DNA of 37,560 nucleotides from a virus. Lineage: Duplodnaviria > Caudoviricetes. The translations under genes were made by a program, and so were the position numbers. Under the pieces are notes generated by a model. The model had not been told where the DNA came from. It did no database searches and was given only the letters and a program-made list of their open reading frames with translations. The DNA lies in IMG/VR virus record IMGVR_UViG_3300017909_001655, positions 1-37,560 of that record; one strand, given 5' to 3'. Shown piece by piece: positions 1 to 37,560 of this stretch. Positions within the stretch are counted from its first letter, which is position 1; the number at the start of each line of letters is the position of its first letter.

Positions 1-1
1 A

Positions 2-703
2 TTATTGTCGACAACAACCATTTTCGCTGATACTGATGATAACGAAATTATAATCACTCAAACTGGTGATACACTTAAGTTATATATTGACCAAGAAGGT
101 TTTGGAAACAAGATAGGAGGTAATGACTTCTCATCTTCCGGGACTGCAATGTTAATAACTGGTGCTACACTAGAGTTTGATTTAGATTTTACTGGTAATT
201 CAAATATTTTATTTGGTCCAGTCACCGCTGATAACTCAATTTATAAGTTAGATTTTACTGGTGATTCAAACCAAATCGATTGGAGCGTTGGCAGTACAGG
301 CAGTTCAGACGATTCTGATATAAACTTTAGTGTAACTGGTTCAAGTAATACTTTTGACTTAGACCAAGGTACAGCTTTTAGTGCAGAACGTTTAAACGCT
401 GATTTAATTGTCATTGGAAGTTCAAACATATTTGACGTCGATTGGGAAAGTGACGATGTAATTTGGAACTGGGATATAACCGGTGCTTCAAATAACATTA
501 ATACTTTACAAAAAGATGGCGCAAATGAAATGACTGTAGAGTTAAATGGTGATAGTGCCGATGTAGATATTAACCAAATATCAGGAACATGCGCAGTTTC
601 TAGTAGTGGGTGTGCTACACCAAATGCTATCATAACTTTGGATATTACAAGTGATAATTCGACAATTCAAATTAATCAGAAAGATTCAGCTAGCGATAGT
701 TAG
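2..703 (+). CDS. Secreted curlin-like beta-solenoid repeat protein (5' truncated by window edge)
   Basis: Frame is open from position 2 (LLSTTTIFA-D looks like the end of a signal peptide). ~22-aa repeats of type xDxxGxxNxxxxxQ (IDQEGFGNKI, FTGNSNIL, FTGDSNQI, VTGSSNTF, ITGASNNI). C-terminal Cys pair CAVSSSGC. Confidence 0.7.
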   Translation, partial: LLSTTTIFADTDDNEIIITQTGDTLKLYIDQEGFGNKIGGNDFSSSGTAMLITGATLEFDLDFTGNSNILFGPVTADNSIYKLDFTGDSNQIDWSVGSTGSSDDSDINFSVTGSSNTFDLDQGTAFSAERLNADLIVIGSSNIFDVDWESDDVIWNWDITGASNNINTLQKDGANEMTVELNGDSADVDINQISGTCAVSSSGCATPNAIITLDITSDNSTIQINQKDSASDS

Positions 704-1808
704 TTTATTTTTATCAATAGGGTTTGTTTATGCAGACCCTATTGGTGATATCGTTGAATCGACTGGTGTAGGAAAAATAGTCAGACAACAAGAAGAGATT
801 GTTGTATCTGGTGCAGTACTTCCTATAGAATTATATGATAGAGCTGAAACTGCGATGGGTAGTATGCTTATTGAGTTTATCGATAACGCAGAGTTAGCAT
901 TAAAAGAGCATACTGAAGTTTATATCGATGAGATATATTACGACCCAGACCCTAACCTTTCAAAGATGAGTATGAGAATGGTTATGGGAACTGCAAGGTT
1001 TGCATCAGGTTCCAAAGGGTTAATTAATAAAGCAAACATAGATATACAAACACCTACAGCAACAATTGGTATAAGAGGCACAGACTTTACCACAACAATA
1101 GATGAATTGGGAAGAAGCCTTATAGTACTATTACCTGATATAAATGGTGACCCGTCTGGTGAAATCAGTGTATCGAATATGGCGGGTACTGTAATATTAA
1201 ATCAACCTTACCAAGCAACAATGGTAAGTACAATGGATTCTAATCCTACAAGTCCTGTGACTATTAATGGTTTAACACCTAGTATGATTGATAATATGTT
1301 TATTGTTAATCCACCAAGTGAAGTTAAACAAGCCATTGAGGAACAAGCAAAGGATGACCAGGACCAAGACACTGGTATGTTGGATGTAGATTTTTTAGAG
1401 TTCAACGAATTAGAACAAGATGCTTTAGCTGATAGTGAAGAAGATTTAGAATTTAGTGAGTTAGATATTGACTTATTAGATGTAGATTTCTTAAGAGATT
1501 TATTAGATGTAGTTGAAGCTTTAGAGAAAACAAGGGTTGTTCTCGCGGACGTACAAGCGAGCGCAGGAGGAAACTTAAGTGGATTTAGATTAAAAGGTGC
1601 TCAAGTAGGATTTAATAAAGATTCACAATTTAATGTATTCGAACAAGATGGTAATTTAGTATTCTTTCGTAGTGTAAATGGAATTATAAATATTATCATA
1701 GGTGCAGGTGGTAGCGGATTTATAGATGTAGTTACCAACGATTATGAAGGCATAATGCAATTTAATGACGGGGATGGGATTGAAATATATATTCGACAAA
1801 TTAATTAA
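651..1808 (+). CDS. Secreted/periplasmic FecR-domain protein with acidic repeat C-terminus
   Basis: Signal peptide (RKIQLAIVSLFLSIGFVYA-D), FecR-domain motif TPTATIGIRGTDF, acidic LDVDFL repeats. The GTG start overlaps the upstream gene by 53 nt. Confidence 0.8.
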   Translation: MIIRQFKLIRKIQLAIVSLFLSIGFVYADPIGDIVESTGVGKIVRQQEEIVVSGAVLPIELYDRAETAMGSMLIEFIDNAELALKEHTEVYIDEIYYDPDPNLSKMSMRMVMGTARFASGSKGLINKANIDIQTPTATIGIRGTDFTTTIDELGRSLIVLLPDINGDPSGEISVSNMAGTVILNQPYQATMVSTMDSNPTSPVTINGLTPSMIDNMFIVNPPSEVKQAIEEQAKDDQDQDTGMLDVDFLEFNELEQDALADSEEDLEFSELDIDLLDVDFLRDLLDVVEALEKTRVVLADVQASAGGNLSGFRLKGAQVGFNKDSQFNVFEQDGNLVFFRSVNGIINIIIGAGGSGFIDVVTNDYEGIMQFNDGDGIEIYIRQIN

Positions 1809-1824
1809 TAGAGATAATTTAGAA

Positions 1825-2634
1825 ATGGCAGTATTGTTTCTAATATTTTTTATATCACTGGTAGGAATATCACCAGTGGTTTATGCTGGTCCTAGTGATG
1901 ATAATCATGTCCATGTAGAACAAGTAAATATGGGTGATAACTTTGATTTAACTATCGACCAATTTGGTTTTGGTAATATGATTAGATTCTCAGCAGACCA
2001 TGATAATAATACATTAAACTTATTACAAGTTGGAAATAATATGTATATCGGATATACAGATGATTGGGGTTCAGGTTATACTTGGGGCGGTGATTTAGAT
2101 GGTTTAGGAAATGAAGTTGATATAAGACAAAAATGTTCAGCTTCTAGTTGTAATGATAATGATTTTCAATTTCATATATGGGGTGATGACAATCAAGTTG
2201 TATTTGGCCAAGGTTACGAAAATGGAAATACCTTAACACCTAACTGGAGTTATGATGGTACTGAACCAGGTGGAAACTATGTAAGACTAGATATACATGG
2301 CAATGATAATCAATTTAAAGGTAGTCAAAAACAAGATTCAAGTTCTATAAATCATTCAATCATAGCAAATATATATGCAGATAATAATGATGTATATGTA
2401 AAACAAATGCAAAATGGAAATAAAACTCTTAACTTAACAATTTATAATGATTGGAATGAAGTGGATATAGTTCAAAAGAAGACTGGAGCTCACACTGCTA
2501 CAATCACATTAAATGGAACATATCCTACAGATTTATTTTTAACTCAAACTGGAAGCACAACACAATCATATACTTTATCTCAAAATTGTGTGACGGTGAG
2601 TGGATGTTCAGTAAGTATTACCCAAGGTAATTAG
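1825..2634 (+). CDS. Second secreted curlin-like beta-solenoid repeat protein
   Basis: Signal peptide ending VVYA-G. Q-x-G-x-x-N repeats (IDQFGFGNMI, LLQVGNNM, IHGNDNQF, KQMQNGNK). Cys pairs CSASSC and CVTVSGC. Start may instead be 1765 or 1774. Confidence 0.7.
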   Translation: MAVLFLIFFISLVGISPVVYAGPSDDNHVHVEQVNMGDNFDLTIDQFGFGNMIRFSADHDNNTLNLLQVGNNMYIGYTDDWGSGYTWGGDLDGLGNEVDIRQKCSASSCNDNDFQFHIWGDDNQVVFGQGYENGNTLTPNWSYDGTEPGGNYVRLDIHGNDNQFKGSQKQDSSSINHSIIANIYADNNDVYVKQMQNGNKTLNLTIYNDWNEVDIVQKKTGAHTATITLNGTYPTDLFLTQTGSTTQSYTLSQNCVTVSGCSVSITQGN

Positions 2635-2655
2635 TATAACATAGTATAACACTTT

Positions 2656-4515
2656 ATGAAATATATAACATCAATATGGGCGAGTATAATACTTTGTATT
2701 ACACTTTTAGGAATTAGATTATGGGACCCAATCTTAGTTGAACAAATAAGATTAAATGTCTTTGACCAATATATCAAATCACTTCCAGAAAAAGAATCAA
2801 ACGATATTGTCTTATTAAATATAGGAGAAGTATCTCTAGAAGAAATAGGTCAATACCCTTGGCCAAGACAAAATTACGCACAAATAATATCTGACCTTCG
2901 TAACGCTGGTGCAGGTATGATTGTATTTAGTATAATGTTTCCAGAGAACGATAGGTTCGGTGGCGATAAGGTATTCGCATCTTGGATAAAAGATAATGGA
3001 ATCATTCTCGCACAGGACGCGGACAGTCGTGGACGTGACACACGTGCGCCGTACGTGGGGTATGCTACATTTGGAAATACTGATCCGTTAGATTTTATAT
3101 ATCGATATCAAGGTTTAGTGACTAATATAGAAGAGTTAGAATCACAAGCTTGGGGTGTAGGATTAATTAATGCAGCCCCAGAAGTAGATAACATAACAAG
3201 AAGAATACCACTTATATCTCAAATTAATGGTGAGTTATATCCTTCGTTAGCTTTAGAAACAGTGAGAGCAATACAAAATAAAAAGAGTTATACAATTAAA
3301 ACAAACGAAGCAGGTATAGAAGGTATTGTATTAAGACCTTTTGATTTACCAACAGATTCAGATGGAAGTATATGGTTAAAATGGAATAGTAAGTTTACTG
3401 AGTACGAGTATGGTGAAAAGACTATGCATGGTTTAAATCCAATACCAGATTTGAATGGACAAACAGTTATAATAGGAGTCACAGCAAAAGGATTAGCAAA
3501 TCAAATACCAACACCGGGAGGTTTGTTATATCCACATCAATTACAAGCAAACGCTTTACAAACAATAATATCAGATAATCCAATCTCACGACCTGTTTGG
3601 ACTACGTCAGTTGAATTAATAATAATGGGTATTGGTGGATTGATTATAATACTATCGATGTATTATCTACCGATATGGATATCTGGTCTGTTATTTACAG
3701 CTTTGTCAGCTGGTTCTGGTTATCTCAGCTGGACATTGTGGTCCGACTCGCAGATACTCCTTGACCTTAGTTATATACTAATATTATATATACTTTTACT
3801 AACTTCAACGGGCTTTAATAATTTCTATAAACAATTTGTATTAAGACAACAAATACAAAAACAATTTGGTACTTATGTATCTCCTGATTTAGTTAAACAA
3901 TTACAAAAGAATCCTGAGTTATTAAAACTTGGTGGTGAAAGAAAAGAAATGACATTTATGTTTATGGACATATGTGGATTTACACCAATCTCAGAACACT
4001 ATAAAAATAACGATGACCCAGAAGGATTAGTTATCCTTATAAATAATTATCTAGATACAATGACAAAAATCGTTCTTAAGAACGGTGGAACAATAGATAA
4101 GTTTATGGGTGATTGTATTATGGCTTTTTGGAATGCACCTTTACCATGTAAAGACCATGCTGATAAAGCTGTACAAACATCAATAGAAATATGTGAGGCA
4201 GCAGATGAACTTATACAAGAACTTAAAGACAAAGGTTTACCTACTATTGATATCGGCATTGGTATTAATACCGGCACATGCATTGTCGGAAACATGGGAT
4301 CTGAAGCTAGATTTGACTATTCCGTCATTGGAGATGCCGTCAACCTTGGGGCTAGACTCGAGGGACAAACAAGAAATTATGATGGGGTTCGAGTGTTGTT
4401 GGGACCAGAAACTTATAGAAGCTGTACATCGAGAGCATTCGCTGAAGTCGATAGAATCACTGTCAAAGGAAAGACAGAGGCCGTCACCATATACACTCCG
4501 ATTCGAACTAGCTGA
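2656..4515 (+). CDS. CHASE2-domain membrane class III adenylate cyclase
   Basis: N-terminal TM, CHASE2 motifs (GQYPWPR, DNITRRIPL, VIIGVTA, HQLQANALQTI), 3 TM helices, then catalytic motifs FMDICGFT, IDKFMGDCIMAFW, IGIGINTG, RFDYSVIGDAVNLGARLEG. K and D specificity residues indicate ATP as substrate. Confidence 0.92.
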   Translation: MKYITSIWASIILCITLLGIRLWDPILVEQIRLNVFDQYIKSLPEKESNDIVLLNIGEVSLEEIGQYPWPRQNYAQIISDLRNAGAGMIVFSIMFPENDRFGGDKVFASWIKDNGIILAQDADSRGRDTRAPYVGYATFGNTDPLDFIYRYQGLVTNIEELESQAWGVGLINAAPEVDNITRRIPLISQINGELYPSLALETVRAIQNKKSYTIKTNEAGIEGIVLRPFDLPTDSDGSIWLKWNSKFTEYEYGEKTMHGLNPIPDLNGQTVIIGVTAKGLANQIPTPGGLLYPHQLQANALQTIISDNPISRPVWTTSVELIIMGIGGLIIILSMYYLPIWISGLLFTALSAGSGYLSWTLWSDSQILLDLSYILILYILLLTSTGFNNFYKQFVLRQQIQKQFGTYVSPDLVKQLQKNPELLKLGGERKEMTFMFMDICGFTPISEHYKNNDDPEGLVILINNYLDTMTKIVLKNGGTIDKFMGDCIMAFWNAPLPCKDHADKAVQTSIEICEAADELIQELKDKGLPTIDIGIGINTGTCIVGNMGSEARFDYSVIGDAVNLGARLEGQTRNYDGVRVLLGPETYRSCTSRAFAEVDRITVKGKTEAVTIYTPIRTS

Positions 4516-4822
4516 TCCTCCTGGACCAGCTGAATGGGCAACCTTTGCATTATTCCAAGCACTTGATGTGTGGACTACTAGAGAAGGAACTAAATACGAC
4601 TGTGTAAGAGAAGCAAATCCACTTTTCTCAGATAAGCCATCAACAAGTAGTTTAATATGGACTAAAGTTGCTTTAATTACTCCAGCCGTTCAATATGATT
4701 TAAAACGTGGTACCCTATCTAAAAAGGGTATGCAATCAATGAATAATATAATGTACATTGTATTATATAATAATTTTCATATACTCAATAAAGCTAAGAG
4801 ATATTGTACTAAAATAAATTAA
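4205..4822 (+). CDS. Putative exported/membrane protein, overprinted on the cyclase 3' end (+1 frame); C-terminus resembles the DUF5658-like LDxxTT...EANP membrane domain
   Basis: GAGG at 4195-4198 is 6 nt before ATG 4205. Classical signal peptide (MNLYKNLKTKVYLLLISALVLIPAHA). The ORF fills the otherwise empty 4516-4822 interval, which has no early in-frame ATG. Confidence 0.7.
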   Translation: MNLYKNLKTKVYLLLISALVLIPAHALSETWDLKLDLTIPSLEMPSTLGLDSRDKQEIMMGFECCWDQKLIEAVHREHSLKSIESLSKERQRPSPYTLRFELADPPGPAEWATFALFQALDVWTTREGTKYDCVREANPLFSDKPSTSSLIWTKVALITPAVQYDLKRGTLSKKGMQSMNNIMYIVLYNNFHILNKAKRYCTKIN

Positions 4823-4848
4823 AAAAAAGTGTACTTTTTTTAAAAAAA
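4821..4848. promoter_or_regulatory. A/T-tract palindrome (A8-GT-GT-AC-T7-A7): UP element and/or weak terminator
   Basis: AAAAAAAGT-GT-ACTTTTTTT inverted repeat between a stop codon and the -35 box. Confidence 0.4.
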
Positions 4849-4850
4849 CC

Positions 4851-4880
4851 GTTTACAAATGCAGAAAAACGGTGTATAAT
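4851..4880 (+). promoter_or_regulatory. T4-type early (sigma70) promoter
   Basis: GTTTACA (TTTACA 4852-4857), 17-nt spacer, TATAAT 4875-4880, A-tract upstream. Confidence 0.85.
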
Positions 4881-4888
4881 ATACCTAT

Positions 4889-5356
4889 ATGATAAGGAAA
4901 CAAAAACACATAATATTCGACGTAGATGGTACAATAGCAGATTGTAATCACAGAAGACATTTTGTTGATGGAAGCCAAAAGGCTGATTGGGATGCTTTTA
5001 GAGATGCAACTCATTTAGATACTCCAATACAACATGTATGTGATATGGCTAAACAACACGTATCTGATGGAGATGTTGTAATGTTTGTTTCCGCTAGAAA
5101 CCAATGTCAAAGAGATGTCACTGTAAAGCAGATACAAGATTGGATAGGAATAGATAACCCAGTATTGTTCTTAAGACCAGATGGAGATTACAGACCAGAT
5201 GACGTATTTAAGAAAGATGTTTTAGACATTGTAAGAGACACAATAGGTGGCGATCCAGATGTAGTATACGATGACAGAAATAGAGTTGTCGATATGTGGA
5301 AAGCAAATGGTATAAACGTAGTACAAGTTGTACCTAGACACCAAGGAGATTTTTAA
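4889..5356 (+). CDS. HAD-family phosphatase (stand-alone PseT/PNKP 3'-phosphatase-like domain)
   Basis: IIFDVDGT (motif I), FVSAR, RPDGDYRPDDVFK, YDDR motifs. Confidence 0.85.
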   Translation: MIRKQKHIIFDVDGTIADCNHRRHFVDGSQKADWDAFRDATHLDTPIQHVCDMAKQHVSDGDVVMFVSARNQCQRDVTVKQIQDWIGIDNPVLFLRPDGDYRPDDVFKKDVLDIVRDTIGGDPDVVYDDRNRVVDMWKANGINVVQVVPRHQGDF

Positions 5357-5409
5357 TGCAGGAGAGAATTGTTACAGTTGTGTAACAATTGTGTAACAAT
5401 TCACCTGCA
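5357..5409. promoter_or_regulatory. Operator-like repeat array: 3x GTWAC at 11-bp period inside a larger inverted repeat
   Basis: GTTAC 5371, GTAAC 5382, GTAAC 5393. Direct repeat TGTGTAACAAT x2 (5379-5400). Inverted repeat AATTGTTACA-GTTG-TGTAACAATT (5367-5390). Outer arms TGCAGG/CCTGCA. Confidence 0.7.
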
Positions 5410-5412
5410 ACC

Positions 5413-5442
5413 GTTTACAAACGCGTCGAACTTTGGTATAAT
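5413..5442 (+). promoter_or_regulatory. T4-type early (sigma70) promoter with extended -10
   Basis: TTTACA 5414-5419, 17-nt spacer, TGG-TATAAT with the -10 at 5437-5442. Confidence 0.85.
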
Positions 5443-5472
5443 ATACATATAATTTTTTGATAAGGAGTTAAA

Positions 5473-5967
5473 ATGCAAAAATTAGTAATCCAAACCCAAT
5501 ATAGAGAAAACTACGCTTACCCAAATTGGGACGGGAAAGGCGAATGTCCACAGGCGTGGAAGTTCAAAGGTGGTAGCACCTACGTTGTTAACAGTTTCAA
5601 AGACTTTAATAATGTCACTAAGGTGATGGACCAGCTTAATGAGCTTATCGCTTCTAGTAGTGAAGGGTTTCAGGAGTACATTCTTTACTGGGAAATTGTT
5701 CCTCAATCCAAGAAGGTCTGCGAGGACTGGGAAACAGTCACACAGTTATGGCTCAATCCTGTTGGAAAATGGGAAGCCCTTAAAATCACTGATAATCGTG
5801 AAGATGGTTGGATGAGGAGAGAAATCCTTGAAAAAACTGAGTCGTGGACTATGGCTCCTGAAAACGAAAGGCTTCAGTATAAAGCTGAGTACCTCATGGA
5901 AGATGGCGATGAAGTCATTGGCGATGAAGGTCTTAAAGAATGGTTTAAATCAAAGGAGGCAGCGTAA
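5473..5967 (+). CDS. Early hypothetical protein
   Basis: Strong SD TAAGGAG. 164-aa ORF with motif TQYRENY...WKFKGG. Higher GC3 than neighbours by eye. Confidence 0.8.
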   Translation: MQKLVIQTQYRENYAYPNWDGKGECPQAWKFKGGSTYVVNSFKDFNNVTKVMDQLNELIASSSEGFQEYILYWEIVPQSKKVCEDWETVTQLWLNPVGKWEALKITDNREDGWMRREILEKTESWTMAPENERLQYKAEYLMEDGDEVIGDEGLKEWFKSKEAA

Positions 5968-6161
5968 TGGAAAGATACGTAATAACAACCGAAAGCTACA
6001 TATATGCGGATAGTGATAAGAAAGCTAAATCACTAGCTAAATATATTCAAGGCAAACAAAGAAAACAATATGACAACCAATGTTATGTCACAAAGTTGCA
6101 ATCAGCACCTTTTGGCAGGATTGGTTCTGATACTAATTTAATTGAAGGAGAGATATTATAA
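5967..6161 (+). CDS. Small hypothetical protein
   Basis: TAATG coupling to the upstream gene, GGAGG SD. Confidence 0.7.
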   Translation: MERYVITTESYIYADSDKKAKSLAKYIQGKQRKQYDNQCYVTKLQSAPFGRIGSDTNLIEGEIL

Positions 6162-6349
6162 TGTTTGTAGCTAATTTCTTAACAGGTCCAGGTACTGATA
6201 AAACACCGTACAATGTTAAACTTACATTTTATGAATATCTGCTTGGAAAGGTTAATACAAATCAATTACTCAGAGATTTAACTGAGAAGTACGATACTAA
6301 TTTTGTTAGTGATTTTTATTATATAGGAGTGAGATATGCCAAAGTCTAA
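6161..6349 (+). CDS. Small hypothetical protein
   Basis: TAATG coupling, AGGAG SD. Confidence 0.65.
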   Translation: MFVANFLTGPGTDKTPYNVKLTFYEYLLGKVNTNQLLRDLTEKYDTNFVSDFYYIGVRYAKV

Positions 6350-6644
6350 AAATGATTATACATTCGCTGATATAAAAGCGATGCTTAAACAAGAAGCAAA
6401 AAAATATAAAGAGGAAGTAAAATTCCAAGAAGCAATAGCAAAGCTTGACGCAAGGAAAGCTCAAATCAAAAAGCAATCTAAACTGACTAAATCTGTTATG
6501 TCAGCCAAGCATCAATCGCCTAGTGGTTTAGATTTACATTCAGATGAGAATAGACATTATTCAAAAGAAAATACAGATAGATGGTTAAGTAGTACATCGT
6601 ACTATGAGAACTATCAAGCTATGAGGTCTCAAGATGATTATTGA
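6336..6644 (+). CDS. Hypothetical basic/coiled-coil protein
   Basis: AGGAG SD, 102-aa ORF in the operon. Confidence 0.7.
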   Translation: MPKSKNDYTFADIKAMLKQEAKKYKEEVKFQEAIAKLDARKAQIKKQSKLTKSVMSAKHQSPSGLDLHSDENRHYSKENTDRWLSSTSYYENYQAMRSQDDY

Positions 6645-6741
6645 TAAACTAATTGAAATTGGAATCGTCTCAGCTGCTGTAGCTTTTGTAAGTTTATTCT
6701 GCTATGGTTTATACTTATTAATATTTGAGGATTGGTCATGA
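6634..6741 (+). CDS. 35-aa single-TM membrane microprotein (not in ORF track)
   Basis: MIIDKLIEIGIVSAAVAFVSLFCYGLYLLIFEDWS. GAGGT SD. Its stop overlaps the next start (ATGA). Confidence 0.6.
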   Translation: MIIDKLIEIGIVSAAVAFVSLFCYGLYLLIFEDWS

Positions 6742-6905
6742 GAGTTTTAGAAGAAAACTATGGGGACGTGAGAATATTTTCTGATCGTATATTCGGTTAT
6801 AAAAGATATCACGTTATGTGGAACGATGGGTCACAAACAACATACTCTGGTTTGTGGTACTCATTAAAGAAAATTAAAAAAATTGTAGAGGATAATTTAA
6901 TATGA
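6738..6905 (+). CDS. 55-aa hypothetical protein (not in ORF track)
   Basis: MRVLEENYGDVRIFSDRIFGYKRYHVMWNDGSQTTYSGLWYSLKKIKKIVEDNLI. GAGG SD. ATGA overlaps at both ends. Confidence 0.65.
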   Translation: MRVLEENYGDVRIFSDRIFGYKRYHVMWNDGSQTTYSGLWYSLKKIKKIVEDNLI

Positions 6906-7171
6906 CACAATATGATGATAAAGTGCAGTATCAAAGAGACCTTTTGGCTGCAGAAGAATGGGCTAAATCATTTAGTTCAATGCATAACCACAGCATAAGT
7001 TCAATGTGGTATGATACAAGACCACAAGATACTCAGGACGGTAAAAGAGTCATTGATATTATTTACAATAGTGGTTTGATTAAAAGAACATGCGATGATG
7101 GTTCTGAAGTATACTTTGGAAAAGAGTTAAAAGGAAAAGATTTAGTAGATGCTTATTTAAGAAATACTTAA
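6902..7171 (+). CDS. Hypothetical protein
   Basis: GAGG SD, ATGA coupling, 89 aa. Confidence 0.7.
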   Translation: MTQYDDKVQYQRDLLAAEEWAKSFSSMHNHSISSMWYDTRPQDTQDGKRVIDIIYNSGLIKRTCDDGSEVYFGKELKGKDLVDAYLRNT

Positions 7172-7178
7172 AAAAACA

Positions 7179-7208
7179 GTTTACAAATACAGAAAAAGGT
7201 GATATAAT
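7179..7208 (+). promoter_or_regulatory. T4-type early (sigma70) promoter
   Basis: TTTACA 7180-7185, 17-nt spacer, TGA-TATAAT with the -10 at 7203-7208, A-tract upstream. Confidence 0.85.
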
Positions 7209-7214
7209 AACATT

Positions 7215-7586
7215 ATGAGTTCAACAAATTTTTACATGGGTTCTCTTAGATATGACCCAACAGGAAGAAAAAGAAAAAATCATGCTCTTAATCCAGTAAG
7301 GCGTAAAAAAGTACCAGCATATCAGCAAGGTACACATAAGCCTGACCAAGTAGCTATTGAAAGAATGAAAGCTGCTAAAGAGCATAAAGAAAAGTATCCA
7401 TCTCTTATGGAACAACAAATTAAGTCTGGTACGTTTTGTGCTAATGGAAATACTACAGGAAAAAAAGAGCCTATGAAATATACTGGCACTTTGGTCAAAG
7501 GTATTGCAACCATGCACAAATCTAATGCAGTACCAATTATAAGTCAAGAAGAAGCTACCGATATTGCGAGGATGAGGCGTGGGTAG
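7215..7586 (+). CDS. Basic hypothetical protein of T4-like phages
   Basis: C-terminal YTGTLVKGIATMHKSNAVPI motif recalled from T4-like phage hypotheticals. Directly follows the promoter. Confidence 0.75.
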   Translation: MSSTNFYMGSLRYDPTGRKRKNHALNPVRRKKVPAYQQGTHKPDQVAIERMKAAKEHKEKYPSLMEQQIKSGTFCANGNTTGKKEPMKYTGTLVKGIATMHKSNAVPIISQEEATDIARMRRG

Positions 7587-7598
7587 TTTCATAATTTC

Positions 7599-7650
7599 GG
7601 GGGGATGGGTTTCTAAACTCCTTATCATCAATTCCCTGACCCCCACCTTT
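7599..7650 (+). ncRNA. GC-clamped hairpin with an anti-Shine-Dalgarno loop (candidate regulatory RNA element)
   Basis: GGGGGG-AT-GGG pairs with CCC-TGA-CCCCC. The loop contains AACTCCTTATCA. Confidence 0.45.
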
Positions 7651-7661
7651 AGGAGAATGAT

Positions 7662-7844
7662 ATGGACTTGTTAGGAGCAATACTACTTATACTTTCAGCA
7701 TTTTTTGTTTATATGTCATCACATATAATCTCAGAAGAAAAGGTAGGAAAAAGTATTCCTTTACCTTGGGAAAGAATGTTTAAGAAAGAAGGAAAAGTAT
7801 TTGATAAATCTGATATAGAATATAGAGATGGTGATAACACATAA
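7662..7844 (+). CDS. Small membrane-anchored protein
   Basis: AGGAG SD, N-terminal hydrophobic helix, 60 aa. Confidence 0.7.
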   Translation: MDLLGAILLILSAFFVYMSSHIISEEKVGKSIPLPWERMFKKEGKVFDKSDIEYRDGDNT

Positions 7845-7852
7845 GGAGAAAT

Positions 7853-9001
7853 ATGGCTAGAAGAAAAAGAAGATTAAAGAACGCTGATGAAGCGTTAATG
7901 GGACCTAAGCCAAACTATGGTCCACATAATCCAGTGCCTGAGAAAGATGAAGATAGGGTAAAGGAATATCGAAGAGCACAAAACTGGTTCTACTACTTTG
8001 AGAATAAAAAGAATGCTGAAGTAGTTTGTCAGAACTATGCTAAAAATCATTTAGGATTTACAAAAGCACAAATCAATAATTTGAAAAAGCTTCCTGGTTG
8101 GAAGTATAGAATGAGTATCTATCAGCATATTGAAATGATTAATAGTGGTTGGACTGGTCATCCCTTAGATGATTCAATACTAAATATGATTAAGGATAGA
8201 TTAGTACAGGCTGAAAAAGAAGGTTCCAAGATTGTAAAGGAAATAAGTAATAAACCAAAGCCTGTAGTTATTCCACCAGCTGAAAGAACAAGAAGAAAAC
8301 TATTAGATACTCTTTATGCAGAGTTTGATGAGTTAATTGTTGAAGGTTGGTTTGATGGTGAGTTTACACAGAAGTTTAATTTATATTCTAGATTTAAAGG
8401 ACATGGATTCAAAGGAAATGCTATTGAACCATTTCGTAGAATGATAATGCCTGAGTATGAATGTATATTAGATGCTTATAATAAAACATGCGATCAAGCA
8501 GTAGAAGCATATTCCCATATCAAGAAAAGTGATAAGAAGAAAATACTAAACATGTATGAAGATATGTTTAAGGATATGGATAAACTCAAACAAAGTTTTA
8601 AAGCTCAAAGGGTTCCTAGAGCACATAAAAGAAAGACATCAGATGAGCAAGTTACGCATCTTCAGTATCAAAATGAATGTGAAGATTCTAAACTTGCATC
8701 GATAAATCCTGTAATGATACCAGGTAAATCCAAACTGTGGGTATATAATACCAAACAAAGGCGGCTGACCGAATATGTGACTACCGCCACAGATGGATTC
8801 CTGATTGCAGGGACTTCGATTAAAAATCATGATGAGAAGCTGAGTAAAACAGCTACGCTTCGAAAACCAGATGATATGCTTCCAATCGTACTAAGTAAAA
8901 CTGAGAAACAGTTAGAAAAGTTTTGGGATGATATCACAACAAAAATTGGTTCTCCTAACGGGAGAATAAATAAAGATTGTATATTAATGAGGGTATTTTA
9001 A
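7853..9001 (+). CDS. Conserved T4-like phage hypothetical protein
   Basis: TAAGGAG SD. 382 aa with C-terminal LWVYNTK...KTATLRKP...PNGRIN motifs. Located upstream of gp33. Confidence 0.75.
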   Translation: MARRKRRLKNADEALMGPKPNYGPHNPVPEKDEDRVKEYRRAQNWFYYFENKKNAEVVCQNYAKNHLGFTKAQINNLKKLPGWKYRMSIYQHIEMINSGWTGHPLDDSILNMIKDRLVQAEKEGSKIVKEISNKPKPVVIPPAERTRRKLLDTLYAEFDELIVEGWFDGEFTQKFNLYSRFKGHGFKGNAIEPFRRMIMPEYECILDAYNKTCDQAVEAYSHIKKSDKKKILNMYEDMFKDMDKLKQSFKAQRVPRAHKRKTSDEQVTHLQYQNECEDSKLASINPVMIPGKSKLWVYNTKQRRLTEYVTTATDGFLIAGTSIKNHDEKLSKTATLRKPDDMLPIVLSKTEKQLEKFWDDITTKIGSPNGRINKDCILMRVF

Positions 9002-9522
9002 TGTTAACAGTTGGAGATAAATTTCCTGCTTTCTCACTGCAGGGAATCAATGAAAAAAACGAATTTGTGAGAGTAAATATATATGAAGGCTACACACCAC
9101 TTAAAAAAGATTGGTCAGTAGTTTATTTTTATCCTAAAGACTTTACTTTTATCTGTCCTACAGAAATTGCAGGTATGGATGTACTAACAGAGCATGCAAA
9201 TGTGGTTGGTATATCAGGTGATAATGAATTCTGTAAATTAGCTTGGAAACAAGAAAATGAATTAATAGGTAATATTAATCATACACTTGCAGCTGATTGT
9301 GGATTAGGATTATCAAATACTTTAGGTATTGTAAACGAAGAGGAAGGTGTTTGTTATAGAGCAACTTTCATCTTTGACAGAGAAAGAACTATACATCATG
9401 TATCAGTTAATGCTCTTGATACTGGTAGAAATGCTCAAGAAGTATTAAGAACATTGAAAGGTTTACAAGCCGGTGGTTTAACTGGATGTGCTTGGGACGA
9501 AGGTGATGAGTTTGTCGGCTAA
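9001..9522 (+). CDS. ahpC: 2-Cys peroxiredoxin (AhpC/TSA family)
   Basis: YPKDFTFICPTEI peroxidatic motif, RATFI, GRNAQEVLR, C-terminal GCAW. ATG 9001 is coupled by TAATG. Confidence 0.92.
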   Translation: MLTVGDKFPAFSLQGINEKNEFVRVNIYEGYTPLKKDWSVVYFYPKDFTFICPTEIAGMDVLTEHANVVGISGDNEFCKLAWKQENELIGNINHTLAADCGLGLSNTLGIVNEEEGVCYRATFIFDRERTIHHVSVNALDTGRNAQEVLRTLKGLQAGGLTGCAWDEGDEFVG

Positions 9523-9766
9523 AATAGAAGTACCTATAAAGGAAAAAATTATGACGAGAAAAAGATTCTCTACAGCTGTAGAGACAATGGTAGCTCAACA
9601 TAATTTAACTTATATCGATGCTGCAACTTATATAGTTCAGGAAAGAGGGTTAGATTTTAGAAATCTAAAGAGGTTATTAACTGATAGTTTAAAACAAAAA
9701 TTAGAAGAAGAAGCCTCTTCATTAAATTTAATTAGAGGTAAAAGGAAAAATAAACTTCCAGTATGA
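9506..9766 (+). CDS. gp33: Late-promoter transcription co-activator gp33
   Basis: RFSTAVE...TYIDAA...LKQKLEEEASSLNLI...KLPV pattern, gp33-gp59-gp32 synteny. Start uncertain. Confidence 0.85.
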   Translation: MSLSAKIEVPIKEKIMTRKRFSTAVETMVAQHNLTYIDAATYIVQERGLDFRNLKRLLTDSLKQKLEEEASSLNLIRGKRKNKLPV

Positions 9767-10356
9767 ATGACCCGTATGAATCTTATAAACTTTACAATGC
9801 GCTCAAACTGCATTTTGAGACAGATTCATATGATGCAATAAAGTACAATTTTAAAACTTCTATTAAACCACAATCTTTCTTTAATCGAAAAGATAAATAC
9901 TTCTTCGCCAAGTTAGCAAAAACTTATGGTAAACATTTAAAGGATTACTATATTGCTAATTTTAAAATGGATGTTAAGTATGTCGGTGATATGCTTAACG
10001 AAGGTGGAGAACAATACTATCGTTCTCATAAAAAAGTTTTAGAGTCAATACACTATAGCTTTGAGAATGATATAAATAAACTTAGTGAGATTGAAAGTTC
10101 CTTTGATAATTTATTAATATCAGAGAATAACAATCACCCTAAGATTATAAAGCTTTGGATGCAAGAAGAAATACTTTTGGAAACAATCGTAATCTTGGAT
10201 TCATTAACGGGGTTTGTTGAAAGGGAAAATAAGAAGATATCTGAAACAATTATTTGGCCAGACATCTATCGTAAGATAACTAAATACAAACCATTTGTAA
10301 ATTTTAACACAGAGAAGTGTAAAGGTATACTAATAAAACAGTTTACAAATGCATAG
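9763..10356 (+). CDS. gp59: Helicase loader gp59
   Basis: YKLYNALKLHF...YDAIKY...RKDKYFFAKLA motifs, synteny. Confidence 0.9.
   Translation: MNDPYESYKLYNALKLHFETDSYDAIKYNFKTSIKPQSFFNRKDKYFFAKLAKTYGKHLKDYYIANFKMDVKYVGDMLNEGGEQYYRSHKKVLESIHYSFENDINKLSEIESSFDNLLISENNNHPKIIKLWMQEEILLETIVILDSLTGFVERENKKISETIIWPDIYRKITKYKPFVNFNTEKCKGILIKQFTNA
10071..10078 (+). promoter_or_regulatory. Possible T4 late promoter for gp32
   Basis: TATAAATA inside gp59. Confidence 0.4.
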
Positions 10357-10370
10357 AAATGTGTTATAAT
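10341..10370 (+). promoter_or_regulatory. T4-type early (sigma70) promoter for gp32
   Basis: TTTACA 10342-10347, 17-nt spacer, TGT-TATAAT with the -10 at 10365-10370. Confidence 0.85.
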
Positions 10371-10433
10371 ATAACTCTATATTATGAATAAAGTGGATAA
10401 TTCAGTAAATACAATGTACATACGGAGAATAAA

Positions 10434-11342
10434 ATGTCATTAGATAACTTAAAGAGCATGCGAGGCTCATCAATCGATAAACTCGTAAAAGCTGCAGAAG
10501 CAGTATCCACAACCAAAACCGAAACAAAGTCATATGACGATGATAGATTTTGGAAACCCACCAGAGACAAAGCAGGGAACGGTTATGCCGTGGTGAGATT
10601 CTTACCTGCCAAAGAGGGTGAAGACCTTCCTTGGGTAAGATATTGGGACCATGGTTTTAAAGGTCCTACTGGTCTATGGTACATAGAAAATTCATTAACC
10701 TCAATTGGTCAAGACGATCCTGTATCGGAAGCCAATTCTGTTCTTTGGAACTCTGGTAGAGATGAAGATAAAGCGTTAGCAAGGGAAAGAAAAAGAAGGC
10801 TACATTACATATCAAATGTATTAGTAGTATCCGATCCTGAGAATCCGCAAAATGAAGGTAAAGTATTCCTTTATCAATTTGGTAAAAAAATCTTTGATAA
10901 AATCATGGATGTAATGCAACCACAATTTGCTGATGAGCAACCTGTAAATCCTTATGATTTCTGGGAAGGCGCTGACTTTAAAATCAAAATCAGAAAAGTC
11001 GAAGGTTGGGTTAACTATGATAAGTCTGAGTTCTCTAAACCTTCATCACTATTCGAAGGTGATGAGGCAAGGTTAACAGAAGTATATGATAAACTATATA
11101 GTTTACAAGATTTCTTAAAGCCTGAGAACTATAAAACTTATGATGAGTTAAAAATGAAACTCAATAGAGTACTTGGTGTTGAAGCGGTAGAAGAACCTAT
11201 GCCATCTGTCATGGATTCAGCTCCTACACAACAAGCTCCAGCAATGAGTACAGCCGATGCAGAAGCAATGGGAACTAAAGATACATCAGAAGATGATGAT
11301 GATACCCTAAGCTACTTTGCTAAACTAGCTCAAGAAAATTAA
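10434..11342 (+). CDS. gp32: Single-stranded DNA-binding protein gp32
   Basis: DDRFWKP..DKAGNGYAVVRFLP, GKKIFDKI, GADFKIKI...NYDKSEF motifs, acidic tail ending SYFAKLA. Confidence 0.96.
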   Translation: MSLDNLKSMRGSSIDKLVKAAEAVSTTKTETKSYDDDRFWKPTRDKAGNGYAVVRFLPAKEGEDLPWVRYWDHGFKGPTGLWYIENSLTSIGQDDPVSEANSVLWNSGRDEDKALARERKRRLHYISNVLVVSDPENPQNEGKVFLYQFGKKIFDKIMDVMQPQFADEQPVNPYDFWEGADFKIKIRKVEGWVNYDKSEFSKPSSLFEGDEARLTEVYDKLYSLQDFLKPENYKTYDELKMKLNRVLGVEAVEEPMPSVMDSAPTQQAPAMSTADAEAMGTKDTSEDDDDTLSYFAKLAQEN

Positions 11343-11357
11343 TTTAATTTAATTTGG

Positions 11358-11385
11358 AAAGGGACTCGAAAGGGTCCCTTTTTTT
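11358..11385 (+). terminator. Rho-independent terminator (probably bidirectional)
   Basis: AAA-GGGACTC-GAAA-GGGTCCC-T7 between converging gp32 and tape-measure genes. Confidence 0.88.
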
Positions 11386-13198
11386 ATCTGCCTGTTACGC
11401 CTTCAAGAGCAAGTCTTGATGGGTTAGGTTGTACAGCCATAATTGTAGTTGCTGCTTGAGAAGATGTATTGTTTGTTATATTAGCACCCATAACTTGTGT
11501 TCCACTGGCTCCAGCTGTAGCAGCTATTTGAGCAGCTGATGTTTCATCACCTAGGGCTGTTAAATCTGTTCCTGTCGTAACGTCAGGTATTTCAATACCT
11601 TCTGGTAAATCAGTAATGCCTTCGGCTTCAGCTTGTTCTTGAATTTCTTTATCTCTTTTCTCTTGTGCTAATCGAGCTTTTGTTTCTTCTTTAAACTTAC
11701 CAGCTCTTCCTGTTTCTAATCCTTCACCTAAGAAAGAATCAACCATATCACCAACTTCATCTCCAAATAACCACCTAGCTAATCTACCTCCACCAAGGAA
11801 TTCAAATATCTTACGTGGTAAGAATGTGATACCGTTTACTAACATGGATAAACCATCAATAAGATATAATGCTCCAAGTTTTAAAGTATCCATTACAGTT
11901 GCGCCTTCACCAAGAGTACTTTTAAGATACATGAAAGCACCAGCTATGACAGCTATGACAGCAACAATAGGTAATATTGGAATCAAAACAGCACCTAAAC
12001 CAGCTAACATACTACTTAGAGTTGATAACATACTTGGTATAAATGTACTTAACATAAATGTTCTGAATGTTTTAACCATTTTTACTAATTTAGCTAACTT
12101 ACCAAATAAACCACCAAATGCAGTTATGAGAGGACCACCGAAGTATAATGCTAATCCTAATACTAATCCACCAAATAAGAATATATTATCTCCAATCTTT
12201 TGTTTTGCTGTTTCAAAATCACCGGTGACAAAAGCTACTAAACCTTCAACTATCTCTAAGAATCCAGTTACGAAATTTTGTATTATTTCACTTAATAGTT
12301 CTGGGTCAACTACACCAATAACTAATCCTATTAGACCTGCTAATAAACCACCAGTTTTAACTGCGCTTTGACCAAAATTACCAAGCTTATCTCCGAATCC
12401 ACTGATAGAGTCACCTATTTTTGTAAGTTGACTAGATTGAAGTTCAGCTGCCTTTTGAGCTTCTCTTGATTTTTCTCTATCGGTAGTTGCGTCAAGTAAT
12501 TCTTGTCGCATTACATTACTTTGTTCCTGCGTAACTAAACCATCTTTCTCCATTTGCTGAATATCAGATAATCTATTATTGAACTCAGTAAAAGCTGGAT
12601 CGATTTTACCTCCAAATGTAGGACCTAATTGCTTTAAAGCTTTTTCAATCATATCATCATTTACTTCATTAGCTTTTTGACCTTCTTTTAAGTTATCTAC
12701 AAAACTTTTAAATCCTTCTGATTGTGTTGCTATTTGTTGGGCATTTAATTCTTTACCTTGGTCAATAAGATTTTGTATTTTAGTAGCATCATTTGCTGCA
12801 GCATTGATTATATTAGTACCAACTTTATTGGTGGCACCAGTTAAATTTTTAAGAGTACCATCTTGTTTAAATATGGCTTTTCGTGTTGATTCAATTTGTT
12901 CATCAATTTGATTAGCAGTTTCTATTTGGCCTGAAGCTCTTAACTCATCTGCAGCAATTTTTTGTTCTTGAAGTGTTTTGACAGTTTCATTCAGAGTCAA
13001 AGTCTTTTTAGCTGAAATAGCTAGTTGTGATGTCTTTGCTAAATTTTCTTTATTTACTTTAGCATTTTCTTTAAGACTAGTATTTTGATAAGTGTTAGCA
13101 ACTTCAGCCTTTTTAGCAGCATCTTGCTGCGACTTTATTAAAGCTTGTTGACTATCCTTTATTATCTTACCGGGCTTTTTATCTGAATCTTCTGCCAT
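11384..13198 (-). CDS. Probable tape measure protein (gp29-like)
   Basis: 604 aa, N-terminal helical/coiled coil, central hydrophobic Gly/Ala segments, C-terminal NNTSS tail. Downstream of gp26/gp51. Confidence 0.65.
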   Translation of the reverse strand: MAEDSDKKPGKIIKDSQQALIKSQQDAAKKAEVANTYQNTSLKENAKVNKENLAKTSQLAISAKKTLTLNETVKTLQEQKIAADELRASGQIETANQIDEQIESTRKAIFKQDGTLKNLTGATNKVGTNIINAAANDATKIQNLIDQGKELNAQQIATQSEGFKSFVDNLKEGQKANEVNDDMIEKALKQLGPTFGGKIDPAFTEFNNRLSDIQQMEKDGLVTQEQSNVMRQELLDATTDREKSREAQKAAELQSSQLTKIGDSISGFGDKLGNFGQSAVKTGGLLAGLIGLVIGVVDPELLSEIIQNFVTGFLEIVEGLVAFVTGDFETAKQKIGDNIFLFGGLVLGLALYFGGPLITAFGGLFGKLAKLVKMVKTFRTFMLSTFIPSMLSTLSSMLAGLGAVLIPILPIVAVIAVIAGAFMYLKSTLGEGATVMDTLKLGALYLIDGLSMLVNGITFLPRKIFEFLGGGRLARWLFGDEVGDMVDSFLGEGLETGRAGKFKEETKARLAQEKRDKEIQEQAEAEGITDLPEGIEIPDVTTGTDLTALGDETSAAQIAATAGASGTQVMGANITNNTSSQAATTIMAVQPNPSRLALEGVTGR

Positions 13199-13208
13199 TT
13201 AAATTATC

Positions 13209-13592
13209 CTATTTATTGCCAAATGCACGTCCAGCTTCTGATATACCGAATGCACCTAGTGTGACTACAACAAATGATGTATAAATTGTATCATCAACTT
13301 GGAGGTCCATTCCCCAGAAGGCTGTGACTAAATCAGCAATACCAAATGCTACCATTAATGTGAAAGCTATAAACCCAATGATTGCTTTTTCATTTAAATC
13401 ATTGTGGTCTAAGAATAAATCTATAAACCTTCTTTTAGGTGGTGCAAGTCTTTTCTTAGCTTCTGCTGCTTCGTCTTGCATATCCTTAATAGTATCTTCA
13501 GCTGCGTCTAGCTTCTCAATGAGAGCCATATACTTATCTAAGTCTATTTCTACTTCATTTCGGCTATTATCTGTTGCGTTATTGTCAGCCAT
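13209..13592 (-). CDS. Membrane protein (coiled coil + 2 TM)
   Basis: GGAG SD, N-terminal coiled coil, two hydrophobic helices. Confidence 0.75.
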   Translation of the reverse strand: MADNNATDNSRNEVEIDLDKYMALIEKLDAAEDTIKDMQDEAAEAKKRLAPPKRRFIDLFLDHNDLNEKAIIGFIAFTLMVAFGIADLVTAFWGMDLQVDDTIYTSFVVVTLGAFGISEAGRAFGNK

Positions 13593-13602
13593 TTTTTTCT
13601 CC

Positions 13603-13803
13603 CTATTTCATTTTCATTCTACGCTCTTGTTCCGCGTACCTTTCATTTTCTCTCTCAATATGGTCCTTTAATAAAGTCACATATATTTCCCTTTCATACG
13701 GAATCATATTATCTAGTTCGGTCAAACTATACTTATGACTCTGCATCATCGCGAAGTTTGTCTTATAATGGTTTACAAGACTATCGTGAGAGAGGCCTAC
13801 GTA
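13603..13803 (-). CDS. gp51: gp51-like baseplate hub assembly protein (not in ORF track); first ATG at 13749, probably reached by -1 frameshift from gp26
   Basis: (YVGLSHDSLVNHYKTNFA)MMQSHKYSLTELDNMIPYEREIYVTLLKDHIERENERYAEQERRMKMK, matching the small gp51 pattern HKYSLxELxNMxPxERxIY. Confidence 0.85.
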   Translation of the reverse strand, partial: YVGLSHDSLVNHYKTNFAMMQSHKYSLTELDNMIPYEREIYVTLLKDHIERENERYAEQERRMKMK

Positions 13804-14507
13804 AAAAAACTTTGAAGACCTCTCAACTCCATTTTATCTTCTTTTCCACAACTTTCACAAGTATATTCCACATCTTTCTTTACACTTGGTATATTTTGTA
13901 GATAATCAGATACCATTTTAAACTGAGCTGAGGTTAGAGAACTTAAAAAATCTCTAACATTATCTCTTGTTTCATCTTTTACGTTATAAACATTATCTTC
14001 ATCATAAATTGTTTGCATACAATCTATTATTAAATCAAATGCTCCATCGACGGTTTTTAATTTTTCTTCATCGTAATTAGCCATTAAATCTACTGAAGGA
14101 TACAGCATTTGTATACCTATCGCATCAGTTAATTGGATAACACGATTATCATCAAAATCGTCCATCTCTATTTCATCTAAATTAATATTTACAGGATTTG
14201 GATGTTTACATTCCTCGTTCTGACATATTAATTTAAGTTCTACATTCTCACCAACTGATTTACTTCTCAATTTTAAAAATAACCATTCTAAATCAAAACC
14301 AGTTAATTGATTAATATCAACTTCACTGAGAATACATGCTTGAGCAACATCTTTCATTGCTCTCACAATTTGCTTATTATCTTTCGATTCTAAAGCAACC
14401 ATCATTATTTTTTCTTCCTTAACTAAATAAGGTCTATAATCTATTTCAACTCCGGTTGATGGTAGCTTAGTGCTATACCGGCTTGAATTCACTACTGGCA
14501 AAGCCAT
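13797..14507 (-). CDS. gp26: Baseplate hub assembly chaperone gp26
   Basis: LPSTG..IDYRPYLVKEEK, LRSKSVGE, Cys pairs, ends GLQSFFT. Confidence 0.88.
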   Translation of the reverse strand: MALPVVNSSRYSTKLPSTGVEIDYRPYLVKEEKIMMVALESKDNKQIVRAMKDVAQACILSEVDINQLTGFDLEWLFLKLRSKSVGENVELKLICQNEECKHPNPVNINLDEIEMDDFDDNRVIQLTDAIGIQMLYPSVDLMANYDEEKLKTVDGAFDLIIDCMQTIYDEDNVYNVKDETRDNVRDFLSSLTSAQFKMVSDYLQNIPSVKKDVEYTCESCGKEDKMELRGLQSFFT

Positions 14508-14519
14508 ATTTTTCTCCTA

Positions 14520-15152
14520 TTATGTAATTAAATCCAGTACCGCATTAGCTGCTGATACTGACGATGATAAGGTTCCTTCTGCAACGAACTTATCATATTT
14601 CCAATCAACGGTTAAAGTGGATAATCCATCTTTTTCCTGATTCAATTCAAATCCACTTATAGCTTTAGGATAAGCCTTTTCTAACCTAACACCATAAATG
14701 GGAATGTGCTTTTTATTTAGCATTTGTATTACTACATCTACTGCATAATCATCTTTATAACCAACGATATTACCTTTTACATCTACAATACCGTCCATCC
14801 AATTATCAAACATCCTACGTATATACATATCGTTTGTGACTACAAATTCCATTTTGCAGTCCTCATCGATAAAATCGTATGGATATGAATTTTGTTGTTC
14901 TTCAACACCATATTCAAAAGTACTTAAACTTCTTCCTGGTAAGTTAACTTTTTGACATAATAAACTAATATCCCTTGGGTCATTAATTATATTTTTTAAA
15001 TTGAATCCACCACTTAAAGCACCAGCTAAAAGTGTACTACCATCTAAGTTTAATAAACTTTGCTCGGGAGGTGTGAATATAACATTGAATCTGTTTGTGA
15101 CAGCTAAACCACCATGTTTGTTAAAAGTCGATTTTAAATTGTCTATATTCAT
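14520..15152 (-). CDS. Tail tube initiator / tail-tube-like protein (gp54-like)
   Basis: NRFNVIF, LCQKVNLPGR, FDNWMDGI, AYPKAIS tube-fold motifs. ATG 15152 is coupled to the gp2 stop. Confidence 0.7.
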   Translation of the reverse strand: MNIDNLKSTFNKHGGLAVTNRFNVIFTPPEQSLLNLDGSTLLAGALSGGFNLKNIINDPRDISLLCQKVNLPGRSLSTFEYGVEEQQNSYPYDFIDEDCKMEFVVTNDMYIRRMFDNWMDGIVDVKGNIVGYKDDYAVDVVIQMLNKKHIPIYGVRLEKAYPKAISGFELNQEKDGLSTLTVDWKYDKFVAEGTLSSSVSAANAVLDLIT

Positions 15153-15733
15153 ATTCTTTTCTTCGATTCTGTCCAAACAGTATTTTTGTTGGCTTTTCTA
15201 AATTGTTCTACTGGTAAGAATGTTGCTATTTCCCATTCGGTTATAGGAACTCTTACAAACTTTGATTTAACGTGTTTAGCTAAATAGTGTTTAAAACAAG
15301 GTTTGAACTCTCTATATTTTGCACTACCCTTGAGTAAATCATATCTCATTTTAGTTAAACGTGAATTTGGTTTTGGATTCTTTGGTCCTAAAGCTAATAA
15401 CTTATCTAAGAATATCGCCCTGATATCAGGAGGAAGATAATGTAAGTTAATACCATAGAATCCACCAGGGGCTTCATCAACCATAATGGTAAGAGGAAAC
15501 CTATCATAATATGGTAAAGTTTTCTTAAGTTTTGGATCGTACATATACATATACATTTCACCAATTACACTCGTTCCTTGTGGGTCTAAAGCATCATCAC
15601 TCATTAACGATGCAACAGATGGTCTGTTTAGTCCTTGGACTTTATCCTGAAACCACTTAATACTTTCCTTCGTCCTGCCTGATACACCAGCACGGAAAGC
15701 TTGAGCCTGTAATGTGTCAAATAAACTAGCCAT
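15149..15733 (-). CDS. gp2: DNA end protector protein gp2
   Basis: YDPKLKKTLPYYDRFPL, GINLHYLP, FKHYLAKHVKS motifs. Confidence 0.92.
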   Translation of the reverse strand: MASLFDTLQAQAFRAGVSGRTKESIKWFQDKVQGLNRPSVASLMSDDALDPQGTSVIGEMYMYMYDPKLKKTLPYYDRFPLTIMVDEAPGGFYGINLHYLPPDIRAIFLDKLLALGPKNPKPNSRLTKMRYDLLKGSAKYREFKPCFKHYLAKHVKSKFVRVPITEWEIATFLPVEQFRKANKNTVWTESKKRI

Positions 15734-15739
15734 ATAAAC

Positions 15740-15747
15740 TATTTATA
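15740..15747 (-). promoter_or_regulatory. T4 late promoter
   Basis: TATAAATA on the minus strand, 6 nt before the gp2 ATG. Confidence 0.8.
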
Positions 15748-16194
15748 TCAAGTGTTAAGTACTTTGATGCCTAGATTCTTTAAAGTTTCCTCAGTCCAAA
15801 CTTGAAACTTCCAACCTTTATGCCTTGCATATTGGTCAGCTGCTTCCCATTTGTCCTGGTTTTTTGAGAATGTCAGTACTTCGTTAATATATCTTTTGGT
15901 CTTTCTTTTTGGTTGTTTTGGTGGTTGTGTTTCTTTTTTAGGTTTAATCTCTACTAGATATGTTTTTCCATTTGTCATTTCAACATATAAATCAACAAAA
16001 TACCTATGTAATTTCTTATCCACACTACATTTGTAAGGTACAACAATCTCTTCAGAACTCCAAGCTCTGACTTTATTATTGTTCTCACACCATCGAAAAG
16101 CATTTCTTTCCCATAAAGAACGAAATACTACGTTATTTGAGTTGCCCAAATACTTATCTGGGTTTTTTATTTTGTATCTACCTTTGTAAGCCAT
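15748..16194 (-). CDS. gp4: Head completion nuclease gp4
   Basis: YKGRY..KNPDKYLG, FRSLWE, WSSEE, HRYFVD, EIKP, NQDKWEAA motifs. Confidence 0.93.
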   Translation of the reverse strand: MAYKGRYKIKNPDKYLGNSNNVVFRSLWERNAFRWCENNNKVRAWSSEEIVVPYKCSVDKKLHRYFVDLYVEMTNGKTYLVEIKPKKETQPPKQPKRKTKRYINEVLTFSKNQDKWEAADQYARHKGWKFQVWTEETLKNLGIKVLNT

Positions 16195-16237
16195 ATAAAT
16201 AATACTATAGTTTTAATTTATTTATAAGGTATTTATA
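16194..16237. promoter_or_regulatory. Face-to-face overlapping T4 late promoters
   Basis: TATAAATA on + at 16194-16201, and on - at 16219-16226 and 16230-16237. Confidence 0.8.
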
Positions 16238-17085
16238 TGGCTACATCGAACAATCCAACACAAAATCCTGAAGGCGGAGGAAGAAGTCCTGATTTGATAT
16301 TTCCTCAGCATTTAGCTCAGTTAATAGCACAGGATGTCAGTCACCCGCATTTAATTATTACAAATAACGAAGACCAAGAAGCAATATTCTTACCGGTTCC
16401 CGCATCATTATCATTAGGAGATGGTGCTAATTACGAAGGTTTAGATAGAGCAACCTTTCAAACAGCAGAAGCTTTTTCAAAAGAAGGTGCTGGTAGTTTA
16501 GAAGCTGCAGATAAATTAGCTATGGGATTAAGCCAGATAAAGAATTTTCCAGGTGCAGATATATTAGCAAAAGACCAAATGTTTAGAAATAGAGTTGCTT
16601 TAAATCCTATGCAAGAGATGGCTTTTACTGGAATGAGTATGAGAGAACTATCCTTATCATTTGATATGGTTCCAAGAAACGAGGATGAAGCTCAAACAAT
16701 TAGAAATATAGAAAAAAAATTAAGAAAGTTAATGTATCCTGAGAAAGCTGGTACAACTGGATTTTCAGTTAGATACCCAGCAATGTTTACTTTACAGTTT
16801 ATGTCAGGGGAAAAGGAATCTCAATTCTTTCCTTTATTTCATCACGCATATTTAAAAGGATTAGAAACAAACTTTAGAGGTCAAGCTGGTGGTTATCATA
16901 GAACAAAGGATAATGATTATATGGGTTTAAAACACACAATTTCTCTAAGCTTCGCAGAAGCTAGAATGTTAACAAGAAATGATATTGTAGAATTACCTGA
17001 GAGAGGAGAAATGGCAAAAAATCCAGAAATCACAGATGCTGATGCATCAGCAGCAGAAAAAGCAGGTAAAGGAGGAAAAGACTAA
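16237..17085 (+). CDS. gp48: Baseplate tail-tube cap gp48
   Basis: NPMQEMAFTGMSMRELSLSFDMVPRNEDEA motif, position before gp53. Confidence 0.8.
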   Translation: MATSNNPTQNPEGGGRSPDLIFPQHLAQLIAQDVSHPHLIITNNEDQEAIFLPVPASLSLGDGANYEGLDRATFQTAEAFSKEGAGSLEAADKLAMGLSQIKNFPGADILAKDQMFRNRVALNPMQEMAFTGMSMRELSLSFDMVPRNEDEAQTIRNIEKKLRKLMYPEKAGTTGFSVRYPAMFTLQFMSGEKESQFFPLFHHAYLKGLETNFRGQAGGYHRTKDNDYMGLKHTISLSFAEARMLTRNDIVELPERGEMAKNPEITDADASAAEKAGKGGKD

Positions 17086-17891
17086 TGCCATACTTTAGAC
17101 AATTTCCAAAAGTAGATTATGACTTTAATCGTACAGGTGCTGTTACGCAGATGTTAGATATATTTCGTTCGGTTAGACCTTTACCAGATTTAGTTGATAA
17201 TTTTTCAGGATATAGATTTTATGAGATTAAAAATGGTGAAAGACCAGATTTAGTATCACAAAGATTATATGGAACACCAGATTTTTATTGGACATTCTTT
17301 GTTGTAAATGAATTTTTACATGATGGTTATAGAGCATGGCCAATGAGTCAAGAAGATTTACATGCTTATATGGAAAAAGAATATGATGGTAAAGTATTAG
17401 AAATACAAACAACATCAACAACAGATATTGATGGAAATATAGAAACAATCAATAGTATAGCAGGTAAATTTACTATAGGAGAAGATATAGTTGGTCAAAC
17501 ATCAGGCGCTAGAGGTAAGCTAATAAAGAAAAATATTGATATGAATCAGCTTATTGTAAGAGGTGGTACATCACAAGCTTTTATTGGTGATGGAACTAGC
17601 AACTTTATTGAAGAAATTGTAGGTCAATCGAGTACTGATAGAGTTAATACACACAAAGTTTATAACTACGCAGATGCACCTTATTATTACTATGATGAAA
17701 ATGATGGCGATAAATTACCAGTCACAAATGCTTTACATATTGAAGGTGGAGTTGCTACATCAGATTTAGCATATCAATCTTATAGAAATTTTGAATTTGA
17801 AAGAAATGAAGAACGTTCAAAAATACGTTATGTTGACCCTAACTATGTCGAACAGTTCGTGAATCAATTTGAAGAAATATTAAATGTCTAG
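17085..17891 (+). CDS. gp53: Baseplate wedge subunit gp53
   Basis: YFRQFPKVDY, GERPDLVSQRLYG (LysM-like), WPMS, NEERSKIR motifs. Confidence 0.88.
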   Translation: MPYFRQFPKVDYDFNRTGAVTQMLDIFRSVRPLPDLVDNFSGYRFYEIKNGERPDLVSQRLYGTPDFYWTFFVVNEFLHDGYRAWPMSQEDLHAYMEKEYDGKVLEIQTTSTTDIDGNIETINSIAGKFTIGEDIVGQTSGARGKLIKKNIDMNQLIVRGGTSQAFIGDGTSNFIEEIVGQSSTDRVNTHKVYNYADAPYYYYDENDGDKLPVTNALHIEGGVATSDLAYQSYRNFEFERNEERSKIRYVDPNYVEQFVNQFEEILNV

Positions 17892-19224
17892 TACACAAAC
17901 AGATGTCACCAATATTACAGGTGCGATTACACCCAGTTCCTTTTTAATTAAGAAGGCTTTATTATACCCATCAAATAAAACAGAACCTGTAGATATTAGA
18001 GATATGATTCTTAAAATGGATGTGGAAGAAAGTTTAAGTAATCCATTTATTATATTAGAAGCCTTCGTTCAAGATGGTGGAAACTATTTTAGTAGATTAA
18101 GATTAAATGGAAATGAGAAAGTAGAATTTATAATTGGTCGAAGAAAACAAGCAGATTCAGAAGCTTTAGATGAAGACCAAAAATGGGAAATGACACTTAC
18201 TTTAATTGATGTATTTCAATACTCTAGAATGAGTGCTAATAAACAATACTACACATTAAGAATGGTCTCACCTTGGGTTGTGACTGATGCAGCAAAAACT
18301 GTCGTAAATGAATTTGAAGGTACAATGGCGGGTGCTATTGAAAAAATTCTAAGAAATAATTTAAGTATAGAAAGAATAGAAAAAATTAACACTTCAAGTA
18401 AAGGTTCAGTACAAGGAGTATTTCCATCTCTTAGTCCATTAAAAGCAGCAAGTTGGTTATTAAATAATTGTTATGAAGAAAGTACACCATTCTTTTTATA
18501 TGAAACATGTAAAAAAGGAGTTTATTTAGATTCTCTAAAATCAATGTACGATAAAGATGTACAAGAAACATATGAACTTAAATCATTCTTTAGTAATACA
18601 CCAGGTTCAGCTGAGTACTTTGATGAGATAAGAACTAGAATTATAAAATTCTCATCACCAATAAATTATTCTCAATTTTCAAATATTAAAAAAGGTGTAT
18701 ATGGTTCTGAGTTTGAAGCAATCGATATATTTAATAAAAAATTTATAAAGAACGATTATCGATATAGTGATAATACAAAGTTAAATCAATTCGAACCATT
18801 CTCAAAAAACGATGAAGTAGCTGGATTAAAGTTAAATCAAATTACAAAAGGCAGAACTTTCTATGTCAATTTAAATCCTGGTGCTTTTGAACAAAGTAAT
18901 ATACATCAACCATTGGATAATACTATAATGAAAGGTGAAGCTTATTATAGCGCAATGTCAACTAACGTTATGAAAATGCAAATACTTGGAAACTTTGGTT
19001 TAGAGGTTGGTAATAAAATTAGAGTTGATATAAGTAAAGCATCATCAGCTGCAGCTCTTGATGAATCAAATATGTTTGATAAGTATTTAGGCGGTGATTA
19101 TTTAATACAAAAAATAGAAAGTAATTTTGAACAAAAATTTACACAATCAATTACACTAGTAAGAGATTCAGTTGGTGTAGATATTGATAGTAAAGACCCA
19201 TCAGAGGCAGATCGAAATGAATAG
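17884..19224 (+). CDS. Baseplate hub protein (gp27-like)
   Basis: 446 aa between gp53 and gp5, with FFLYET and GNFGLEVG...GGDYLI motifs. Confidence 0.65.
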   Translation: MSSTQTDVTNITGAITPSSFLIKKALLYPSNKTEPVDIRDMILKMDVEESLSNPFIILEAFVQDGGNYFSRLRLNGNEKVEFIIGRRKQADSEALDEDQKWEMTLTLIDVFQYSRMSANKQYYTLRMVSPWVVTDAAKTVVNEFEGTMAGAIEKILRNNLSIERIEKINTSSKGSVQGVFPSLSPLKAASWLLNNCYEESTPFFLYETCKKGVYLDSLKSMYDKDVQETYELKSFFSNTPGSAEYFDEIRTRIIKFSSPINYSQFSNIKKGVYGSEFEAIDIFNKKFIKNDYRYSDNTKLNQFEPFSKNDEVAGLKLNQITKGRTFYVNLNPGAFEQSNIHQPLDNTIMKGEAYYSAMSTNVMKMQILGNFGLEVGNKIRVDISKASSAAALDESNMFDKYLGGDYLIQKIESNFEQKFTQSITLVRDSVGVDIDSKDPSEADRNE

Positions 19225-19876
19225 ACAAGATGAATATATAGGAAATCCTTTTCAATGGTTTATAGGTGAAGTATTAGATATAAATGATACGGTATTACAC
19301 TCAAGAGTAAAAGTCAGAGCTTATGGATATTATGATGAAAGTGTAGCAAAAGAAAAATTACCTTGGGCAACTGTATTATTACCAAACACATCAGCTTCGA
19401 AGGCTGGTGTAGGAAGTACACATGGATTATTAGTTGGTTCATGGGTAGTTGGATTTTTTAGAGATGGTTATAGTGCTCAAGACCCAGTTATTATAGGTTC
19501 AATACCAACTCAAACAGATGGTACTAAAGATGTACCAACAGAAGCACATGTTGAGAATATAAAAAATAAAGTACATAAAACAGAATCAGGTCATGTTATA
19601 GAACTTGATGATACAGCTGATGCTGAAAGAATAAACATAAAACACAAATCAGGAACGACAGTATTAATTGATAAAGATGGTGGAGTCCATATTAGTTCAG
19701 TCAATGATATAGTCAATATAAAAGGTAATACAACAATCACTGGAACTTTACATGCAACAGGAGATATCAGTACTGATGCAGAAAATGGTCCAACTTTAGG
19801 AACTCATACCCACCCACAAACTGGTGGTACAACTTCAGATGCAGACAGTGGAGTAGATACAAGTAAACCTTCCTAA
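19217..19876 (+). CDS. gp5: Baseplate central spike gp5-like (OB fold + short beta-helix, no lysozyme)
   Basis: WFIGEV, RVKVR, LPWA, WVVGFFRDG..AQDP, TESGHVIELDDT motifs, C-terminal HTH. Confidence 0.85.
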   Translation: MNRQDEYIGNPFQWFIGEVLDINDTVLHSRVKVRAYGYYDESVAKEKLPWATVLLPNTSASKAGVGSTHGLLVGSWVVGFFRDGYSAQDPVIIGSIPTQTDGTKDVPTEAHVENIKNKVHKTESGHVIELDDTADAERINIKHKSGTTVLIDKDGGVHISSVNDIVNIKGNTTITGTLHATGDISTDAENGPTLGTHTHPQTGGTTSDADSGVDTSKPS

Positions 19877-19892
19877 AGTTATAGTAAACTTG

Positions 19893-19900
19893 TATAAATA
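19893..19900 (+). promoter_or_regulatory. T4 late promoter
   Basis: Intergenic TATAAATA, 5 nt before the gp25 ATG. Confidence 0.8.
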
Positions 19901-19905
19901 GTTAT

Positions 19906-20355
19906 ATGGCAGGAATATCAGAAGCAGATAAGAGTATTAAGGATGGTATTAATCCATCCGTTGTTGTTGCTAAGAAAAAGCAATATAGGGATTTAGATTT
20001 ATCTTTAGCAGTACATCCTATAAGAAAAGATATAATACCTTTAGTTGATGATAGAGCAATTGCCAACGCAATTAAGAATTTATTAATATCAAACTTTAAT
20101 GAAAGACCATTTCAACCTACTACAGGTGCAAACCTTAGAGGTAGATTATTTGAACCAAACGATGCAATTACACGTATTGGTTTAAGAAATGATATTAGGA
20201 ATTGTATACAAAACAACGAACCAAGAGTAAGTGTAAATGGTATTAATATACAAGATGATGCAGATAGGAATTCATATAAAATAACTGTGTATTTTTTAAT
20301 TAAAGAATTTGATACTCAAGAAAGCATAGATATAGAACTAAGAAGGTTAAGATAA
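19906..20355 (+). CDS. gp25: Baseplate wedge subunit gp25
   Basis: YRDLDL, ERPFQP..G, LFE, EPRV motifs. Confidence 0.92.
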   Translation: MAGISEADKSIKDGINPSVVVAKKKQYRDLDLSLAVHPIRKDIIPLVDDRAIANAIKNLLISNFNERPFQPTTGANLRGRLFEPNDAITRIGLRNDIRNCIQNNEPRVSVNGINIQDDADRNSYKITVYFLIKEFDTQESIDIELRRLR

Positions 20356-20356
20356 A

Positions 20357-22234
20357 ATGGCTACTAATTTAAACGTAACGGAACTAGATTTCGACTTAAT
20401 AAAAGATAACTTAAAAAGTTTTTTAAAACAACAATCAGAATTTAATGATTATGATTTTGATGGCTCAGGATTAAATATCCTATTAGATGTACTGGCTTAT
20501 AATACTCATTATAATGCTATGAATGCTCACTTTAGTTTAAACGAAGCTTTTTTAGACTCAGCTCAAATAAGAGGTAATGTAGTCACAAGAGCTAAACTAT
20601 TAGGATACGTTCCACGTTCAGTTCTATCACCAAGAGCAGTAGTAAATATTGTTGCAAATGCTGGTAGTGGTTCAAATCCAACAACACTTACTTTACCTAG
20701 AGGTACTAAATTAAATACTAAATTAGATGGTGTTGAGTTTCAATATGTAGTACTCAATGACCATACAGCAACTTTAGTTGGAACTAAATATACATTCCCT
20801 AATGTCACAATTGTTGAAGGTTCATTAAGAGAATTAAAATATAGAGTTGATAATGATATAGAGAATCAGAAATTTCAGCTTAGCGATAAAGATGCAGATA
20901 CAAGTTCCTTACGTGTACGTGTACAGGAATCACAAGGAGCTGGTTCAGGTGGATTTGAAATATATACACAATTTGAATCCTTAAAAGGAGTTGATGAAAA
21001 CACTAAAGTGTATTTCTTACAAGAAAATCCATCAGGATTCTTTGAAATATATTTTGGAGATGGTGTCACTGGTTATAAGCCTGTAAATGATAATATTGTC
21101 ACAATCGATTACGTTAAAACAAAAGGTAAAGAATCAAATGGTGCTAGTCAATTCTTTATGGTTGACCAAGTTAGTGGTAAAGTAGCAGATAATGAACCAA
21201 CAGTTGTATCAAATGCAGCTGGTGGAGCTGACCAAGAAACATCAGAATCAATCAGATTTAACGCACCACTTACTTACATTGCTCAGGATAGAGCAGTCAC
21301 AGCACAAGATTACGCAGCTATTATTAAAAAGAATTTTAGTAATATAGATTCTATTGCAACTTGGGGTGGTGAAGACCAAACAATACCAGACTTTGGAAAA
21401 GCTTACATAGCAGTAAAACCTTTACTAGCTGAAAAATTAACTGATGATGAAAAGACAGAAATTAAAGATGCTATATTGAAAGGTAAGAACGTAGTATCAA
21501 TTACACCTGAGATTGTTGACCCATCATTTACTAGATTAGAGTTAGATGTATTCTTTAAATATAATCCAAACTTAACAGATAGAACTGCAGTTGAACTTAC
21601 AACTGTTGTGAGAGATACTATTAGTGATTATAATTTTAACAATTTAAATAAATTTGATGGTGTATTTAGGCATTCACAATTAACAAATGAAATTGATAAT
21701 GCAGACCCATCCATTCTTAATAGTACTATACGACCTAGAATGTTTCAAAACTTTACACCACTTACTGATGTAGATGGTAATATAATAACTCAAAATCATA
21801 CACTTACTTTTGCTGGTAAATTTTTAGATAGAGGTAGTTCAGCTAAAATGTTATTATCATCTTCACCATTTAAACTTAGTGGGTCAGATACTAGTGACCA
21901 TTTCTTTGGTGATAGACCAATTGATAACGATTCAACAAAAAGAACAGTAATAGTTTATAAAGTAGCTGACGGCAAGAACGTAACGGTTGTAGCAGATGCT
22001 GGTACAATTGATATTGCAAATGGTATAATTACTTTACATAGCTTCTTACCAACAACAAACGCAAGTATTAGAATTTCAGCTATACCTGATTCTTTAGATA
22101 TTGCACCTAAAAGAGAACAACTATTGGATATAGAACAAGATAGAGTTGAGATAACACCAGAGATTGACACAATCGCAACTGCAGGTTCAAGTGGAAGTAT
22201 AACATATACAACAACATCAAGACTTAAAGACTAA
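20357..22234 (+). CDS. gp6: Baseplate wedge subunit gp6
   Basis: LDFDLIK..LK, DYDFDGS, LLDVLAYNTHY, EIYFGDG, QDRAVTAQDY motifs. Confidence 0.94.
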   Translation: MATNLNVTELDFDLIKDNLKSFLKQQSEFNDYDFDGSGLNILLDVLAYNTHYNAMNAHFSLNEAFLDSAQIRGNVVTRAKLLGYVPRSVLSPRAVVNIVANAGSGSNPTTLTLPRGTKLNTKLDGVEFQYVVLNDHTATLVGTKYTFPNVTIVEGSLRELKYRVDNDIENQKFQLSDKDADTSSLRVRVQESQGAGSGGFEIYTQFESLKGVDENTKVYFLQENPSGFFEIYFGDGVTGYKPVNDNIVTIDYVKTKGKESNGASQFFMVDQVSGKVADNEPTVVSNAAGGADQETSESIRFNAPLTYIAQDRAVTAQDYAAIIKKNFSNIDSIATWGGEDQTIPDFGKAYIAVKPLLAEKLTDDEKTEIKDAILKGKNVVSITPEIVDPSFTRLELDVFFKYNPNLTDRTAVELTTVVRDTISDYNFNNLNKFDGVFRHSQLTNEIDNADPSILNSTIRPRMFQNFTPLTDVDGNIITQNHTLTFAGKFLDRGSSAKMLLSSSPFKLSGSDTSDHFFGDRPIDNDSTKRTVIVYKVADGKNVTVVADAGTIDIANGIITLHSFLPTTNASIRISAIPDSLDIAPKREQLLDIEQDRVEITPEIDTIATAGSSGSITYTTTSRLKD

Positions 22235-25200
22235 TGGCAAAAACAAATCTAACACCGGGAGTAATAGAACTAGATGATTCAACTTTAGTTGATACTAAAG
22301 AGCATATTCGTTTAGACCAAATTATACCTTCAGAGATTCTACATGATAAAACAAAACTAAGAGAGTTCTTAGAAGCATATTATACTTTCATGAATATGGA
22401 AGAGTTTATATATCAAGAAACAAAAGTTTTTGAAGATGTGGTTTTAGATAATGTAGCCAGGTTTAGAGTAGAAGATTCATCTAGAAATAATGAGTTCTTT
22501 GTAGATTCCGGAGCAGGTAATTCAACTTTAGTACTTAAATCACCAACAGGTAAAACACCTGCTAAATTTATTTTTGATGGTTCCTCATCATCTATAGTTA
22601 GTGCAAGTGATGATACAATTGATGTAGGTGAATTTAATCAATTGTCATTACCAGTTGGAACTCCAGTAGTATATAAAAGTGGTGATGGTACAGCAATTAA
22701 TGGATTAACAAATAACTTTACTTATTATATTATTTCATCGGCTGGTGGAAAAATTAAATTATCAACATCAGTAAATGGTAACGCAGTTGATATTGCTGGT
22801 GTAGGTACTGGAGTACTTCATTCTTTTGAAGGTGCTAATAGTACTATGACTATTCCAATTAGTTCAGTTAATACAGCAATTTCAAATGGTAATGAATTAC
22901 CGGGTACATTACAACTTACAAGTGGTATTGGTAAAACATTTACTGTCACTAATTTAACTTCTTTTAATGGATATACTGCAACCCTAACTACTTTAATAAA
23001 AAGATACGTAGGACCAGGTCCATCTAATATTATGAACACCATAGAAAAAGCTATGAACATCGATACGAATGATGATAACTTTTTAACTATGATGCAAAAA
23101 GAAATTGGTGCTTCATTACCTCGTAATACAGTTGGTAATAGAAGAACTCTTTATAAACTTATAAATGATTTTTATAAATTAAGAGGAAGTACTGATAGTA
23201 TAGAAATATTTTTTAGATTATTATTTAACGAAGAAGTAGAAGTAGAGTTTCCTTATGAAAAAACTCTTATACCTTCTCAAGGTGATTGGGACCAAGCATT
23301 AAATCATACAACTACACTATCATCAGCCGCAAGTAATACAAACGTAATTAATATTACAGCAAGTAATGATAATATCAGACCAGGTTCTAAGTTAGTTGAT
23401 GGTACTCCACCAGGTACTAATATTACTTTAAAGGATGGTATTGCCGATGGTGTTGAAGATAACCCAGTCACAGTATCATCTGTAGATGCAACTGGGAAGG
23501 TAATTACCCTATCCCAAGCCATTACTTTGTCATCTGGTGCAACTGTGACCTTCGTACCAAGAGGTACTTACCTAGACCAAAGAGGATTCTTATCTTACGA
23601 CCAAGTTATAACTGATAGTAAAAAGTTTCAAAAGTTTTCTTACCTAGTCAAAACTGGTAGAAGTTTACAAGATTGGGAAAATGCTTTCGATAAATTAGTT
23701 CACCCAGCTGGATTTATATACTTTGCAGAAATATTAATATTCTTACAATTAACAAAATCAGCTTTAGGAGAAGATGCTTTAGGTGATGGTAAAAGAAATG
23801 ATGGATTACCACCTTTACTTAGAAAAGTTTTATCAGCTTTACCAACAAGACAACCAGGTGTTATAGGTATTGAAGACCTTCCATTATTAGTAGAAGCATT
23901 TGCTTCAATATTCTCACCAATTGCAGAAGCTAAAATACATAAGTCAGGTTCACTATCATTAAACTTAAGAAATGGTGTTATAAGTGGTAGTAGTATTACA
24001 AGTGGTGGAACTGGATATACTAGTGTTCCAACAATTACAACATCTGATTCAGCAGCTGCTTCAGGATTTAACGCAGCAACTTTAACTGCATCACTTACAA
24101 ATGGCAAAGTTTCAGCTATTACAATTTCAAATGGTGGTAGTGAATATGGAACTCCAGTAGCAACATTCTCAGCACCAACAGCAATGACATTTAATCCTGC
24201 CACTGCAGTTAACTTATCTAATGATACTATAACATTAACAACAGCTCAAGCAGCAGCTTTAGAGAATGGTGACCAAGTCACATATAATAGTGGTGGAGGT
24301 GGTTCTATTGCAGGACTTACTTCTACTGGTACATTCTTTGTAGTAAACAAATCCGGCAATACAATTAAATTAGAATCTTCTGTAGGAAATGGAGCAATTG
24401 ATTTAGAATCAGTTGGAAGTGGAACATCTCATACTTTAACAGGTACAACAGCCACAGCAACCTTATCAAAAACCGATGGAACAGTTAAAGCAATTGAAAT
24501 AACTGAAAAAGGTTTTGGATATTCAGGTACACAAACAGTTTCATTTAGCGGTACAGCACAAGATGGTGTCACACCTACAAACCCAGCAGCAACAATTGGC
24601 GTAACATCTGATGGTGAATTGGATGTAGATGCTATTACTATTTCAAATGCTGGTGCAGGTTTCTCACAACTATTTGCAACAGTACCAGCAAATCCAAACG
24701 CTACTAAGATAGCAAAAGTAAGAGTACTTGGTCCCTCACAAAAGAATTTTAGAACAGCACCTGGTATAACATTCCCACCACCTGATGCGGTAGATGCAGA
24801 TGGTAATTTATTATCAACTAACGTAACAGCGACAGCTGTATTTACATTAGATGCAAATGGATTTATTACAAGTGGAGATATTACACCAAGTAATCCTGGT
24901 TTAGGATATACAAGAGACCCAATAGTAAGATTAGCATCTGGCGCACATAACGAGATTAGAGTTAGAACTCAACATATTTTAGATATTAATTTAAATCATA
25001 ACGATGTAAAACCAACAACAGGCATACTACAAGTACCAAAACAAACAACTGGTTCTTTAATGGGTGGTAATTTAAGAGATGATATTATAAGTAATGTTGC
25101 ATCAATTACAATTACAAATGCTGGTAGTGGATATACATCAGCAACAGTTTCATTCTCTGGAGGATTAGCAACTGTAGGTTCAACCACACCAGCTGAAGCA

Positions 25201-25587
25201 ACAGCAACAGTATCAGGTGGTCAAATAACTGCAATTACTATAACAAATCCAGGTGACGGATATGTATCAGCACCTACAATAACAATTAGTGGAGATGGTT
25301 CTAATGCAGCAGCTACAGCAACCATTGATGATACATATACAAGAACTGAAGAAACACCATCAAATGCTAAATTCTTACCAGCATTTGAGGTAGCAATTAA
25401 GAATCCTAATTTTAGAACCATTATAAATAATGGATATAAACAAAGAAAAGGACAAAATTTCTATACTTCATCTAGGTTATACAATTCTAACCAACAAATA
25501 AGCTTTTTAGGTGGCATAGAAATACAAAACGTCGATTCAACTAATATAAATAAATATAATACACGAACATTCGTGGATTTAGAATAG
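22234..25587 (+). CDS. gp7: Baseplate wedge initiator gp7-like with inserted beta-rich repeats
   Basis: FLEAYY, DFYKLRGS..SIEIFFRLLF, FQKFSYLVK, LVHPAGF motifs. Located between gp6 and gp8. Confidence 0.8.
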   Translation: MAKTNLTPGVIELDDSTLVDTKEHIRLDQIIPSEILHDKTKLREFLEAYYTFMNMEEFIYQETKVFEDVVLDNVARFRVEDSSRNNEFFVDSGAGNSTLVLKSPTGKTPAKFIFDGSSSSIVSASDDTIDVGEFNQLSLPVGTPVVYKSGDGTAINGLTNNFTYYIISSAGGKIKLSTSVNGNAVDIAGVGTGVLHSFEGANSTMTIPISSVNTAISNGNELPGTLQLTSGIGKTFTVTNLTSFNGYTATLTTLIKRYVGPGPSNIMNTIEKAMNIDTNDDNFLTMMQKEIGASLPRNTVGNRRTLYKLINDFYKLRGSTDSIEIFFRLLFNEEVEVEFPYEKTLIPSQGDWDQALNHTTTLSSAASNTNVINITASNDNIRPGSKLVDGTPPGTNITLKDGIADGVEDNPVTVSSVDATGKVITLSQAITLSSGATVTFVPRGTYLDQRGFLSYDQVITDSKKFQKFSYLVKTGRSLQDWENAFDKLVHPAGFIYFAEILIFLQLTKSALGEDALGDGKRNDGLPPLLRKVLSALPTRQPGVIGIEDLPLLVEAFASIFSPIAEAKIHKSGSLSLNLRNGVISGSSITSGGTGYTSVPTITTSDSAAASGFNAATLTASLTNGKVSAITISNGGSEYGTPVATFSAPTAMTFNPATAVNLSNDTITLTTAQAAALENGDQVTYNSGGGGSIAGLTSTGTFFVVNKSGNTIKLESSVGNGAIDLESVGSGTSHTLTGTTATATLSKTDGTVKAIEITEKGFGYSGTQTVSFSGTAQDGVTPTNPAATIGVTSDGELDVDAITISNAGAGFSQLFATVPANPNATKIAKVRVLGPSQKNFRTAPGITFPPPDAVDADGNLLSTNVTATAVFTLDANGFITSGDITPSNPGLGYTRDPIVRLASGAHNEIRVRTQHILDINLNHNDVKPTTGILQVPKQTTGSLMGGNLRDDIISNVASITITNAGSGYTSATVSFSGGLATVGSTTPAEATATVSGGQITAITITNPGDGYVSAPTITISGDGSNAAATATIDDTYTRTEETPSNAKFLPAFEVAIKNPNFRTIINNGYKQRKGQNFYTSSRLYNSNQQISFLGGIEIQNVDSTNINKYNTRTFVDLE
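25545..25552 (+). promoter_or_regulatory. T4 late promoter upstream of gp8 (second copy at 25422-25429)
   Basis: TATAAATA. Confidence 0.6.
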
Positions 25588-25600
25588 AAGGTAAAATAAA

Positions 25601-27280
25601 ATGGCAGCAATAGTATCAAACACATTTAGAGTTGTAAATGCAAACAACTTCAAAGAAGATGTAGCTAATAGTGCGGTATATGTTGGTATTGGTAAAGGTG
25701 ATGTATGGTCTAACTCTACATCAGATACTACTGATTTAGCAACAGCACCTACACCAGGAGACCACTTAGATGACTTTGGAGTGGCTAGGTCTAACCTACA
25801 AGGAGTAAAGAAAATAGCATCATCTAATATTTCACACGTAACAAACAGACATACATGGGATGGTGCAACATCTTATGTAGCATGGGATTCAAAAGATTCA
25901 GATATCTTTGATAAGAAATTCTATGTTATTACAAATGAGTTTAAAGTTTATAAATGTATAAAGGCTGGTTCAAGTACATCAACACAACAACCAACACAAA
26001 CTTTAACTCAACCACAAGCAGAATCTGATGGATATACATGGAAGTATATGTATACAGTATCAGTTTCAGATGCAGAAAAGTTTTTAACAAATTCATATAT
26101 GCCAGTAAAATATATTGCTATGGGCGGAGAAGGCCAGGTAGCAGTTGCAAATTCTGGTACTAGTACAACAATAATTTTAAAAGAAGTAAATGATGACATC
26201 GCAGTTGGTATGACAGTCACTGGAACTAATGTTGGTTCTGGTAAAAAAGTTAGTGCAATAAATGGTTCTCAAATTACTTTAAACTCAGCTACAACAGGTA
26301 CTGTCGCAATTAATACCATATTAACCTTCGCTTATGGTAGTGATTCAGATGCAGAAGCAAACCTAACTGAAGCTGATTATTCTCAATACCTAAACCAAAA
26401 AGCATCTCGAGATGATTCCTTAGCTGCAGGAATTGAAAGAATTGTTTTAGAAACAATTGACTCAGATGGAAATAGGACTGATTCAACAACATCAGGAGCT
26501 AACTATACAAGTGTACCTACAGTCACAATCAATGGTGATGGAACGGGTGCAACTGCTACAGCAACTGTAGCTGGAGGTGCTATCACAGGTATTACGATAA
26601 CTAATAAAGGAACTAATTACACCAAAGCTAATGTAGTTATAACTGGTGGAAGTGGTTCCGGAGGAGCAGCTAGAGCTGTTATTGCACCAAACTATAGAGG
26701 AAAAGGTAAGAGTGGTCATGGTACAGATCCAAGAGCAGAGCTTGGTGGATTCTTTATGGCACTTAACGTAAAACTAGATGGTGCTGATGGAAGTGGAGAC
26801 CTTGGCGTAAATAACGATTTTAGACAAGTAATGTTATTAAAGAATCCATTAAATGGTGCTGGTATAGCTTCACCATTAGTGGAAGGTAATATAGCTTCTT
26901 CAGATACTTTAAAAGCTACAGACTATTTAGACTTTTCAACATCATTCAGTTCTGGAAGTGGTGTAGGAGATTTTGTAGTTGATGAAGTAATTACAGGTGG
27001 TTCAGCAAACGCACCAAAAGCTTTTGTCACAGAAATAGATACAACTGATGGATTTGTATACTATCATCAAAATCAAAAAACAGGTTATGAACCATTTGAG
27101 GATGGTGAAGTAATTACTGGTGGAACAAGTGGTACAATAGGTACTCTTGAATCTCTTAACGCTGTTAAATCTTCAGAGTTAGATAGAGAATCTGGTGAAA
27201 TACTATTCTTAGAAAATAGATTACCAATTAACAGAACAGCAACACAGATTGAAGATATTAAAATTATATTAGAATTCTAA
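25601..27280 (+). CDS. gp8: Baseplate wedge subunit gp8
   Basis: [44 protein letters not shown] motifs. Confidence 0.9.
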
Positions 27281-27300
27281 TATAGTTAAAGGGAAATTTT

Positions 27301-30300
27301 ATGGCAACGACTAATATTAAAAACTATAATGTGACACCTTATTACGATGACTTTGATGAAACCAAAGGATTTCATCGTATATTATTTAAGCCAGGTGTTT
27401 CAGTTCAAGCAAGAGAACTTACACAAATGCAAACCTTGCTTCAAGCTCAAATTGACAGGTTTGGTAAGTACGCATTTAAAGAAGGTGATTCAGTTATAAA
27501 TGGTGAAGTATCATTAGATGTTGAACGTGATTATATTAAAGTCGAGCCAAGTTTTACTCATAGTTCAACTACACATACAACCACAGCTGCAGTACTTACA
27601 TCTTTAGTTGGTTCAACATTAACAGGTCAAACAAACGCTGTCACAGCTACAGTAATTGGTGTTGAAGCTACTGAAGGTAGTAACGCACATACAATTTATT
27701 TAAAATATACTGGGTCCGGTACAGGTAATACATTTAAATCTTTCGTTGCTGGAGAAGTATTACAAAGTGACGCATCCGGTACTCCATTCGTAAAAGTTGG
27801 TGGTGGCTCAGGTGGAGCTTCCATAGCAGCAACAAATCCTGTCGGACAAAACGCAGTATTTAATTTAAAAGAAGGTGTATATTTCTTAAAAGGAAACTTT
27901 GTATACGTACCTGGTGGGTCAATTACTCTTGATAACGCTGGAGATAAATACTCAAACACACCAAATAATATAGTTGGTTTACAAGTCACAGAGAGTACAG
28001 TATCATCAGCTGAAGATACAAGTTTAGTTGATAACGCTTTAGGTGCTCCAAACTATTCAGCTCCAGGTGCTGATAGATATGCTATTACAACAACATTAGT
28101 AAAAGCTGCTAACGTTACAAGTATAGCAGTTTCTAATTTTGTAATCTTAGCTGAAATTAACAATGGTATAATGAAGGTTGATAAAACTGATAACCCTGAT
28201 GTACCATTGGATAGAAGGTTAGCAAAAAGAACGTTTGAAGAATCAGGTGATTACGCGGTACAACCTTATCAATTAAATATTAAAGAACATTTAGATGATG
28301 AAGCTGGTAATAATGGACATTTAACTAGTTCAAATGGTGGTAGTGCAACAAAGGTTGCTGTTCATGTTGAACCCAACACAGCATATGTTAAAGGGTTTAG
28401 AGTTGAACATACAACTACTGAACTAGATTTAAATTTAGACAAACCTAGGTCAACAACTTCAGGTGATGAAGATTTTAATACAATTACTGGATATACTCAA
28501 ACATTAAATTTTGGTAATTACGTAAAATTAAAAGCTAGTGCTTGTACAGGTGTACCAAATATTGCTAACTTTGAATCAATAAATTTACATAATGCTGCTG
28601 GTGGAGGTGGTTCCGTTGTTGGTACCGCAAGAGCTAGAGGTATGGAAACTGTAAGTGGTGATATTAGATTATATTTATTTGATATAGTCATGTCATCAGG
28701 AGCATTTGGTGCTGTAAGAAGTTTTAAACAAGGTACAACAACTTTCCAAGCTGATTTTGCAACAGGAGCTGAAGGTGTATTATTTGAAACTAATGCTAAC
28801 ACAGCTATCGTTCCATTACCATATAGAGCTATCAGATCTGCTGATGCATCAGCTACATTTTCAGTCAGAGTAAGACAATCATCAAGTACGAATGGTGATA
28901 CAATTACTGCACCTAGTGGATTAACACCAATTAACGAAGGTACTGTAGTTGCACAAAAAGTAAATGTTTCTACTGGAGCATTTGATGGTAATGTTCAAAA
29001 CTATAGCGCAAATATTTCAGGCCAAGTAATTACTTTCGGAGAAACTGCAGGTTCAGGACATAGATTTGATGTAATATATACAGCAACACTTTCAAATCAA
29101 GCAACAAAATCAAAACAATCACAAACAGTCACTGATTTAAGCGTAACACTTTCGAGTGGAAGAGCAAGTTTAGCAAAAGCTGATGTTTATGAAATAACAG
29201 ATATTAGAACAGCAGCTAGTGGCGGTGGTGTTTCAATTAAAGAACAATTTAATTTAGATACAGGACAAAGAGATAATTTCTACGCACCAGGTGCTATTGT
29301 ATTAAAGCCTGGAATTACTGCACCAACAAGTGCTATCTTTGTCACATTTAAATATTTCACACATAACACAGGAAATTATTTCTCAGCTGAATCATATCCT
29401 GATTACGATAATATACCAGAGTTTAATTCACCAGTATTAGGTAAAGTAAAACTAAGAGATGTAATTGACTTTAGACCTAGAATGAACGATGCTGGTACAG
29501 GATTTACTGGTACAGGAGCAGTTGTTCCAAGTAATGGATTCCCTGCTGATTCAACAACCTTTGGAGCTACAATAGAACATTGGATGCCAAGAACAGATAC
29601 TTTATTCATTGATAAAAATGGAGAATATGGTATTGTCACTGGCGTAACAGATCCAATATCACCAGTAGCACCTAAAGCACCTGATGATGCTATGGCAATT
29701 GCACACTTACAAGTTGCGCCTTACGTATTTAAAGTAGATGAAGATATACATCCAGTACTCATTGATAATAAAAGATATACAATGAGAGATATTGGTAGAT
29801 TAGATAGAAGATTAAAGAACGTTGAGTACTTTACATCTTTATCTTTACTAGAACAAAGTGCAGCAGATATTCAATTACAAGATACTGATGGTTCTGATAG
29901 ATTAAAAAATGGATTTATAGTAGATAATTTTTATGGTACTAAAATAGCAGATTCTTCAAACCCTGAATATTCAGTTGCTATGGATAGAAAAAGAGGTGTA
30001 TTAAGACCTCAATCAATTAATAGAAATGTTAACTTAATTAGAAAAACAAACGATGCAGTAGCTAATAGTTCAACACACAATTTAGCAGTTAAAAGTGCTT
30101 CCTTAGTTCATTTACCATTTAGTGAAACTAATTTTGTTAACCAACCATTCTCATCTGAGTTTATAAATGTAAATCCTTATAATATATTTACATGGACAGG
30201 AGTTTGTAAACTATCACCAGAGTCTGATGAATGGAAAGAAACAAACGTAGCTCCAACAGTTTATATTGACGATACAGCAGCCTTTGAGCAATTTAAACAA

Positions 30301-32559
30301 ATGGCTGAACAAGAAGGTATACTAGGAACTGTTTGGAATGAGTGGGAAACAACATGGGTTGGCGTAACCACTGAAGAAGAATTAATAGATTACTGGGAAA
30401 ATGATGATTTTAGTGGTGGTCAAACAACTCAAACCACAACGATAACAACTACAGACCAAACAAGAAGTGGATATAATACTGAGTTATCATTTGACACAGT
30501 CACAAGAAGTGATGGAACTAAAGTAATATCAGTTAACTTTGTACCATTTATACGTTCAAGAGAAATTAACTTTAAAGCACAATTACTCAAACCTAATACT
30601 AAGTTTTACGCTTTCTTTGATGGAACCGATGTATCAAACTTTGTAAGAGAAGAAACATTTAGTAATTCTAATCCATTTGAGTTCTCTGATAATTCATCTA
30701 TAAAAGACCATGGTGGAGAAACTGCTCACCATGAAGGAGCCGGAGCTCTTGTATCTGATTCTCAAGGTGTAATAAATGGTTCATTTGTTATACCAAGGAA
30801 TGATGTATTAAAGTTCTCAACTGGTGCTAGAGAATTTAGATTATCAGATGATAGTTCAAATAGAAGAAATTTTGAAACATCTTCAGCTGAAGCTCAATAT
30901 TACGCACAAGGGTTATTAGAAACTTTACAAGAAACTATTATATCTACAAAGGTTCCAGTATTAGTACATTCTGAATTATCAGAAAGTAGAACATTAACTG
31001 AAAGTGAAGTTGAAACAGAAACAACAACATGGGAAGACCCATTAGCGCAAACCATTCTTATTGATAGAAAAGGTGGAATGTTTGCTTCATCAGTTGAATG
31101 TTTCTTTAGGTCAAAGGATGCTAATATTCCTGTAAGATTAACAATACGTACAACACAAAATGGCTATCCTACTCAGAAAATAGTACCAGGAGCTGATGTT
31201 ATATTATATCCAAGTTCAGTTAATTTAGCATCTGATTTAAGTGCTAATAATGGTATAGGTAATGCTGATACAGCAACTAAATTTAGTTTCGAACATCCAG
31301 TTTATTTAGCACCTGATGTAGAATACGCAATAGTACTTACATCAGCTTGTGATAACTACGAAGTATATATTGCTAACATGGGTGGAGTTGATTTAACAGA
31401 TAATACTAAACAGATAACAAAACAACCATATAATGGTGTATTCTTTACATCTCAAAATGCTTCAACTTGGACAGCAGAACAATATAAAGATTTAAAATTT
31501 AAATTAAATAGATGTGAATTTGATATTACTAAAAAAGGTGAGATTAATTTAGTTAACGATGTTTTACCAAGTAAAAAAATTAATGTATCATCTATTGGTA
31601 CAACCAGTGGACAAAAAACATTTACAGTATTTGCGAAGAACCATGGTATGTATATTGCAGGAAGTAAGGTCACAATTACTGGAGCTACAGCTGCGGTAAA
31701 TGGAATTCCAGCTTCAGAGATTGGAACAACATCTTCTCCAGTAACGCATAATATTACATCTTTTACTCATGACTCATTCGTATGTGAAAATGCTAGTGGT
31801 AGTACTAACGCTACATCTACAGGTATTGGTGGTAATTATGGTATAGAAATTACTCAAAACTTTATGATGGATGTTGTACATCCAATGATAGAAAATATAC
31901 AAGTTCCTGGAACTAAGATTAATATGTTTATGAAACCTACAGGTGGTCGATCAGCTAGTGGTGCAGAAACAACACATGCTCTAGATTCTTCTGAAATAAA
32001 AGTTATACCAAATAGAAACTTTACATTCGCAAGACCTCGTATGGTAGCATCATCAGCTAATGAAGCTGGTCCAATGAGTGGAGCTAAATCAATGCAAATA
32101 AGATTAGAGTTAGAATCAACCGATGCTGGTCTTTCGCCAATCATTGATATGAATAGAACTTCATTATTTGCAATTCAAAATAGAATTAATTCAGATAATG
32201 GTTCAGAAGCAGTAATTAAGGATGGTCCAAACGTATGTAAATATTTCACAAAGGTTATTAGTTTAGATGAACCAGCAGATGTATTAGATGTATTCATATC
32301 AGCAAAACAACCAGCTGGAACTTTAATAGAACTTTACTCTAGAGTATGTGATTCAGATGAAGATATCGAACAAGTAGCATTTGTTAAACACGACCCTGTA
32401 AAAGCAATACCAACAGGAAAAGTATTTAAAGAAGCTCATTATCTAGTTGATAAAGCTGGCAATTTCTTCTCAAAAGTACAATTTAAGATAGTATTAAAAT
32501 CAACATCATCTGCAATTATACCAGAAGTAAAAGACCTCAGAGCAATTTGTAGTACATAG
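27301..32559 (+). CDS. VrlC-like large virion structural protein (DUF4815-type)
   Basis: PYYDDFD, FKPG..VQARELTQ, APGADR, RTFEESGDY, RYTMRDIG, DPLAQT motifs. Confidence 0.85.
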   Translation: MATTNIKNYNVTPYYDDFDETKGFHRILFKPGVSVQARELTQMQTLLQAQIDRFGKYAFKEGDSVINGEVSLDVERDYIKVEPSFTHSSTTHTTTAAVLTSLVGSTLTGQTNAVTATVIGVEATEGSNAHTIYLKYTGSGTGNTFKSFVAGEVLQSDASGTPFVKVGGGSGGASIAATNPVGQNAVFNLKEGVYFLKGNFVYVPGGSITLDNAGDKYSNTPNNIVGLQVTESTVSSAEDTSLVDNALGAPNYSAPGADRYAITTTLVKAANVTSIAVSNFVILAEINNGIMKVDKTDNPDVPLDRRLAKRTFEESGDYAVQPYQLNIKEHLDDEAGNNGHLTSSNGGSATKVAVHVEPNTAYVKGFRVEHTTTELDLNLDKPRSTTSGDEDFNTITGYTQTLNFGNYVKLKASACTGVPNIANFESINLHNAAGGGGSVVGTARARGMETVSGDIRLYLFDIVMSSGAFGAVRSFKQGTTTFQADFATGAEGVLFETNANTAIVPLPYRAIRSADASATFSVRVRQSSSTNGDTITAPSGLTPINEGTVVAQKVNVSTGAFDGNVQNYSANISGQVITFGETAGSGHRFDVIYTATLSNQATKSKQSQTVTDLSVTLSSGRASLAKADVYEITDIRTAASGGGVSIKEQFNLDTGQRDNFYAPGAIVLKPGITAPTSAIFVTFKYFTHNTGNYFSAESYPDYDNIPEFNSPVLGKVKLRDVIDFRPRMNDAGTGFTGTGAVVPSNGFPADSTTFGATIEHWMPRTDTLFIDKNGEYGIVTGVTDPISPVAPKAPDDAMAIAHLQVAPYVFKVDEDIHPVLIDNKRYTMRDIGRLDRRLKNVEYFTSLSLLEQSAADIQLQDTDGSDRLKNGFIVDNFYGTKIADSSNPEYSVAMDRKRGVLRPQSINRNVNLIRKTNDAVANSSTHNLAVKSASLVHLPFSETNFVNQPFSSEFINVNPYNIFTWTGVCKLSPESDEWKETNVAPTVYIDDTAAFEQFKQMAEQEGILGTVWNEWETTWVGVTTEEELIDYWENDDFSGGQTTQTTTITTTDQTRSGYNTELSFDTVTRSDGTKVISVNFVPFIRSREINFKAQLLKPNTKFYAFFDGTDVSNFVREETFSNSNPFEFSDNSSIKDHGGETAHHEGAGALVSDSQGVINGSFVIPRNDVLKFSTGAREFRLSDDSSNRRNFETSSAEAQYYAQGLLETLQETIISTKVPVLVHSELSESRTLTESEVETETTTWEDPLAQTILIDRKGGMFASSVECFFRSKDANIPVRLTIRTTQNGYPTQKIVPGADVILYPSSVNLASDLSANNGIGNADTATKFSFEHPVYLAPDVEYAIVLTSACDNYEVYIANMGGVDLTDNTKQITKQPYNGVFFTSQNASTWTAEQYKDLKFKLNRCEFDITKKGEINLVNDVLPSKKINVSSIGTTSGQKTFTVFAKNHGMYIAGSKVTITGATAAVNGIPASEIGTTSSPVTHNITSFTHDSFVCENASGSTNATSTGIGGNYGIEITQNFMMDVVHPMIENIQVPGTKINMFMKPTGGRSASGAETTHALDSSEIKVIPNRNFTFARPRMVASSANEAGPMSGAKSMQIRLELESTDAGLSPIIDMNRTSLFAIQNRINSDNGSEAVIKDGPNVCKYFTKVISLDEPADVLDVFISAKQPAGTLIELYSRVCDSDEDIEQVAFVKHDPVKAIPTGKVFKEAHYLVDKAGNFFSKVQFKIVLKSTSSAIIPEVKDLRAICST

Positions 32560-32567
32560 GAAATATT

Positions 32568-32765
32568 ATGGCAAGAAAAAAAGTAGAGAATCAACCTAAT
32601 TTAGAAAGGGATACCCACAGTCAAGCGATTATAAATACTAATAAGAACGCTTTTGCTAATAGAAGATTACAAAAAGCAAAAGTAAAAGCAAGGGAAGAAG
32701 AGTTTCAAATAATGAAAAACGAAATAGAGGAACTCAAGAAAATAGTTAAAAAGTTGAGTAAATAA
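32568..32765 (+). CDS. Small coiled-coil protein following VrlC
   Basis: LERD..SQAIINT, C-terminal coiled coil. Contains TATAAATA at 32630-32637. Confidence 0.75.
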   Translation: MARKKVENQPNLERDTHSQAIINTNKNAFANRRLQKAKVKAREEEFQIMKNEIEELKKIVKKLSK

Positions 32766-32767
32766 AT

Positions 32768-35700
32768 ATGCCACAGAATAGCGAAACAAGAATATTAACA
32801 TCAAATACTCTCGAACAGTTTAGACAAAAATCTAATGATATATCTTTAGATGTTGGTGATAATAAATTAATTGACTCTAGAATATTAGATAAAACAAAAA
32901 CATTTACTGCTGCAGCATCACAAACACTATTTGAAAGTGGTTCAATGAGATATGAATATAAATCTGAAGAAACATTAGATAACATATCTCATTCAGAAGC
33001 ATTACCAGTAGGAAGAGTAAGAGTATATAACGGAAGTACTGAACTTACTCAAGCTTTATCTGGTACAAATACTTTCAGAACACCAAATTATGTAGCAAAC
33101 ATTGCTTTAACTGGTTCACCTACACTTACAGAATTTGTAGAAAATGTAGAAGTATATCAAGCATCATCAGCACAAACTGATTTAACTGCATCAGCAGTCA
33201 CATTTAGAGGTAAGGTATTATCTGCTTCAGTGGCCGATGGTGTTAGATTAAAATCAGAATCAGGTACTTATAACGCAAGTGCAGCTTTAAGAGTTCACCC
33301 AGGCACAAGTGGTAATAGTACAAGTACAGATACTATTTTAGCATCACAACATACAGGTAAAACTTCAATTGATACTACGTACGGTAGAATTATTCAATTA
33401 AATAGTGGAGCTTCAAATGGTGATGTTATTAAAGTTGTATCTCATTCATTAGTAGATGCAATTAACGAAGTACAAGATGATGTTGGTGATATAACATCAT
33501 TAAATACAAATACAACTGCAGATATAGTAGCATCAATTAATGAATTAGAACTTGGTATAAGAGGTACAAGTAATAATTTAGTTGCATCTGATTTATCAGG
33601 CATGTCAGCAAATAATGTTGTATCAGCCATATTAGAACATGAAACAGACATAGGTAATATGTCACTTAACGTAGCAGCTAGCAATTTAACTGGTGCTATA
33701 AACGAATTGGAAGCTGATTTATTTAATGCAGAAGGTAGTGATAAAAGAACACTTAATAGTTTACTTACAACAGATAAAACATCAATCGTAGATGCTATAA
33801 ATGAAGTACACGATGATGCATTAGCAAGTGTTAAATTAGTTTCATCAAGTACACAAACATTTAATTCAAATTTAGTATTTGGAACATCAGGAAAAACATT
33901 TACTTTTAACTCAGGAACCACATTAGATTTAAGCCAAGCTTCTCTAGTAATTGGTGCAGGTGGAGAAAACCTAGCATTTAATACTGCATTCTTAGCACTT
34001 ACAGCAAATGATAATAGTAATACTGCTGTAAATAGATTAGGACTAGAAGTAAGAAGAGCTGGTTCTGGAGCAGATGCTAAATTACAATGGAACGAAGTAG
34101 ACCAAGTAAGTTCTAATCCTGCTCGAGCGTGGCAATTAGTAGGGTTAAACGATAGTGGTGCTTCAAATACTGCTGATATTGTCACGTTCTATAACGCAAA
34201 AGAATTATTTGCAAATAATACAGAAACAGGTATTTCAGTAGATTGGGATGCTTCAAATGAAAACTTTGATATTGTATTAACTCAAGACCCAACAATTACA
34301 TTAGGTGGAGACTTAGGTGGTTCATTAACAATGACCAACCTTGCAGGTGGAACATTAACTGCAACAATTCAAGCTGGTTCAGTTGAGAATAGTATGTTAG
34401 CAGGTTCGATTACAGCTGCTAAATTAGCTGGTTCAATACCTAATAGTAAATTATCAAATTCATCTTTTGAATTAGATGCAGATTCTGGTACAACAAACTC
34501 AGTAAATCTTGGAGAAACATTATCCATAATAGGTACATCTGGAGAAGTAGAAACTTCAGTAAGTGGAAATGCTGTCACAGTTGGTTTACCAAGTGATGTC
34601 ACAATAGGAAATGATTTAACAGTCACAGGTGATTTAATAGTTCAAGGCGATACCGTCACATTAAATACATCAACATTACAAGTTGAAGATACATTAGTAT
34701 TAATGGGTAATAGTGGTACACTACCAACAACTGGTGGATTTGGATTAGAAACAAGATTATTTAGTGGAAGAGCTAACCAAACAATTAACAATAGAACTTG
34801 GGATAGTACTGGTAAACATCCAGGAGCAGCTTCAAACGTAACTGGTTCTCACTCTATTGTATTTAACTTTGCATATGACCCAGGTAGTGGACAACCAAAA
34901 GGTAGATGGGAAATGGATGGTTCACCATTACTTTCAGCAGCTACTGCAGGTACTCCACAGATTGAAGGTCAATCGTTTGGAACAGGAGATAACTTAGTAT
35001 TCTCAGCAGGCACTGGATTAAGTGAAACAGTAGTAAACTCAAGTGGTACAAATACAGTCACATATACAAATACAGATTTAGGTTCATCACAAAATATATT
35101 TAAAAATGTTTCAGCTGATAGTGGTACAAACGCTGTAGCTGATTCTAATAATGATACATTACAAATTTTAGGTGGAACAGCTTTAGCATCAGTAGGTGAT
35201 GCAAGTAATGATAGAATAACTATTAATCACTCAGACGTTGGAGCTGGTGCAGCAACTTATGGACAAACCGGTTCAGAAGATGGTCAATATATTAAATCAA
35301 TAATTGTAAATGCTCAAGGTCACGTAACTGCAGTTACGTCTGATGATTTCGATAACAGATATGATAACTATGGAAGTTGGTCATTAACAGCTGACTCAGG
35401 TGGTACTGCAACAATTAGTACTGGTAATACAGTAGATATTCAAGGCGGTACAGCACTTACAACCACAAGGTCAGGCGATAATATTTCAATCGCATTGGAT
35501 AACACATCGGTATCAGCAGCTGCGTATGGAGGTAATTTACAATTTAATACCTTTACTGTAGATGCTCAAGGTAGATTAACAGCAGCAGGAAATGGTTCGA
35601 CATTAAGTGCAACAGGATTAATTGGGTTATCTAACAGTGGTGTGATATCAACATCTGCAGATAATTATAGTCATTGGAATTTTACAACAGATACATCTGG

Positions 35701-36514
35701 TACTGAAACAGTCACAAGTCAAGATACCGTCACAATACAAGGTGGTACTGGTATTACTGTATCACACAGCGGTGATGTTATAACAATTACAGAAGATGTA
35801 CCAAACTCAGATACAAATACGAGAACTCAAATTTTAGCAGATTCTGGAGGTGGTACTAACTTTAGTGGAACCACTAATAACCAGGTTACGATTAGGGGTG
35901 GCACATCTATAAGTACATCATTCAGTGCTGGTGTTGTCACAGTCACTAACCTCGCCCCTGACCAAACAGTATCATTATCAGGTAGTGGAGCAACAAGTGT
36001 TAGTGGTACATATCCAAACTTTACAATCAGTTCAACAGATAATAATACACAGTACTCGGGTACAAACGGAGTAGCTCTAACTGGTACAACAAATTCAAGT
36101 GGCCATTTATTATTTGATTTATCAAATACTTATACACCAGCTGGTGGTACATATACCATCACTGGTGAGATTAGAGCAACAGGTGATGTTGTAGCTTTTG
36201 CATCAGATGATAGATTAAAAGATAAAGGCGATAACATTGAGAACGCTTTAGATAAAGTTAAACAATTAAATGGATTCCATTTTAACTGGAATCAATTAGC
36301 ATCAGATTTACAAATTGGTAAAACTGATAGAGATATGGTTGGTGTAAGTGCACAGGAAGTAGAAAAAGTATTACCTGAAGCTGTTTCACCAGCACCAGCT
36401 GATGAAGAATATAAAACAGTTCAATATGAAAAATTAGTTCCTTTATTAATTGAAGCAATTAAAGATTTAAATGCTGAAATAGAAGAACTAAAAAGTATAA
36501 ATAAAAAGGTATAG
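32768..36514 (+). CDS. Tail fibre protein with C-terminal intramolecular chaperone (peptidase S74)
   Basis: N-terminal TLEQFRQKSN, repeated SxVxAINE and ADSG modules, GDVVAFASDDRLK...GVSAQEVEKVLPEAV...LLIEAIKDL. Confidence 0.88.
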   Translation: MPQNSETRILTSNTLEQFRQKSNDISLDVGDNKLIDSRILDKTKTFTAAASQTLFESGSMRYEYKSEETLDNISHSEALPVGRVRVYNGSTELTQALSGTNTFRTPNYVANIALTGSPTLTEFVENVEVYQASSAQTDLTASAVTFRGKVLSASVADGVRLKSESGTYNASAALRVHPGTSGNSTSTDTILASQHTGKTSIDTTYGRIIQLNSGASNGDVIKVVSHSLVDAINEVQDDVGDITSLNTNTTADIVASINELELGIRGTSNNLVASDLSGMSANNVVSAILEHETDIGNMSLNVAASNLTGAINELEADLFNAEGSDKRTLNSLLTTDKTSIVDAINEVHDDALASVKLVSSSTQTFNSNLVFGTSGKTFTFNSGTTLDLSQASLVIGAGGENLAFNTAFLALTANDNSNTAVNRLGLEVRRAGSGADAKLQWNEVDQVSSNPARAWQLVGLNDSGASNTADIVTFYNAKELFANNTETGISVDWDASNENFDIVLTQDPTITLGGDLGGSLTMTNLAGGTLTATIQAGSVENSMLAGSITAAKLAGSIPNSKLSNSSFELDADSGTTNSVNLGETLSIIGTSGEVETSVSGNAVTVGLPSDVTIGNDLTVTGDLIVQGDTVTLNTSTLQVEDTLVLMGNSGTLPTTGGFGLETRLFSGRANQTINNRTWDSTGKHPGAASNVTGSHSIVFNFAYDPGSGQPKGRWEMDGSPLLSAATAGTPQIEGQSFGTGDNLVFSAGTGLSETVVNSSGTNTVTYTNTDLGSSQNIFKNVSADSGTNAVADSNNDTLQILGGTALASVGDASNDRITINHSDVGAGAATYGQTGSEDGQYIKSIIVNAQGHVTAVTSDDFDNRYDNYGSWSLTADSGGTATISTGNTVDIQGGTALTTTRSGDNISIALDNTSVSAAAYGGNLQFNTFTVDAQGRLTAAGNGSTLSATGLIGLSNSGVISTSADNYSHWNFTTDTSGTETVTSQDTVTIQGGTGITVSHSGDVITITEDVPNSDTNTRTQILADSGGGTNFSGTTNNQVTIRGGTSISTSFSAGVVTVTNLAPDQTVSLSGSGATSVSGTYPNFTISSTDNNTQYSGTNGVALTGTTNSSGHLLFDLSNTYTPAGGTYTITGEIRATGDVVAFASDDRLKDKGDNIENALDKVKQLNGFHFNWNQLASDLQIGKTDRDMVGVSAQEVEKVLPEAVSPAPADEEYKTVQYEKLVPLLIEAIKDLNAEIEELKSINKKV
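36496..36503 (+). promoter_or_regulatory. T4 late promoter
   Basis: TATAAATA 16 nt before ATG 36520. Confidence 0.7.
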
Positions 36515-36519
36515 AATAA

Positions 36520-36855
36520 ATGGCGGTTTACTCTAATTTAACAGTCGATCAAGGGACTGATTTTACAGCATCTGTAGATGTGACCGATACTGATGGAGAC
36601 GCGTTAAATTTAACAGGATTCACAGTAGCAGGACAAGTCAGAAGGAGTTATTATTCTTCTACTGCAACAAATCTTACATGCGCTGTAGCTAATGCCACAT
36701 CAGGTGTTATAACAGTTTCATTATCTGCTGCTCAATCAGACGCTATGAAACCTGGAAGGTACGTATACGATGTTGAAATTACAAACTCTGGTGGAGTAAA
36801 AACTAGAGTTTTAGAAGGTCAAATTGAAATAATGCCAGGCGTAACTAAGATTTAA
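36520..36855 (+). CDS. Ig-like virion structural/adaptor protein
   Basis: NLTVDQGTDF...GRYVYDVEI...TRVLEG...PGVT pattern of T4-like fibre-adjacent proteins. Confidence 0.75.
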   Translation: MAVYSNLTVDQGTDFTASVDVTDTDGDALNLTGFTVAGQVRRSYYSSTATNLTCAVANATSGVITVSLSAAQSDAMKPGRYVYDVEITNSGGVKTRVLEGQIEIMPGVTKI

Positions 36856-36857
36856 AT

Positions 36858-37073
36858 ATGGCAAATATAAAAGCAAAAATAAGAAGAAATCCTGATAGAA
36901 TAGTAGCACAAACCATTAAAGTTGGTAATTTGTCCTTAACTGATTTATCAGATATTGATGCATCACAAAACACAGATGGTGCTATGTTAATATACAATGG
37001 TACAACAACTAAATTTACATTAAAGCCTGAGATAGGAAATAGTAATACAATATTTAATGGAGGCACTTACTAA
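36858..37073 (+). CDS. Small fibre-associated protein
   Basis: LTDLSDID...DGAMLIYN repeat, ends GGTY. Confidence 0.7.
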   Translation: MANIKAKIRRNPDRIVAQTIKVGNLSLTDLSDIDASQNTDGAMLIYNGTTTKFTLKPEIGNSNTIFNGGTY

Positions 37074-37075
37074 AA

Positions 37076-37560
37076 ATGGCTAAATTAACAAGAATAAAGA
37101 TTTTAACTACGGGGTCAACTACAACCGCCCCTAGTAATATAAAGACCGGTGAGTTAGCGTACTCCTACGTAACAGGTACTCAGGCTAATAACGGTGATAG
37201 ATTATATATCGGTACAGGGACAGAATCAAATGGTATAGCATCTTCTGTCGATTTAATCGGTGGTAAGTATTTTACTGGAATGTTGGACCATGTACATGGT
37301 ACCACAACTGCAAATAGTGCTCTGATTGTAGATGGTAATAAACACGTTGACGTTTTAAATATTGGAACATTAGCACTTGAGAGTTCAGGTGGTTCAGGCC
37401 AAGAGGTCACAAGCATTGTCACATCAATGGGTGGCTCTCCAACAGATGCTCAACTTATTTCAGCACAAGGTGTTAAAGAATATGTAGATGCTCAAGTCAC
37501 AGCTCAAGATTTAGATTTCCAAGGTGATTCAGGTGGTGCTTTAAGTATTGACCTTGATTC
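37076..37560 (+). CDS. Tail fibre-like protein (3' truncated; not in ORF track)
   Basis: GGAGG SD. MAKLTRIKIL...GELAYSY...GDRLYIG...IGGKYF; open to the window end. Confidence 0.8.
   Translation, partial: MAKLTRIKILTTGSTTTAPSNIKTGELAYSYVTGTQANNGDRLYIGTGTESNGIASSVDLIGGKYFTGMLDHVHGTTTANSALIVDGNKHVDVLNIGTLALESSGGSGQEVTSIVTSMGGSPTDAQLISAQGVKEYVDAQVTAQDLDFQGDSGGALSIDLD

What the first reader, a model, noticed from the sequence alone, without database searches (positions are those of the whole stretch)
4205..4822. Gene overprinted for 311 nt on the catalytic core of the adenylate cyclase
Seen: a +1-frame ORF starts at ATG 4205 with a GAGG SD and a textbook signal peptide (K-rich n-region, VYLLLISALVLI, AHA cleavage site). 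It stays open through the most conserved cyclase motifs. In the overlap the cyclase switches to ATT/ATC/GTC/CTC/GGC/GCC codons and avoids NTA+purine, which would create +1 stops and is common elsewhere in the gene. That is a dual-coding signature. The non-overlapping half has no early ATG, so it needs this start. A TATAAATA at 4038-4045 could give it a late transcript (weak evidence). Inference: a genetically inseparable partner or regulator of the cyclase.
Basis: partly seen in the sequence, partly recalled or inferred. Interest (0 to 1): 0.8.

Follow-up and report, generated by a model that had tools for sequence, protein, structure and literature searches.

The report
Exported protein overprinted on phage cyclase
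In this marine T4-like phage the last 311 bases of an adenylate cyclase gene also hold, in a second reading frame that its closest relatives keep open and conserved, the first half of a separate protein that is predicted to be exported and likely partners the cyclase, and stand-alone copies of this protein in other phages carry motifs that were likely born inside that overlap.

Summary
Confirmed. The +1 frame over the cyclase's last ~100 codons has 0 stops in 7,856 codons of 82 related phage loci; ~8 per gene are expected. Cyclases without the gene have them. Selection acts on +1 amino acids (Cys-Cys 77/77; expected ~16%). An ATG (75/77), a Shine-Dalgarno-like site, a charge-free hydrophobic core and, in this sub-lineage, a T4 late-promoter motif (27/27) are kept.

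The host operon is the published phage curli-FecR-cyclase module; I found no paper on this gene. It is not inseparable from the cyclase. HTVC008M and Melnitz lack it. Podovirus-like, myovirus and jumbo-phage loci carry free-standing homologues directly upstream of the cyclase. These share LDLTIP or G..CCY motifs with the overlap, and LDLTIP is encodable at only one site of the cyclase's shifted frames, so the motifs were probably born in the overlap and later exported. Other lineages keep only a nested 45-89 aa hydrophobic +1 ORF.

Best guess: a periplasmic partner of the cyclase's CHASE2 sensor. Translation and binding are untested. The scan noted this overlap earlier in other genomes (e1-5850972, e1-5879317, e1-8128223).

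The parts
2656..4515 (+). Membrane receptor adenylate cyclase (CHASE2 + class III catalytic domain), ancestral frame
   Evidence: Pfam CHASE2 4.9e-42, Guanylate_cyc 5e-19; 45.7% identical to HTVC008M cyclase
4205..4822 (+). Overprinted gene X, 205 aa, +1 frame relative to the cyclase
4205..4515 (+). Dual-coding stretch (311 nt): cyclase residues 517-619 / X residues 1-104
   Evidence: 0 +1 stops in 7,856 codons of 82 loci; four-fold-site difference 0.33-0.41 inside vs 0.60 outside
4195..4198 (+). Shine-Dalgarno-like GAGG
   Evidence: GGAG/GAGG/AGGA in 38 of 75 relatives, 13.5 expected from synonymous shuffles
4038..4045 (+). T4-type late promoter motif inside the cyclase gene (function inferred; consensus TATAAAT as quoted in PMC9004378)
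   Evidence: 27 of 77 relatives vs 5.0 expected; 27 of 27 in the window's sub-lineage
4205..4282 (+). Predicted Sec signal peptide, residues 1-26, cleavage after AHA (by inspection; no SignalP available)
   Evidence: h-region hydropathy 2.22 vs 1.15 in stop-free shuffles, charged residues 0.00 vs 1.18, polar c-region -0.01 vs 1.11
4307..4324 (+). LDLTIP motif (X 35-40), the +1 reading of cyclase ARFDYS; shared with free-standing homologues
4385..4399 (+). G..CC motif (X 61-65), the +1 reading of cyclase GVRVL; shared with other free-standing homologues
   Evidence: CC 77 of 77 vs 0.17 and 0.15 expected, G 76 of 77 vs 0.11
4514..4819 (+). Non-overlapping three-helix DUF5658-like domain (X 104-205), invariant D121, P145, K154, N190; predicted C133-C201 disulfide
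   Evidence: Pfam E 8e-4, below cut-off; AlphaFold pLDDT 96.9, pTM 0.85; the two Cys present or absent together in 149 of 158 sequences
651..1808 (+). FecR-domain protein of the same module
   Evidence: Pfam FecR 9.7e-8
1765..2634 (+). Second curlin-like protein (by position in the module; no Pfam curlin hit)
   Evidence: same order as Melnitz gp101-104
2..703 (+). First curlin-like protein, cut by the window start
   Evidence: Pfam Curlin_rpt E 0.002, below cut-off

Best explanation
The 3' end of the cyclase gene is under selection in two reading frames, and the second frame likely yields, from its own start, a Sec-exported periplasmic protein that likely binds the cyclase's periplasmic CHASE2 sensor and would tune its cAMP output. 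Shown: the open frame, amino-acid selection in it, and the conserved ATG, SD-like site, signal-peptide features and (in this sub-lineage) late-promoter motif. Shown: homologues lie next to the cyclase in all informative loci, and the C-domain is far more variable than the cyclase and recombines against it. Inferred: translation, cleavage after residue 26, a periplasmic location with a disulfide, and action on CHASE2 as a phage-specific, allele-variable adaptor. Inferred history: the hydrophobic +1 shadow of the catalytic GIGINTG strand gave a ready-made membrane-targeting peptide; read-through past the cyclase stop joined it to the DUF5658-like domain; copies were later moved out of the overlap. 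Odds: real dual coding about 0.95; exported protein about 0.85; acts on the cyclase sensor about 0.4.
For: Stops. Tree-aware count: 0 of 170 third-base changes at risk columns create a +1 stop, against 189 of 262 outside the overlap and 178 of 294 in the same region of HTVC008M-like cyclases. Stops run up to cyclase codon 519 and cease at the ATG. ATG at codon 514/517/520 in 75 of 77. Signal features. Neighbourhood: free-standing homologue directly upstream of the cyclase in L165, L230, L327, L343 and L345. In L345 it stays with the cyclase although unrelated genes separate it from the FecR and curlin genes. 18 of 18 loci L325-L342 (some the same contig) have FecR and/or the cyclase beside it, 12 both. 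Variability: mean identity of the C-domain is 0.35, CHASE2 0.48, catalytic 0.76; C-domain identity tracks CHASE2 (rho 0.32) slightly better than the adjacent catalytic part (0.18-0.21).
Against: No proteomics or ribosome profiling. The RNA runs were contigs only and covered 11 of 30 bins at low identity. The CHASE2 correlation is weak and pairs are not independent; some pairs share >60% C-domain identity with only 32-39% CHASE2 identity. HTVC008M and Melnitz have the module but no match to the C-domain profile (positive control), so the cyclase works without it there. SD-like sites occur in only about half, and the promoter motif in 27 of 77. C-domain helices are only mildly hydrophobic (best 19-residue mean 0.99), so soluble versus membrane-bound is open. 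The 80 relatives were the best 80 of 594 by similarity to a query that includes the overlap, so they do not measure prevalence.
Confidence: 0.45

Rival explanations
1. X is a real exported protein but serves the curli pore side of the module, as cargo, cap or CsgE-like gate of CsgG, or as a partner of the FecR protein. LDLTIP would be a short targeting strand.
For: In podovirus-like loci X lies between FecR and the cyclase. LDLT-like strings also occur in the FecR proteins of L327 and L230. PMC9599517 notes that the phage modules lack CsgE (passage).
Against: In L345 X is separated from FecR and curlin genes but abuts the cyclase. X is helical, unlike curlins. Many homologues lack LDLTIP.
Confidence: 0.22
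2. X is a periplasmic lysis-timing or superinfection-control protein (antiholin-like, as T4 RI, recalled), using the module only as a genomic home.
For: Late-promoter motif. Hypervariable, swapped C-domain. In L327 spanin-like and lysozyme-like ORFs follow the cyclase (by inspection). A small gene upstream of CsgF in L326 has a weak holin hit, E 0.0019. PMC9004378 proposes a lysis role for the curli genes (passage).
Against: No PHROG match for X. No lysis genes were identified next to X in the window. Its constant neighbour is the cyclase.
Confidence: 0.18
3. The +1 frame is entered by programmed frameshifting from the cyclase, giving a CHASE2-TM-half-catalytic fusion with an alternative C-terminus.
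For: The open frame starts within the catalytic domain and runs past the cyclase stop.
Against: The open stretch begins at an ATG with SD enrichment, in several loci directly after a +1 stop (L039, L051, L054, L072). It has signal-peptide features. Free-standing homologues have their own signal peptides.
Confidence: 0.07
4. The open frame is a by-product of codon bias or of a sequencing indel, and only the downstream domain is a gene.
For: 6 of 79 genome-collection cyclases are stop-free in this region, all GC-rich (0.66-0.72). The hydrophobic shadow exists without selection.
Against: 0 of 21 low-GC controls and 0 of 79 HTVC008M-like cyclases are open. Both frames are intact in 80 of 80 relatives. 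Amino-acid selection in +1. No ATG for the downstream half until residue 176.
Confidence: 0.03

Closest known systems
Phage T8SS (curli)-FecR-adenylate cyclase module of pelagiphages and Melnitz (PMC9599517, PMC7029224, PMC9004378; records KC465899, MZ577097)
   Same: Same gene order: curlin, FecR, curlin, CHASE2 cyclase.
   Different: The passages I read list HK, CsgF, CsgG, CsgA/B, FecR and AC. They mention no DUF5658-like gene and no overlap. Both cultured phages lack X.
De novo overlapping extensions by overprinting, e.g. phiX174 genes A and C, hepadnavirus S (PMC8227390, passages)
   Same: A newer +1 frame laid on an older gene, as a terminal overlap that extends a protein.
   Different: Here the ancestral frame is the catalytic core of an enzyme shared with bacteria. 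The genome is a large dsDNA phage. The new part supplies a signal peptide, and free-standing copies share its motifs.
Spanin pair Rz/Rz1
   Same: Phage envelope genes found embedded, overlapped or separate in different phages.
   Different: No lipobox (AHA|L, no Cys at +1). The host gene is a cyclase, not a coiled-coil i-spanin. No PHROG match.
Sinorhizobium meliloti CyaD1 locus with FecR protein SMc02177 and periplasmic SMc02178 (PMC5498481, passages)
   Same: A receptor-like cyclase flanked by a FecR-domain gene and a signal-peptide protein of unknown function.
   Different: No sequence link was tested. No C-domain hit in 80 bacterial cyclase loci. That paper found the neighbours not needed for signal perception.
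Pfam DUF5658 (PF18902)
   Same: Weak match over the D..T / E.NP region; 81 of 118 family members match at E<=0.01.
   Different: Below the curated cut-off (20.6 vs 25.2 bits), covering profile 2-59 of 82. No paper in the library names the family.

Membership tests
Overprinted (dual-coding) gene pair | Alternative frame kept open beyond chance across diverged homologues | tested here: met
Overprinted (dual-coding) gene pair | Selection on amino acids of the alternative frame and reduced synonymous variation | tested here: met
   CC, G, P, S far above null; 0.33-0.41 vs 0.60
Overprinted (dual-coding) gene pair | Newer frame has the narrower distribution | tested here: met
   Full frame in 0 of 80 clade-B, 0 of 80 HTVC008M-like and 0 of 80 genome-collection loci
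Overprinted (dual-coding) gene pair | Both proteins shown to be expressed | not testable with these tools
   Only contig-level RNA runs
Phage curli-FecR-cyclase module | Curlin, FecR and cyclase genes in order | tested here: met
Phage curli-FecR-cyclase module | CsgF and CsgG upstream | not testable with these tools
   The contig starts inside the first curlin gene; G000 is the window only
DUF5658 (PF18902) | Score at or above gathering cut-off 25.2 bits | tested here: not met
   18.6 and 20.6 bits; some relatives carry the precomputed label
DUF5658 (PF18902) | Shared core motif region | tested here: met
   E 8e-4 for the window; 81 of 118 members, best 1.4e-6; atlas clusters with 11% and 22% DUF5658 members
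Sec/SPase I exported protein | Basic n-region, uncharged hydrophobic core, small residues at -3/-1 | tested here: met
   (own feature test, not SignalP; n-region charge is barely above null, 2.01 vs 1.75)
Rz/Rz1 spanins | Outer-membrane lipoprotein with lipobox nested in or after an i-spanin | tested here: not met
   No Cys at the cleavage site; host gene is a cyclase
Any solved fold family | Clear structural match | tested here: inconclusive
   Best Z 7.1, rmsd 3.3 over 84 residues, within background for helical bundles

The most novel reading that the evidence does not exclude
A protein half was born de novo in the +1 frame of an enzyme's catalytic core and then escaped the overlap. The nested 45-89 aa hydrophobic ORF in other phage cyclases is a second selected product of the same frame. 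In this clade the frame became the signal peptide and N-domain of an exported protein. Free-standing genes in podovirus-like, myovirus and jumbo phages inherited its LDLTIP and G..CCY motifs. The product is a missing, allele-variable component of the widespread phage curli-FecR-cyclase system.
Probability: 0.5. Interest if true: 0.82.

Novelty: new variant of a known kind. Interest (0 to 1): 0.7.

Why it matters
It is a statistically clean, long dual-coding region on the catalytic core of an enzyme in large dsDNA phages, with natural controls: cyclases without the frame, cyclases with a short nested frame, and free-standing copies. That series makes two questions testable: how a new frame is born on a constrained gene, and whether overprinted sequence can be freed from its host gene. 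It also adds an unreported component to an ocean-wide phage module whose function is unknown. Gene callers often truncate the protein (many database entries start at internal codons), which hides its signal peptide.

Tried and rejected
Complex prediction of X with cyclase residues 1-395: the queue was full, no job ran, so binding is untested. Fold searches gave no Foldseek match at E<=0.001 in PDB for the whole model or the domain, only one uncharacterised viral protein, and Z<8 in the wide search. KcsA and PIP-synthase rows were rejected as generic helical matches. No PDB sequence hit and no PHROG hit. tblastn of X in 50,697 phage records found nothing. P0293 had no viral locus. Reads: no usable expression evidence; one contig has a compensated +1/-1 indel pair at 4427/4432. 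Relic cyclase frames in 10 free-standing genes: none seen. The C-domain tree cannot give a direction, with 98 columns and recombination. The cyclase tree (110 rows sampled from about 320, 127 columns) shows full, nested and absent states interspersed and the outgroup not monophyletic, so no order of events is claimed from it. The profile found no match in 4 incomplete SAR86 genomes or 3 partial phage contigs; this is not evidence of absence. Literature: 'DUF5658' gave 0 papers; overlapping gene + overprint + bacteriophage + adenylate cyclase gave 0; overlapping genes + overprinting + duplication + decoupl + phage gave 0. Supplements were not opened; Data Set S1F of PMC9599517 lists module compositions and could include this gene unnamed.

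Full report
Setting. The window is a T4-like phage contig (helicase loader, SSB and baseplate genes). The runs that hold the stretch are seawater, estuary and salt-marsh metagenomes. It begins with curlin-like, FecR and curlin-like genes, then a CHASE2 adenylate cyclase at 2656-4515. This is the order in HTVC008M and Melnitz and the module described in PMC9599517 (I read matched passages only).

Observation. A 205-aa ORF runs from ATG 4205 to 4822 in the +1 frame and overlaps the cyclase by 311 nt. The best 80 of 594 confirmed viral relatives of the catalytic domain (72-95% identity) all keep the +1 frame open for at least 290 nt before the cyclase stop. The 75 with enough flanking DNA continue 250-337 nt beyond it. 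Over cyclase codons 521-620 there are 0 +1 stops in 7,856 codons of 82 loci, against 0.03-0.18 per codon in every upstream bin. Of 21 low-GC controls from the genome collection (at least two probably phage contigs) none is open, mean 7.6 stops; 6 of 79 overall are open, all GC-rich. Codon-usage nulls expect 8.0 stops per sequence. On a tree, 0 of 170 third-base changes at risk columns make a stop inside the overlap, versus 189 of 262 outside, and 178 of 294 in the same region of HTVC008M-like cyclases. A sequencing indel is excluded because both frames are intact in all relatives.

Protein-level selection. In 77 unique sequences the +1 frame keeps Cys-Cys in 77 (expected 0.17 and 0.15), Gly in 76 (0.11), Pro in 71 (0.09) and Ser in 72 (0.09). 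Four-fold-site difference drops from 0.60 to 0.33-0.41. Stops are common up to cyclase codon 519 and then cease. An ATG lies at codon 514, 517 or 520 in 75 of 77, with an SD-like 4-mer in 38 of 75 (13.5 expected). The hydrophobic core is partly the automatic shadow of GIGINTG, seen also in bacteria. Against stop-free shuffles, however, it is more hydrophobic (2.22 vs 1.15), free of charges (0.00 vs 1.18) and followed by a polar region (-0.01 vs 1.11); the n-region charge is close to null. TATAAATA at 4038 is not enriched in the window but is kept in 27 of 27 sequences of the window's sub-lineage and in 0 of 30 of another that could encode it. It is therefore a lineage-specific candidate late promoter.

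The protein. The non-overlapping domain folds as three helices with high confidence (pLDDT 96.9); the full model is uncertain in the N-half (pTM 0.46). No fold relative was found. It resembles DUF5658 below cut-off. Two cysteines are present or absent together in 149 of 158 sequences by a crude pattern count, and the model bridges their neighbours, which suggests a disulfide and an oxidising compartment. The domain is the most variable part of the locus (mean identity 0.35; as low as 0.18 between phages with 93% catalytic identity).

Distribution. 0 of 80 loci found with the L083 cyclase and 0 of 80 found with the HTVC008M cyclase have the full frame. Two of the former carry a free-standing homologue directly upstream of the cyclase. 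A profile search found 498 representatives and another 407 proteins. Free-standing homologues with their own signal peptides lie between FecR and the cyclase in podovirus-like loci and directly upstream of a distant cyclase in jumbo-phage loci. HTVC008M and Melnitz have no match. Overlapped and free forms are interspersed on the C-domain tree: 23 changes, 7 forced by well-supported branches, 185 rows; short or unclassifiable rows were dropped, and labels for database proteins were inferred from sequence.

Origin. The best 120 of the 407 proteins, close relatives of one podovirus-like protein and so not independent, start their mature chain with LDLTIP in 96 cases. In the window LDLTIP is the +1 reading of ARFDYS. 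It can be encoded without changing the cyclase at exactly one site in the +1 and +2 frames, the real one. Of 4,000 random 6-mers, 99 fit anywhere in +1 and 5 fit in codons 540-565. Other free-standing homologues carry the G..CCY motif, and a profile of the overlap part scores them (P0317 5e-13, P0293 6e-10, L343 9e-5, in a search of about 80 sequences), although their residues are incompatible with an intact cyclase. P0317 has both motifs and PST at the overlap's spacing; its DNA context was not seen. Since RFDYS and AVN are old cyclase motifs shared with bacteria, birth in the overlap followed by export is the simpler reading. It is an inference: the trees do not fix direction, no relic cyclase frame was seen, and the cyclase loop under CC is variable and could have adapted to an older motif.

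A nested relative. In the L083-like set, 55 of 76 have a +1 ATG at the same codon and 52 of these run 50 aa or more; 43 of 76 have no stop over codons 521-572 (0.61 expected). Their hydrophobic stretch continues through the cleavage region (2.54 vs 1.42), as for an uncleaved anchor. Melnitz (0 stops, 2.7 expected) and jumbo loci (0-1, 4.1-5.2 expected) show a similar frame; podovirus-like and HTVC008M cyclases do not. These few loci are individually weak. This ORF may be a stepping stone, a sister product or a retained relic.

Mechanism. I commit to an exported periplasmic partner of the CHASE2 sensor (about 0.45 overall), because the cyclase is its constant neighbour and the only periplasmic part of the cyclase is CHASE2 (established domain architecture). 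Rivals are a role at the curli pore or FecR, a lysis or superinfection role, and frameshifting. Binding is untested: the complex-prediction queue was full.

Known versus new. The module is published. Overprinting and terminal +1 extensions are known (PMC8227390, passages). Searches for this gene or overlap in print found nothing (passages); supplements were not opened. Earlier notes of this scan report the same overlap in other genomes; I saw them after my own tests. Their listed text does not mention the free-standing forms or the nested ORF. Verdict: real, unpublished as far as searched, a new variant of a known kind; interest 0.7.

Noticed in passing
L165:2799-2984, L230:2799-3050, L083 (same frame position), L164 (Melnitz cyclase), L343-L348: Short +1 ORF (45-89 aa, basic N-terminus, ~20-residue hydrophobic stretch) nested wholly inside the cyclase of lineages that lack the full overlap; unannotated in Melnitz.
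   Followed up: partly
window 5371-5397: GTTAC-N6-GTAAC palindrome with TTGTGTAACAA repeats just upstream of a sigma-70-like promoter; the same palindrome precedes similar promoters in 7 of 82 close loci. Not above chance within the window alone. Possible operator.
   Followed up: partly
window 4852-4880 and about 5416-5444: Two near-identical TTTACA-17-TATAAT early-type promoters after the module (for the first, for the second); the first marks the end of the module's operon.
   Followed up: no
window 2656-4515 versus L084-L164: Most bacterial and Melnitz-type cyclases have a roughly 70-90 aa C-terminal tail that this phage clade, clade B and HTVC008M-like cyclases lack.
   Followed up: no
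L345:2199-4767: Two paralogous 408-456 aa secreted-looking proteins (CxxCH-like motif, His-rich) are inserted inside the module between the curlin gene and X in a 340-kb phage; not identified.
   Followed up: no
L326:473-1014: The two small genes upstream of CsgF match phrog_18771; one has a weak holin hit (E 0.0019). They may be the genes called histidine kinases in PMC9599517.
   Followed up: no
L083, L091: Contigs in bacterial MAGs whose cyclases group with phage cyclases; probably phage DNA in the bins.
   Followed up: partly
window 11826-12371 (+) within 11384-13198 (-); 33442-34185 (-) within 32768-36514 (+): Long antisense ORFs (181 and 247 aa) inside larger genes; not tested.
   Followed up: no
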